Shown here: positions 1-64,000 of the stretch, one piece after another
Numbering within the stretch: position 1 is the stretch's first letter
How the letters are laid out: each line of letters begins with the position of its first letter
From: an uncultured Nitrososphaerales archaeon
GTDB taxonomy: Archaea > Thermoproteota > Nitrososphaeria > Nitrososphaerales > Nitrososphaeraceae
DNA length: 64,000 nucleotides
NCBI GenBank assembly: GCA_963709405.1
Contig: CAVPXM010000021.1
Coordinates: 160,001 to 224,000 of the forward strand
Direction: 5' to 3'
Translations under genes and position numbers: made by a program
Notes under the pieces: model-generated
Seen by the model: the letters and a program-made list of their open reading frames with translations, nothing else
Told to the model about the DNA's origin: nothing
The model's database searches: none

Positions 1-215
1 TGACCATACGTATCGTACCTCTTCCGCTTCTCGTCATCGGATAATACTGCGTAAGCCTCTGAAATTTCCTTAAACCTCTCTTCAGCACCCTTCGATTTAT
101 TTCTGTCCGGGTGATATTGAAGCGCTAACTTTCTATATACGTTCTTGATTTCATCTTTACTTGCATTTTTTGGGACACCAAGAATCTCGTAGTAGTCCCT
201 CTTGTTACTTATCAT
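1..215 (-). CDS. dnaJ: Chaperone DnaJ, N-terminal J-domain (runs off the window edge)
   Basis: Manual translation [40 protein letters not shown]...[13 protein letters not shown] with the HPD motif; directly downstream of dnaK. Confidence 0.95.
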
Positions 216-253
216 CTGATAACCCTTTATGTTTTATATGCATAATCGACAAA

Positions 254-2129
254 TTATGGAGGGGAAGCGGATCCAGCAGGATTGGTACCGGCGCTCGCAT
301 CGCTAGATCCTGCAGTTGCCTGCTGATCTTGTGTAGCACCTGTTTGACCTGTACCTGCTGCCGCAGCGGCTCCAGCAGATCTGTAAACTTCGGTGCTTAC
401 TTCAGCTAGAATATTCTTGAGGTCTTGGATCTTGGTTTTAATGTTATCTATATTATTTGCTGTTATAGCATCTTTGAGCTCAGTTGCCGCTTTGTTGATT
501 TTTTCGCTCTGCTCTGGTTTTATCTTATCCTTTAGATCTTGTTTTATTAATTTCTCAGCTGCATACACCAAGTTATCGGCCTCATTTTTCACCTCTGCCT
601 CTTCTCTCTTCTTCTTATCTGCCTCTGCAAACTTATCGGCCTCGTTCTTTAGTTTTTCGATTTCATCTTTTCCAAGTTTAGTGTTGGCAGTTATCGTAAT
701 TTTTGCTTCTCTGGCAGTTGCAAGGTCTTTTGCGGTAACGTTGAGAATCCCATTGGCGTCTATGTCAAACGCAACTTCGATCTGAGGTACTCCCCTAGGT
801 GCGGGAGGAAGACCAGAAAGGTTAAACATCCCCAAAGAAACACAATCTGATGCCATAGCTCTTTCTCCCTGAACGATATGTATAGTGACTGCGGTCTGAT
901 AGTCGGCTGCAGTCGTAAAAACCTTGCTTTTCTTTGTTGGAATTGTGGTGTTTCGGTCAATCAGAGGCTCCTTTAGTCCGTTTAGAACTTCAACGCCTAG
1001 TGTCAATGGCGTGACATCAACTAAGAGAATGTCCGTTGAGACATCTCCAGCAATAATTGCTGCCTGGATTGCTGCACCCATAGCTACAGCTTCCATAGGA
1101 TCAATTCCTCCTTCCGCCTCTTTGCTCATAATTGTTGAAATGAATTGCCTAACTATGGGCATCCTGGTAGGACCACCCACAAGTATTACTTTATCTATTT
1201 CTAGTGGAGTTAACTTTGAGTCTTGAAGTGCTTGCATCGTTGGACCTCTACATCGCTCTATTATGGGACGCATAAGTTCTTCTAGCTTGGCCCTTGTTAA
1301 CGATAGCACTAGATTTCTGGGACCTATGGCAGCATCGTATGCGAGAAATGGCAAGTTGATTTCTGTTGTAACAACATTTGACAATTCTATTTTGGCCTTC
1401 TCAGCTGCCTCACGAACTCTCATCATGGCAGCACTATCGTTTCTAATATCCAACCGCGATTGTTTTTTAAACTCTTCAAGCACGTATTCTACAAGTGCAT
1501 TATCCATATCAGTACCACCTAGCTGAGTATCTCCGGAAGTACTCTTAACTTGAAATACTCCGCCTCCCATTTCCATTATAGTAACATCTAACGTGCCGCC
1601 GCCCAAGTCGAAGACCATGATTTTCAAATCCTTGTGAACTTTGTCTAGACCAAACGCTAGGGATGCAGCTGTTGGTTCATTAATGATTCTTACAACCTGT
1701 AACCCAGCGATTTCTCCTGCGTCCTTAGTTGCCTGTCTCTGGTTATCATTAAAGTATGCTGGGACTGTAATAACTGCCCTATCTACAGTCTCGCCTAGAA
1801 AAGCTTCGGCATCCTTTTTAATTTTTTGCAATATGAATGCAGAAATCTGCTGAGGGGTGTATTGCTTTCCAAATACGTTGTATTTAAATTCAGTACCCAT
1901 TTTGCGTTTTGCCCCAACAACACTGCCTTGCGCATTTGAAATCATCTGTCTTCTTGCAGGTTCACCAACTATCAATTGCCCCTCTCTAGTAAATGCAACA
2001 ACAGATGGAAATGCCTTTCCACCGATTGAAGTACCTTCAGCTGCTTGTATAATTGACGGTTTTCCACCAATCATTGCTGCCAGCTGCTGAATTACTTGTT
2101 CCCAGGTCGATTCCTATTATTTTTGCCAT
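254..2129 (-). CDS. dnaK: Chaperone DnaK (Hsp70); apparent 1-nt frameshift near 2080
   Basis: ORF 254..2074 has Hsp70 motifs ([23 protein letters not shown]). The true N-terminus [14 protein letters not shown] starts at ATG 2129 in another frame. Confidence 0.97.
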
Positions 2130-2134
2130 ATTTA

Positions 2135-2641
2135 TTATTCAGATTCCTTTTCCATGTTCTCTCTATCACTATCGATATTTTTAATTATCTTTTTGGAAAC
2201 TTCAACCAGACTAGGTCTCAGAATCTTATCATTTATTATGTATCCCTTCCTTATTTCTTTAGTAACTGTACTCTCAGGCACATCTTCAGAATAAGAAAAG
2301 CTTATAGCATCATGAATATTCGGATCAAATGGGGTATCGACGGCTTCGATTTCTCTTACTCTTTCTGATTCTAATAAGTGCTCCAGGTTCTTTTTGATCC
2401 CTACTAGACCTTGTACAACCAATGGATCAGACTTACTTTGTTCAGCCATCTTTAATGCCCTGGAAAAATCATCGTATACATTCAGAAACTTAATCAGGAA
2501 CTCGGCCTTATCCGACTCAATCTTGGCAGCCATTTGTCTTTCTATCTGTTTTCGGTAATTATCAAAATCTGCCGCCATATACTTTAATTTGTTGAGATTA
2601 CTTTCGGCTATTCCCTTTGTTCTAACTAACTGATCTTTCAC
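2135..2641 (-). CDS. grpE: Nucleotide exchange factor GrpE (start uncertain; frame stays open upstream to about 2800)
   Basis: ADFDNYRK, FDPNIHDA, KGY...LRPSLV motifs; grpE-dnaK-dnaJ gene order. Confidence 0.93.
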   Translation of the reverse strand: MKDQLVRTKGIAESNLNKLKYMAADFDNYRKQIERQMAAKIESDKAEFLIKFLNVYDDFSRALKMAEQSKSDPLVVQGLVGIKKNLEHLLESERVREIEAVDTPFDPNIHDAISFSYSEDVPESTVTKEIRKGYIINDKILRPSLVEVSKKIIKNIDSDRENMEKESE

Positions 2642-2987
2642 CTCTGCAAGTTCTTGCTCTAAAGTCAGAGTCTTATCATCGTTAGTCGACTTGGCCTCGC
2701 TTACTACTTCATTGTCTTGCTCGTTCTCATTAATTACCGTATGACTTCTCCTCCAATAGCCATCAGCTGGAGGAATTTCATCGCAAGCCTGATAATTAGA
2801 TATCGGTTAATCATCGTAAATATATGCATTGAGTGTCAGAAACAAAATCCTAAAGACCTATTACTGACATCAGAGCTTAATTGCTTTTAGAAAAAACAGT
2901 TAAAGTATTATCATTATTTGGGAAAAATACTCAATTTTTGTTAGCTGGTGATGATTGTCTGAATAAAAGTGAAAAAATCGCCTCGGA

Positions 2988-3215
2988 TTAGGAGATCCCC
3001 AGGTTTGGAAATGTGGCTACCTCGATACCCAATTCTCCCTGTATTTTTCTTATCTTTGTCGCATATTCTGTCATTTTAAGATTATCAGCCTGTACCTTTG
3101 CAATTCTATATCCTTTCCATGCCTTTCGTAGTGCTCCCCAGCTCTGCCCCTTAGTAAAATTATTATCAGAGGTCTGAACCGGCGTATCTTGATTAAGTGA
3201 CATTATTGCAGTCAT
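2988..3215 (-). CDS. Small hypothetical protein
   Basis: 75-aa ORF with a helical basic core (SWGALRKAWKGYRIAK) and an AT-rich promoter-like upstream region. Confidence 0.7.
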   Translation of the reverse strand: MTAIMSLNQDTPVQTSDNNFTKGQSWGALRKAWKGYRIAKVQADNLKMTEYATKIRKIQGELGIEVATFPNLGIS

Positions 3216-3409
3216 ATTATCGAAGCTAATTATAGTCTCGCTACTTAGAACCGTTAGTCAACATTTTCCAATATCCAAGTTAAAACTGTTATATAAAAAT
3301 AAATTTCAAATATGATTTTAGTTCGGAATATGCAGTCTAATAAATGACTATTCGACCCTTTCGACTTGTGAAGTATATTGAAGGCCGGTATTAAATGTTT
3401 CACGTTCTA

Positions 3410-3859
3410 TTAGGCATAATTTCCCTTAATCGACGATCTAGCTCCACAAGCTTCGCATAGAAGGAAGCCTAACTTTTTGATTTTTTCGGTTCGCGTATCA
3501 GGACTACCACACACAGGGCAGATAACATAATCTTTAACATATCTATCGATTAGTGCGCCAAATGAAGAAGGCTCCTTGCGTCCCAGAAATATTACCCGAT
3601 CACCTGCAATATAACCAGCAGATGCTAATTCTTTATTTAGGTACAGCAACAATTTATCTGGCTCTCTTCTCAAAGCTTTTGGAAACTCCATAAAATTTCT
3701 GAAAATGGTAAGTTGTCCGATCCATATTACTTGAGGGACTGGAACTTCCAGACGAGATGCCTCTCTTCGATTGGTACTGCTAACATTCCGTTGCAAACGA
3801 CTAAGTAATTTCTCATAGTCTGCCTTCGATTGAGAGCTCATTATGTGAATACTAAACAC
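3410..3859 (-). CDS. eif2b: Translation initiation factor aIF-2 beta subunit
   Basis: eIF2B/5 domain, YVICPVCGSPDT and CEACGA zinc ribbon. Confidence 0.93.
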   Translation of the reverse strand: MFSIHIMSSQSKADYEKLLSRLQRNVSSTNRREASRLEVPVPQVIWIGQLTIFRNFMEFPKALRREPDKLLLYLNKELASAGYIAGDRVIFLGRKEPSSFGALIDRYVKDYVICPVCGSPDTRTEKIKKLGFLLCEACGARSSIKGNYA

Positions 3860-4096
3860 TCATCGGTCTAATGAGCGTTTTGTTATCTTATTTCATTAAC
3901 ACTTGCTTTTAAATTTCTTTTCATCATTTAACTTAGGTGGTATTTACGTAGTCATGATGGGCAGAAGGTACGAAAGTCCAAATATACGGTTAGTTATATG
4001 ATTCGGAGTTGACTGAGACTACTTGTTTCAGGCTTTCATAGTAATTAACTAGATATCTCGATAATTGAATGCAGAAGAATTCAACCAATCAAATTA

Positions 4097-5171
4097 TTAA
4101 TCATATACTAGCCTTAGGTCTTCAGAACAGGAACGAAAAGTCAAATTAATTTTATTCAGCTTAAACTTGGTACTTGATAGCCTCTGTCGTGCTACATAAA
4201 TAGCTTGTGGGGAAGAGTCGCATCCGATCCAATTTCTTGCCAACCTTGCCGCAACAACTAATGATGTCCCTGACCCACAAAAGAAATCGGCAATTAGCCC
4301 GTTAGCACAGGAAAATTGGCCAATTATCCTTTCTAACAATTGTTCATGCTTCTCTGTCTCATAACCAGTTGAATATCCATAACTCTCTACATCTAGCCAG
4401 ACGTTGTCCAGTACCTGTCCTGTTCTTGGGGGGAATCCAATACTCGGCATACTTAACTCCATCTCGTTTTCGGATAAATTCTAGCTTCTTACCTGTTTGT
4501 AGCCAATATTCTTCGAGTGGAATCTCTGGAAAGCGGCGTTCATAAATCTTATAATTCTTCGCTGCCTCTAAAGCCCTTGCTCTAGTCCATTTCCATTGGC
4601 CTCTTTCTGGCACGTATCCGAGTAGATTGTATCGCATTGTTGGTCTGTCTACATTACTCCAAAATCCCATCCATTTTGAGGGTACTGTATTCTCTGTCAT
4701 AGGTAGCGAAAACCTTGCTGAGTGATCCTTCGAATACCATAATATCGAATCGTTTGCAATATGCATTCTGTCGATGGACTTAAATTGATAAAGCAAATTC
4801 TTTCTCCTTCCCCTTTTTATTATAATTTCGTTTCGGAAGTTACTGTATCCAAATAGCTCATCCATAACTACCTTCACATAGTGTACCATATGCCAATCCA
4901 AGTGAATAAATATAGATCCTGAAGGTGATAGCAAATGTTGAATACTCTGCAGTCGGGGATACATGCTATCCAAATAGATTTTTATGGGATTCTGCCCTCT
5001 AAATGTATCATCGAATGCAAGCTCTTGACTGTTACGCGTTCTCAAAAAGTACTTATCTCTTGTTAAAAAAGGAGGGTCAATGTATACGAGATCAATTTTA
5101 TTTTCGAATCCATTTTCTATTAAATATTTCATAGCCTCAAGATTGTCGCCGTAAAAAAGAATATTCTTCAT
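4097..5171 (-). CDS. Site-specific DNA methyltransferase (N6A/N4C, beta class, Mod-like); frameshift at the G5 run near 4430
   Basis: Catalytic IYIDPPF-type motif (LVYIDPPF) in ORF 4359..5171 and SAM-binding DFFCGSGT in ORF 4097..4462; the two join as YWIPP/RTGQVLDNVW. Confidence 0.88.
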
Positions 5172-5484
5172 TGCGTTATTTCTGACTTTTGCTGCTTTTC
5201 CCAGTTTTCGGTTTACCTAAATCCCTACGTCGAGACGTGTGATAAGTGGGCATCATTTCCGATACTGATTGATTTTTATGTAAGACTTATTCATTTAGTT
5301 ACCGTTCAAACTGTGTTATCATGTCGTAATCCGAAACTACTTCATCGCTTGTACTGCACTGTAAATGGAGGAGTCCACAGAAGAGCTTACCGATTCTGAT
5401 CGCAGAAGGTCGCTTTCATCCTTCTTGGCCTCAGAATCTCGAATTTTCAGAATTATTGAATGATATAATATTACAATTATATAT

Positions 5485-6090
5485 TTGCGAAATGATCTAA
5501 CTCGAGGTAAGTTGGTAGTAATGACCGACTCGTACATGGGGATATTTATGCCCGCGGATATTTCTTCCAGAATATTGAGGTTTATTGACGGTAAGCTAGA
5601 ATTTCCAATTATAGGTGGGAATGAGATAATGGCGTCTTTTTATCTTTTCGGAAGGGATTTTGGAGTTAGTAGTGAGGAACTATTTATTGCAATTGATTTA
5701 GCAAAGAGAACCGTGAGTCAACTTACTAATGAGATAAAAGCCCTTGGCGAAACGTCTACTAAGATGAATTCCGAATCGATCCGCGAAAATTATACCCGAC
5801 GTATCTTGCAGTTGCATAGTGAACACCAATTGCAAAATATTGAAATGAATAAAAGGATTTCCGGGGACCCCACTATCTTGTCTGCATGTTTTGTGCAGCA
5901 TGTAGCATATCATCATCAACAATACTTTTTTGAGCTTTTTCCACCATTGAGAGAGAACCAAATACCTGCAGACCTCAGATCGCGATTGCAGCAAAGAATG
6001 GTCCTATTGGGATTTAACGTAAAAAGGGAAGATGCGATGTCATCGGGGGGTTCTATCAACAATTTTTTAAATTGGTTCAAGGAGCATTGA
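5485..6090 (+). CDS. Hypothetical protein (likely start ATG 5521)
   Basis: 201-aa ORF with globular composition; no recognised motif. Confidence 0.65.
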   Translation: MRNDLTRGKLVVMTDSYMGIFMPADISSRILRFIDGKLEFPIIGGNEIMASFYLFGRDFGVSSEELFIAIDLAKRTVSQLTNEIKALGETSTKMNSESIRENYTRRILQLHSEHQLQNIEMNKRISGDPTILSACFVQHVAYHHQQYFFELFPPLRENQIPADLRSRLQQRMVLLGFNVKREDAMSSGGSINNFLNWFKEH

Positions 6091-6181
6091 TTCCTCAATC
6101 AATACTAGTTCGCCAAGTAGTTCACATAAGTAAGGGTTGCCACGTTGAACCGAGATGCATGCGTGCATCATTATCTTTTCA

Positions 6182-6850
6182 TCATTTGTCGTCTTGTTCA
6201 TATTTAGCTTTAACATACTCAATGAGCTTGATCGCGTCCAATTCTTTCAAGCTAATTCTGTTAGAAGCAATATATGATCTAAATGATTCGAACTGGTTCG
6301 AATATTCTGGGCTATTATCTACTGAATAGTCAAGGATCTCGTTGTAGTTTCGTAACGGGAAGTAAAATTTCTTTGCTACCCTGGTAAGTATTTTTCTTGC
6401 ATGTTTGTCAATAATACCTCGCTTTTCAGCTAGGAATAGATTAAATCGAATGTCAATCATTGCTTCAGATTGTAATCTATAACTTCCTTCCTCAAACGTA
6501 ACGGCAACTTCATCATCAGCTGTAACTTTGCCTTTTCTATATAGATCGAAGATCTTCCCTATTCCTATCATGCCAAATCGCTCCAATTCTACCGCTCTCA
6601 ATGCTCCTAGACTTGCCGCACCTACGACCATAACATTTTTTTTGGCTACGAGTTGGTATACTTCTATTGGTGTGGGTGGATAATCTTGGAGAAACATGCC
6701 GTCAACCAAACCAACCACAGAGATGTCTGAGGATAATCCGAGTCGCAAGAGATCACCTTTTTTAGCTGGTGGCTTGTAATCGGCATTAAAAATGGCCTTC
6801 GCCTTCTCGTTACTCATACTAGGACCGAGAAAAATGATAGGTTTTCTCAT
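6182..6850 (-). CDS. tfuA: TfuA-like protein (YcaO partner in thioamidation)
   Basis: IFLGPS, PPAKKGDL, GLVDGMF, GAASLGALRAVEL, DDEVAV motifs; start overlaps the ycaO stop (ATGA). Confidence 0.93.
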   Translation of the reverse strand: MRKPIIFLGPSMSNEKAKAIFNADYKPPAKKGDLLRLGLSSDISVVGLVDGMFLQDYPPTPIEVYQLVAKKNVMVVGAASLGALRAVELERFGMIGIGKIFDLYRKGKVTADDEVAVTFEEGSYRLQSEAMIDIRFNLFLAEKRGIIDKHARKILTRVAKKFYFPLRNYNEILDYSVDNSPEYSNQFESFRSYIASNRISLKELDAIKLIEYVKAKYEQDDK

Positions 6851-8157
6851 TTCTTAAAAAATTTCCTCCCTCTCCAACCCACAACTGACTTGGTTATCTT
6901 GAATGTTTCAAGACCAGGGTACTATGGCCCGAACTACCGGAACCTTGAGTCTAGGATTTGTTAAATTTACGATTATCGCTTGGGTCAGGCCCGCCCTCCT
7001 CAGACGGTCTAAGATCAACTTTATATCATCGAGTATATCAGCATTGTAAAAACTTGTTATTTCAGAATACTTTATCTTTCTATCAGACGGAACGAATCGC
7101 CATGAACGTTTTTCATCCGTGTTCTCTTGGCTGTATTTTATCTTTCTCAGGTCGTCCCTAGCCCCTTGAATATTGGCTCGCTCTTGTTTGTGATACCTCC
7201 GTGATCGCGCGCAACAATGCAATTCGGGCATCGGGATGAGTGCCATGTCCTTCTGCTAAATATCCATAATCATGAGTAACCCATTCAACGCTTGCTGCAT
7301 TGAACGATGGAATACCTATTTCTGTTGTAATCTCCTTTACAATTAGAGATATGTTATTTCTCTTGAATATTTTGAGGAGAGTTAGTATGGGTTCAAATTT
7401 CATATCGGAAAAATCAACATCAGAAAATACACAAGACTCGTCCTTAAATTTATCAATAGTTACTGTAGGGGTGGGAAAGCCATGGGATTTCAATGCATTC
7501 GCGATATGCCTAAGGTAATAAAATGGAATTGCACTAGCACGCAATTCTGCCAAGCTTAGGGCATCTCGTTCAATCAGTTCGCATAGAGAATGACATACAG
7601 CCTCTTCCATCACATTTCCAGAAGCTAATCCATTTGTGTGATAAAATGAGAATGGATTCACAGACGGAGGCCTAGGTTCATATCTAAAAAGAGCAAGGGA
7701 GGCAGGAACCATTACTTCTTCATTGTTCAGCAAGTCAAAGCCTGATAGATAGTCCGTTTGCATATCATCTCTAAATTGGAACCTAGTCGGTTCACAGATT
7801 TGATCAGGATGAACAACTGTGTATTTCTTGGATAGTTCTTTATAACTTGATTGAATGAGATTTCGATTGTCTGTATTTGGTAATGAGGAGTATCTCTCGA
7901 TAGATTCCATTAACGCACTTGCCATAGCATGATTTCTTGTCGGACCTTTTCCACTATATACCCAGATGTAATCCTCTGTCCCTGGAACAACTGCCGAGTA
8001 ATTAGGGATTGCAAGTACATCTAATCCAGTGATGTCAGCCAATCTTGTGAGACCAATAATTTTTGATAAAGGCTTGATATTTTCTAGAGTTAGGTTAGGC
8101 GGCTGAATCCTTGATGTTCCGCTCGCCAGTCCATTTCATTCGACTTTCCAATTGCAA
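6847..8157 (-). CDS. ycaO: YcaO-family protein (TfuA-associated, thioamide-forming type); apparent frameshifts near 8130, 7170 and 6915
   Basis: RLADITGLD, SGKG, SALMESIER, TNGLASGN..EEA...ELIERDA, RAITEVSQTRA/NIQGARDD and VP/GLE motifs across the split ORFs; ends KFFKK* overlapping the tfuA ATG. Confidence 0.9.
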
Positions 8158-8260
8158 TATTTAATTGACTATTCCCTTTAGAAGCCAGCATTTATTTCTT
8201 GCCAAATATCTAAGCTATTCATTAAGATTATATATTAGAATCTTGCAATCGTTTTGCTAA

Positions 8261-8437
8261 TTGAACTCAAGACAGAGGGATGCTGAGATTATTAGCGATA
8301 TTCTGCTCAAAGCAGCGAGTGAACCGGAGTTCAGAAATCGGCTTATAAGAGAGCCTGCGGAGATTTTGAATCAATATAATATTTCAGCTGAGGCCAAAAC
8401 AGTCATCAAGAACAGCATTATTGATCTTACTCAATGA
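8261..8437 (+). CDS. 58-aa NHLP-leader-like (Os1348/nitrile-hydratase-leader clan) small protein; candidate RiPP precursor or partner
   Basis: Manual translation from TTG: MNSRQRDAEIISDILLKAASEPEFRNRLIREPAEILNQYNISAEAKTVIKNSIIDLTQ*. It fits the 'ii.kA..DpeFR.rL..dP...L..y.ls.e' pattern. TATA-like TTATATAT at about 8228. Below the ORF-track cutoff. Confidence 0.72.
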   Translation: MNSRQRDAEIISDILLKAASEPEFRNRLIREPAEILNQYNISAEAKTVIKNSIIDLTQ

Positions 8438-8763
8438 CGTATCTGGCAGCATGTTTTGAGAACCTTCTATGTTTATATCGAGAATAATTTTTTTGACTAA
8501 CGCGATAGCGGATAGAATTTAGATTTTTTCATTTGGTTTGCTAGATTCAAGTACAATGTGCCCCGCCTCTGACTCACACATAATCACAGGTAGCCATACA
8601 ACTTAGTGTATTCCTCCTAGTGCACTCTCTTTTACGGGGTTGCCTGCTCACCAATATCGAGATCCAATACGACAGTCATCAAAGTAGTCCAGTTGATGAC
8701 ATTGTAAGTAAATGCTCGAATTAGGCCAGACAATCATCTAAACGAGCTTCCAGGATATAAACA

Positions 8764-10425
8764 TCAGGATTTTATATGCAGTAATTTGGACAGATTAATC
8801 TCGAAACCCGAAACTGGGATTCTCAGTTTGAAGTTATCTCTTGCCAAAGATGAAATTTCGCCTAATTCACCAACGCGTTCAAGGTCTACGATAACTTTCG
8901 CACATCTTCCGTTGATGAAAAATGGAAGTTTCTCAGGCTCAGTTTTCAGATCCTTGGCAAAAGATGATGATAGTATACTTTGTAATACTGATTTTGCCTC
9001 TGTAAAGTTAGACTTGGTATTTGCAAGCAATACTGCTAAATGCCACTGCTCTAGATCCTCATTGTCACTAAACGCCTTTCCAATTTCAAATATATTCTGT
9101 GGGTAGGTTTCATGGATATTATGAGAGAGAGTCTGCATCAAAGAAGGGATTAAGGAGATGCGAAGATTGTCAAGCCCTGTATTTTGTGCACCTTCTACTG
9201 TTAGTAATCTGTCAATATCGCATTCTGTGCCCATCAGATCAAACTGCATTTTCTTATCAACAAGCCCAAAATTATTGACTTCCAGGAATCCTAGACCAAC
9301 CAACGTAATTCTAATGATATCAAGATAGCGTGAAACCGTGCTCCGATTTCCTGAAATGTTAGAGAATGGAATGGTTGGAATAAGGTTCTCAATCCCGTAT
9401 CCTATAGCAACCTCTTCTACGATATCGATTTTATCAAAAACGTCGACTCGGTATCTGGGAATACTGCAAATAATAGTAGAGCCGTTCTTTTTGATAACCT
9501 TTGCATCTAGACGGCATTTCCTTAAAGACATCAAAATTTCTTCAGTAGAAAGTTTTGTTCCAAGCGTCCGGTTGATTTGGTCACGTGTTACTATAATCTG
9601 TGATGGCTTCATATTTGGTAAATATCTCGACGCTCCTGGAGTTTCCACAACCGCAGTATGAATCATAAATCCCATATCGTTCATCGTAGTTGCTAATATA
9701 GCGATAATGTCCTCCGCAAGTTTCTGATCTGAAGAGGTTACCTCTACAAAAAGATTGTTTGTGCCTGGTTCTACTTTTGCAGATTCGCAGTTCGTTACCG
9801 GTGGAAAAGAGAGTACTCGATTATTCTTATCTAGTAACACTGTATAATTCCCTGAATTTTTTTGGAGTTGATGGTATTTGTACCCTACACCATAAGTATT
9901 CATAAATTCCTCAACTGTAATTGGCGACGATTCGTGGACATAGGTAAAGGAATAGTCGTTTGAAACCGAAGTATATTTTAGGGGAAATTTTATAGAATCC
10001 AAATCATGAAATCCTATTGATGCCTTTATTCTCTGCCTTCCGATACCATCATGGAGATCGTCTTGTACAGCAAACAATTGCTTGATATCTAACTCATCTA
10101 GTCTCAGATTTCTAGCTACTAACGCGGTTATATATGGCCGAGATAAGTTTTTCGAGATATCAACTATTATTCTATATTTATTAGTTCTAGTTAGCTTGAA
10201 TTCTGGTATTCCAATTTCTATTCCAAGATATCCTTTTAGTGCTCTAGCAATACCATAATCGGAACTGAAATCGGGCCTATTTGGATTATATTCAATCCTT
10301 ATCTCATGATCTGTTATGCTCTCGATGTCTAGAGCAATAAATGGTAACGCGTCAATAAGTTGCTTTACGGGTTTGCCAGGAAACCAGTCTGCTAACCTTG
10401 CGAGATTCAGATTTACAACCGGCAT
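8764..10425 (-). CDS. pheT: Phenylalanine--tRNA ligase beta subunit
   Basis: PNRPD, B3/B4 and B5 domains (PRYRVD...DIVEEVAIGYG); overlaps pheS. Confidence 0.95.
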   Translation of the reverse strand: MPVVNLNLARLADWFPGKPVKQLIDALPFIALDIESITDHEIRIEYNPNRPDFSSDYGIARALKGYLGIEIGIPEFKLTRTNKYRIIVDISKNLSRPYITALVARNLRLDELDIKQLFAVQDDLHDGIGRQRIKASIGFHDLDSIKFPLKYTSVSNDYSFTYVHESSPITVEEFMNTYGVGYKYHQLQKNSGNYTVLLDKNNRVLSFPPVTNCESAKVEPGTNNLFVEVTSSDQKLAEDIIAILATTMNDMGFMIHTAVVETPGASRYLPNMKPSQIIVTRDQINRTLGTKLSTEEILMSLRKCRLDAKVIKKNGSTIICSIPRYRVDVFDKIDIVEEVAIGYGIENLIPTIPFSNISGNRSTVSRYLDIIRITLVGLGFLEVNNFGLVDKKMQFDLMGTECDIDRLLTVEGAQNTGLDNLRISLIPSLMQTLSHNIHETYPQNIFEIGKAFSDNEDLEQWHLAVLLANTKSNFTEAKSVLQSILSSSFAKDLKTEPEKLPFFINGRCAKVIVDLERVGELGEISSLARDNFKLRIPVSGFEINLSKLLHIKS

Positions 10426-11882
10426 TTAGCAATTTTCCTGAGCCACTTCAAGTTGTTGTTATATACTTCTCTTACGTCGGTGAGCCCGAGCCTAAGCATT
10501 GCAATTCTTTCTATTCCACCTCCCCATGCCAGTACTGGATTATTTATCCCAAGCGGTTCCGTAACCTGAGGTCTGAATATTCCCATTCCAAAGAGTTCTA
10601 CCCATTTGTCTAAATTGTCGTTGTATATCATGGATTGTAGCGAAGGCTCAGTATAAGGAAAATATGTGGGCCAAAACTTAACTTTTTTGATCCCCAATTT
10701 TCTGTAAAACTCTGTTTGCAAGCCCATCAGATCACTGAGACTTACATTACTGCCAGTTACAACCCCTTCCACCTGACTAAACTCAACAAGGTGTTTATAT
10801 GACATTTTTTCATTTCTGAATACTTTGCCAATTGAGAAAATTCGTCCATCTTCAATTCTGTTGTCTGCGAGGTATCTTATTGTCACTGGAGTAGTGTGAG
10901 TCCGTAGAACCAGCCTTTTAGACTTGGCTAGATCCCAAACATAATTCCACCACTTGTTGTGTGTTTGGGAGATTTTTTGGACTTGCTGGTTTTCGGCTAT
11001 CTCTGACCTATTTTTATTCCTCAAATAAAAGGTATCTTGCATATCCCTTGCAGGATGATCTTGTGGAATAAAGAGGGCATCGAAATTCCAAAATGCCGTC
11101 TGAATTGTCTGCCCTTCAATTTCTGTGAAGCCAAGACTAACGAATATTTCCTTTATCTCGTCAACAAGGTCAGTCAAAGGATGGGTTCGTCCAGGATATA
11201 TGAAATTCACTGGAGAGATCACGTCTATTGGCGCGTCGTTTGCGATTTTGAGCAAGCCACCGGAATATTTGATTCTGTCTAATGCGTGTATACCAGAAGG
11301 TGTTATCTCTACGTGTATTTCTCTATGTATTGCTTCATTAACAAAATTGGGACGTTTCTTAAGCAAGTTTAGGGCATTCACCTCCTCTGATAAGAGATCG
11401 GATAACTGAATTGTTTGGTATTTACCTAGCCGTTCGATGAGCTTTTCCTCCTCTGATGACTCATCGGCTGACTTATTTAAGACGATTATCCGCTCACCAG
11501 AATCTGTGGTCTTTAGTTCAATCCATTTATTTTGTATTTTTGCCTTGTTCACAGCCGCTTCAAGATCTCTGTCGTCTAAAAGACCACTTTTTCTGATAGA
11601 ACTCAGATCTGTGTAACCACCTCTTATAGCATTGACCAATCGCCGTTCGGGCATTGCCTTGTCTACGGCGTTAAGTCCGTTAATCCCTAGTGAAATTATT
11701 GTCTTTGAAGAATCCCGAACGATAATAAAGCCTTTGAATTTTAGCCTCTCTATCCCTCTCCTGAGCTGATCGATATTCAAATTCGTCGTTGAAGCCAATG
11801 TATCAAGACTCAAACGCCGCCCGGTTTTAAGCTCCTCTAAGATAGTTTTTTCTATCGGATGTAGTATATCAGTATCGCTCAT
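10413..11882 (-). CDS. pheS: Phenylalanine--tRNA ligase alpha subunit (archaeal long form)
   Basis: WNFDALFIPQDHPARDMQDTF, LRTHTT, YFPYTEPS, AWGGGIERIAM. Confidence 0.97.
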   Translation of the reverse strand: MSDTDILHPIEKTILEELKTGRRLSLDTLASTTNLNIDQLRRGIERLKFKGFIIVRDSSKTIISLGINGLNAVDKAMPERRLVNAIRGGYTDLSSIRKSGLLDDRDLEAAVNKAKIQNKWIELKTTDSGERIIVLNKSADESSEEEKLIERLGKYQTIQLSDLLSEEVNALNLLKKRPNFVNEAIHREIHVEITPSGIHALDRIKYSGGLLKIANDAPIDVISPVNFIYPGRTHPLTDLVDEIKEIFVSLGFTEIEGQTIQTAFWNFDALFIPQDHPARDMQDTFYLRNKNRSEIAENQQVQKISQTHNKWWNYVWDLAKSKRLVLRTHTTPVTIRYLADNRIEDGRIFSIGKVFRNEKMSYKHLVEFSQVEGVVTGSNVSLSDLMGLQTEFYRKLGIKKVKFWPTYFPYTEPSLQSMIYNDNLDKWVELFGMGIFRPQVTEPLGINNPVLAWGGGIERIAMLRLGLTDVREVYNNNLKWLRKIAKCRL

Positions 11883-11957
11883 TAAACCTTGAACTTGTCA
11901 ATGGAAGAACACTTTTTAAACCTTTAAGCCAAGATGGGCAATTGTATATAGATAAAT

Positions 11958-13138
11958 ATGTCAAGCTCAGACAACTCACAACCAGATGAATTTCGAGAAG
12001 TAGTCCCTGACAGCAACGAAGATAATTTCTCAGTTACACCGTGGGAAGTCGAGGGACATATAAATTATGACAAACTTATCGACAGATTCGGCACAGATCC
12101 TATCAGCGCTAGTATTCTCGATACTTTCAAAAGTATCACTAGCGAAATTCATCCATTGTTAAGTTTAGAATATTTTTATTCCCACCGCGACTTGGATTGG
12201 ATTTTAAACAAATACAAATCTGGCGAAAGTTTTTACCTCTACACAGGAAGAGGACCTTCCGGGATGGTGCATATGGGTCACATTATGCCATGGCTATTCT
12301 CAAAATATCTGCAAGATAAATTTAATTCAAAACTAATATTCCAGCTAACCGACGATGAAAAATTTCTTTTTAACCATGATCTTAGCCGCAAAAGATAAAT
12401 TATTTTACTCGCGAAAATATTTTGGACATAATAGCCACCGGGTTCGATCCAAGAAAGACGAAAATTCTCGTAGATACTACACACATACAGTATTTGTACC
12501 CACTCGCGATAGAAATCGCAAGACATATCACTTTTTCTACAGCAAAATCGGTCTTCGGCTTTTCACATTCTAGTAATATTGGTATGATTGGGTTTCCTCC
12601 TATTCAAGCCTCGACTTGTTTTCTTCCGTCAGTTCTCGAGGGAAAACCGACTCCCGTGCTAATTCCAGCTGCGATAGACCAAGATCCTTACTGGAGAGTA
12701 ACTAGAGATGTTGCTGTCCGAATGGGTTACTATAAACCAGCACAAATCCATAGTAAATTCATACCAGGACTGGGCGTATCGGGGAAGATGTCTTCCTCTA
12801 AACCTGATACAGCACTTTTCACAACGGATAGCCCAGAGGTTGTTGAAAAGAAAATTCTTTCTGCCTTTACTGGAGGTCAAGCGACTGTACAATTGCAACG
12901 AAAGCTTGGTGGGAATGCCAATGGTTGCCCAGTTTTCTGGTACTTGCGTTACTTTTTTGATACAGAACGAGAATCTGATGAGCGATTTTTAAAATGTAAG
13001 ATTGGTAATCTTTTATGCGGCGAATGTAAAGCAGATCTTGCAGACGAGGCTAAGTTATTTATTGCTGATTTCCAAAAGCGGAGGGAAAAAGCTAAGGATA
13101 CTGTGAAAGAATTTATGTACGACGGAGATCCATTTTGA
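11958..13138 (+). CDS. trpS: Tryptophan--tRNA ligase; apparent frameshift near 12388
   Basis: VTPWEV, YTGRGPSGMVHMGH (HIGH-like), DQDPYWR and KMSSS across ORFs 11958..12398 and 12422..13138. Confidence 0.95.
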
Positions 13139-13148
13139 ATCTATACTA

Positions 13149-13439
13149 ATGAAATACAATGATACGATAGAATGTGAAGACAGCTATGAGGCAGAAAAAT
13201 TAGCAGCATTCTTAGCGAAACAGAAAGATGATTCAAGCCTTATAAGAGCAATTAGTGCTAGAAATAATGAAATAGTTATTACACTGACAGATAATTCATC
13301 CCATTGTATCGTACTAAAAGATGGAATTTCCATTTCAAATCTAACAAGGATTATGAGGGATATCTTAGGTGGAAAAGGCGAATTGTGTAGGAGCAGCTTT
13401 GAGGGGGCTTACACACACATCGAATACCTTTTAAAATAA
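13149..13439 (+). CDS. Hypothetical protein
   Basis: 96-aa ORF starting 10 nt after trpS on the same strand. Confidence 0.6.
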   Translation: MKYNDTIECEDSYEAEKLAAFLAKQKDDSSLIRAISARNNEIVITLTDNSSHCIVLKDGISISNLTRIMRDILGGKGELCRSSFEGAYTHIEYLLK

Positions 13440-13564
13440 TTGAAAATCTGAATCCCCTTTATTAATTCTTAACAATGCAATTCTTTTTTTCTGATCCTTG
13501 CTTGCAAATCAATAACTTCAATCATTCTTTTGAAGCCTTTTGAAGATTTAAGTTTCATTTTAAC

Positions 13565-13897
13565 TTAGCGAAGTTGTTTGATTATCTCATTGGCTACAAT
13601 TTGTTGGACATGCCTGAAGTATAAACTAGTAGAATATGGCATGATATCAATGTACTCTTCGATAACCTGCATCAGATATGGAACAGCTCTTTTCGAAATA
13701 TTTATTTCAAATTTCATCCATAATATTCTGTCTTGCCTAAAATGTATCTTTTCCTTCAGATGTGTTGGGGCTATTTCTCTAGACTTCTCCTCAATTCTCC
13801 TGTACCAATACGCTAGGATTTCAGGATCTAATCCGTCTTTGAGATTGGAAAGCGCTAGGTCAAGTCTATTGTTTGCAAGATAGCTCTGATTTCTCAT
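13565..13897 (-). CDS. Hypothetical protein
   Basis: 110-aa ORF with globular composition, co-oriented with coaD. Confidence 0.65.
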   Translation of the reverse strand: MRNQSYLANNRLDLALSNLKDGLDPEILAYWYRRIEEKSREIAPTHLKEKIHFRQDRILWMKFEINISKRAVPYLMQVIEEYIDIMPYSTSLYFRHVQQIVANEIIKQLR

Positions 13898-13967
13898 ATG
13901 CGTTCCTACTTTTTAGATACACAAAAGGATAATAAAATTTAGAACATCAAAAGGATTTGAGCTATCC

Positions 13968-14447
13968 TCACATTTGTTTTAGCAACTTTCCCGAACTATC
14001 AATCTGACCCAGTCTTATTCGCGTGGATGAGATAGGATTACCGTCGTCTGCCTTCACTAATTTAACCCTTATGATTGCAAGCGGTTTTAACCCGTTCGCG
14101 AGTCTAATCTCATTTATTTCTTTACCTTTGGCTGCGGTCTCACTGCTAGCTACTAGTGCCTCCACCTGTCCAAATACTACTGCAGGTCCGAAACTGCTGT
14201 GTAACTTACTGATCGAATAGTCTACTCTGCCGAATCTATTCTTTATTGCTTCCTTAAGAGGAGCAACCCTGGTTTCATATTTATGATGAATCTTGGTTTT
14301 CCCTCGGTTTTTTGCAGCAAATTCATCGCTAGTTACTCCTATGATTACTTTGTCAGATATTTCGAAGGCTTTTGATAACAGGGCGAAGTGACCGGCATGT
14401 ATTATGTCAAAAGTTCCTCCAGTTGCAGCCAGATTAAATTTTGTCAA
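13968..14447 (-). CDS. coaD: Phosphopantetheine adenylyltransferase (archaeal type)
   Basis: GGTFDIIHAGH, VASSET, ISSTRIR.G.ID..G. Confidence 0.9.
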   Translation of the reverse strand: MTKFNLAATGGTFDIIHAGHFALLSKAFEISDKVIIGVTSDEFAAKNRGKTKIHHKYETRVAPLKEAIKNRFGRVDYSISKLHSSFGPAVVFGQVEALVASSETAAKGKEINEIRLANGLKPLAIIRVKLVKADDGNPISSTRIRLGQIDSSGKLLKQM

Positions 14448-14545
14448 TACCTAGAATGCAATTACACTTGGCTGACCACCAGTTATTGAGAGCTACCGGA
14501 ATCTTGATTCAGACTCCACAAGTTCGTAATTACTCAAAAGGATGC

Positions 14546-15211
<666 letters not shown>

Positions 15212-15313
15212 TCACCTAGTTATTTATCAGTTTTTGGAATCTGACTGGTCCACAGAGGCTAGTCCCATCTCGTCATTATTTTAATACAAAGCCATAAAAG
15301 AGTGGCGTAACAA

Positions 15314-16024
15314 GTGTTACCGCCTTTGTCGGGACTTGGTGAAAAGTATTGGAGGGAAGTAATACTAGTGCTGCGTTACGTCATTCCGGTCTACGACAAA
15401 GTCAATTCGGCTATTTCATTAGGTAAAGATACCAAATATCGTCGTTTAGGGCTGGAAGGGCGGATACTGCCCAAAAGCATCGTGTTAGACGCAGGATCTG
15501 GCTATGGGAACATGTCTAGGTTGGCACTAGAGGAAGCGAATGGAGATCTGACCCTGATAATGTATGATCCAATCATGGACATGCTTATAAAAGCAAGGCA
15601 AATGTTTGATAACAAGTTTTCGGCATCGTTATCTTCCGGCATATTTGAGTATATGCCATTCCAAAGCGGTGTTTTTGATGCTATACTCTGTGGATATTCA
15701 TTACGCGATGCAATTCATCTTAAACAATCAATCTCTGAGATGCATCGGATCTTAAGAGATGGAGGTGTACTCGTCATTGTAGACCTGGGAAAACCGGACG
15801 CTTACTTGAAACGACTATTTGTCTCATTTTACTTGAGATATATTCTCGGGATACTAGCTTATGCAGCTGCCGGTAAAGTGGGGCTTAAGTTCAAATCGTT
15901 ATATGGGACGTACATTAAATGGCCTCGTAATTCAGAGCTTAGAATATTATTACAAAGGTTTTCTAGAGTTGAATTTAAGACTAGACTTATGGGGGGCGCG
16001 GTAATAATTGCTGCATACAAATAG
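15314..16024 (+). CDS. UbiE/MenG-like class I SAM-dependent methyltransferase
   Basis: YDKVNSAISLG, VLDAGSGYG, PF..GVFD, EMHRILR.GG. Confidence 0.85.
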   Translation: MLPPLSGLGEKYWREVILVLRYVIPVYDKVNSAISLGKDTKYRRLGLEGRILPKSIVLDAGSGYGNMSRLALEEANGDLTLIMYDPIMDMLIKARQMFDNKFSASLSSGIFEYMPFQSGVFDAILCGYSLRDAIHLKQSISEMHRILRDGGVLVIVDLGKPDAYLKRLFVSFYLRYILGILAYAAAGKVGLKFKSLYGTYIKWPRNSELRILLQRFSRVEFKTRLMGGAVIIAAYK

Positions 16025-16187
16025 TAAACATGGCAGCACCTTTTTGATGGAATCGATCATGACAAACAAGGGGACAATGGCATATGAGTGATTTTGCTTG
16101 CCGACTAATTAGTTAATTGTGTTTATAGTTTCTGATTAAATGAAGTAAAGTTAATTAGAAGCAGTTCTGCTTTTGGAGACATAATCA

Positions 16188-18305
16188 ATGAGCGTCAAAA
16201 TCAACCTTAAAGAAATGTTTGATAATGCAAGCACTCTCAATCAGAAAGTAATAACTGAAGAATCTTCAAAGAATCTTTTGACTGAATATGGGATCAAGGT
16301 ACCTCCTTATGCTCTTGTTACTACAGCCGATGAAGCGGAAAGGAAGGCTTCTGAAATCGGCTTTCCATTGGTTGCAAAAGTAGTTTCTCCAGAGATTTTA
16401 CATAAGACTGATGTGAAGGGGGTTAAGGTTGGGCTGAAGTCAGGTTCAGAAGCAAGGGCGGTCTTCTCTGAAATGTATGATAGATTGTCGAAAAAATATA
16501 AAGTCAAGGGCATCCTCTTAGAAAAAATGGTCCCATCTGGCGTTGAGATAATAATTGGTCTTCAGAACGATCCGCAATTTGGACCAGTTATAATGATGGG
16601 GCTAGGCGGGATTCTTACCGAGGTGTTTCAAGATGTATCCTTTAGAGTTCTTCCTATAACTGGGAATGATGCTGAGGAAATGTTAAAGGATCTAAGAGGT
16701 TCACAGCTATTGAAAGGATTCAGAGGATCAGAAGCCATTAACACTAGTGTCTTAAAGGAAGCGCTTTTGAACATAGGAAAGCTTGGTATTGATTTAGCAC
16801 CTTATTTTGAAAGCGTCGACTTCAATCCAGTAATTTTATATCCTCAGGATTACTACGTGGTCGATGCAAAGATTCTCTTACGGGATAATATTGATACTGA
16901 CATTGTTTCAGTGGCCAAACCTGACTCTCGGTATATGGACCTTTTCTTTAACGCCAAATCTATTGCATTGATAGGAGCCTCGCCAGAGGTCGGCAAAATT
17001 GGTAACTCTGTTCTAGAGAGTCTGGTCAAACATGAGTACAAAGGTAAAGTCTTTCCAATTAACGCTAAGGGCTATCAGGAGATAATGGGAATCAAAGCGT
17101 ACAGAAGTTTGGAAGACATATCAGAACAGGTAGATCTTGTCGTTGTGACGGTTGACCTGCGATTTGTTCCAGATCTGCTCAAAATTTGTGGATCAAAGGA
17201 TATTCACAATATGGTCATTATTTCTGGAGGTGGTAAAGAGTTAGGCGGAGAGCGAGCAGCAATTGAACAACAAATAAAGGAACTATCGAGCAAATTGGGG
17301 ATCAGAATTATTGGACCAAATTGCATAGGAGTATTCAATGGTGATAATCGACTCGATTGTGCATTCCAGGGTCATCAGAGGATGATAAGACCTAGAAAGG
17401 GAGACGTTGCATTTCTGTCCCAAAGCGGAACTGTGGGTATAGCATTTATGGAAACTTCCGATTCATTCGGCATGAGCAAGATGGTATCATATGGAAATCG
17501 ATCAGATGTAGACGAGGCCGACATGATCTGGTATCTTTCAGAAGATCCTGAAACAAAAGTGGTTGGCCTTTACGTAGAAGGATTTGGCGATGGGCGCAAG
17601 TTTTTGAATGCCGCTAAAGATGTAATCAAAGATAGGAAAAAGCCAATCGTTATTTTTAAGAACGGTCGCAGTTCGAGAGGTGCAAAACAAGCGGCATCGC
17701 ATACAGGATCCCTCGGAGGAACATATAAAGTAGTAAAGGGTGCGCTCGACCAAGCAGGAATTATCTCAGTCGATAGTTATGAAGAATTAACAGGATCTTT
17801 GAAAGCGTTGACCTGGCAACCAGTTCCTTTAGGTAATAGGATTGCAATGGTAACGAATGGAGCCGGACCTATCATAGCGGCAATAGATCAATTTGAAAGA
17901 CTTGAGCTGCAACTTGCGGAGATTTCCGAACAAACGAAACAGAAACTAAAAGATCACTATCCGGCGACTTATGTGATTGGTAATCCCTGCGATGTTACAG
18001 GTTCAGCCAATTCTAGCGACTATAGCTTTGCTATTCAATCCTTCTTAGATGACCCGAATGTTGATATCATAATGCCATGGTTTGTGTTCCAGGACGATCC
18101 CTTAGAAGAGAGCATTGTAGATGTACTCGGAGATTTTCAAAAGCTTATGAAAAAACCAATATTAGTAGGGGCTATGGGAGGACCGTTCACCCACAATATT
18201 TCGAGAAAATTGGAGGATAGGAATGTTCCAGTCTATCATTCTGTTACAACTTGGGTCAGCGCCGCAAGCACGCTTGCAAAGTGGTCTAAATTGACAAAGC
18301 AATAA
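16188..18305 (+). CDS. 3-hydroxypropionyl-CoA synthetase (ADP-forming), 3HP/4HB carbon-fixation cycle
   Basis: N-terminal ATP-grasp (HKTDV.GV) followed by CoA-binding and ligase domains (IIGPNC, SQSG, AASHTG phospho-His). Domain order and N-terminus (KVITEESSK) resemble Nitrosopumilus Nmar_1309 as recalled. Confidence 0.85.
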
Positions 18306-18315
18306 CTCTACATAC

Positions 18316-18353
18316 TACCTAACCAAATTTTTAGGTAATTACGCTTTAGGTAA
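18316..18353. promoter_or_regulatory. Candidate repressor operator upstream of erpA (TACCTAA/TTAGGTA half-sites)
   Basis: TACCTAA-N8-TTAGGTA inverted repeat plus a third TTAGGTA 15 bp further on, just upstream of a TATA-like element (about 18381-18396). Confidence 0.35.
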
Positions 18354-18411
18354 AAATTTCAATAGTATTGAAAGCAAAAGTTATTATATTTATTAAGTCT
18401 AAATATAAGAA

Positions 18412-18762
18412 ATGGAGAGCACACAACAAAGCCAAGTCATAACGATAACCGCCAAGGCAGCAGAGAAGGTAGCTGAATTTATGAAACAGGAGGGAAATAA
18501 TAGCTTGTATTTGAGAGTTTATGTTTCTGGTGGTGGCTGCTCAGGTCTTTCATACGGTATGGGATTTGAAGAGAAAGCGGAGGAAGATGATAGCGTGATT
18601 GAGCAGAATGGAGTGAAGGTATTAATTGATGGCTATAGTCAAAGGTATCTAAAGGGGGCAAATGTTGACTACGTAGATAGTCTTATGGGTTCCGGTTTCA
18701 AGATCAATAATCCGAACGTTACGAAGAGCTGTTCATGTGGACATTCGTTCAACACAGAGTGA
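18412..18762 (+). CDS. erpA: A-type Fe-S cluster carrier (ErpA/IscA/HesB family)
   Basis: GGGCSGLSY, F.INNPN, CSCG.SF. Confidence 0.92.
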   Translation: MESTQQSQVITITAKAAEKVAEFMKQEGNNSLYLRVYVSGGGCSGLSYGMGFEEKAEEDDSVIEQNGVKVLIDGYSQRYLKGANVDYVDSLMGSGFKINNPNVTKSCSCGHSFNTE

Positions 18763-18789
18763 CTCTGTACAAATAAATGAATAGTTAGG

Positions 18790-20064
18790 TTATGGCCATA
18801 AACCTCTGATCCTTGTTGCCTCGGCAACTTTCTCTATAGCTAATAGCGTACTAGCTTTTCTCATATTCACTCCGTGTTTTTCGTGAGCTTTATAAACATC
18901 ATCGAAGGCCTTTGAAATATTTTTATCCAGTCTTTCATTTACATCGGATTCTGTCCAATACTCCCTTCTAAGATTCTGCAGCCATTCGAAATAGGAAACT
19001 GTGACGCCACCTCCATTGGCTAAAATATCAGGTATCAACAGAACGTTGTTCTTGAACAATATTTCATCAGCTTCAGGGGTTGTCGGACCATTAGCTGCCT
19101 CAGCTACAATTTTTGCGCTTATTCTCGAAGCATTTTTTTGTGTAATTTGATTTTCAAGGGCAGCGGGTACTAGTATAGTGCATTCCGTCTCAATAATCTC
19201 CTCGCCAGACATAGCCTTGGATTCTGGATATCCGGTCACTGATCCATTCTTTTCCTTATGATTTCTCAAACCTTGCACATCTATACCCTTCTTATTGACA
19301 ACTGCGCCGTTAGAATCCGAAACCGCAATTATTTTAGCTCCCTGATCCTCAAGTAGCTGCCCGGCATATTGTCCAGCGTTCCCAAAGCCCTGTATTGCAA
19401 CTGTCGCAGTTTTCAAGTCTATTGATAATTTCTTGGCAGCTTCTCTTACCGTAAATGTTAATCCCCTGCCTGTCGCTTCGGTTCTACCCAATGATCCGCC
19501 TATAGCTAAAGGTTTACCAGTAATTATTTCAGGTTGACCAAAATTTCCTTTAAGTGCGGAATAAGTGTCCATGATCCAAGCCATTTCTTTCCCGCCAGTA
19601 TATACATCAGGGGCAGGAATATCTGTACGAGGACCTATTATATCTGCGATAGAATATGCGTACCGCCTAGTCATGCGCTCTAACTCTCCTTCCGACATTT
19701 CCTTTGGATTGCATATGATGCCTCCTTTACCGCCTCCGTAGGGGATATCAGCTATCGCGCATTTCCATGTCATCCACATGGATAGTGCCTTGACTTCATC
19801 TATTGTCACTTGAGGATGATATCGTATCCCGCCTTTGAAGGGTCCTCTGGCATCGTTGTGTTGTGATCTAAAGCCAGTAAACACTTCAATTTTTCCACTA
19901 TCTAACTTGACCGGTAGTGATACGATAAGGACACGTTTAGGATTAGCCAAAACATCGCGCATGCCAGTTTCAAGGTTTATTAACTCAGCTGCTTCATCCA
20001 ATTGTTTGAGTGCTGTCTCAAACGGGTTTACTGTCACATCGCTAGTTGATTTTGATTTTGACAT
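18790..20064 (-). CDS. gdhA: Glutamate dehydrogenase
   Basis: GPFKGGIRY, GGGKGG, DIPAPDV, QGFGNAG, EAANGP, VSYFEW. Confidence 0.96.
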   Translation of the reverse strand: MSKSKSTSDVTVNPFETALKQLDEAAELINLETGMRDVLANPKRVLIVSLPVKLDSGKIEVFTGFRSQHNDARGPFKGGIRYHPQVTIDEVKALSMWMTWKCAIADIPYGGGKGGIICNPKEMSEGELERMTRRYAYSIADIIGPRTDIPAPDVYTGGKEMAWIMDTYSALKGNFGQPEIITGKPLAIGGSLGRTEATGRGLTFTVREAAKKLSIDLKTATVAIQGFGNAGQYAGQLLEDQGAKIIAVSDSNGAVVNKKGIDVQGLRNHKEKNGSVTGYPESKAMSGEEIIETECTILVPAALENQITQKNASRISAKIVAEAANGPTTPEADEILFKNNVLLIPDILANGGGVTVSYFEWLQNLRREYWTESDVNERLDKNISKAFDDVYKAHEKHGVNMRKASTLLAIEKVAEATRIRGLWP

Positions 20065-20201
20065 CGTAGTGTTTGAAAAAATCGATATATTTAAGTGTTG
20101 AAAGTAGCTTTTTGTAACTGGGATCAGATATATATATACTTATCCATGATCTAAACTAGTGCCGTTTGAATTGTCTAGGCTCAGATTTTTCTAGCTTATA
20201 G

Positions 20202-20552
20202 TTATCTCTGCATTTTTTCGGATATCATAAGTCTTAGCTGCTCTTCGGTTGTAGTGTCGGAATAAGCAATACCAAGCGAGTCTGCAATTGCTGCCAATTT
20301 TTCCTTCTCGCTAGTAACTGGTCCGCTTGTCTTGGGTGACACAAAACCCATATCATTTGAGTAATCCAGATTTGCATTCTGCATTTCTTTTTTGAACATT
20401 TGATGAGCTTTTTGGTATTCTCCAGCTGCCTTCCCTAGCGTTCTTGATAGTTCGGGAATTTTCTTTGAACCAAATAGCAAAATCAACGCAAGTAAGATTA
20501 TGATTAGCCATTCTGATCCACCAATCTCTAAAAGGAACGAACCATATGACAC
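20202..20552 (-). CDS. tatA: Twin-arginine translocase TatA/E subunit
   Basis: G.SEWLIIILLALILLFGSKKIPEL.R.LG. Confidence 0.88.
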   Translation of the reverse strand: MSYGSFLLEIGGSEWLIIILLALILLFGSKKIPELSRTLGKAAGEYQKAHQMFKKEMQNANLDYSNDMGFVSPKTSGPVTSEKEKLAAIADSLGIAYSDTTTEEQLRLMISEKMQR

Positions 20553-20899
20553 AGGTACAATATTATATCAAGTCGAGGATAATTATAACTTTGCCTGCAG
20601 ATTACGTAAAAAGCAAAGATTTTCTTACTGATAACGAAGATCTGATCAATACTATTAAGAATATACATAATTATAAGGAAGATAGACCTGAAATTTGTTT
20701 TTGAGCAAATTCCTTTTCGCCAACCTAACTCGACAGCCGCTGGTTACTGCGATTCCATAACGAACTCAAAAATATAGAATACATTTAGTTTTACAACGAT
20801 TTTGGACCTGCTAAACAATGTCATCAATATGTTTACACTGGTACATGGAATATCACAAAAATTAAATGCTAGTGCTAGTGGAATATGATTTAAGTTCAA

Positions 20900-21337
20900 A
20901 TGATCTTTAGAACTATTGATCATGAGAAGCTGAATAGATTGCACAATTTCATCTACATGTTAAACAGGGAGTCAGAAAATGGCTCAGTTATTGTGGTTGA
21001 AGGTAAAAGAGATGTAAAAGCCTTAGCCATCGCTGGATTCAATGGGCATGTAAGCGTCTTTAATCACTTTAGGGGTGTCACAGATTTTGTTGACAGCCAT
21101 TCCTTAGACAAGAGGAAGATAATCCTGTTATTTGACATGGATAGAACTGGAAAGCATTTGACAAGAAAACTACTGAACCAGCTGCAGTACCGGGGAGGAC
21201 ACGTGAGTTTGTTGTATAAAAAGAAATTGGCTGGTATCGACAATGGAAAGATAAGACATGTGGAGGATCTTGCATCCTATGCACCATATCTTTCAGGAAT
21301 TACTGGTTCGAGACCTGACCTTTATTTCTATACATGA
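20900..21337 (+). CDS. Small Toprim-domain protein
   Basis: IVVEGKRD and LFDMDRTG Toprim motifs. Confidence 0.85.
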   Translation: MIFRTIDHEKLNRLHNFIYMLNRESENGSVIVVEGKRDVKALAIAGFNGHVSVFNHFRGVTDFVDSHSLDKRKIILLFDMDRTGKHLTRKLLNQLQYRGGHVSLLYKKKLAGIDNGKIRHVEDLASYAPYLSGITGSRPDLYFYT

Positions 21338-21422
21338 TTCTACTGTCAGTCAGCATGGAATATTGTCAAAGCACTTATATTCAAGCGATGACTCCGTAAA
21401 TTTACTTAATAATAATGAGGTT

Positions 21423-22681
21423 ATGAAATTGCCTAGTACCGGTATTGTAAAGTATCATGTTAAATTGAAGTTCGAGGTCGATGGTTTAGTTGAAAAAGCC
21501 GATATAATCGGTGCAATTTTTGGACAAACTGAAGGTTTACTTGGCCCGGAAATGAATCTAAACGAATTACAGAAAGTGTCTAAAGTTGGGAGGATCGAGG
21601 TAAATGTTGATACAAGATCTAACATGGCCAAGGGCGATGCCTTAATTCCGATGAGTACCGATATCTCGACCGCTCCGCACTTATAGCGGCTGCGATTGAG
21701 AGTATCGACAAAGTAGGACCATTTCAGGCCAAGTTTGCACTTGTTGGCATTGATGATATTAGAGCGATAAAGAAAAAGGTTATCGTTGATCGAGCAAAGA
21801 AAATAGTTCAGGATTGGGCTACGAAGACTATCAGCGAAGGGGAAGAGATGCTTAAGGATGTATATGATGCGAGTAAGCCTGGAAAGCTAACCGCGTTTGG
21901 CAAAGCGCAACTTGCCTGCGGGAGTGGGGTTTTTGATTCTGATTGGATTATTCTTGTAGAGGGACGAGCAGACGTGATAAACCTTCTTCGTGCTGGTTTT
22001 GACAATGCTATCGCTATAGAAGGGGCAAAAATAGATGAATCAATAACCAAGCTTACAGATGGAAAAAGAGTGGTCGCATTTTTGGATGGCGATCGGGCTG
22101 GTGACCTAATTCTAAAGGAATTGCAGGGTATGGTAAAAATGGATCGAGTAGTCAGGGCTCCACCGGGAAGAGAGGTCGAGGACTGTACTCCTTTGGAGGT
22201 CGCAGAAATATTACGGGAAGTTGCTCCTGCTAACATTCCCAGCATGGTCTCCACGGAACAACAACCGGATCGTAAACAACTCCACCGAAGAGATAGACAA
22301 GAATATCCAACCACGACCGAGCGCGAACCAATCCAACCGCAAACAGTTCCTGCTGAAAATGACCTCGAACCTCAAGATAATCAGCAAATTGTTTCAATTG
22401 TCAGAGATGTTTACCCTCAAATTAACGAAACCTTGGAAGCCGTAGTATTGGATGGTTCAATGAAAATACTCCTCAAGGTCCCCGTTTCCGATTTGCTAAA
22501 GCGGCTTGACAGCACTGAAGGTGCCAAAATATTGGTTCTAGATGGAATAGTGACGCAAAGATTGGTAGAAGCCGCAAATAAGGCTGGCATCGAATACATT
22601 GTAGGGCATAGAACAACTGAATTTAAGAAACCTCTCGACATAAAAATAAGAACATTTGGAGATATAGGAACAAGCATTTAG
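21423..22681 (+). CDS. dnaG: Archaeal DnaG (exosome-associated, primase-like); apparent frameshift near 21675
   Basis: VDGLVEKADIIGAIFGQTEGLLG, ILVEGRADVINL, FLDGDRAG and LDGIVTQRL across the split ORFs. Confidence 0.93.
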
Positions 22682-22692
22682 TAGCAGGCCAA

Positions 22693-23394
22693 ATGTCAGA
22701 TGTCAACTTCGTCCAAGTAATCACATTAGCAGAACTCTTGATGATGGGAGCACGCCAAGGTTTCATAGAAATTAATACCAGCAAACTGGGAAAGCGGATA
22801 AGCAAATCGCAACAAGCAGCATCAAAACATCTTTTGGAATTAGAATCTCTTGGTTTTATAGTACGAACACGAACGGGTCAAAAATTCAAGGTGCGCGTAA
22901 CGGATCGAGGCTATAAGGAGATTGAAAACGTATCATCGCTGCTCAAATCAGCATTGGAAGCTCATTCATCCACACTCGTTGCATTAGAAGGCAAGGTGGT
23001 ATCGGGGATGGGAGAAGGTGCATACTACATGTCTCTAGATGGGTATAGGACACAATTCAGGCAGAAACTGGGTTATGAGCCATATCCAGGAACTTTAAAC
23101 GTCAAATTGGCGGAAGAAATTTTTATGAATTCCAGGCCGGACATTGAGAAATCCTCTTATGTCTATATTCAAGGATTCAATGATGGATCGCGCACTTATG
23201 GTTGGGTTAAATGCTATCCTGCAGACATCAACGATGGAGCAATTTCTGATTCGGCGATTCTGGTCTTGGAGAGGACGCATTATGACACAAGTCTGTTAGA
23301 AGTTATCGCTCCAGTCTGTATCAAAGATTATTTAGGAATACGCAATGGTGACAGAGTCAAGATAACAGTTCATTCTAACACGGTCAAGGGTTGA
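22693..23394 (+). CDS. ribK: CTP-dependent riboflavin kinase with N-terminal winged HTH
   Basis: SQQAASKHL HTH; VSGMGEGAYY, YPGTLN, RTHY, EVIAP. Confidence 0.92.
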   Translation: MSDVNFVQVITLAELLMMGARQGFIEINTSKLGKRISKSQQAASKHLLELESLGFIVRTRTGQKFKVRVTDRGYKEIENVSSLLKSALEAHSSTLVALEGKVVSGMGEGAYYMSLDGYRTQFRQKLGYEPYPGTLNVKLAEEIFMNSRPDIEKSSYVYIQGFNDGSRTYGWVKCYPADINDGAISDSAILVLERTHYDTSLLEVIAPVCIKDYLGIRNGDRVKITVHSNTVKG

Positions 23395-23418
23395 ACTAAA
23401 TTAAATTTAATGTATGAA

Positions 23419-24042
23419 TTAAATTCCATATATGGATTCTCCCAGATCTTCTTTTATCTTAGAACTCTTAATCTTTGGTACCGGAGTGTTGAGCCTGATT
23501 ACCCTCGCACTCAGATTTCTTTTTCGACAGTTCTCCGCGATTTCTTTCTCACTGTGGGTCTGATCATATCCCAGTGCAATAATGTCAGGTTTTATAAATT
23601 CAACAGTGTCGTATAGGGAGCTTTCTCTGCCAATTACGGCTAGATCTACGAAGCCTAGGGATGACACTAATTCTCTGCGCAAATTTTCGTCATGATAAAT
23701 CTGTCGGTACTTCTTTATTTTAAGTGCAGTGGAAATTCGTGCAATAACCACTATCAAAACATCTCCATGTGATCTTGCTCCAAGTAGGGTGCGTATATGG
23801 CCAGGATGAATCAGATCAAATACGCCCCCTACTAAAACTACCTTGATAGCGTCTCGGCCAATAAAAGTGAGTCTTTCAGTGTCTTTTTCAACGAAGCCTT
23901 TCGCTACGAGATTTTCAATTCTGTTCTTAAAGACGTCGCGTGGCAAAGGAAAACGAGTTCTTATCCATTCCATTGGTGAAAGTGAAGGGTCTAATGAGCT
24001 TACATATAGCGACACTAGAATGGCCTTATCTGTCGGATCCAT
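23419..24042 (-). CDS. ribL: FAD synthase (RibL-type cytidylyltransferase fold) with N-terminal extension
   Basis: GGVFDLIHPGH, KPDIIALGYDQ, SSKIK; convergent with ribK. Confidence 0.82.
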   Translation of the reverse strand: MDPTDKAILVSLYVSSLDPSLSPMEWIRTRFPLPRDVFKNRIENLVAKGFVEKDTERLTFIGRDAIKVVLVGGVFDLIHPGHIRTLLGARSHGDVLIVVIARISTALKIKKYRQIYHDENLRRELVSSLGFVDLAVIGRESSLYDTVEFIKPDIIALGYDQTHSEKEIAENCRKRNLSARVIRLNTPVPKIKSSKIKEDLGESIYGI

Positions 24043-24800
24043 CTATTTAGAAAGGCTGAAACGATTTACATGCTTTAAACATTTCATTTTTGATCACTAA
24101 AGGATCAACTTAATACGCCACGATTATCATTCATTCAGTTTTATTATGGTATGTAACAGTTTAGCTGGCATGTAGAAGATAAGCCCCCCAATGCTTATCT
24201 CAGCAAATTATTAAATTTTAAGCGAATTGATTTAATGCCGAGTTTACATCGATTATGTTGTGGAAATTAAAACAAAGAGCATTCAGTGAAGTGGGGTCAC
24301 ACTCCATCTTTACATTTACCGTGTAAGGAGGCTAAAGTAAGATTTGTAATGAAAAGAACCATCCATATTGGGTTCTTTATTTGACATCAGTTGAATTGAG
24401 AATAGCCTGAATGAGAAGCTACGTAAGACTCATTTTGATCCGACAATAGTTGGATGTACACCTTCTATTTGACGTATGGCAATAGGGATCATTGCTAGTA
24501 AAGAATGTATAAACACTTAGTAGGACCAACAGGAGATTCCGATAAAATTTATGGAAAATCTATATTTTGACTAATAATATTAAAAACATGTGGATTTTCT
24601 TACTAAGAATTTGTAAAAACTGAACGAGCAATACTCGTCTAACTGAAGTTAGAAAGATTGTTCATTATAGCTTTTGCAAGATGCTGAACCACTGCCTTGC
24701 GCATATCTATGAATCTGACGATGCCAAGGACTTTTCGTATATCCTACATATGTCTATTGTAATAGTATGCTGATACGATGTTATTGAGGATAATGTAACT

Positions 24801-25076
24801 CTATTGAAATCGAATATCGTCGTACCCTTCATCCAGCCCCTTTATACAATTCGTTCCAAGAATTACTACGGGATTAAATTTTATCTTCCCCTTCGGTATT
24901 TTCGAACTGGATTGCAGATCTTGAATCCTGAGCTTTATGGCGTCTTTATGCAAATCGCAAACCGCCCCAATCATATATTCATCATTGTTGTTATCCTGGA
25001 CCGAAAGGATATAGTTAGGAGGCAAAGCACAATCGGTTTGCTGAGATCTAAAGGAACAGGACTTTGGTAGAGACAC
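24801..25076 (-). CDS. Hypothetical Cys-containing small protein
   Basis: 91-aa ORF (CSF...C..PP.Y...EYMIGAVC..H); TATA-like TTTTATAT just upstream on the minus strand. Confidence 0.6.
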   Translation of the reverse strand: MSLPKSCSFRSQQTDCALPPNYILSVQDNNNDEYMIGAVCDLHKDAIKLRIQDLQSSSKIPKGKIKFNPVVILGTNCIKGLDEGYDDIRFQ

Positions 25077-25494
25077 GTAACTGTATCTGGCTTGCTAGAT
25101 ATAAAACCGATTGTACCAGAAACAGCAGTATATCTTTAACAAATAAAATTCGCTTTCTCTAACTGAGGCTTCTCTTCCTTAGATCATTTCGATCTGTAAA
25201 GAGATTAACCTTCTTTTTATAAGGAGCCTCTCACTCAAGTTGTGCCTGCATACCTGCATACGCTCACAAATTTTAATATCCTCTTGAGATAATTTTCTGA
25301 CACGAAAATCATATTACGTTGGATCCATTGGGCCTCAGAGGCATGAGGCCCAAATATGCGACAGCTTGGAAGACTATGAGAGGTCAGCTCCATAGAATTC
25401 TTCAATTATGCTAAAAGATATTTGTGATAAATATGATAGAAGATCTATATTCATACTTTATGTACCTGAATAGATTAAAGATAACTATCGACTA

Positions 25495-27351
25495 TTGATA
25501 AAGACAACGCTTACTAGGAGTAACCTTGCAATCCTTCTTACTATCGCAGCGATTGGGGTATTTCTTTCCGTTATTTCGTATCAGTATTCTACAATAACGG
25601 CCAACGAAATCTCACGGATCGCGTCAATGGATGTACGATCCAATGCAAAGATAGAGGCACATGACCTATCACAAATACTAGTCCACAGCATTGATTCATT
25701 AACAAATAACTTGCAAGCACTTACTAATGCTCCTCCATTTCAGAATACCAGTGATATCAAAACTGGTCAGGTGCTACTCAACGCAGCACAAGATTCTACA
25801 AAACAATTAACGGATGGCTACTATTGGCTGGATAGAGACGGTAGAATAGTAACCTGGAGTAATATAGGTCCAGAAACGTTAGAAAAGTACAAAGGATTCA
25901 ATCTTAGCGACCGCGAATTTTTGAAAGTCCCTAGAGATCTGCTTGTGCCGTACTACAGCAGCATATTCGAATCTCCAGATAAGATTCCTAGGTTGTATAT
26001 ATCCTATCCCATAATCGAATCTGACAAGTCCAAAATGAATACAGGTGTTAGTACTTCTGGTAATTCAAGCGATACAAGAAAGTTTGGAGGAATCATAATT
26101 GCGGCGATTAGTGTACAGACTATTGGAAAATTCTTACAGAAGGGATTATCGCCGTACTTTGTAAGTAGCTTGGGATTAATGGACAAGAATGGAGTTTTTA
26201 TATATGCAAGAAATCATACCCTTGTTGGCAAAAACTATTTGTCGGATGAGTTCCAGACCACTGTTCCTGAAGACGCAAAAAAATCATATAACAGTATTTT
26301 GAAACGATCGCTGGGAGATAGCCCCGGAGCTGAGGATGTGACTTTCCGTGGCAATACAAGCACTATATCTTATCAACCTGTCTTGATTAATGGGAAGCAT
26401 CTCTGGACCTTATTCATAGGATCTCCCCACAATTTGACCAGTGATGTGGGTTACTTAATAAACCAACTAAAGAATTTTAGTACGCTCGTAGTCGCAACCA
26501 TTGCCTCTATATCGATAGGTATGGCTTTTCTGATTCTATCCTGGAACCGAAGATTAAGAGCAGCAGTTAATGTTAGAACTAGCGAACTCAAGAACGCTAA
26601 TCAGTCGTTAGTCGAATCGAATAGGTTACTTGCGAGTGCGAACGAACAGTTAAAGGTGCACGATAGAATGCAAAAGGAATTCATTAACATCGCGGCGCAT
26701 GAACTGCGTACCCCTATAATGCCAATTTTGGGAGATGCCGAGTATATGGAAAGGCAGTTCAGCACGAAGGCAGAACCTGCACATCTTGATAATGAGCAAA
26801 TACGGTCGATCATCCGCAACGCGAAAAGGTTAGATCGACTTGCCTCTGATATTCTGGATGTTACTAAAATAGAAAGCAAGAGCCTTAAGCTTCACAAAGA
26901 ATTGTTCAATTTAGATGATGTTCTGGTGGCGGCAGTACATGATGTTAAACAACAGATTGCAAACAACTCAGATCTGCGTGATAAAATTGAAGTCCTTTAC
27001 AAACCCACCAATGTTGATATCATAGCAGATAAGGGTCGACTGTACCAGGTCATCTCCAATCTTCTTAGTAATGCGGTCAAATTTTCTGAGAGAGGGTCGA
27101 TTTCAGTAGATGTCCAAAGATCGGAGACGAAGGTTACAGTCAGCGTTAGAGATGCTGGCCTAGGAATAGATTCTGAAATTCTACCAAGACTATTTTCTAA
27201 ATTTGCAAGTAAATCCGAGAATGGCACGGGTTTAGGGTTGTTCATTTCGCGAAGTATTGTAGAAGCTCACGGCGGAAAAATTTGGGCCAGTAATAATGGC
27301 ATCGGCCCGGGTGCAACTTTTACTTTTTTTATTCCATTAAACGATAGTTAA
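25495..27351 (+). CDS. Membrane sensor histidine kinase (two TM, extracytoplasmic Cache-like domain)
   Basis: H-box AAHELRTP, N-box NLLSNAVKF, D.GLG, GTGLGL, HGG. Confidence 0.93.
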   Translation: MIKTTLTRSNLAILLTIAAIGVFLSVISYQYSTITANEISRIASMDVRSNAKIEAHDLSQILVHSIDSLTNNLQALTNAPPFQNTSDIKTGQVLLNAAQDSTKQLTDGYYWLDRDGRIVTWSNIGPETLEKYKGFNLSDREFLKVPRDLLVPYYSSIFESPDKIPRLYISYPIIESDKSKMNTGVSTSGNSSDTRKFGGIIIAAISVQTIGKFLQKGLSPYFVSSLGLMDKNGVFIYARNHTLVGKNYLSDEFQTTVPEDAKKSYNSILKRSLGDSPGAEDVTFRGNTSTISYQPVLINGKHLWTLFIGSPHNLTSDVGYLINQLKNFSTLVVATIASISIGMAFLILSWNRRLRAAVNVRTSELKNANQSLVESNRLLASANEQLKVHDRMQKEFINIAAHELRTPIMPILGDAEYMERQFSTKAEPAHLDNEQIRSIIRNAKRLDRLASDILDVTKIESKSLKLHKELFNLDDVLVAAVHDVKQQIANNSDLRDKIEVLYKPTNVDIIADKGRLYQVISNLLSNAVKFSERGSISVDVQRSETKVTVSVRDAGLGIDSEILPRLFSKFASKSENGTGLGLFISRSIVEAHGGKIWASNNGIGPGATFTFFIPLNDS

Positions 27352-27353
27352 TA

Positions 27354-27371
27354 TCTATCTATCTATCTATC
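27354..27371. repeat. Short (ATCT)n microsatellite
   Basis: atctatctatctatctat immediately after the kinase stop. Confidence 0.6.
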
Positions 27372-27446
27372 CATACTGGGTCATATCCCGGTACGATCAC
27401 CCCGTCTATGCATGTACTTCAAATCTCTTGAAAAGTTGACCTGCGA

Positions 27447-27596
27447 TTACTCTATAGACTCCTTAGATAATAAATTATTCTTCAATATTTTCGAGTGACC
27501 GGTGTGCTCTCTGTGATCAATCACGTCGGAGTAAAAGATGAAATGAGAATCACATTCTCGGCAAATCCAAATTATCTTCAAGTCGTCAGGATGCAT
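27447..27596 (-). CDS. 49-aa C2H2-type zinc-finger microprotein
   Basis: Manual translation MHPDDLKIIWICRECDSHFIFYSDVIDHREHTGHSKILKNNLLSKESIE*; CxxC-x3-F-x8-H-x5-H; not in the ORF track. Confidence 0.65.
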   Translation of the reverse strand: MHPDDLKIIWICRECDSHFIFYSDVIDHREHTGHSKILKNNLLSKESIE

Positions 27597-27857
27597 ACAC
27601 AACGACCGATAGCATGTCTTTTAAACGATAGGTAACATATCTCATACTAATTTTCTTCTCGAATTTCTCATGTATATAGACATGACCTCGTTAAGAAGAA
27701 TGGTGGGGGGATAATCGATTCGGTCTTTCTTGCATTATGCCGCTAATCACTTATAAAACACATTCCGAAATATTGTTAATCGTAGGTTTCTTTGGGGTCG
27801 AATCCAGCATTTAATTGTTTGATAACATTAAATATTAGTAATTTTTTCCAGTAAGTT

Positions 27858-28289
27858 ATGATCAACAATCGAATAGGAAATGAACGACCCAGGATCTTGG
27901 TTGTTGATGACGAGAAAGATATCCTGCGCATTATCAAACGGGATTTGGAATCAACCTTTGTCGACGAGAATAACACTTCGGAGGATAAATTTGATGTTGA
28001 GACATTTTCAAATGGTCAAGATGCATTGAAAGCAATCGAAAGTCACCCGAATAATTATTACGATCTTGTACTTACAGATATCAGAATGCCAAAAATGAAC
28101 GGGTTTGAATTGTACCGACGTATCAAGGAAAAAAATTCTACTCTAAAGATTGCCTTTATAACAGCATTTGAAATTAACCAGGAAGAATTCAGTAAGGTGT
28201 TACCATCTATAGATGTCCAGGATTTTATTATAAAGCCCATTGGAATGTCGAACTTGAGAACAAAATTAAAATCAATGATTCAGAAGTAA
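27858..28289 (+). CDS. Single-domain response regulator (receiver)
   Basis: ILVVDDE, LTDIRMPKMNG, FITA, KP. Confidence 0.92.
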   Translation: MINNRIGNERPRILVVDDEKDILRIIKRDLESTFVDENNTSEDKFDVETFSNGQDALKAIESHPNNYYDLVLTDIRMPKMNGFELYRRIKEKNSTLKIAFITAFEINQEEFSKVLPSIDVQDFIIKPIGMSNLRTKLKSMIQK

Positions 28290-28834
28290 TCATAAAAAGC
28301 CGAGAACAGTCATTTTTATTGAAAGGCGAATTGATATGCATATTCTCCTTATATATTATTTCTAGAAGATTGCTGTATGTGTTTTTTCAGGAAGTTGTTC
28401 TCGTGAAAACCTCTATTAAATATCTACCTACTCTTTAAATTCGAAGTTTTTTCAATAACTTCCTCTATGAATGATAATGACCTTAACAGCCTCTGGATCT
28501 GTAATATATGCAAATTTGACTTTATCTTCAAATCTGATGTGGAATCTCATATAGCAGATACTGGACACGATTTAATTCAGAAATATGATTTGTTGTCGAC
28601 GCCTCTAATTGATTACTAATATTCCTCATGTATTCTGCGTGCGGACGCACCTATAATTGGCTACTTGCAGTGCTGTCGTTAATGTGAGTACTTTCGCTTG
28701 AATCTTCACCAGGAGACGAGGAATAAAGATCCTGGACAATTGCCTTAATACATGACCTCTTACTAATTGTCGGAACCATCGAGAGAGAACTTTTATACTC
28801 CACTCAGGTAGAGGACTGAATACGATCTAGAGGG

Positions 28835-29287
28835 CTACAAATCGTGTCTCATTGATATTCCATACTTTCTAAAGCCACATTTTTCGTAAAACCTGACAAT
28901 ATTTTCTAAGCAGTCTAAAATCACTTTATAGCAGCCACTGGAACTTGCAAATTCCCGTGCCTTGCACACCAAAGCTCCGCCAATACCGCTACCTTCATAA
29001 CCCTTACGTGTAACAACATCTTCAATATGCGCTACCTTTCCTCCCGAATGAATAAACTTGTCTTCGATTAGTACTGTGATCGAACCTATTACGTTTCCAT
29101 TGTTTAAGGCTGCCACGAATATCTTGTGTTGTGGATTTGATTTAATTTTATTAAATAATTGTAATGCTTTCAGATTATCAATGTCAGACACATTCGACAA
29201 GTTTGACAAGGTCTCGAAAAAGCCATTATCCAGATCAATCTTCTCCAATTCTCGCACAAGAAAATCATGGCTCATTAAGTTTGACAT
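28835..29287 (-). CDS. GNAT acetyltransferase, glucosamine-6-phosphate N-acetyltransferase (GNA1)-like
   Basis: KFIH.GG...HIEDVV, G.GIG, GCYKVILDC, FYEKCGF. Confidence 0.85.
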   Translation of the reverse strand: MSNLMSHDFLVRELEKIDLDNGFFETLSNLSNVSDIDNLKALQLFNKIKSNPQHKIFVAALNNGNVIGSITVLIEDKFIHSGGKVAHIEDVVTRKGYEGSGIGGALVCKAREFASSSGCYKVILDCLENIVRFYEKCGFRKYGISMRHDL

Positions 29288-29317
29288 CTTTTAAGGACTT
29301 TTTGTCGCTGTATTAAT

Positions 29318-30391
29318 CTATGCTTTTTGATTGAGATATATCCTTTCCATCTCCTTCATCCAATTTGTCTTATTCAAAAAAATTCTCTTTTGTTTGCGCG
29401 GTTTACATTCAGAAATTGCATAAGCGCATAATAAGGGAAAATAAACAGATGCATCACCATACACAATTATATTACCACTATGTGAAGTTTTGATTTTCCC
29501 CCAGCTCTTTCCTTCCTGTAGTGTCGCCCCTGACAGTCCACCGGTATCCGGCCTCGCGTCTGTCAGTTGAATAATGTAATCATGCCCACCTTCCTTTATC
29601 TTCAGTATTTGATACAGTGCAGGACCAGTTTGCTGGAAAAAATTCTTTGGAACTCCGCCGCCTAATTCTAGTGCTCCAGATTTTGAAGATTTCCAAAGAA
29701 TAGCAGCCGATTCTGCCACATCATTTATTACGTTAAACATAATAGGCTGTTTCTCAAATAACAGCGGCAACATGTTCAGTCCTATAGAAGAATCACTAAT
29801 CGCTGGGATATATATCGGAATATCCTGTTCAGATGCTGCAACTACGAATGATTTCTCAGGAAATCGTGAGCGTTTCTTAGCAGCTTTTCCAAGAGCATAA
29901 GATAGATCCGCCGTAGATTTACTGTTAGACATATCGGGTATACTTTTTCTTAAATCGTTTTGTACAATGATATCCTGAGCTTGAAGTGTTCCGGTTTCCT
30001 TAATATAAGTGTCGTATATCCTCACAATCTGCTTCGAGTAAAGGACATCATCGTCCACATTAAAATGCCCTTGACGTACAGGCAGGCCATATGCGAAGTG
30101 TAAATCATGGTAGACATTCGCGCCAGTTGATACGATCCAGTCAATAAAGCCATTTTCAATCATTAACTTAATGGCCATTCCTATACCCACTGGTGTCATT
30201 GCCCCCGACAGCGTTAGACAGATTGTGGCGTTGCTTTCAACCATGTGTTTAAACAACTTGGCTGCTTCAGCAAGTCTGCGTGCATTATATCCAGTAGAGC
30301 CAAAAAATTCTATCATTTGGGATACAGTCATATCTTTATTAATAATTGGAGGATCTATTTTCTTCCCTCTAAACGAATGATATTTATCCAT
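29318..30391 (-). CDS. Deoxyhypusine synthase-like protein (homospermidine-synthase/SpeY-like paralog)
   Basis: SGAMTP, STGAN.YHD, DSSIG, GGGVPKNF, DTGGLSGAT..E..SWGK. Confidence 0.85.
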   Translation of the reverse strand: MDKYHSFRGKKIDPPIINKDMTVSQMIEFFGSTGYNARRLAEAAKLFKHMVESNATICLTLSGAMTPVGIGMAIKLMIENGFIDWIVSTGANVYHDLHFAYGLPVRQGHFNVDDDVLYSKQIVRIYDTYIKETGTLQAQDIIVQNDLRKSIPDMSNSKSTADLSYALGKAAKKRSRFPEKSFVVAASEQDIPIYIPAISDSSIGLNMLPLLFEKQPIMFNVINDVAESAAILWKSSKSGALELGGGVPKNFFQQTGPALYQILKIKEGGHDYIIQLTDARPDTGGLSGATLQEGKSWGKIKTSHSGNIIVYGDASVYFPLLCAYAISECKPRKQKRIFLNKTNWMKEMERIYLNQKA

Positions 30392-30940
30392 CGTGAATCA
30401 TAACTGGGAGATGCTTTTAAAAATTATACTGTTCGACACAAGTCTAACCAAACTATTCAGTAGATGTTTCGAGAATGCGTCTAACTGCGAACTTTGGTAC
30501 ATTCCAAACGTTTTATAGATAGACTCGACGCCAAACTGATCCTTATTGGGGTAAAGTATCTTGGAGCTAAAGAGGTCACCCTAGTATCTGAATCTTCTCA
30601 CATGAAAATGACAATTCTTAAGTCGGTTCTTGGGATATATGTTCTCGAGCTCATCACCATATGAAGTGAAGGTACAAAATTCATTCAACTGAATTTAATC
30701 TAAGAAAATTTCGAGTTTTAATCTACGTTACAGTTTGAGGACAAGTTAGTGTTTTAACGTTTTCGTAATGAACATTAATCTAGTGAAGCATATTACATAG
30801 CACTAATACACGTCACTCGCATGGCAGCATCTTGATATTTACAGTTTTCGAGGGTATTGCCAAGATATCATAGAGTCCATAGGCTAGAGCTCATCAAATA
30901 TTAAGAACAGATTTTATTCCACCCTTATTCTAAAGTCAAT

Positions 30941-31951
30941 ATGATCGTCCCACATAGGAAGAGAAATAGAACGAGGAATAGAAAGTATGTCAGGAAGCAG
31001 TCCTTTTTGGTTGACAGTATAACTGATTACTCGATAAAATTAGATGATATGGATTCTCTTATTAGCTCGATGTCGCAGTCCGGAGGATTTGAATCAAGAA
31101 ATCTTGCAAATGGTGTTAACATACTTTGGTCAATGCAAAACGACAGCAAATGTACCAGATTCCTTTCGTTTGTGGGTTCAATTATCTCGACAGGGGTTAG
31201 GGGAATAATACGCGACATGTTAAAGAACAAAATGTTTGATTGTGTCATTACTACCTGTGGTGCACTTGACCACGATATCGCAAGGGCAAATGACGCGTAC
31301 TACGCTGGTGAGTTCGGAATTGATGACAACATCCTTCTGAACAATAAAATTCATCGTCTAGGTAACGTGCTAATTCCCAATGAAAACTATGGGCCGTTAA
31401 TTGAGAAAAAAGTCCAGCAATGCTTATTGGGTTTATATAATAAAAGTAATGTAAAAGAATTTTCAAGCTCTGAAATTACCAAACATATTGGGAGGAAAAT
31501 GAACGAAAGTTCATTTTTGTACTGGGCGAGCAGAAATGATATTCCTGTCATAGTTCCAGGAATACTTGATGGCGCAGTTGGAAGCCAGATATGGCTATTT
31601 TATCAAAATCATCGGGACTTCAAATTGAATCTTTTGGCTGATCAATCGAGATTATCTGACATAATATATGATGCCAAAAAAACAGGTGCGTTTATGATCG
31701 GCGGTGGAATTTCGAAACATCATACACTATGGTGGAATCAGTTCAGAGGCGGCCTAGATTACGCGTTGTATATTACTACGGCTAATGAGTGGGATGGAAG
31801 TCTGAGCGGTGCACTAGTTACCGAGGCTATATCTTGGGGAAAAGTTAAAGCGAAGGCGAAGCAAGTCACTATCCATGGTGAAGCAACAATCCTATTACCA
31901 TTCATATATCGGGCTCTGCTGGGCAGGAAAGACATGAATTCATATAGTTGA
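30941..31951 (+). CDS. dys: Deoxyhypusine synthase
   Basis: TTCGALDHD, HRLGNV, GGGISKHH, DGSLSGA...EAISWGKV. Confidence 0.9.
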   Translation: MIVPHRKRNRTRNRKYVRKQSFLVDSITDYSIKLDDMDSLISSMSQSGGFESRNLANGVNILWSMQNDSKCTRFLSFVGSIISTGVRGIIRDMLKNKMFDCVITTCGALDHDIARANDAYYAGEFGIDDNILLNNKIHRLGNVLIPNENYGPLIEKKVQQCLLGLYNKSNVKEFSSSEITKHIGRKMNESSFLYWASRNDIPVIVPGILDGAVGSQIWLFYQNHRDFKLNLLADQSRLSDIIYDAKKTGAFMIGGGISKHHTLWWNQFRGGLDYALYITTANEWDGSLSGALVTEAISWGKVKAKAKQVTIHGEATILLPFIYRALLGRKDMNSYS

Positions 31952-32386
31952 CTTGACCTGTTGCCAAATCTAACTACGTTTAGATGAATAATCATGCTTT
32001 ATTGAAATATTAGGTTGAGTATTATGCAGAATATGTGCACGTGATTACAACTTATAGCAGAACTCAACAGATATTATCCAGAACACGAAGATAGTCGAAA
32101 ATAATGATTTCTAGTGGAATGTTTAGGATCCGTTCTAACAATATCTTCAGAGGCCGATAGTACAACGAGTAAAATTCTAATAGTTTACGACTGACCCTTA
32201 CTGGTCATAACAAAGCTTGGAGGACAAGAAATAGGAATTAGTTCACCTATCTCATAAATGCTATCATACCATGATTATTCAGTAGATAGATACAGGTATT
32301 TGATCAGTCCTGAAATTATCTTGAGATTAACTGATCTGACGCTCTAGTGTGTGTATATTATATTCCAATGAGTTCTGCATTCAAGT

Positions 32387-33115
32387 TTAAGAAATACTAG
32401 GCAGAAATTTTCCTGTCTCGACCACATTGCCGTACAAGCTGCTAAAGTTGGTATAAAACACCTGGCAGTATTTTCTAAGATTGCCAATATTTAAATCCAA
32501 ATCGCCAGATATTTCATCGTGATTCATTCGTAATTCACGAATCTCCTGATCGTATTGCAGAGACCATCTTTTTATCATATCGCCGGTTACTTCAATGTGA
32601 AATTGGATGCCTATGGCTGTACCTATTTTGAATGCTTGAACGTAGTGCTCAGAGGATGCGAGGATGTTGGTATTAGTTGGGAGTTCAAATGTGTCCCCGT
32701 GCCATTGAAATACCTTTAGTCTATCTCTACTTATCCCATAAAAAAATTCACTCTTACCTGTTTCGGTAAGCTGAAGGTCAAACCAGCCTATCTCTTTATG
32801 ATTTCCCTTATAGACTCTTCCTCCTAGTGCAGAGGCTATGAGTTGTGATCCTAAACATACACCTAAGATCGGGATATGCTTATGGACTGCGTCTTTTATA
32901 AGAAACTTCTCCAATTCGAGAAATTCTAGGTCCTCATAAGCCGACATAGGCCCACCTAGGATTATTATTGCTTCGTATTTGTTTGGATCTATTTGAAGAG
33001 CTTGTTTTGTTGCTAGTAACTCTTCAATTTCGTACCCGTCGGCCAGCAATAATGGCCTGAGCATTCCAAGAGTTTCACATTCGATATTTTGAATTGACAG
33101 TATTTTCCCAGTCAC
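32387..33115 (-). CDS. Class I glutamine amidotransferase (stand-alone, GMP-synthase-like)
   Basis: LGGPMS, GVCLGSQ nucleophile, WHGD, QFHIE. Confidence 0.88.
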   Translation of the reverse strand: MTGKILSIQNIECETLGMLRPLLLADGYEIEELLATKQALQIDPNKYEAIIILGGPMSAYEDLEFLELEKFLIKDAVHKHIPILGVCLGSQLIASALGGRVYKGNHKEIGWFDLQLTETGKSEFFYGISRDRLKVFQWHGDTFELPTNTNILASSEHYVQAFKIGTAIGIQFHIEVTGDMIKRWSLQYDQEIRELRMNHDEISGDLDLNIGNLRKYCQVFYTNFSSLYGNVVETGKFLPSIS

Positions 33116-33484
33116 TCGAATGCATTCACAATTCAGCGTGGTAGGGCAATCGCTTATGTGTTTATCTCAGAATCAAAGATATCTATAACCAGTCGTTTGA
33201 ATATTAGGATCGGAGGATGCAAATTCAACAAAATGACAATGGATACAATATTATTATGAAGGAATATTATGAGTCCAAGATGTGAGCAATTTTATGTATA
33301 TATTTCAGCTGGGCGAGAATTATTCTTTTAAGAGATCTTTTTGTTAGTTTTTAATTCACATATCTCCTTTATGTCTTATCTGTTCGACATCAATCTGGCT
33401 TGAGACGAATCCTCATCTTTGTTTCAGTATCTATGTCGTCGACTTTTGAATATAATATGAAATTTGGGTTTGGGTAATTATGAG

Positions 33485-33916
33485 CTATATTTCTAACGGC
33501 TTGAGCGAATAAATAGATTGTTTATTATCATGAACTGGTTTGTAGAATGACTGTTGCGACACTGCTTGCAATGGAAGATTGGGTTGGTAAGATGACGGTT
33601 GCAGTTTGTATGAATCGTAATTATTATAATTCTTATTAGAATTGCAACTATTATTATAAGTTTCATGGAAATAATTGGGATAGGCGGCATTATTATTATA
33701 ATCCTGAGTTTTTTTATTGTTGTTCTTTCTAAATAATAAAGGATCAGTTGGCTCAGTGAATCTACCATTTTGCCTACCAATCATATATTCAAACGGTCTG
33801 ACGATCATACTGTTCCCAGCGTGAAGATTTTTGTTGTGTCTGCTAGCCGTTGACCTTCTTGTAAAACCGTCGCCACATATTGTACATACCCATCTATGTT
33901 CACTAGTCATATACAT
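33485..33916 (-). CDS. C2H2 zinc-finger protein with Asn/Tyr/Gln-rich low-complexity tail
   Basis: WVCTICGDGFTRRSTASRHNKNLH. Confidence 0.7.
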   Translation of the reverse strand: MYMTSEHRWVCTICGDGFTRRSTASRHNKNLHAGNSMIVRPFEYMIGRQNGRFTEPTDPLLFRKNNNKKTQDYNNNAAYPNYFHETYNNSCNSNKNYNNYDSYKLQPSSYQPNLPLQAVSQQSFYKPVHDNKQSIYSLKPLEI

Positions 33917-34375
33917 TATAATTTAGCATAGTCTGTCTTTAAATAGAAAATAATAATATCAACAGGGTGCCACACTGCGTAGCACTGGGAAACCGCGTCC
34001 ATAGATATAAATTGTGAATGCTGGATTCTGTGGTGAACCTCTTACATTTGATGTGTAACAATTACGTACTTCAATAAATCAAGAACTTGTGGAAATCAGA
34101 GCCATAATATGAATAGGTGAGCATTTATTACCACAAGGGCTTTGAACACATATTGATATTTAGACATCGCGATCTATACTCTCTTTACAATAATTAGGAC
34201 ATAATTACTAATTCTGTCTTGCTTCATTATTCTTTTGCTGATAGTCAATTTTACATAAAACTTCGGCATTATCCAACCATAATAGTTTTGTTGAAATTCA
34301 TGAATAATATGCATTATTGTGACAATTACCTAGTGTATTAGTAAACAATAAGTATCTAGGCTTGCAATTCTTGCT

Positions 34376-35251
34376 ATGGAATTTTTTGATACAAGCATAG
34401 TAGAACATATTGAGATGAAAATGATCAGGCCATCTCAGTACGCGGTAAGGAATAAATTTCAAAAAATTTCACCAGAAGATGATACTCTAGTTGCAAGTAT
34501 ACGAGAACATGGATTACTTCAGCCTATCCTGATTAGACCGTTTGCACAAGGTTTTGAGATTGTAGCTGGACACAGAAGATTTCAAGCTTGCAGGTCACTC
34601 CGGTGTCGTTTTATACCATGCAAGATACGTGAAATGTCTGACAAGGATGCTTACGAGATTCAGCTTACAGAAAACATGCAACGCAAAGCTATGGATGCGA
34701 TCGAGGAGGCCGAAGCATTCAGAAGATATGTAGTTGACTTTGGCTGGGGTGGCGTGAGTGAACTTGCAAGGAAAATAGGAATGAGTGAGGAATATGTTTC
34801 ACACAGGATTCAATTATTAAAATTGCCAGAAAATGTCAAGGAACAAATTGCTATGAGCAGGTTAAATGTAAGCTGCGCGATAGAACTTTCAAACATTCCT
34901 CAGGATGCACAATCCGAGGTTATTGAACACGTGACTAACAATAATTTGACAGTGAGGCAATTAAGGGAAATCAAGTCTCGCTTAAAGAATAGGGCTGGTC
35001 CACTAGATCTAGAGTCGTCGAATAATCTCAAAAAATCTATACGAATTTTGAAAGTTACAAAAAAGACAATGTTGGCGCTAAAGATCATGCTCGCCAGATT
35101 AGACAGTCTTATAGACGAGATACATGAAACAATAGAACCTGCTCAAAGAGGTGAAATTATTAATTTTTTGATGGAAACCAGATTGAAGGTTCATGGTATG
35201 ATTGATGATGCGATAAGGTTTAGAAACTCAAAATCGAAGGTGAGGGGATGA
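34376..35251 (+). CDS. ParB/Spo0J-family protein
   Basis: SIREHGLLQPI, VAGHRR, ENMQR, HTH ELARKIGMSEEYVS.R..LL.LP. Confidence 0.9.
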   Translation: MEFFDTSIVEHIEMKMIRPSQYAVRNKFQKISPEDDTLVASIREHGLLQPILIRPFAQGFEIVAGHRRFQACRSLRCRFIPCKIREMSDKDAYEIQLTENMQRKAMDAIEEAEAFRRYVVDFGWGGVSELARKIGMSEEYVSHRIQLLKLPENVKEQIAMSRLNVSCAIELSNIPQDAQSEVIEHVTNNNLTVRQLREIKSRLKNRAGPLDLESSNNLKKSIRILKVTKKTMLALKIMLARLDSLIDEIHETIEPAQRGEIINFLMETRLKVHGMIDDAIRFRNSKSKVRG

Positions 35252-35296
35252 TGGGTGGTTGTCTATGTCGAAAATCCAGATGTGGTAAGTCCTAGA

Positions 35297-35842
35297 CTAC
35301 CTGCCAAGAAATGGAGGGATCCATTCGGCTAAAAACTTTTGGTACTCATTGATGGTATGAGTAAGTGCATGAATTGATAACTCCTTCATAGGTACGAAGT
35401 CATATACTTCGTACGACTGAATAATATCTCCAAAAAGATTTCTGTATATATCACTTTCTTCATCAGCAATCTCTTCATTCAAAAAGCATTGAATAGTTAT
35501 CCAGTCATACCCTCCTCTTGTTCGTCCACAATACAGGATGAATGGTGCATCAGCAAGGTATTTTTTTAGACCTTCTAGTCGCTTGGGAAGATGTTGAGAT
35601 ATCTTAAATCGTACAAGTGCAACTCTTATAATTCTACGTGTCACCTTCTTCGTATCGATTGAAATTGTATACCGTGAGATCACTCTTTCCTCTTCTAGTT
35701 TAGTGATTCTAGAATCGATCTCATCTTCGCTCAAATTATAGCCATGATCTCTGAGATAATCCCAAATCTCTGCAGTATCTTGTCTCGAATTCTTACTTAG
35801 GGTAGAAAGAATTAACTCATCAACAACGTCAATCATGAACAT
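35297..35842 (-). CDS. Lrp/AsnC-family transcriptional regulator
   Basis: N-terminal D.VDELIL..L..NSR...RI.KLEEE.VI..Y HTH; RAM-like C-terminal domain. Confidence 0.75.
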   Translation of the reverse strand: MFMIDVVDELILSTLSKNSRQDTAEIWDYLRDHGYNLSEDEIDSRITKLEEERVISRYTISIDTKKVTRRIIRVALVRFKISQHLPKRLEGLKKYLADAPFILYCGRTRGGYDWITIQCFLNEEIADEESDIYRNLFGDIIQSYEVYDFVPMKELSIHALTHTINEYQKFLAEWIPPFLGR

Positions 35843-36037
35843 CAGTGTATTACCAATCTAGTTTAAAGAGACTTTATGATTTTTAGATTATAAAATAGGA
35901 CAGGGAATACTGGATCCAACTGACGCGTACCGCGGTAAGTTGCATTTCGGTAGAACTCTACATATCTTAATTATTTCAATACATCGAGTCGTTCTAAGTC
36001 TATATTTAAATACATGAAAATCGTTGCTGAGTTAACA

Positions 36038-36899
36038 TTGGCTCCTATACTCTCAGAAGGTAAGGGTACGGGATACTTTTTGGAGTTGGCTTAGTGATGG
36101 CAATCGTGGTAACATTGTTAGTAAGGGCAGAGAGCAAATGGCTTGGGACCAAGAAGACTTTTGAATGGTTCTATGCTGGAGGAAGATATGTCAAGAGTGG
36201 CCTAATAGCCGCCTCTGTCGTCTCATCTTGGACATGGACTGCTACCCTTCTTCAATCATCAAGTGTTGCTTACCAATTTGGCATAAGTGGACCGTTTTGG
36301 TATGCTGCCGGCGCAAGCATTCAGATACTATTGTTTGCGATATTAGCAATAGAACTGAAAAGAAGAGCGCCTTCGTCTCACACTTTTCCAGAAATAATTT
36401 ATCATCGTTTTAAGAAAAATGCCCATATAGTTTTCCTATCCTTTGGGCTTATGACAAATACCATTGTGACTGCAATGCTTATTTTGGGTGGAGCGAGCTG
36501 TAATAAATTCACTCACAGGAATCAACATCTATGTTGCGGCGTTCCTCATGCCAGTAGGGGTTATTATATACACGTTTTTCGGTGGTTTAAAAGCAACATT
36601 TTTTTGCTGAATATCTGAACACCGCGTTCATTTTTGGGGTAATATTGATTTTTGTAACCGTGATTTATTTTACAAATGAAGAAATTGGTGGTGTGGCAGG
36701 CCTTTACAACAAGCTTACAAACGCAGCGTCCATCAGACCGGTAAGTGGAAATTCTGGAGGCGCGTTCCTTACCATTGCATCTTCTGGAGCATTAGTTTTT
36801 GGAATTATAAATATAGTCGGAAATTTTGGTACTGTATTTGTAGATCAGGCTTATTGGCAGAAGGCTATTGCTGGAAGACCTAAAGCAGCGGTAAGCTAA
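36038..36899 (+). pseudogene. Truncated urea active transporter (DUR3-like, solute:sodium symporter family)
   Basis: SSWTWTATLLQSS, GISGPFWYAAGA, GGLKATF, GNFGTVFVDQAYWQ. Several frameshifts, and the gene stops after roughly 285 codons. Confidence 0.85.
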
Positions 36900-36901
36900 G
36901 A

Positions 36902-37021
36902 AATCACGTTGACATGATCATAATGGGCACAAGAGGATTAGGCAATGCGACATTAGATCTGGGTTCTATTAGCGGTAAGGTAGTAGGCAGGTCGTCAATA
37001 CCAGTCCTATTAATAAAATAA
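36902..37021 (+). pseudogene. C-terminal remnant of a universal stress protein (UspA)
   Basis: Manual translation NHVDMIIMGTRGLGNATLDLGSISGKVVGRSSIPVLLIK*. Confidence 0.75.
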
Positions 37022-37231
37022 TTGGATTGCCACAATAGCACATTTGGCTGTTGTTTGAGAGTAAATAGAAATAGATTCAATCCCTACGCCTTGTGACCTT
37101 TAATAGATGTAGGAGGGCCGTCTCTATTATTTTGTTGCTCTGCTATCATTTTAGCTACGCACGACGTGCGAAAGAACGTTGACCTGATATACGTCGTTAG
37201 ATATAACTTTGTTATCAATTTACTCGAGTCG

Positions 37232-37261
37232 AAGATAAGATAAGATAAGATAAGATAAGAT
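37232..37261. repeat. (AAGAT)6 tandem repeat
   Basis: Six perfect pentamer copies upstream of the urea channel gene. Confidence 0.85.
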
Positions 37262-37503
37262 GCAGGTGGTTGGAAGTCGGTGTAGCCGAAACATACGTCC
37301 CATTCGAGGTCCTGTCTTCACTTTCATTAGTAGACGTCGACTAAGTATTGACTGCTGATCAACTCCATTGGAAGTAGTCAGTTAATACTGTTCCGACTTT
37401 TCCACAAGTAAATATGCGCCAGTTGCCATGTTCTAGTAACACGGTTAATAAATGCGCATAATTTACAAATCGTTAAAATATACCTCTGCAGAAGAAACTT
37501 GAA

Positions 37504-38682
37504 TTGATGGAAGTATTTCACTCGATCATGCCCATAATTACGGCTATTGCACCAATAGTAGGATCGGCTAATTACGCAACAGGAAATCCTTTCTTGGATT
37601 TCTTCTATACCTTGTTTAATGGTATTTCTGAAGTTCCGTTATTTAGTTCGCCAGTTACAGGAATTCTAATCGTTTCAGGAGTCTTTCTTGCATCGAGAAA
37701 GGCAGGAGCAATGATGGTTCTGTCCGGTCTAATCGGAGCCGCAGTGGCCATCATATTGGGTGCGTCCTATACTAATGTTGCCTTTGGCCTGTTTGGTTAC
37801 AACTCAATCTTAACCGGCATGGCATTTTGGTCTGGTCCGTTCGTGAAAGCTAACAAAGCCACATTCTGGCTATCTGTGTTTGGGGCCGCGATTACCGCAG
37901 TAGTGTGGCAGGCATTTGGTCACTGGATGGGTGACATATTCGTTAATGGTGGGCATGGTTGGGCAATACCTGGATTTACATCATCATTCATATTTACTAC
38001 CTGGGCGATGATGTATGCATCGAGAAGGTACGGGCACGATATTTGGCCCGAAATGCCACCGCCAGAAAAGGAAGTGCTGATAAGCGGAAGTGCGAATCCT
38101 GTACCCTCTGCTCCGTTCAAGTGGACAGCCAAGGAATTCATGATGGCAACCTTGAAAGGTGTCTCACAAGTAACATTTGTCGAAAACTGGAAAACAGGTA
38201 TCTTTTGGGTTGTTGGACTAACGCTAGCTTTCGAGCTTGCTCCAATAGTAACAACTGGAACTGGTGTCCAAGTTCGCCCCTGGTGGACGGATGCTTATAC
38301 TGCAGGCTGGAACCCGTTATCACCTCTGTATCTTGGAGGGTTAATGGCACTAATCGGTTCGGCAATCGGAGCAGCTTTAGCTATCCTAACCAAGTTACCT
38401 ACTGGAGAAATAAGGATAGGTCTACATGGATTTAATCAGGTCTTGGTGATGATTGCACTTACTTCATTCCTTCCCTTGACTCCGCAGACCTTTTTCATGG
38501 CCGTATTGGCCACAGTAACATGTTCAGTTGTGGTCATGCCAGCGCTACAAAGATTCTTTGGGACATGGGGATTACCTGCGCTAACTGGTCCGTTCGTGTT
38601 CACGGCCTGGGTTTGGATGATTGCGACAGCTGGATTCATGCATATCCCGGCAGGCATAGGGTGGTCAAGACCTCCATCCTGA
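37504..38682 (+). CDS. Urea transporter (UT/Yut channel family)
   Basis: Two homologous halves (NGISEV..., KGVSQV.FVENW.TG; GLFGYN / GLHGFN; LPALT.PF); adjacent to urease. Confidence 0.88.
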   Translation: MMEVFHSIMPIITAIAPIVGSANYATGNPFLDFFYTLFNGISEVPLFSSPVTGILIVSGVFLASRKAGAMMVLSGLIGAAVAIILGASYTNVAFGLFGYNSILTGMAFWSGPFVKANKATFWLSVFGAAITAVVWQAFGHWMGDIFVNGGHGWAIPGFTSSFIFTTWAMMYASRRYGHDIWPEMPPPEKEVLISGSANPVPSAPFKWTAKEFMMATLKGVSQVTFVENWKTGIFWVVGLTLAFELAPIVTTGTGVQVRPWWTDAYTAGWNPLSPLYLGGLMALIGSAIGAALAILTKLPTGEIRIGLHGFNQVLVMIALTSFLPLTPQTFFMAVLATVTCSVVVMPALQRFFGTWGLPALTGPFVFTAWVWMIATAGFMHIPAGIGWSRPPS

Positions 38683-38986
38683 TAAACGAATCATAGTCTT
38701 ATCAGTCTCAAAGTTAAACACTTTTGGTGTTCAGAACCTATATCAAGCTGAGTCAAGGTATGTGCATTCTAGAGATGTATGCTAAATACTAACAAGCTAA
38801 CCCTGCTTGGAGAAAAGTACATTTAGCTCTCATCTATTAGCTTTCAAACTATTTAATTTTCGTATCCCCGGAAGGAAGTTATAATGACAATCGCAATAAT
38901 AAAGTCAATATACTTCAGTATAAGTCAGTAGTAATAATCAAACATATATTTAGATAATCTAGATCCAAATAATATGGTGCACCTTT

Positions 38987-39574
38987 GTGAAACCTGAACA
39001 GTTTAGCCAATTTCTAGGATATGCCAAGGATATTCTAGTCGGCAAATCTGATTCGGAAAAGGTCATGATACTTATTGACTGGTGTAAACATCATGATATC
39101 GAAGAAACGATCCTGAGATTAAGTTCTGAAACCAAAGGTGGCTGGGGAAAGAATCTTCGTCTAGATTTTACGACGAGCAGAATAATTGTCAGCCGAAAAA
39201 GCATACTAAGAAAATTCGTAGATCTGGGTTACGTCGCTGGAATGGCTCCATATCCATTTTTACTTTTAAAAAATAAAGTAAGGGAATCGGACTTCAGATC
39301 AAACTCATGTGTTATCAATCCACAGGCATTGCTAGAAGACGATCCTTCGAATTTTTGCATCGAATATTCCAAAATAGACAATTTTCTATTAAGAAGAGGA
39401 TTGGAAACGACTGTTACGAATATGCTCGGTAGGATGATACAATCAAACTTCATCACAATCAAATCTCAAAATAAAGTCTATAATTTTACTTTGCCAGTCA
39501 ACAAAAATGGAAATTATGAGAAGATTGTATTCTGGCTCAATGTTGTCGTTCCAGTAAGCATATCTACGCATTGA
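38987..39574 (+). CDS. Hypothetical protein in the urea cluster
   Basis: 195-aa ORF between the urea channel and ureA. Confidence 0.65.
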   Translation: MKPEQFSQFLGYAKDILVGKSDSEKVMILIDWCKHHDIEETILRLSSETKGGWGKNLRLDFTTSRIIVSRKSILRKFVDLGYVAGMAPYPFLLLKNKVRESDFRSNSCVINPQALLEDDPSNFCIEYSKIDNFLLRRGLETTVTNMLGRMIQSNFITIKSQNKVYNFTLPVNKNGNYEKIVFWLNVVVPVSISTH

Positions 39575-39710
39575 AGAAAGTTTAGTCGACATCTACTGAT
39601 CAGACTTCACTTCTAGTGTATCCATGAATAAACTACATTTTTGCTACATTTAAACTACTTCTACACTTAAATATTTCAGTTCTGTTCTATAGAATGAGGT
39701 AATAGAAAAA

Positions 39711-40013
39711 TTGATGTTAGCACCAAGGGAAATGGAGAAGATGGTGATTTGGACTGCTGCACAGATTGCAGAAGGACGAAAGAAAAGAGGTATAAAGCTT
39801 AACTATCCTGAAGCCATTGCGTACATCGCAAACTACGTTGTAGAAGGCGCTCGAGAGGGTAAAAGGGTTGCTGATTTGATGAAATCTGCAAGGGAAGTAT
39901 TGAAAAGTGCTGACGTAATGAAGGGCGTTCCGGAGATGATACATACTGTTCAGGTAGAGGCCACGTTTCCAGATGGCACTAAATTGGTCACAGTGCATGA
40001 TCCAGTTCATTAG
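39711..40013 (+). CDS. ureA: Urease gamma subunit
   Basis: [22 protein letters not shown]. Confidence 0.97.
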
Positions 40014-40086
40014 GTGATGTGCAATTGGTTAATCGAACAAGCATGAGCACTAAAAAAAACGAATATCAGAGGAGGCTTCTAGGCGA

Positions 40087-40455
40087 ATGATTCCAGGAGA
40101 ATATATTTTATCACAGAGTCCAGTTAATTGCAACGAGAACAAAAAGACAATAAAAATTAATGTCAAGAACGCCGGAGATAGACCTTGTCAGGTTGGTTCA
40201 CATACCCACTTCTTCGAAGTAAATAGAGCGCTTGATTTTCCTAGAGAGAAAGCATTTGGATTCAGGTTGAACATTCCTGCAGGAACTTCTGTAAGATTTG
40301 AGCCAGGTGATGTAAAGGAGGTTGAGTTATGCGAATTAGGAGGATCTCGTGTTGTGCACGGATTCAACGGTCTTGTTATGGGCGGATTAAATTCAACCGT
40401 AGCCAAGAACGTGGCACTGGAAAAGGCGAGGAAACAGGGATTTAGAGGAGCATAA
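40087..40455 (+). CDS. ureB: Urease beta subunit
   Basis: [30 protein letters not shown]. Confidence 0.97.
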
Positions 40456-40471
40456 GGGGAGAGGATAAATA

Positions 40472-42199
40472 ATGGTTCTCAAACTAACTCGCAAACAGTA
40501 TACAGATTTATTCGGCCCGACAACTGGAGACAAGGTCAGACTGGGAGATTCGGATTTATTGATTGAGATAGAAAAGGATTTCATAACACCAGGAGATGAG
40601 TGTGTCTTTGGCGGTGGGAAGACTATAAGGGATGGCTTGGCACAAACCCCGGGCGTAACTAATGCAAACGGTGCGCTTGATTTTCTAATAACAAATGCCG
40701 TCATCCTTGATCCTGAAATTGGTATTGTAAAAGGAGATATTGGCATAAAGGATGGAAAGATCGCCGGAATTGGCAAGGCAGGCAATCCGAATATTATGGA
40801 TAAGGTGAGTAAGAATATGGTGGTATCAGCTTGCACGGAAGCAACTGCAGGGGAGCATACGATCTGCACGCCAGGGCATTTTGACACTCACGTCCACAAC
40901 ATCTCTCCACAACAATACGTCGACGCTATTAGTGCAGGAATATGCAATATGATAGGTGGAGGTACTGGACCTGCAGATGGGACCAATGCTACCACTTGCA
41001 CACCAGGTGTATTCAACATTAGCCGCATGATGGAATCCGTGGAAGATACACCGATGAACTGGGGATTTCTAGGTAAGGGTAATGATTCACATCCATCTCT
41101 TGCCACGCAGATGGAACAAATAGAAGCAGGGGCCTGCGGGCTAAAAGATCATGAAGATTGGGGGACTACTGCAGCGGTCTTGGACGCATCACTCAGAGCA
41201 GTGGATCTAACAGATACCCAACTAGCTATACATACAGATTCCATTAATGAATGCGGATACGTAGAGGATACCATAAATGCAATTGACGGGCGAACTCTAC
41301 ACACCTACCACACAGAAGGGGCGGGTGGTGGACATGCTCCTGATATTATGAAGATTGCTGGTGAACCTTTCGCATTACCCTCTTCAACCAATCCAACAAG
41401 GCCATATACTGTGAATACCGTAGACGAGCATCTCGATATGCTAATGTTCTGTCATCACTTGAATCCCGCAGTCCCGGAAGATGTGCATTTTGCAGAATCT
41501 CGTATAAGAGCAGAAACAATCGCAGCTGAGGATGTCTTGCATGACGAAGGCGTGTTAAGTATGTATTCATCAGACAGTCAAGCTATGGGTAGAATAGGTG
41601 AAGTTGTGATACGTGCATGGCAGACAGCAGATAAAATGAAGAAAATGAAGGGTAGCCTGAAAGAAGACTCGGAAGGTAACGATAACTTTAGAGCAAAAAG
41701 GTATATTGCAAAAACGACAATAAATCCTGCTACTACACACGGAGTTGCAGACTACTTGGGCTCACTTGAAGTAGGAAAATATGCGGATATCGCTATGTTT
41801 TCAACAGCCTTCTTCCCAGCAAAACCAAAAATGGTCTTTAAAGGAGGGTTTATTGCATGGTCAATAATGGGAGATCCCAACGCTTCGCTTCCAACCCCCG
41901 AACCAGTATTCTACAGACCGATGTTCGGAGCACTAGGAAAAGCTGTGAAGAAAACTTGCTTTACCTTTACGTCAAAGGCGGCAGTAAAACTTGGCGTTCC
42001 AGAAAAATTAGGATTGGAGAAAATAGTCTTACCAGTAAGGAACTGTAGAAGCATTAGCAAAAGAAACATGATGTGGAATGACAAAACTCCCGAAATAACT
42101 ATTGATCCAGAAACCTATGAGGTAAGATTGGATGGCAAGATAGCAACAGTTGATCCGGCAAAAGAGCTCTCTTCTGCGCAAAGGTACTTTATGGCATAA
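40472..42199 (+). CDS. ureC: Urease alpha subunit
   Basis: [36 protein letters not shown]. Confidence 0.98.
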
Positions 42200-42312
42200 T
42201 CTAGAATAAGAAAAGCCCCACTTTTTTATTATTAATATTCCCAATATCTTTATTTTGTCTGTTTAACATGTCCTTGGTAATGTCAAATACTAATTTTGGT
42301 GTGTGGAGACCT

Positions 42313-43838
42313 ATGGCAGAGAGTATTGAATTCAATGCCCTCGAATCAAACTCCAACGCAGTTATGGCCGTTGCCGATACAGTAAGGACGACTTTGGGAC
42401 CTAAAGGATTAGATAAGCTTTTGATTGATCAAGCTATGAATAAACACATATCAAATGATGGTGTAACTATTCTCCTTTCCATAAAAGCGATACATCCAGT
42501 AGCTCGGATGATCGTCGAAATAGCTGAAAGACAAGAACAGTTAGTCGGAGATGGAACAACGACAGCGGTTGTCATGGCCGCCGAAATGATTAAGGAGGGG
42601 AAGAAACTGGTCAAGGAACTTGGTGTCCATCCAACCAAGGTTGTTGAAGGAATAGATAGCGGAGTCAGACACGCATGTGAGTTGTTGGAAAGTGATGTGA
42701 AGAAAATATCAATTGATGATATCTCATTGGATCAAGTAGTAAAGACATCGTTGTCATCAAAATTGGACGGAGAACAGCTTTCGTCTCTTGTCATCTCTGC
42801 ACTTCGATCAGTTGGAAATAATGCAATGTATAACGGTTCATTTGACTTTGATAAATCAATCATGGTAATAAGGAAAACAAATATGGAAGACCGCATTGTC
42901 AGGGGAGTCGTCTTAGAGAGAAAAAGAGTCGACCCTGAGATGCCAGTTGAAATTAAAGATTCAAGAATCATGATTGCTAGACTAGATTTGAAACCTGTAA
43001 AGGAGTCTTGGCTAAAGGAAAACAGCAAATATCAAGAAATACTGAGCATGGAAACCGACAGAATGGCAAAATCGAAAAAACTAGTTGATGCAATGATTGC
43101 GACTGGTGCCAACACCTTTCTCCTTGCGTCTCCGGAGATAGATCAGGTAGTAGAAGATTTGCTTGTAACTAACAAGGTATTTGCGGTTCGAATCTCTACT
43201 GAAGAAATGGATTACTTATCTAGATATACTGGTGCGAAGATAGTTAGAATGGTAGAGGATCTCTCAAAGCCTGGCATTCTTGGAAAAGCGGATCGGGTTT
43301 TTGAGGAAGAACAAAATGCCGTTGTATGTATAGAAGGAGGCTCAGGTAAGAATATGGTTACAGTGGTTGTCTCCGGATCGACTAAAGAAACGTCGCTTGA
43401 ACGGTGGAGGGCGGCTATTGATGGAGTGAACGCTGCTGAGGCGGCGCTGAATAAGGGAGTGGTAGCAGGAGGAGGAGCCGCAGAATTGCATGTGATGGAT
43501 AAAGTAAAAAATATGAGACTAAAAGGTCTGGAGCAGGTTGGGCTTGAAGTTGTCGCGGCCGCCCTTGAAAGTATCATGAGACAAATACTCGCAAATGCAG
43601 GGTTCAATGGTTTAGAGAAGGTCATGGCGAGCGAAGGCTTCTCCTCCAGGTTTTGGTATCGACATTGATGCAGGTGAACCTGTCGATATGTGGAAGAAGG
43701 GAATTTTGGACCCGGTATTAGTAAAAACTATGGCATTAAGGGCCGTCGGGAGAGATAGCAAAATCCGTGTTGCGCATTGATAGAAACCTAGCCGCGGAGA
43801 ATTTAGACCCCCAAGCTGTTTCAGAGATTAAGAGGTGA
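42313..43838 (+). CDS. Group II chaperonin (thermosome-like) inside the urease operon; apparent frameshifts near 43632 and 43750
   Basis: TLGPKG.DK, NDGVTI, GDGTTT, GGGAAE. The manually extended C-terminus GILDP..VK...LRIDRNLAAE ends at TGA 43838. Confidence 0.9.
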
Positions 43839-44209
43839 GTAAGGGGGGTTTGTTGATACGTCACTGCGTAGAAGAGGCCAACATTGATGAGAACCTGCAT
43901 GTACTTGATCCGTCTCGTATAAGGCATGTTGTGGTTGTTGCAGGAAAGATAGAATCCATGTCAGGGATGATTGATCCGGCATCTCACCTTAATTTGGATT
44001 ATCCAGATCATAGGGTTACGTCTTGTATCGTGGCCGAAAAATTTGAAATTGGTGCAAAGGTAAAGATAGTAGAAGCCGGTCTGGTATTTGCTGTAGTTGA
44101 TGCATCAAAGTTCGAGCACTATGGTTATGTTGACTATACTCAAAGGTTATTTGACATGATTGATGCCGTAAAGAAGATTGGCCTACCAAAAGAAACCAAG
44201 ATAAGATAA
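43835..44209 (+). CDS. Hypothetical protein, translationally coupled to the chaperonin
   Basis: 124-aa ORF whose GTG overlaps the chaperonin TGA (GTGA); precedes ureE. Confidence 0.75.
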   Translation: MSKGGLLIRHCVEEANIDENLHVLDPSRIRHVVVVAGKIESMSGMIDPASHLNLDYPDHRVTSCIVAEKFEIGAKVKIVEAGLVFAVVDASKFEHYGYVDYTQRLFDMIDAVKKIGLPKETKIR

Positions 44210-44248
44210 GACAAGAAAGGATAAGATATACAGAGGATAATAGACAAT

Positions 44249-44764
44249 ATGATTACAATTAATTCCGTACTTGGAAATTTCAACAAAGATTTGGGGCTTC
44301 AAGAAAAACATAAACAAATGTCAAAAATGAATTTGTGTGAAACTATCAGGATTCATAGATCAGAGTCGCAACGTGTCAGAATGAGAAAGACATCCGATAA
44401 AGGGACAGATATTGCCCTTACGTTACCACAAGGAACTCAACTGAGACATAATGATGTCGTAATGTTGACTCAGGATAAGATGATCGTTGTCGAAATAGAG
44501 CCTGAAAATGTTGCTTTGGTTATGATTAAAGAAAATATTGGTGGTATGGAATCCTTAGAAATACCAGTAAGAATAGGCCACACGATTGGAAACCTGCATA
44601 GACCCATAAGGATAGATGGACGAAAAATCTATTTTCCAGTACAGGCAGATACAGAGATAGAGATGTTTAGAAGACTTCTTGATCCGGTAATAGACCATAT
44701 TGAAATAAGTAAGATTCAGATGGTCTTTGAACCTGAAGAAGGAACGCATATACATGAACATTAA
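44249..44764 (+). CDS. ureE: Urease accessory protein UreE
   Basis: R.R...D.G..I, GH.IGNLH.P, His-containing tail HIHEH. Confidence 0.9.
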   Translation: MITINSVLGNFNKDLGLQEKHKQMSKMNLCETIRIHRSESQRVRMRKTSDKGTDIALTLPQGTQLRHNDVVMLTQDKMIVVEIEPENVALVMIKENIGGMESLEIPVRIGHTIGNLHRPIRIDGRKIYFPVQADTEIEMFRRLLDPVIDHIEISKIQMVFEPEEGTHIHEH

Positions 44765-45464
44765 TTCTATTCCAGAAACCGAGGAAATCAATGTTTTACA
44801 ACTTTCTGATTCTTTTTTCCCAACTGGGATGTATACAACATCCAGTGGTCTTGAAGCGTTGTTTTACAGTAAGAATAAAATAAAAAATCCGGACGAGTTG
44901 ATGGGTTTGATAAGGATATACCTGGAGCATCAGATGGGACCAGCTGATTGCACCGCCTTGGGAGTAGCGTATGAGTGTATTGAAAGAAATGACATTGACG
45001 GGTTGATCGATGTAGATCAAACTATCTATTCAATGAAACTTGTCGAAGAAGTGAGGAACGCATCTGTAAGATCTGGCACGCAGCTATTGAAATGTGTGAA
45101 CTATTTCCTGACTAATAATAATACTATGAATAATTATCAAGAGGCTATTAGGAAGCATGAGGCTACTGGTGTGTATCCTGTAGCACTAGCGGTGGCAAGT
45201 CACTCGTTAGGGATTTCAAAAAATAGCAGTGGCGTCATGATGCTCTATAGTTTTACTGTCAGCATTATAGGAGCAGCACTTAGACTAGGAATGCTCCAAC
45301 ATTTTGAAGGTCAGAAATTGATCCATCAATTGAAGCCTTCAATCTTAGCGGCCGTAGCAAATAACATAAATAGACCACTTTCCAGTATATGGCAATTCAC
45401 ACCCGGTATTGATATTTTGCAAATATCCCATGAACTAATGCCGTCAAAAATGTTTATTACTTGA
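44754..45464 (+). CDS. ureF: Urease accessory protein UreF
   Basis: LQLSDSFFPTG....SGLE, AALRL, HE....KMF.T. Confidence 0.93.
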   Translation: MNINSIPETEEINVLQLSDSFFPTGMYTTSSGLEALFYSKNKIKNPDELMGLIRIYLEHQMGPADCTALGVAYECIERNDIDGLIDVDQTIYSMKLVEEVRNASVRSGTQLLKCVNYFLTNNNTMNNYQEAIRKHEATGVYPVALAVASHSLGISKNSSGVMMLYSFTVSIIGAALRLGMLQHFEGQKLIHQLKPSILAAVANNINRPLSSIWQFTPGIDILQISHELMPSKMFIT

Positions 45465-45483
45465 ATGGGTAGTACGCTCCATA

Positions 45484-46146
45484 ATGAGCTCAAATAGAAT
45501 TCCCAGAGTTGGAATTGGCGGACCTGTTGGTTCAGGAAAAACTATGCTGATTGAACAAGTTGTTCCTTTGTTATCATCAAAAGGATATAAAATTGGCATC
45601 ATTTCAAATGATGTAGTATCACGCGAAGATGCTGATAGAATGAGAAGAAATCTGGCAACTGAAAAGGGATTGATGGCAGAAGATCTTGTTATAGGCCTTG
45701 CAACAGGAGGATGTCCTCATACTGCGGTGCGTGAAGACCCTTCAATGAACATATCGGTTGTCGAGGAGATGGAGTCAAAACACGACGATCTTGATCTGAT
45801 TTTAATAGAAAGTGGTGGGGATAATATTACAACAACTTTTAGCCCTGCCTTGGCCGATTATTTTATTTATATTATAGATGTGGCGGGAGGTGACAAGTAT
45901 CCTAGGAAGCGTGGTCTAGGGATAGAAACATGTGATCTTTTGGTGATAAATAAGATAGATATTGCTCCATCTGTGGGTGCCGACCTTAGTGTGATGGACA
46001 GGGATGCCAAGACTTTACGTGGAGACAAACCACACGTATTTGTTAATTCCAAGACAGGTCAAGGAGTCAAGGAAGTAACAGAAAATATCGTACGAAACGT
46101 CCTCTTCGGTCAACCTCCAAAAACCACGGCAAAAAATTGGGCTTGA
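45484..46146 (+). CDS. ureG: Urease accessory GTPase UreG
   Basis: GGPVGSGKT, TGGCPH, ESGGDN, INKID. Confidence 0.97.
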   Translation: MSSNRIPRVGIGGPVGSGKTMLIEQVVPLLSSKGYKIGIISNDVVSREDADRMRRNLATEKGLMAEDLVIGLATGGCPHTAVREDPSMNISVVEEMESKHDDLDLILIESGGDNITTTFSPALADYFIYIIDVAGGDKYPRKRGLGIETCDLLVINKIDIAPSVGADLSVMDRDAKTLRGDKPHVFVNSKTGQGVKEVTENIVRNVLFGQPPKTTAKNWA

Positions 46147-46149
46147 TGA

Positions 46150-47079
46150 ATGAGCGAGATTCAATTCTACATACCTAAGGATATACCACCAGAGGTACTT
46201 GCATATGGACATGACTTGGATCAACTTGGGGTGGGCAAAGCCGGAAAGATCGGAGCATTGGTATTAAAGCTGGAAGGGGATACTGAGAGAGGAAAAACAA
46301 TAGTTACCGAGCAGTATTCAAAGGTGCCTCTCTTTACTCAGCGTGCACTATACCTTGAAGAATCACTTCCTTCAATGGCTTACATGTTTATTATTTCACC
46401 TTCAGGAGGGATCCTTCAAGGTGATAGGTATAGGATGGATATTACGCTTGCGAATGGCGCCTGTGCCCACCTAACTACCCAGGGTGCAACGAGGCTTTAC
46501 AGAATGGAAAAAAATTATGCTACTCAAATCGTGAATGTGTCAGTTGATGATGGTTGTTATTTTGAATTTATTCCCGATCAAATAATTCCTTATAGAGATT
46601 CAAGGTTCTATCAAACTCTTACCCTGCGTGTGCATGATAATGCGACAGTTGTGTACTCTGAGATGATTGTTCCTGGAAGGGTAGCAAGCGGTGAATCCTT
46701 TGAGTATGACATATGCTATCTTAAGGCTTTAGCCAGGAATCATATCAACACACTGAGATTCATCGATGTTGCTATATTGGAGCCAAAAAAGAGGAATTTG
46801 AACCATGTTGGAATATTGGGAAGATACACTACTGTAGGTAGCATCTATATACTCACACAAGAAAAATATGTCCGAAGTCTTAATGAAAAGATCAATTCAA
46901 AATTAGGTGAGATTGAAGGCATATCTGGGGGTTCATCCATTTTACCTCATAGCTCAGGAGTTGTTACTAGAATGCTCGGATTTCATGCTGAAGACATACG
47001 AAAAGCGATATTTGAAGTGCTCAAAATAGTTAGGAAACAGATTTTGAATGCTTCGTTTAGTGGAGTCAGAAAGGGATGA
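46150..47079 (+). CDS. ureD: Urease accessory protein UreD
   Basis: SGGILQGD, TTQGAT.LY, P...IP...S.F.Q, GR.A.GE.F. Confidence 0.93.
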   Translation: MSEIQFYIPKDIPPEVLAYGHDLDQLGVGKAGKIGALVLKLEGDTERGKTIVTEQYSKVPLFTQRALYLEESLPSMAYMFIISPSGGILQGDRYRMDITLANGACAHLTTQGATRLYRMEKNYATQIVNVSVDDGCYFEFIPDQIIPYRDSRFYQTLTLRVHDNATVVYSEMIVPGRVASGESFEYDICYLKALARNHINTLRFIDVAILEPKKRNLNHVGILGRYTTVGSIYILTQEKYVRSLNEKINSKLGEIEGISGGSSILPHSSGVVTRMLGFHAEDIRKAIFEVLKIVRKQILNASFSGVRKG

Positions 47080-47149
47080 ATGATTCTACGAACTAATACT
47101 GTTAATTCAAAAGTCAATAGTATGGCTAGAGAATTCTGATAAGTTGGGG

Positions 47150-47302
47150 TTATCGTCTATCCGTAATCCAAAATTCAGTAACTCGTAAATTGTGATGTGT
47201 CTCATTCGCATGAGAATCTGCTGCTGATAGTCTGTCAAAAACCTCATCGCAATTTTCACACCACGCTGTGAAGTTTTTACTATGTTTATCAAATGCATTC
47301 AT
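47150..47302 (-). CDS. 50-aa C2H2-like zinc-finger microprotein
   Basis: MNAFDKHSKNFTAWCENCDEVFDRLSAADSHANETHH...; CxxC-x3-F-x8-H-x4/5-H. Confidence 0.55.
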   Translation of the reverse strand: MNAFDKHSKNFTAWCENCDEVFDRLSAADSHANETHHNLRVTEFWITDRR

Positions 47303-47485
47303 AGCTTCTATTACATACTTGATTTCATATAAAACTTGAGCTACGGGAATTAAGAATATACCTATCATAGTAGATGAGTGATAAGATTCGATGTAAGCTG
47401 AAGTGCTGTATCTTTAGGAGTGGAGCATCCTGCAAAGAATTGCCATTATAGTACTTTATAAGATTTTTAACGGTAGTTGAACCTG

Positions 47486-47628
47486 CTACTTGAAAATTAC
47501 AATTTTGTGAGATTATTCTTGATCATTTCCGACCAAAAATATCTAGCCTGAATTTTTTTGCAAAAATCAAATCAAATAGAGCCTAATTCCTATCGCAAGG
47601 AGAGATAGAATAGCTGAATATACTTTAG
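47486..47628 (+). repeat. 143-bp direct repeat, copy 1
   Basis: Matches 53877..54019 with 3 substitutions by visual alignment. Confidence 0.9.
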
Positions 47629-48167
47629 TCTGAGTGGCATAAATTTTACGTGCTTGATAGCAATAGTCACACAAGTTCTATATGAATATTCAGTTATCAG
47701 ATTAGGAGATTCGGCCAAAATTCAGCAAAGGTAAGCCTTATTTGACAAATATCCATCAACTAGAAAGCTAAGTGAAGCCTATAGCTCATCTATCAGATCA
47801 GCTTGTGTCTTTATCAGCTAGGTTACAGGAAATCGAAAGGAGACGGGATGTTGGCGCGTGCTGAAGTTACATTATGAACAGAAAATAACAAACCTAAAAA
47901 TGCGCGCACTCTAGTTCAGCAGAAATATCGCTAGGGACTTGCACGCAGTATGGGCCCAAGTGGGTTAGATTCCCGTAGGTAAAGGGGCTAGTTACCATTA
48001 GCAGAGATATATCTGGTTTACAGGTTAAAAAGTGCTTCAGTTTGTTGAACCATGCTTCTCTAGATCGACTATCCCTAAGTCAAGAAATCTCCTCTATTAT
48101 TCTCACTATATCGTATGGTATTGTTGATATCTTCAGATTCAAGATCGATTTTTTTTACCGTACCTCT

Positions 48168-48805
48168 TCATCGACCTCTTGCGGGAGATGTGAGCCATTC
48201 ATATATATCCTGAAATACATATTCTTCCATTTGACCATATGAGGTTATCCATTGATTGGAAGGGACAAATGTATGTCCAAGATCTGGATAGACAATCATT
48301 AGATGGTCAGGATGATTTACTTCTGTTAATCTTTGTTGTAACAGCGACGCTTGTTCAAGTGGGTTTGGCTATCATTTTTTCCTACGAGTATGAGGATACC
48401 GATATTTGAAGACACGTTCCCTATCATGCTATTGACACTACCCAGGGCAGAAAACGATTTTCCATAACTAGGGCAACCAAAGATGTTTATGCATTTGGCT
48501 GACAGCAGTGAGGCATTTGGAGATGTATCATTTTCATATACTCTTACAAGTGCAGGCTTGAGCTCATTTTCAATACTAATTAAATCATCATTCGTAGTTG
48601 TTTTGTTCAGGTAATGTACCGTTGCGATTATCAGTAACGTTAGTCTGGTTGAGAAGAAGCTGAGTCAGGTTCCCACCAACCAAAGTCTGAAAGATAGGAT
48701 CTTTTGATGCTTCCTTCACTGATATCTGTCCAGGATGACCTTTATCTAATATGTTTTCAGCATAAAGAAGAGGATTTGCAACTTCCTGGAAATATATAAT
48801 ATCAA
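48168..48805 (-). pseudogene. C-terminal remnant of an alpha/beta-hydrolase (S9 peptidase-like)
   Basis: Manual translation across frameshifts: ILILVGKNDSQT...QQRLTEVNHPDHLMIVYPDLGHTF...QDIYEWL; no N-terminus or Ser motif. Confidence 0.65.
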
Positions 48806-48961
48806 CCTAAGGAAGAATTCAGGTGCATTATCATATGCATTACACAACAGATAATGAGAAAGTTAAAATAGACTTCTTGCAGAGGCTATATTTCGTATTG
48901 CTACAAAAGCATCAATCCATAAAGAAATCCAACTGAAAGACTATAACAAAATTAATTCATC

Positions 48962-49573
48962 ACTACCGGAGACGTGGCTGATGCGTGATTTATGGCAAAC
49001 AACAAACATGAATTACGGAGCAAGATGGGGTCTAGCGAAAAATCCTAAAAGGCTCAAAAGTAGTGGCGTTAAACGACTACTCGAACGAGCTATATGGGAG
49101 CAGGGAATTCGTCAACCATTGAAAGAAGGCACGAAGCGTCATGAATGAAAGGGCAGCACATGGCTTTCGCAAGTTCTACAAAACAAGGGTGGAGCAAGTT
49201 ATGAGGCCCATTAACGTGGAAATTACAATGGGACATGATATAGGCCTTTCAGCTTCCTATTACAAACCTACAGAACGGGAGGTTCTAGAGGACCATTTGA
49301 AAGCCGTGCCATTACTTACAATATATGGAGAACATCTTGCTCTGCAAAGGAAGGTCGAAGAACTCAGAGAAAAAAGTAGGGAAGAGAATTATATCATCAA
49401 AGGAAAGTTATCGGAAAAAGAACAAGAGATACGGCTGTCGACAGCGGGATTCGGTAAATACAGATTCCATCGCCGGTCTGTCAGACCAACTGGCTATGGT
49501 GATGCAAGACATCGAGGACATAAAGCGGACGCGAATTGCATTACAATCAGTGTCAGAACCTAGTGATGATTAG
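48962..49573 (+). pseudogene. Tyrosine recombinase/integrase C-terminal remnant
   Basis: WLMRDLW...KRLLERA.W.QG.R...RHE*, then AHGFRKF, MGH and SYY catalytic elements with a coiled-coil tail. Internal stop and frameshifts; N-terminus missing. Confidence 0.8.
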
Positions 49574-49956
49574 GCTATCTGTGGTAGAACATACTGGACA
49601 GGTCCAGCTTGTAGGGTCGCCTTCAGGCAGCATAAATTCGTTTTATGTCAAAATAAGACTGGGTTCAATGAATGTCCGCCAGAGATTCAGAAAAATAATG
49701 CAGACATCCCCAATCTGAACCCAGAAGTCAAACAAGAAGACATTCTCCCAACGAATGATGGTTTGCTACCGGCGATCAGTTATCATCAGAATGAAGATGA
49801 AACGCCTCAGTCAACCTGTAGGACTTTAATTTGTGATACTAAAGACTTGTTTTAAGTGTCCCGAGTTTCCTCCAAGATCACCAATCCTGCTCCTGCAAAG
49901 CTCTATATATCACCTACATAAAAGTCGATAGTAGATCCGATAACAGTAGGATAATA

Positions 49957-50481
49957 TTGTATATTATAATTATCGTCATTGTAATTGTTACCAGAATCAA
50001 ATGGACCAAACATGGAAGAAAGGTAACGAAGCGAATAATTGTGGCCGACTCTATTTTCTTTTCTGCGTTAGCTTCTATTTTTATTTTTGATTCATTTTAT
50101 AATATTGGTGTTCAAATTTTATATCTTATTCCTTATTTAATTCTGTTCTTAGCCTTCGAACATATTTCTTATATGCGTTCAAATCGGCTAATATGGTTCT
50201 GGAAGGATTCGAAGTCTGATTCTATTTATGTCAAGGGCGGAACACACATCCATTATGCATACATTATAGGAACAGCATCACGCCTTATAATATCAGTCTT
50301 GTTTATTGGCGGTTTGTTTGCACGTAGTCGAGAAGGGATAATACATATTGATAATTCTGCAACCATGGTGTTTGATTTGTTATTAATGATTTGTTTCGGC
50401 TTGTTAATAGGAATAAATAGAAGGGTACTTATTCGATACAATTTAATTAAAGAAGGAAAAGAAAAGATCTCGCAAAGGTAG
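49957..50481 (+). CDS. Membrane protein (CcdC/DUF1453-like)
   Basis: About 5 hydrophobic segments; FW......IYVKGG motif. Confidence 0.55.
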   Translation: MYIIIIVIVIVTRIKWTKHGRKVTKRIIVADSIFFSALASIFIFDSFYNIGVQILYLIPYLILFLAFEHISYMRSNRLIWFWKDSKSDSIYVKGGTHIHYAYIIGTASRLIISVLFIGGLFARSREGIIHIDNSATMVFDLLLMICFGLLIGINRRVLIRYNLIKEGKEKISQR

Positions 50482-50616
50482 AAATACGATCGCTCACTCT
50501 TGTTTCAATCCTAAATACTGTACTGATACCAAGCGAGCTAAAAAAGCGCAACAACTAACAACCATGAAAAAAGCATATAAGAAAAGATACCGTAATATTG
50601 TTAACGAGTCCTATTC

Positions 50617-51129
50617 GTGTTGTCGCTGGCGATGCTGGTGGATTTAAATAGCACCTTTAAGTTAAGTTATCCTCGATTGTCTTCTAGATCAGATGATGAT
50701 CCTGTAAAGCGTTCATCCACTGAGCGCTATTCTAGTGTTGCTTCCAATCTAGATTGGGTTATTGTGTTGATACCAGCTTCTTCAATTTTTTTTGGTTTTC
50801 TCTTACATATTTCAGTGAACCCTCCATCATACTTTCATTTTTCTGATAGCATCATCCTCTTGGTGGCACTATATGCTGTAACAGTAGCAACAGTTATGTT
50901 TATAATGCCAGTTATCCACCATTCAACTCATTATCACCAGTTAGATGTAGAGAGATTTCTTTTTACAACGAAGGGGTATGCTATGTTAGGTATTTTTTGC
51001 ATAATGGTTGCGATGTACTTAGGTCTAGGATTGGTGCTGAATTCTAAGCTACCAATACAAATTGCATATGGTTTGGCTTCTTTGCCATTCATCTTTGTTT
51101 TCCTTCGATTCTTCAAACAAACACACTAA
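50617..51129 (+). CDS. Four-TM membrane protein, single domain (DUF6328-like)
   Basis: IFFGFLL...AT..F.MPV.HH pattern; paralog of both halves of the next gene. Confidence 0.65.
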   Translation: MLSLAMLVDLNSTFKLSYPRLSSRSDDDPVKRSSTERYSSVASNLDWVIVLIPASSIFFGFLLHISVNPPSYFHFSDSIILLVALYAVTVATVMFIMPVIHHSTHYHQLDVERFLFTTKGYAMLGIFCIMVAMYLGLGLVLNSKLPIQIAYGLASLPFIFVFLRFFKQTH

Positions 51130-51377
51130 TCCACAACCAGGAAGTTATTGGAAAATGGATTTCTTAGAGGTACAAAACAGAACCTTTCCTTATCGTGAGA
51201 ATTTGGGCATAGCCACAACGCAGAATTATTTCAATCTGACACTGTAAAATGGTACTACACAAGTAGAGTGATTGCATTATTAGCTTGAAAAAAAGCAGTT
51301 GCTTTCGCTAGGAAAGCAAGAATCCACATAGATCATGGTTTATATTCTTATCAAATAATAGACACGGGTATCCTCGA

Positions 51378-52301
51378 ATGCCATCTCAAGCGGACGATGA
51401 TCCCATAAACCGGTCTTCTACTGAGCCCTATGATAGAGTTGGTGCATCTTTGCGTTGGAGTCAAATATTAGGAGCAGCTTCTTCAATTTTTTTTGGTTTT
51501 CTCTTAAATATCGCAGTGAACCCTCCATCATACTTTCATTTTTCTGATAGCATGATCCTCTTGGCAGCACTTTATGCAGTAACAGTGGCAACAGTTATGT
51601 TCGTAATGCCAGTTATCCATCATCTCATTCACTATCGTCAGTTTGATGTGGAGGAATTTCTTTTAAAAATCAAGAAATACACTTTGATAGGTATCTTTTG
51701 CATAATGGTTGCAATGTACTTGGCTCTAGGGTTGTCGGGAGGTTCCAAGCTACCATTGGGGATTGCATATGGTTTAGCTTCATTACCTTTCATCTTTATT
51801 TTCCTTCGATTCTATAGGTATGCTCCCACTAATCTCACTAAAAGTTCCTCTACTGAGCCCTATGATAGAGTTGGCGCGGGTATGCGTTGGTGTCAAATCC
51901 TCGCAGCAGTGTCTTCAATTTTTTTTGGATTTCTCTTAAATATCACAGTGAACCCTCCATCATACTTTCATTTTTCTGATAGCATGATCCTCTTGGCAGC
52001 ACTTTATGCAGTAACAGTAGCAACAGTTATGTTTATAATGCCAGTTATCCACCATTCAACTCACTACCGCCAATTTGATGTAGAGAGATTTCTTTTGATA
52101 ACAAAGGAGTATGTTATCATAGGAATCATTTGCATAATGGTTGCGATGTACTTAGGTCTAGGATTGGCCCTAAATTCCAAGTTACCCATTCAGATTGCGT
52201 ATGGTTTGGCTTCTTTGCCATTCATTTTCATTTTCTTTCGATTCTTCAAAAATACACGCCCTGCTGACAGTAGCTCCTCTAGAGAGACTGCTTTGACGTA
52301 G
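51378..52301 (+). CDS. Membrane protein with an internally duplicated DUF6328-like domain
   Basis: Two near-identical ~150-aa halves, each beginning SSTEPYDRVGA. Confidence 0.75.
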   Translation: MPSQADDDPINRSSTEPYDRVGASLRWSQILGAASSIFFGFLLNIAVNPPSYFHFSDSMILLAALYAVTVATVMFVMPVIHHLIHYRQFDVEEFLLKIKKYTLIGIFCIMVAMYLALGLSGGSKLPLGIAYGLASLPFIFIFLRFYRYAPTNLTKSSSTEPYDRVGAGMRWCQILAAVSSIFFGFLLNITVNPPSYFHFSDSMILLAALYAVTVATVMFIMPVIHHSTHYRQFDVERFLLITKEYVIIGIICIMVAMYLGLGLALNSKLPIQIAYGLASLPFIFIFFRFFKNTRPADSSSSRETALT

Positions 52302-53148
52302 GCAATTCTATTAAGGTAGTAGGCTATTCTATCCTCTCAGCGCTAATTTATTGTATTGTCATTCGAGTAACTGCATAATGTAATTGTTTCAGGCATTTGG
52401 TATCATAAGCTTCTTAATAAGAGTCAACACAATAAATAGGAAAACGATTTGCTTGCGTTTTTTAACTGACCCATGATGTATCAAAATTATAACTTAGCCC
52501 ACGATTCACGGAAACATGCAATCATCCACCCACCCTTAACTAACGGAAATTATAGATTTTCGTTTCGTTTAAGGGCTTGGCGAGATAGGTCTTGGTTAAT
52601 TCGTTTTACTGCGCCATGATTTCTATTTACAAGTGACGTCTTTTGCATTTGCATTTTCATACACTCTTTAATATCTCATATTTTATTTTATAGTAATGAA
52701 GTCTGCTCAAATTGACAGTACGGAGTCAGCGAGAAATTTCTGAGTATTTCACTGATAAATAGTGCAGAAAATTTCTCGTATTAAGCATGAATCTTAGGCT
52801 ATAAATTGTAAGCAGATTACCATCTGGTGACTAATACCCGTAGTCTGCCGCACTCATCTGGCATACCGTGTCTTAAGTTTTATGTATAGTTTTGAGCGAA
52901 CCAGGCATAAGACTCTACAATGGGTAGGACTCCCTGCCTAAATGGATATCTGGGCTTTATAGTAATCCTGCAACTAACACAATGGGATTGTCACAATTAA
53001 CAGGAGACGATATAAAAGCAATGATTCAACGCAGAATCGATATGAAGCAGAAGGAAATCAACATCTACATGGAAAATTGACAATTTAATGTGTCTGGAGT
53101 ATCAAATGTTCGTTCTGAGAAAACGAATATTACCAGTTACACTACTTG

Positions 53149-53338
53149 CTAGCGAGATTGAGATCTGTATCTCATTGCTACTCCATACCTTTTAAACCCA
53201 TTTTTTTCGTAAAATGCTACATTACTTTCCGAACAATCCAAAATAACCTTATAACAGCCAAGGTTGGCCGAAAATTCGAGCGCCCTTTCCACCAAAGCTG
53301 AACCAATCCCTATACCTTCGTAGCCCTTACGCGTTACG
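53149..53338 (-). pseudogene. 3' half of a GNA1-like GNAT paralog
   Basis: VTRKGYEGIGIGSALVERALEFSANLGCYKVILDC...FYEKNGFKRYGVAMR; homologous to 28835..29287. Confidence 0.8.
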
Positions 53339-53512
53339 TGGTAATCTGGTATTATTAGAAGGCATTCTTTTCCGACATTATCAGATATAATCTGATTTGG
53401 ATCTTAGCTGAACCAATCCCTATACCTTCGTAGCCCTTACGCGTTACGTGGTAATCTGGTATTATTAGAAGGCATTCTTTTCCGACATTATCAGATATAA
53501 TCTGATTTGGAT
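53296..53512 (+). repeat. Tandem duplication: two identical 107-bp copies, 110-bp period
   Basis: 53296..53402 = 53406..53512. Confidence 0.92.
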
Positions 53513-53520
53513 TAAGAGTC

Positions 53521-53874
53521 CTATGATTTAGCCAACACGTTGTATAAGTAGGTATTTTCTATCTTTAACTTCTCCAAACTTATAGGTAGATATCCACTTC
53601 TCTTAGCAGAATTAATATTATATTTGAGCATATAATTAGGATTGAAATCTAATCTTCTTAATGAACGGCATCTATCACGCCAATTCTATATCATGTTATA
53701 TGCTTCTTCAGACGAATATTTTCTAATATTGATAAAGTAAGGAGAAAGGATGCACCACACTACCAATTTCCTATAATCTTCTACAGCAGTTTGTAATATC
53801 TTCTCTATCCACTGTATCGTATTCATAATTCTCACACTGGTCCTTGTTGCATTTTCAAGAGATCGAATCCTCAC
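53521..53874 (-). pseudogene. PriX-like (primase non-catalytic subunit) domain remnant with in-frame stop
   Basis: IQWIEKILQT..EDYRK.V.W.ILSPY..NIR, stop, then W.D.C..LR.LDF...YN..SAKR.GYLPISL..LK.EN. Confidence 0.65.
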
Positions 53875-53876
53875 CT

Positions 53877-54019
53877 CTACTTGAAAATTACAATTTTGCG
53901 AGATTATTCTTGATCATTTCCGACCAAAAATATTTAGCCTGAATTATTTTGCAAAAATCAAATCAAATAGAGCCTAATTCCTATCGCAAGGAGAGATAGA
54001 ATAGCTGAATATACTTTAG
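53877..54019 (+). repeat. 143-bp direct repeat, copy 2
   Basis: Matches 47486..47628. Confidence 0.9.
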
Positions 54020-54097
54020 CCATTAGATGCTCTGTTGAAAGACATGTAAAAGTCGCCCTCTATGATTCATTAGGATTTAGATTATACGAGTCTTTAG

Positions 54098-54410
54098 CTA
54101 GGTCATTCGATTGAATATGTTATATAGAGCTGCCCTTAGGAAGATCTCCTTTGCCATGTTAGAAAACTTTCTGGCAGTTACATATTCACCAAACATCCTT
54201 TTAATGGAAGAGAATGCTGTTTCTGCTATCCTTAAGATCTTACCATCATGTACCTCTTTGCTTGTTACCTCCAGAATCTTCTTGTTCTTGATATCAACTG
54301 TATCTTTAGATATCCTTTTCTAACATGCCATTTATGCCGCATCCATTCTCCACGATTAGCTACTTTAATGCCAGGTACTGTCTAAAGGAATGACAATATC
54401 ATTTGGAACA
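54098..54410 (-). mobile_element. Internally deleted IS5-family (IS903-like) transposase remnant
   Basis: Manual translation LDST/GIKVANRGEWMRHKW..RKGYLKI..VD...EVHDG..//AETAFSSIKRMFGE. Confidence 0.75.
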
Positions 54411-54997
54411 CAGATAGTCGGCTGTGCCGAAGCTGAATTTGGAGGAATATTCGTCTGTATTGGGTTCGATGAACACGAAATGCATTTTGATTTGCCTAGG
54501 CTAACATACAATGATGTATATACAGGCGTATACTGTGCTATGGATCACCGGGTTGGCACAAAGGCATTCTATGAATGCATTACAGACAATGACTAAATAG
54601 CGTTTAGCATTCGGCTAAAATAGCAGCAGCAATGTTCAGCCCCAGAATCATATTTTCTCGCGCCAGTCTTAGGGGCGACTACTTTATAGTATCCAAGGAT
54701 TGGAACAGTAATGACATATACAAGTTTACGGGTTGGTTTGATGAGGAGTGACTCTTGCTAATGGTTTCACATTTAGGAGTTGTACAGTCATCAAGCCCCA
54801 AAATAATTCTTATCTATAGAGCACGTTATTTGACGCGCCCTCATGATAGAAATGTAAATCCCTTCATCATACTGAGGCGTCAGTCTACACCTAGGACGCA
54901 GCGTTTTCAATAAAATTTATAATCTCCCGTGCTGCATATCGTTAATATAGAACACTTTTTCCGATATTATGCTGGATCTGATGAAAAATCCGATGGA

Positions 54998-55266
54998 GGT
55001 CTAAAAGAAAGAGGTCAGTTGATGTTCTGAATGTATTAGAGGATTGGATAATCCTTAATGGTAAGCCCAGGAAGATAATGCATGATAACGGTAAACAGTT
55101 TACATCCAAAATATTTAGACGCTTTCTTGTACACGATCAGATAAAGGATAAGCAAATACCAACTTCTTATCTGCAGTTACAAGGGAAAATAGAAGCATAT
55201 AACAAGATAGTAAAGAATGAGTTCCTAGCAATAGAAGATATACCAAGCATAGACGACGGAAAACAA
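54998..55266 (+). mobile_element. IS481/IS3-like (rve integrase core) transposase remnant, copy A
   Basis: GKP..IMHDNGKQFTS...QGKIEAYNK..KNEF; similar at nucleotide level to about 60790..61060. Confidence 0.75.
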
Positions 55267-56225
55267 CTTGTTGTATTTGCGCAGGCCTGCACGTTAGATA
55301 TCCTGTAGGGTCTTTAGTTCTTGATCTAGTAGTAACCTCCTATCACTTGCCATAGTGGTTGAAGTTGCTGACATATAGAATACCATCCAGTTTCTAGCGT
55401 AATTTTGGATTCAGTCTCGAAATCACGAATTAGTATAGATTGTCAAGGAATAATAGGGATCTACTATTTATTACTATGTTTGAAATCGTCCTTGAATGAC
55501 TTTATTTCTGAATTAAGTCTACAAAACTAGAGTGTAAGTAATAGCAGACTGACGTAGATCCCCTATTCAGATTTTGTAATGATCTTTGTTCTCTGTTATG
55601 TGTTAAACGAAAGGACTCTGGCTCACTCCATTCAATTCCCTCCAAAAAAAGTAACCAAGACATTATAGTTGCAATTTCATCGTGTGAAGATGATCCATTA
55701 TAATGCCCACTCTCTGACCAACAAATATACCTCTAGTAATCGGATCGTCATCAATCATTTTTTCGAGATTCCAAACTTGGATATACATCTGTTCCCAGAT
55801 TCTTACTACTTGCTTAACGGTCATAGCAGAATTTTCTATTTATTATCCAATGATTAAATATCACATGGTTTATCCGTAAATTCCTAATTCTTCAACTTTA
55901 TGAATTGCTATTTCCAGTTTTTATCTTTCATTTCTATAATAGCTCAAAAAGTATCCTTACAAAGAATGATAATGACAAACAATAAACATGACATGCATTG
56001 CAATGCATACAAACATATATAATTGAATTTGACTTTCTGAACTATGATACTAACCATTCATGTACTACAATATCATGTCCTCTTATTATACAAATTTGAT
56101 AGATGGTTTAGAATTGTAAATAGCCATAACCTACTGTTAACCTGTTACCGAGAAGGTTTTCCCAAGGTAAGAGATTGCAATGCAGATCCCTCATCCACAT
56201 AGCTATAAATCGAAGTTTTTGAAGA

Positions 56226-56714
56226 ATGACAGGAGAGCAAGCTCAAGAAAATGTGGTGGAGATAAGAAAGATACTGGTGCCGATAGATGGTTCTAAAGTA
56301 TCCACAAAAGCCTTAGAATATGCCATCCATATTGCAAAAAAGGAAAAGGCTAATTTGAGCTGTATCCATGTGATAGCTAGCCCACAATATCTTTCTTGGG
56401 AAAGTGGTGAAGGAAAATCTATACTTTATGCATTTTATGAAGAAGGAAAGAAACGCGCTGAAGAATGGTTTAGAAAAGCTACTGATTTGGCGACCAGAGA
56501 AGGAGTCAAACTTACTACTGGGTTTGTCTTGGACGTCAGATCTGTTGCAGATACTATTGTGAACTATGGCATTGACGAAAATGTTGATCTAATTGTTATA
56601 GGAATTACGGGAAGAACAGGATTGAAAAAATACTTAGCGGGCGGTATAGCAAGCGCTGTAATACTGCATGCACATTGTCCTGGTACTAGCTGTGAGGTAG
56701 TATTGACACTCTAA
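56226..56714 (+). CDS. Universal stress protein (UspA family); probable 3' frameshift (true end HCPVLAVR)
   Basis: KILVPIDGS, VDLIVIG..G.TG, HAHCP. Confidence 0.88.
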   Translation: MTGEQAQENVVEIRKILVPIDGSKVSTKALEYAIHIAKKEKANLSCIHVIASPQYLSWESGEGKSILYAFYEEGKKRAEEWFRKATDLATREGVKLTTGFVLDVRSVADTIVNYGIDENVDLIVIGITGRTGLKKYLAGGIASAVILHAHCPGTSCEVVLTL

Positions 56715-56742
56715 AAATCTCCTATATAGTTGTAAGAATAAA

Positions 56743-58482
56743 ATGGGTATCACACAACTTTCCCTCGTTACAATATTAATTGCAAAATCTGAGCTAGAGA
56801 AGCTTATAACAGAATTGTATGAATTTGAAGATTTCCATCCTTCAGATCAGGAAGGGTCTTATGAAGAACTCTCTCTTACTAGACTTAAATCAAAAACCCT
56901 AGAATTGAATTTGGACATAAATAGCGTGATCGGTAAGTTAGAAGACAGATATCATTTTAACAAAGATGCTGAAAATATAGAAAGATTTGTAATCAAATCA
57001 AACGATTGGAGTAGTCTACTCAGCAATATTGTAAATGAACTAAGAGTGATAAGAGGAAAGTTATCGTGTAAAATAAGATTAAGTCATAAGGATCTTACAT
57101 GTCTTATTATGTTCAGAGAAACCACCTTCCTTATGTTTGAGATACTAAGGAGAATTAAAATTAAGCATGAACTAAAATATTTTGTAACTATAGAAGGATA
57201 TATACCAACTAAATCTGAAAAAAAATTTTGCGATCAATTCTCCCAATGGTATCACACCATAAAACCCTTGAGAAGAGATAAGGATGTGTCACCGATTGTT
57301 CCAACAAGATTAACAAATCCTAGATTTATCAAACTGTTTGAAGATATTACTGTGGTACAGGGCATTCCAAAATATAGCGACATAGATCCAACTCCATTGA
57401 TAGCATTTGTATTCCCATTCTTTTATGGTATAATGTTTCCAGATTTAGGACAAGGATTGTTGTTTATACTTTTTGGAAAAGTATTATCAATGCAAAGGAT
57501 AAAGATAAAAATGCTGACAGGAAGGAAATACAAGTATTGGGGAAAAATGTTGATGACATTTGGAGTATCTGCATCGATAGTAGGGCTACTAAGCGGAGGA
57601 AATTTTTTTGGTTTGGAATTAGGTAATTATGGGATTCATTATATCATGCCATTCTCTAATATCAGGATTTTTGGAGGTAACGGCAGTACAACTATCAATA
57701 TTGAAACTGTGACTACTGTTATGATTATAGCTATACTAATCGGTACATTTCATCTTGCGTCAGCATATATCATTGCTATAATAAATAAAATAAGAGAAAA
57801 AAAATATGCTGAGGCATTCACGTACCATTTAGCTACTTTAGTAACTTATTCATTTGGAATCTTGTTAGGCTTATCTTTTATAGGGTCAGGTAATAATATC
57901 ACACAGCTATTCTCTAACTCCAGACAACTACCTGTGTTTTCGTCAAGTTTGGATGTCCATATACAATCATCAACCGCTGCCATAATCTCGGTACCAATAA
58001 TAATAATATCAATGCTCACGATAGTATTTGGTAGAGCTATATCATCATTAATACACAAGCAACGTGACTATATAACAAGGATTAATCAAGGTATAACTGA
58101 TGCAGCTTTTATACCAATAATATTTCTAACTAATACAATAAGCTATGCTAGATTGGGAATTTTTTTTATCATGCATTCTGCATTGATGGGCCTTGTTAAT
58201 AGTGCATGGCAGTATGGTATAGCAGGTCTACCCACTATTATTCTGGGGAATATTGCAGTAATGATATTAGAGGGATTTTTAGTTTACATCCAGGATCTTC
58301 GACTTCATCTATATGAGTGGGTCACCAAATTTTCTGATGACGGCGACGATAAAGTTATGTTTTTTAGAGGACTAAAATCAGATGCAGATGTTGTTGAGTT
58401 AAAATTTAGTCATAATGATGAGGAGAAACAATTAGCTACTCTTACTCAAAATATCTTGAATTATAGATACACCGTTCCATGA
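56743..58482 (+). CDS. atpI: Stand-alone A/V-type ATP synthase subunit I (subunit a) paralog
   Basis: PT.L.NP, G.P.Y..IDPTP, PFFYGIMF.DLGQG, NTISYARL, IQDLRLHLYEW. Confidence 0.85.
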   Translation: MGITQLSLVTILIAKSELEKLITELYEFEDFHPSDQEGSYEELSLTRLKSKTLELNLDINSVIGKLEDRYHFNKDAENIERFVIKSNDWSSLLSNIVNELRVIRGKLSCKIRLSHKDLTCLIMFRETTFLMFEILRRIKIKHELKYFVTIEGYIPTKSEKKFCDQFSQWYHTIKPLRRDKDVSPIVPTRLTNPRFIKLFEDITVVQGIPKYSDIDPTPLIAFVFPFFYGIMFPDLGQGLLFILFGKVLSMQRIKIKMLTGRKYKYWGKMLMTFGVSASIVGLLSGGNFFGLELGNYGIHYIMPFSNIRIFGGNGSTTINIETVTTVMIIAILIGTFHLASAYIIAIINKIREKKYAEAFTYHLATLVTYSFGILLGLSFIGSGNNITQLFSNSRQLPVFSSSLDVHIQSSTAAIISVPIIIISMLTIVFGRAISSLIHKQRDYITRINQGITDAAFIPIIFLTNTISYARLGIFFIMHSALMGLVNSAWQYGIAGLPTIILGNIAVMILEGFLVYIQDLRLHLYEWVTKFSDDGDDKVMFFRGLKSDADVVELKFSHNDEEKQLATLTQNILNYRYTVP

Positions 58483-58585
58483 TAATATTATTCACAAATT
58501 ACACTGTTTTAAAAAATCTATTTGAGCTGTAAATTTTAGATTTCAAAAATATGTTTGTTGATCAGTTCATGTTATTATTATCATT

Positions 58586-58635
58586 AGGTAGATAGGTAGA
58601 TATGTAGATATGTAGATAGATAGATAGATAGATAG
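58586..58635. repeat. Imperfect (TAGA)n microsatellite
   Basis: taggtagataggtagatatgtagatatgtagatagatagatagatagatag. Confidence 0.75.
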
Positions 58636-58884
58636 TAGTGATTTCTAGGTGTAGATTCAATAAATACATACGATTTACACTACTTTCTACAACTAGTTCA
58701 TGATCTATTCTACATTCTTTCCAAAGTTACTAATAAATTCGATTTTGATGCTGCTCCAGCAGATTGGTTGTTAAAATCAAAAATATTGTTAATCAAAAAA
58801 AGAGAGAACAAATATACAGCGCATTGCAGTAAAAGCATCTTGTATAAATAATAAATATCTGGGTCTTCTCTAACTATAATCTAG

Positions 58885-60115
58885 ATGGAAATTAACTCTG
58901 GAGACACTTCTTGGATACTTGTTTCAACCGGTCTGGTTATGATAATGATTCCAGCTCTAGGCTTCTTTGAGGCTGGTTTAATAAGAAGCAAAAATTCTCT
59001 CTCTGTAATAATGCAGTCTTTTTTTGGACTCGCTATTTTATCAATTTTGTGGATAGTTATAGGCTTTACACTAGTATTCTCTTTATCTTATAATGGAATT
59101 ATTGGCCGTTTTGATTGGATCCTCTTGAACAACGTTCCTATCAATACATCGTTAAACTACGCACCCAGTATTCCAGGTGTCAGTTTTGCATCGTTTGAAA
59201 TGATGTTTGCAGTGATTACACCTCTTCTCATTACAGGAGCATTTGCAGAAAGAATGAAGTTTAGCTCTTTTTGTGTATTTCTGATTTTGTGGAGTATATT
59301 GATTTATTATCCATTAGCACATTGGGTTTGGAACAAAGAAGGATGGCTTGCACAGCTTGGGGTATACGATTTTGCTGGTGGAATCGTAGTACATACCAGT
59401 GCTGGTATAGCATCACTTGCAGCAGCTTTAATTATTAATAAAAGAAAGCACTTTGGTCCTGATATATTTAGACCTCACAATATTCCACTTGCTGCAATTG
59501 GAGCTTCTCTACTGTGGATTGGTTGGTTTGGATTTAATGCGGGAAGTGCGTTATCAGCAGGATCTCTTTCTGCTAATACGCTATTGGTAACGCAGGCGGC
59601 AGCAGCTGCATCGTCCTTGTCATGGATTCTACTTTCATGGAAAAGGTCTGGAAAACCATCTGCGATAGCAGCCATTAATGGTGCAATTGCAGGCCTTGCA
59701 GGTGTGACGCCTGCGTCGGGCTATATCAGTGTCCAAAATTCTTTAATATTGGGAGTAGTAATTGGTGCTGCATCATTCTATGCCATAATGCTTCTAAAAG
59801 AACGTCTAAAAATAGATGATGCCCTTGATGTAAGCTCCGTGCATGGCGTTACAGGAATTATAGGAACCTTGGCAATAGGATTTATTGCAAGCTCTCTTAT
59901 CAACCCAGCTGGTCCAAATGGATTATTGTATGGAAATGTTACGCAGATAGGTATTCAGGCCGTAGGAGTTGCAGTTGCTGCTTGCCTTATCATTTGTAGG
60001 AACGACAGCGATTTTGAAGATAATTGACAAAACTATAGGGTTAAGAGTAAAGGAAATAGATGAAGATGTAGGATTGGATCTCAGTCAACATGCAGAAAAG
60101 GCGTATGTCGAATAG
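58885..60115 (+). CDS. amt: Ammonium transporter (Amt); apparent frameshift near 59983
   Basis: DFAGG.VVH, LLW.GWFGFNAGS, DDAL....VHG twin-His. The last TM and GLR...E..GLD.SQH tail lie in a shifted frame ending at TAG 60115. Confidence 0.93.
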
Positions 60116-60175
60116 ATTCTATACTTATGGTTTAAAGCATCATATTTATGAAGAAAGAACTAAAGATAGTATTTA

Positions 60176-60526
60176 ATGAAGATGGTTCAAGCAATCATAA
60201 GGACAGAGCGATTGCCTGTTATGAAGGAACATCTAAGATTAATTGGAGTCGGAGGCATGACAGTCTACACGGTATCAGGTTGGAGTAAGAGAAGAGAACT
60301 CCACCTGCAGTGGAGAGGCCAAGCTGTTTCATATGATCTTATTCCCAAGACAAAATTTGAGATCGTTATCCCAGATGAACAACTTGAGTCAGTGATACAA
60401 ACAATAACGCTTCACGCTAGGTCTGGCAGCACTGGCGATCAGGGTGACGGCATAATATTTGTTTCTACGATAGAACACGCGATCAACATAGCTACATTAG
60501 AAAAGGATGAAAAGGCTATCAAATGA
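60176..60526 (+). CDS. glnB: P-II family nitrogen regulatory protein (atypical)
   Basis: MK.V.AIIR, G.GGMT, PK.K.EI, GDG.IFV; directly downstream of amt. Confidence 0.85.
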   Translation: MKMVQAIIRTERLPVMKEHLRLIGVGGMTVYTVSGWSKRRELHLQWRGQAVSYDLIPKTKFEIVIPDEQLESVIQTITLHARSGSTGDQGDGIIFVSTIEHAINIATLEKDEKAIK

Positions 60527-60734
60527 CTCATTTGCTTCTGCAATCTTTCAGTCATTTTGAAAAAATGGACGATTGCAATTTCTTATAATTATTAGACCAA
60601 TGGAGTAGGCGACTCCAGTCATTCTCTTATGTTAAGGTGGCTTTACTGTTATAGTTTTATTGTTACAGTATTACTTCAGATTTAGTTGTATTTGGAGTAA
60701 TTCTAATTTCGGCTCTGAGTGATTCTGCTGAAAG

Positions 60735-61170
60735 GAATTATTACATCATTAGCTGTCTGGACGATTGTTCAAGAATAGTAGCTAGCAAGTGGTCTGAAAG
60801 AAAGAGGTCAGTTGATGTTCTGAATGTATTGGAGGATTGGATCATGACTAACGCCAAGCCTTAGACGGTGATGCATGATAATGAATAGCAGTTTACATCC
60901 AGATTATTCAGGCGTTTTCTTGATCACAATCATATAGATGATAAACTAATTCCAAATTACTATCTGCAGTTATAAGGAAAGGTAGAAGCATATAACAAGA
61001 TAGTGAAGAATGAGTTTCTAACAATAGAAGATATACCAAGCACAGATGACGGAAAACAAAGGTATGATAGCATGTTTGTAAAAGCGTACACTGAAACTAG
61101 AGAACATGGAGGAATAAATGGTCTTACTCCATCGGAGATGTTTGTACAAAGATTAGTTACATCCACTGCT
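60735..61170 (+). mobile_element. IS481/IS3-like transposase remnant, copy B (several in-frame stops)
   Basis: YIISCLDDCSR...HDNE*QFTS...GKVEAYNK...R.HGGI.GLTP. Confidence 0.78.
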
Positions 61171-61475
61171 TTGTTGCATAATTCAGAAAGATCGTCATCT
61201 TGCAATGCTTTTAGTACTTCTCAGGAATAGGTCAAATGCGGATTACTCCTTTTTAGCTGAATGTTTTAAAGTTAGTTGACTAATATCGGATTCGTGCAAC
61301 AAAGCATGGAACGATAATCAATTCAGGACACTCCTATCCATCCCATACATACAAGAACTAAGCAGCAAAGTGTAACCCAAGTGGGTAATCAGAAATGTAA
61401 TCTATCTGTGTAAGTACAACAATTAGCCTTGATATTTGTATTATTAACCGTTAGCTTCAATATGTTACCTTGATT

Positions 61476-62906
61476 CTAATTTTCTTGATCAGTGTTATAG
61501 GTTATCGCTACTGCTGATTTTGAAATAATCCATTCCGATACCTCTGGCCACAATTTCTTATGTGCTATACTGCTAACACATAACCCAATATGATCACCAG
61601 AATACACACGAGTTATCTTTTCCCTGCTTGACACACAATGGTTTACTGATAAGGTTGATTCTGGAGAGACAAGATCATCATGTTTAGCAACTATTGTTAA
61701 CAAAGGTATAGTTATTTTTCTAAGATCAACTACCTTTCCATCAATCCGCATTCTATTTGAAATGAGCAAGTTATTTTTGTAACAATCATTTATGATCTGT
61801 CGATAGAGATTTCCTGGAATAGGTGGTGTATCACTAAGCCATTTTTGCAGTGCAATAAAGGTATTAACGAACTGTTTATCATGTAACCTTTCAAAGAGCT
61901 TGATATATCTATCAAAAGCATAGCGTGGAGGATTGCGCATAATAAAAGCAAGATCAATAGGTAAACCATCTATATGATCAAATTCATCTATCATCTTATC
62001 AACATCTATTGCTTTTGCCCAGCTAGTAAGTATTGTATTATCTTTGCTGAAATCTATAGGAACACCCATAAGTGCTAAACTTTTCAGATTCTCATTGTTA
62101 AGTGCTGCATAAATAATTCCAATTATCCCTCCCCAGCAATAGCCTAGCATAGATATTTTATCAGTGCCAGTTTTATCCTTTATAATTTGAACTGCATCTT
62201 TTACGTAATTAACATAGTCGCTTAAAGATAGACAAGAGTCATTCCATTCAGGATATCCCCAGTCAAGCAAGTAAACATCTAATCCCCTTGATAACAAGGC
62301 TCTAACTACACTTCTATCTGGGCAAATGTCCATAATGTGAAACCGATTAATTGGAGCATAAAGTAATAGAACTGGTGACTGTGGTAGTGATGATGACATT
62401 GGCGATGCTTGATGACGTTTGGTAGTAATGTCTTTGCCGCTATCACTGTTGTAATAGTGCAATAATCTAGCCTTTCCTTTTGCAAACATTACATCAAAAG
62501 GAGTAAGACGATCAAAGTCATTCTTCTGAACTGAGGCAACTGCCAAAAGGTTCTTTACATAAGAATTAAACAGCCAACGAGAAAAGTAAACTGGATATCC
62601 TATCTGTCTTAATGTAGAGTGCAATTCAACAAGGGAATCCATATAACGAGATAGTAACGACGTAAAGCTATCAGATTTCAGTTCTTTATCTAGTTGTTTA
62701 TCTGAAAGTACCCGCCACCTATCATAAAATGTATTATTATTATTTCCTACTGCTTCTAATTCTAACTCTTCACCACAATTCATCATAGATGCTTGTTGAA
62801 ATGCTTTGGAGTAAATTGAATTATAGATAGAAAATAACTCAAATCCTGTTGTGTATATCTCAGTAAGCTTTGGTATTATTTTGAAGAACCTTGCATATGG
62901 ATCCAT
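61476..62906 (-). CDS. phaC: Class III polyhydroxyalkanoate synthase PhaC with a PhaE-like N-terminal extension
   Basis: TP.DV...GK.RL.HY, P.LL.YA.INR..I.D, DWG, lipase box GYCWGG, catalytic D (HDDLV) and H (GDHIG). Confidence 0.85.
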   Translation of the reverse strand: MDPYARFFKIIPKLTEIYTTGFELFSIYNSIYSKAFQQASMMNCGEELELEAVGNNNNTFYDRWRVLSDKQLDKELKSDSFTSLLSRYMDSLVELHSTLRQIGYPVYFSRWLFNSYVKNLLAVASVQKNDFDRLTPFDVMFAKGKARLLHYYNSDSGKDITTKRHQASPMSSSLPQSPVLLLYAPINRFHIMDICPDRSVVRALLSRGLDVYLLDWGYPEWNDSCLSLSDYVNYVKDAVQIIKDKTGTDKISMLGYCWGGIIGIIYAALNNENLKSLALMGVPIDFSKDNTILTSWAKAIDVDKMIDEFDHIDGLPIDLAFIMRNPPRYAFDRYIKLFERLHDKQFVNTFIALQKWLSDTPPIPGNLYRQIINDCYKNNLLISNRMRIDGKVVDLRKITIPLLTIVAKHDDLVSPESTLSVNHCVSSREKITRVYSGDHIGLCVSSIAHKKLWPEVSEWIISKSAVAITYNTDQEN

Positions 62907-64000
62907 CTGTGTTACTAATTTATCATTTCATAAAAAGTATTTAATGAAGAAGAAGATAGTGCAATGCAGTGCAACAACAACTTATCCAAATCAATCTTTC
63001 GCTGCTTTCAAAAAGTAGTTGTTAAACATGGGAGAAAACTGGCGAGGCTGCTAAAAATACATCGTATATAAAGATACGTAATCAGTTGCTATTGATCCTA
63101 CCGTGCCAGCTTCTGGGAAGACAACAATTATAGTTGGTTTATTTAATTTAATATGAGAATTACTTATTCGCTTATCATACCAAATTTCTCTTTCTGTTGG
63201 CCAATTAAGGGCCCATTTCCTAAATTCTCTCTTATGATTTATTTCATTTCAGCTCCCTCAGTTACTTTCTTTTAATAAAGCAATATTTCTATACAGGAGC
63301 CTTCAGATCCCTCATGGTCTTTAACATCCAAAGGAAAAATATTGCTAGCTAAATTTTAAACCAAGCCATTCCAGCGTAATACGAATATATTGAAAATTTT
63401 ACAATGATTAACCAACTATTCCGAGTAAAATGCAGATTTGGCATTTATTTGTCCAGTTTTAGCCAGATACATCTAATATTTTTATAATAATTATAATAGT
63501 GTGTTAGTAATACTCGTCATAACGACTTTTGTTGGGGAAGGAAATGGGGAGAGAAACTATTGACACACCAGTCATCTTGGTCTCTGAGTTGATTGAGACC
63601 GGCTATATAAGTCAGTAACTCGTAATTCAGAATATAACTATGCTGCTACAATTAGGGGCCGACCGAAGGTAGTTTAGATCCAATATTTTCGGATAATTTC
63701 TCAATCATAATTACATGGAAGATGCCGCGGTTTGGGGTACGATGCAGACGTTGGCAAAGATAGGAGCAGTTCACGAGTTGATAAAGAATTATTTTCTAGC
63801 AAAGAAATTATGCAAATCATGAGTGATAGAAAGATGGCGTTTAATGATATTTTCGTTAAACCATAAAACGAAATTATGGAAACATCTATGGAGTAATTGC
63901 ATTGCCATATGACATAGCTTTCTATAAAGCCCACTATGTATGCAGGAAGCAAGTGACAAAGTTTATCCGGTGTGAGCAATCTAAATTGTAACCTATCTAA

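What the first reader, a model, noticed from the sequence alone, without database searches (positions are those of the whole stretch)
6182..8437. YcaO-TfuA thioamidation module in a non-methanogenic archaeon, head-to-head with a candidate substrate
Seen: ycaO and tfuA are translationally coupled (ATGA overlap at 6847-6850). They sit among housekeeping genes with no mcrA, transporter, protease or ThiS in the window. A small NHLP-like ORF starts about 100 bp away on the opposite strand. Established: YcaO+TfuA install backbone thioamides on methyl-coenzyme M reductase in methanogens and on thioamitide RiPPs in bacteria; AOA have no MCR. Inference: this is a compact three-gene thioamidation system whose target (a RiPP or a cellular protein) is, to my knowledge, uncharacterised in Nitrososphaerota.
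Basis: partly seen in the sequence, partly recalled or inferred. Interest (0 to 1): 0.85.

Follow-up and report, generated by a model that had tools for sequence, protein, structure and literature searches.

The report
Archaeal thioamidation genes with small partner
A soil ammonia-oxidising archaeon carries an apparently intact enzyme pair that puts sulfur into protein backbones, always accompanied by a conserved 58-residue protein that probably docks on the enzyme and may be its long-sought target.

Summary
tfuA (6182-6850, -) is intact. ycaO (6847-8132, -) is split by three 1-base insertions at 6917, 7179 and 8124. Contigs of four independent public runs lack these bases wherever they cover the sites. 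Removing them gives one 429-aa frame ending in the ATGA overlap. A tRNA synthetase nearby is split the same way, so these are assembly errors, not gene decay.

The genome has amoA and no detectable MCR.

The divergent 58-aa ORF (8261-8437, +) is a real gene. In 151 genomes of the order, 41 have both TfuA and this protein, 5 TfuA only and 2 the small protein only. Three of the TfuA-only genomes carry MCR and a canonical McrA-type YcaO. That YcaO lacks a 36-residue segment. A complex model docks the small protein on exactly that segment (score 0.70, best control 0.01).

The archaeal YcaO groups with bacterial TfuA-YcaO clusters that encode longer Os1348/NHLP-clan precursors, not with McrA-type enzymes.

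Whether the small protein is substrate or a stand-alone leader is unresolved. YcaO-TfuA in these archaea was already in print; I found no paper naming this partner.

The parts
6182..6850 (-). tfuA, 222 aa, intact. Its ATG overlaps the ycaO stop (ATGA at 6847-6850).
   Evidence: Pfam PF07812 E 9.6e-36. NCBIfam NF033432 scores 208.8 bits, below the 235.2 cut-off. PDB 6xp8 TfuA E 3.1e-29. Found in 24 of 24 same-family genomes.
6847..8132 (-). ycaO, about 429 aa once three 1-base insertions of the assembly (6917, 7179, 8124) are set aside. It encodes a roughly 36-residue helical segment that McrA-type YcaOs lack.
   Evidence: Pfam PF02624 on both large pieces. 'Left out 1' at 6917 (X2, X15), 7179 (X1, X2, X6, X15) and 8124 (X1, X2, X6) in independent contigs. 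Single frame after removal. One frame of 426-450 aa in 26 of 26 relatives. Segment shown.
8133..8260 (.). 128-bp divergent intergenic region with a TATA-like box about 33 nt before each start codon.
   Evidence: Pattern scan: TTATATAT lies 33 nt before the TTG of the small ORF, and ATTAAATA lies 33 nt before the ycaO ATG. This is motif level only. No transcript ends were seen.
8261..8437 (+). 58-aa Os1348/NHLP-clan protein, a four-helix bundle and candidate YcaO partner.
   Evidence: NCBIfam TIGR03793 E 3.7e-4 and NF038399 E 1.6e-3, both below cut-off. 18 of 23 family members hit NF038399 and 16 of 23 hit TIGR03793. Family profile against nitrile hydratase alpha in PDB, E 1.5e-7. AF2 pLDDT 87. 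TTG start in 16 of 16 and median pN/pS 0.22. Co-occurrence. Complex model.

Best explanation
This is an intact, vertically conserved thioamidation module of ammonia-oxidising archaea.

Enzyme chemistry (inferred from family knowledge): YcaO activates a backbone amide with ATP. TfuA supplies sulfide, by analogy from a ThiS-type thiocarboxylate encoded elsewhere in the genome.

Partner: the third gene encodes a 58-aa Os1348/NHLP-clan helical protein. It docks on a roughly 36-residue helical segment of YcaO (residues about 214-250 of the orthologue) that McrA-type YcaOs lack.

The small protein is therefore the enzyme's cognate recognition partner and most probably its substrate. That would make it a thioamidated mini-protein rather than a secreted RiPP.

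Shown here: gene identities, intactness in the population, conservation, co-occurrence, and the link between the extra segment and the partner.

Inferred: binding (from a model only), thioamidation, and which residue is modified.
For: Intactness
- Three independent DNA runs and one RNA run lack the three inserted bases wherever they cover them.
- Removing the bases gives a 429-aa frame.
- YcaO is one frame in 26 of 26 relatives.
- Other genes of the window show the same kind of split, including a Trp/Tyr-type tRNA synthetase.

Active-site conservation
- The two ExxER-type motifs, the NGLASGN block and the QxR...GxRDD block are invariant in 26 orthologues. The window's own pieces carry them.
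- The YcaO model matches M. jannaschii YcaO with bound peptide, 6peu: Foldseek E 2.2e-29, TM 0.85 on the target.

Partner gene
- 22 of 26 relatives have it divergent from ycaO. The other 4 have it elsewhere in the genome.
- 52 of 67 loci with at least 2.5 kb of room show the divergent arrangement.
- The same 27 of 41 relatives hold TfuA and the small protein.
- In 151 genomes of the order: 41 both, 5 TfuA only, 2 small protein only, 103 neither.
- Two of the TfuA-only cases are contigs that end at ycaO.

Natural control
- The other three TfuA-only genomes have MCR alpha and no amoA.
- The one scored with NCBIfam (G068) has a YcaO at 492 bits and a TfuA at 271 bits, above the McrA-type equivalog cut-offs of 365 and 235.
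- All three YcaOs lack the 36-residue segment.
- The ammonia-oxidiser YcaO scores 274.7 and its TfuA 208 bits, both below cut-off.

Complex model
- Score 0.70, best control 0.01. This mark was reached by 58 of 80 solved complexes and 2 of 110 mismatched pairs.
- The runs agree in at least 98% of their contacts, and the partner's pLDDT is at least 87.
- My own alignments were used, so these calibration counts hold only roughly.
- The interface on YcaO is residues 218-249 plus 440, which is that segment.

Ancestry
- Bacterial sister-clade loci L152 and L153 place Os1348-family small proteins of 89 and 100 aa next to TfuA-YcaO.
Against: - No mass or biochemical data exist. Binding rests on one structure model made with my own unpaired alignments.
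- The small protein has no extended tail. Its bacterial homologues carry about 25-30 more C-terminal residues, where a core would be expected.
- Its last 6-9 residues differ between archaeal families.
- The model packs its last helix against YcaO rather than into the active site.
- In 15 of 67 loci (11 of them labelled Nitrososphaera sp.) and in the two complete or near-complete genomes G019 and G008, the small gene is unlinked from ycaO-tfuA.
- Kin are not independent. The presence pattern may reflect as few as one gain and one loss.
- The segment is not specific to ammonia oxidisers. 43 of 114 full-length YcaO representatives have it, and only 2 of 80 bacterial or metagenomic loci searched showed a homologous small protein.
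Confidence: 0.55

Rival explanations
1. Leader in trans. The 58-aa protein is a RiPP leader domain that has lost its core and now serves as a permanent subunit. It activates or aims YcaO-TfuA at a different, unlinked cellular protein or peptide.
For: The archaeal proteins stop where the bacterial Os1348-type homologues go on for another 25-30 residues. They are conserved over their whole length like a structural subunit, with mean column identity 65% and median pN/pS 0.22. The extreme C-terminus varies between families. The model shows a folded bundle packed on the YcaO helix. No protease or exporter lies within 6 kb.
Against: No candidate second substrate was identified. I recall no natural system with a separately encoded leader, and I made no search for one. 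MAFFT can also align the archaeal C-terminal motif with the bacterial C-terminal motif across an 18-residue gap, which would keep a possible site.
Confidence: 0.25
2. The small ORF is a conserved neighbour with an unrelated role, for example a regulator. YcaO-TfuA then modifies an unknown cellular protein on its own, as in the MCR and uL16 cases.
For: Protein thioamidation of cellular enzymes is the only archaeal precedent (PMC13063428, passages read). The small gene is unlinked in the genus Nitrososphaera. NHLP-family scores are below the curated cut-offs.
Against: Presence and absence match closely across 151 genomes. The complex model is far above its controls and lands on the segment that tracks with the small protein. 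Bacterial relatives of the same YcaO clade sit beside homologous small proteins.
Confidence: 0.13
3. ycaO is a true pseudogene in this strain, and the module is decaying here.
For: There are three frame breaks in 1.3 kb of ycaO and none in tfuA or the 201-aa ORF. All runs laid were contigs, so I saw no raw reads of the source sample.
Against: Contigs 99% or more identical from three studies lack all three bases. X1 shows this only for 7179 and 8124, because its contigs break at 6917/6918. A Trp/Tyr-type tRNA synthetase and a methylase are split the same way, at an A4 and a G6 run. Two of the three ycaO sites share the word GCTCGC, which occurs only 4 times on this strand of the window, suggesting a systematic basecalling error.
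Confidence: 0.05

Closest known systems
McrA-glycine thioamidation pair YcaO/TfuA of methanogens (NCBIfam TIGR03266 and NF033432; M. jannaschii MJ1094, PDB 6pe3/6peu; TfuA PDB 6xp8)
   Same: It gives the best PDB matches by sequence (E 5.7e-36 for YcaO, 3.1e-29 for TfuA) and by fold. The ycaO-tfuA gene order is the same and the YcaO motifs are conserved.
   Different: Scores fall below both equivalog cut-offs. No MCR was found in the genome. There is an extra 36-residue segment. A tree and an AU test (p 0.012, with the group named after the tree was seen) place it outside the McrA-type clade. The McrA-type pair does occur in MCR-bearing genomes of the same order, without the small protein.
Bacterial TfuA-YcaO clusters with Os1348-family NHLP-clan small proteins (metagenome loci L152 and L153; YcaO representatives named from Cytobacillus oceanisediminis and Paraburkholderia caledonica)
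   Same: This is the nearest YcaO clade (SH-like support 96 in FastTree; adjacent in the IQ-TREE tree). It shares the long segment and has a homologous small protein beside TfuA-YcaO.
   Different: The bacterial small proteins are 89-100 aa, with a C-terminal extension. Their clusters add a TP_methylase, a PhyH dioxygenase and a BCS1-like AAA ATPase. The archaeal module has only three genes among housekeeping genes. Only 2 loci were seen. The names come from cluster records, not from these loci.
Os1348 of Pseudomonas sp. Os17 (PDB 6lk7; PMC7726476, abstract and one section read)
   Same: It is a small folded NHLP-clan protein thought to be modified by neighbouring enzymes. 18 of 23 archaeal members hit its NCBIfam model. 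VIA Z 5.1, rmsd 2.7, 56 residues aligned.
   Different: Os1348 has 85 aa and its cluster has GNAT, HEXXH and SagB-type genes, with no YcaO or TfuA. The archaeal scores are below the cut-off of 40 bits. A Z of 5.1 is within the range of unrelated helical bundles.
NHLP and proteusin leader peptides (TIGR03793; PDB 8tb1, 9cjx)
   Same: They share the helix motif also found in nitrile hydratase alpha. From recall: this leader class was first described next to YcaO-type cyclodehydratases (Haft 2010, seen only as a reference).
   Different: There is no double-Gly site and no Cys/Ser/Thr-rich core. Only profile positions 3-36 of 77 are matched, at 20.3 bits against a cut-off of 50.9.
E. coli YcaO thioamidation of ribosomal protein uL16 (PMC13063428, passages read)
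   Same: It is a YcaO acting on a cellular protein outside any RiPP cluster.
   Different: It has no TfuA and is a different YcaO subfamily (NF040716 scores only 32 bits here).

Membership tests
YcaO superfamily (PF02624) | YcaO domain over the Pfam cut-off and the YcaO fold | tested here: met
   185 and 42.3 bits on the two pieces, against a cut-off of 25.7. The orthologue model matches 6peu with TM 0.85 on the target.
YcaO superfamily (PF02624) | ATP/Mg-binding acidic motifs kept (the role of these motifs is recalled from the literature, not tested) | tested here: met
   E91, E94, R95, E200, E203, R204 and D205, plus the QxR...GxRDD block, are invariant in 26 orthologues. They are present in the window's pieces.
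McrA-glycine thioamidation YcaO (TIGR03266 equivalog) | Score at or above the curated cut-off of 365 bits | tested here: not met
   274.7 bits for the intact orthologue. An MCR-bearing relative in the same order scores 492.1.
McrA-glycine thioamidation YcaO (TIGR03266 equivalog) | Its substrate McrA is encoded in the genome | tested here: not met
   PF02249 gives 0 matches in the own genome (91% complete). The controls M. jannaschii and M. acetivorans ring.
TfuA (PF07812) | TfuA domain over the cut-off, encoded next to ycaO | tested here: met
   122.6 bits against a cut-off of 30. ATGA overlap with ycaO.
TfuA-related McrA-glycine thioamidation protein (NF033432 equivalog) | Score at or above 235.2 bits | tested here: not met
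   208.8 bits. The MCR-bearing relative scores 270.8.
NHLP leader peptide family (TIGR03793) | Score at or above 50.9 bits, with the leader followed by a cleavage site and core | tested here: not met
   20.3 bits, covering profile positions 3-36 of 77. The protein ends 17 residues after the match. No Gly and no Cys appear in the window's protein.
Os1348 family NHLP clan protein (NF038399) | Score at or above 40 bits | tested here: not met
   Window protein 18.5 bits. 18 of 23 members match at E up to 0.01, best 5.9e-6. The bacterial homologue in L153 passes with 43.6 bits.
NHLP clan (similarity to nitrile hydratase alpha) | Profile-level similarity to the nitrile hydratase alpha helix motif | tested here: met
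   The family profile matches nitrile hydratase alpha chains at whole-sequence E 1.5e-7 to 2e-5. The best single stretch has i-Evalue 0.0026.
Thioamidated RiPP gene cluster (thioamitide-like) | Precursor with a variable core, plus a protease, exporter or tailoring genes beside YcaO-TfuA | tested here: not met
   Neighbours within about 6 kb are Hsp70, GrpE, a methylase, an unknown ORF and tRNA synthetases. The small protein is conserved along its whole length.
Functional thioamide installation | An O-to-S mass shift on a substrate | not testable with these tools
   Needs mass spectrometry.

The most novel reading that the evidence does not exclude
Three of the four AmoA-bearing families sampled have reduced a bacterial NHLP-type RiPP pathway to a three-gene housekeeping module. 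In it, the former leader peptide survives as a stand-alone subunit that docks on a dedicated YcaO helix and licenses thioamidation of a core cellular protein. That would be a third class of thioamidated protein after MCR and uL16. Alternatively, the thioamidated mini-protein is itself a functional cofactor-like protein. A role in handling the copper these organisms depend on is pure speculation on my part.
Probability: 0.2. Interest if true: 0.85.

Novelty: new variant of a known kind. Interest (0 to 1): 0.68.

Why it matters
Backbone thioamides in proteins are known from only two cases, MCR and uL16 (PMC13063428, passage read). It has been in print since 2017 that ammonia-oxidising archaea carry YcaO homologues although they lack MCR (PMC5589413). 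I found no paper that names a target.

This analysis gives a specific, testable partner and a specific docking element on the enzyme. It also gives a natural control: MCR-bearing relatives have the canonical enzyme, without the segment and without the partner. And it suggests an origin in bacterial NHLP-type clusters.

Cultured Nitrososphaera strains make the test feasible: express three genes and look for +15.977 Da.

The module is present in all 24 Nitrososphaeraceae genomes sampled in each of two partly overlapping sets. These are abundant soil nitrifiers, so the modification probably matters to their physiology.

Tried and rejected
Fold of the small protein. Foldseek against PDB gave no match at E up to 0.001. 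The best lead was the proteusin precursor 8tb1 at E 3.1. VIA-align over 48,161 chains gave only generic helical bundles with Z up to 6.1. No fold assignment is made from either.

RNA evidence. Contigs of the RNA run X15 cover tfuA, ycaO and the small ORF at 95-99% identity. The library may hold DNA and contigs carry no strand or ends, so I claim no expression.

Genomic context of the bacterial sister YcaOs. A tblastn of P0257 against plasmids found only matches of about 27% identity, not the sister clade. The metagenome scan gave 80 loci, of which only 2 had a small protein matching the archaeal profile.

Interface conservation. By my own count, 12 of the 20 conserved residues of the small protein lie in the 27-residue interface. 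About 9 would be expected by chance, so I make no claim.

The idea that the enzyme is a relic of the McrA type was considered and rejected.

Papers that might mention these archaea were not held: Mahanta 2018, Dong 2019 and Liu 2021. Supplements of Nayak 2017 and Malit 2021 were not opened. Their supplementary trees and tables may list the archaeal clusters and predicted precursors, so 'not in print' holds only for the full texts searched.

Rows dropped.
- One search used 16 of the 23 small-protein genes; the 7 with other lengths were left out.
-, 81 used 114 of 150 representatives (370-520 aa only).
- One search used 54 of those 125 rows, chosen by me.
Full report
WHAT IS IN THE SEQUENCE

On the minus strand, tfuA (6182-6850, 222 aa) is intact and matches Pfam TfuA at E 9.6e-36. 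Directly upstream, ycaO is present but broken into four frame pieces: 8095-8160 (holding the ATG at 8132), 7158-8135, 6908-7255 and 6847-6921. The two large pieces match Pfam YcaO at profile positions 1-235 and 235-322.

On the plus strand, 128 bp from the ycaO ATG, lies a 58-aa ORF with a TTG start (8261-8437). A TATA-like box sits about 33 nt before each of the two divergent starts. This is motif level only.

The neighbours within 1-14.4 kb are Hsp70, GrpE, a DNA methylase, an unknown 201-aa ORF, both PheRS subunits, a Trp/Tyr-type tRNA synthetase and a cytidylyltransferase.

The genome is 4.83 Mb in 100 contigs and 91% complete. It has archaeal amoA on the same contig and no MCR alpha. It has three ThiS-family genes on other contigs, one ycaO locus and one copy of the small gene. 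Record titles of relatives name Nitrososphaeraceae.

ARE THE FRAMESHIFTS REAL?

I laid Logan contigs of three DNA runs from three studies and of one RNA run on 5400-8600.
- One base is 'left out' at 7179 in all four runs.
- One base is left out at 8124 in X1, X2 and X6. X15 does not cover this place.
- One base is left out at 6917 in X2 and X15. X1's contigs break there and X6 does not cover it.
- These are exactly the three frame breaks. No other indel was shared by more than one run.

Removing the three bases in silico gives one 429-aa frame from ATG 8132 to the TGA of the ATGA overlap.

All 26 relatives examined have ycaO in one frame, 426-450 aa long, and 13 of the 26 have the same ATGA overlap.

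Proteins of a short-read relative laid on window 1-14.4 kb show the same kind of split in the methylase (at a G6 run) and in the Trp/Tyr-type tRNA synthetase (at an A4 run). Two of the three ycaO sites lie in the word GCTCGC, which occurs only four times on this strand of the window.

I conclude that these are assembly or basecalling errors and that the gene is intact. Caveat: only contigs were laid, not raw reads of the source sample.

THE SMALL ORF IS A REAL, CONSERVED GENE TIED TO YcaO-TfuA

Homologues align over the full 58 residues with mean column identity 65%. The start is TTG in 16 of 16, and median pN/pS is 0.22 over 120 pairs. Seven of the 23 genes were left out of that count because their lengths differ.

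Linkage:
- In 22 of 26 relatives' loci the gene lies divergent from ycaO.
- The other four genomes have it elsewhere. One is on a small separate contig, one on another contig, one 924 kb away, and one 1.3 kb upstream.
- A scan of one genome per species found 167 relatives. The best 80 were kept, all labelled Nitrososphaeraceae, Nitrososphaera, Nitrosopolaris, other Nitrososphaerales, Nitrosopumilales (1) or Thermoproteota. Of the 67 with at least 2.5 kb of room, 52 have ycaO-tfuA divergent. Of the 15 without, 11 are labelled Nitrososphaera sp..

Presence and absence:
- The same 27 of 41 relatives hold TfuA and the small protein, and the same 14 hold neither.
- In an even sample of 151 genomes of the order, TfuA is found in 46 and the small protein in 43. 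Counting rows: 41 have both, 5 TfuA only, 2 the small protein only and 103 neither.
- Two of the TfuA-only cases are contigs that end at ycaO.
- The small-only cases are a 67%-complete genome and a 17-bit match.
- AmoA occurs in four families: 22/23, 9/9, 11/11 and 23/23. The module occurs in the first three and in 0 of 23 of the fourth.
- Kin are not independent, so these counts describe a pattern and are not a statistic.

A NATURAL CONTROL

The remaining three TfuA-only genomes, all of one family, have MCR alpha and no amoA. I scored one of them (G068) with NCBIfam. Its YcaO and TfuA score 492.1 and 270.8 bits, above the cut-offs of 365 and 235.2 for the McrA-glycine thioamidation equivalogs.

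The ammonia-oxidiser proteins score 274.7 and 208, below both cut-offs.

All three MCR-type YcaOs lack a 36-residue stretch that every YcaO from a small-protein genome has. The solved M. jannaschii enzyme also has no counterpart for orthologue residues 217-263.

WHAT THE SMALL PROTEIN IS

- No Pfam family matches.
- NCBIfam gives sub-threshold matches to the NHLP leader family and to the Os1348 NHLP-clan family. These matches are shared by 16 and 18 of 23 members.
- The family profile finds nitrile hydratase alpha chains in PDB at E 1.5e-7, and an NHLP-family product at E 0.011.
- AlphaFold2 gives a four-helix bundle with pLDDT 87.
- Fold searches are uninformative beyond weak hits to a proteusin precursor and to Os1348.
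- The Atlas places bacterial Os1348-family and Franean1_4349-family clusters next after its own archaeal cluster. Those scores are under 0.9, so they are leads only.
- All named homologues are 'hypothetical protein'.

DOES IT BIND YcaO?

I made one complex job, pairing the intact YcaO of a same-genus relative with that genome's small protein, each with its own alignment. It scored 0.70 (runs 0.70, 0.71, 0.69) against a best control of 0.01.
- This mark was reached by 58 of 80 solved complexes and 2 of 110 mismatched pairs.
- The runs agree in at least 98% of contacts, and the partner's pLDDT is at least 87.
- The counts hold only roughly because my own alignments were used.

The confident interface on YcaO is residues 218-249 plus 440. 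This is the helix 219-231 with its following loop and short helix, in the extra segment. The model supports binding but does not show it. I did not check whether a similar complex has been solved.

WHERE THE ENZYME COMES FROM

A search of 1.84 billion cluster representatives gave 6259 YcaO relatives. I built a tree from 114 full-length representatives plus 8 archaeal and 3 MCR-type sequences, with the segment's columns left out.
- The tree splits (SH-like 96) into two halves. One half holds the long segment (43 long, 8 ammonia-oxidiser and 6 short rows). The other half is short and contains the MCR-type sequences and a named Methanonatronarchaeum McrA-type YcaO.
- The archaeal clade (support 100) is nearest to a bacterial clade whose named members come from Cytobacillus oceanisediminis and Paraburkholderia caledonica.
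- An IQ-TREE run on 54 chosen rows agrees on the separation.
- An AU test rejects a clade joining the ammonia-oxidiser sequences with the McrA type, p 0.012. The group was named after the tree was seen.

In a metagenome scan with the sister clade, two loci (L152, L153) carry homologues of the small protein, 89 and 100 aa long. They match the archaeal profile at E 1.4e-6 and 7.8e-12, and one passes the Os1348-family cut-off. They sit beside TfuA-YcaO together with a TP_methylase, a PhyH dioxygenase and, in one locus, a BCS1-like AAA ATPase. These bacterial proteins extend 25-30 residues beyond the point where the archaeal proteins end.

HOW IT MOST LIKELY WORKS

From established knowledge of the families: YcaO phosphorylates a backbone amide oxygen with ATP. 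Organisms outside sulfidic habitats use TfuA to release sulfide from a ThiS-type thiocarboxylate (as summarised in PMC13063428, passage read).

Inferred here: the small protein's NHLP-like bundle docks on the extra YcaO helix, which takes the place of a leader-recognition element.

Substrate or subunit is open. For substrate speak the bacterial homologues that look like precursors, and the precedent of Os1348 (PMC7726476). For a leader-like subunit speak four points:
- the missing C-terminal extension;
- conservation over the full length;
- the variable extreme C-terminus;
- the folded docking pose.

My estimates are substrate 0.55, subunit 0.25, unrelated neighbour 0.13 and pseudogene 0.05.

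NOVELTY

The presence of YcaO or TfuA in ammonia oxidisers is in print. PMC5589413 has one sentence. PMC8120280 reports eight clusters in Thaumarchaeota.

Full-text searches for YcaO or TfuA together with Nitrososphaer*, Thaumarchaeota, ammonia-oxidizing or nitrile hydratase leader found nothing on a partner or a target. Supplements and three key subscription papers could not be read.

The partner gene, its co-occurrence pattern, the segment, the docking model and the bacterial affinity are, as far as these searches go, new. This is a new variant of a known kind.

Noticed in passing
window 4416-4432, 12389-12395, 6917, 7179, 8124: The assembly carries 1-base indels about every 3 kb. They split a DNA methylase at a G6 run and a Trp/Tyr-type tRNA synthetase at an A4 run. 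Two of the four GCTCGC words on this strand coincide with the ycaO indels, which hints at a methylation-linked basecalling error. An N6/N4 DNA methylase gene lies 2 kb away.
   Followed up: partly
window 5485-6090 (+): A 201-aa ORF convergent with tfuA has no Pfam or NCBIfam family. It is conserved (60-75% identity) next to tfuA in all 6 same-genus relatives but in none of the other 20 loci.
   Followed up: partly
G068, G085, G110 (loci L139-L141): Three genomes placed in the same order as the window's organism carry MCR alpha, no amoA, and a canonical McrA-type ycaO-tfuA. In L139 this lies beside a NifB-like radical SAM gene. MCR-bearing kin of ammonia oxidisers are of interest in themselves.
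   Followed up: partly
L096, L102, L112, L125, L131, L135 and G019:C1:1117937-1118104: In loci labelled Nitrososphaera sp. the small gene is unlinked from ycaO-tfuA. It sits divergent from a conserved 388-394-aa membrane protein.
   Followed up: partly
G020:C60:154022-154669 (locus L049): In this relative the TfuA match holds 7 stop codons (2 TGA, 4 TAG, 1 TAA), while ycaO and the small gene are open. This is either real decay of tfuA or a poor stretch of assembly.
   Followed up: no
window 8133-8260 against L024, L025, L027-L029: The distance from the small-gene start to the ycaO match is about 135 bp in the window and 335-375 bp in same-genus relatives. The window therefore lacks roughly 200-240 bp of intergenic DNA that its kin have.
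   Followed up: no
L152 1343-6566; L153 520-6200: Bacterial sister clusters combine an Os1348-family small protein, TfuA and YcaO with a TP_methylase-like gene and a PhyH dioxygenase. L153 also has a BCS1-like AAA ATPase. I do not recognise this cluster type.
   Followed up: partly
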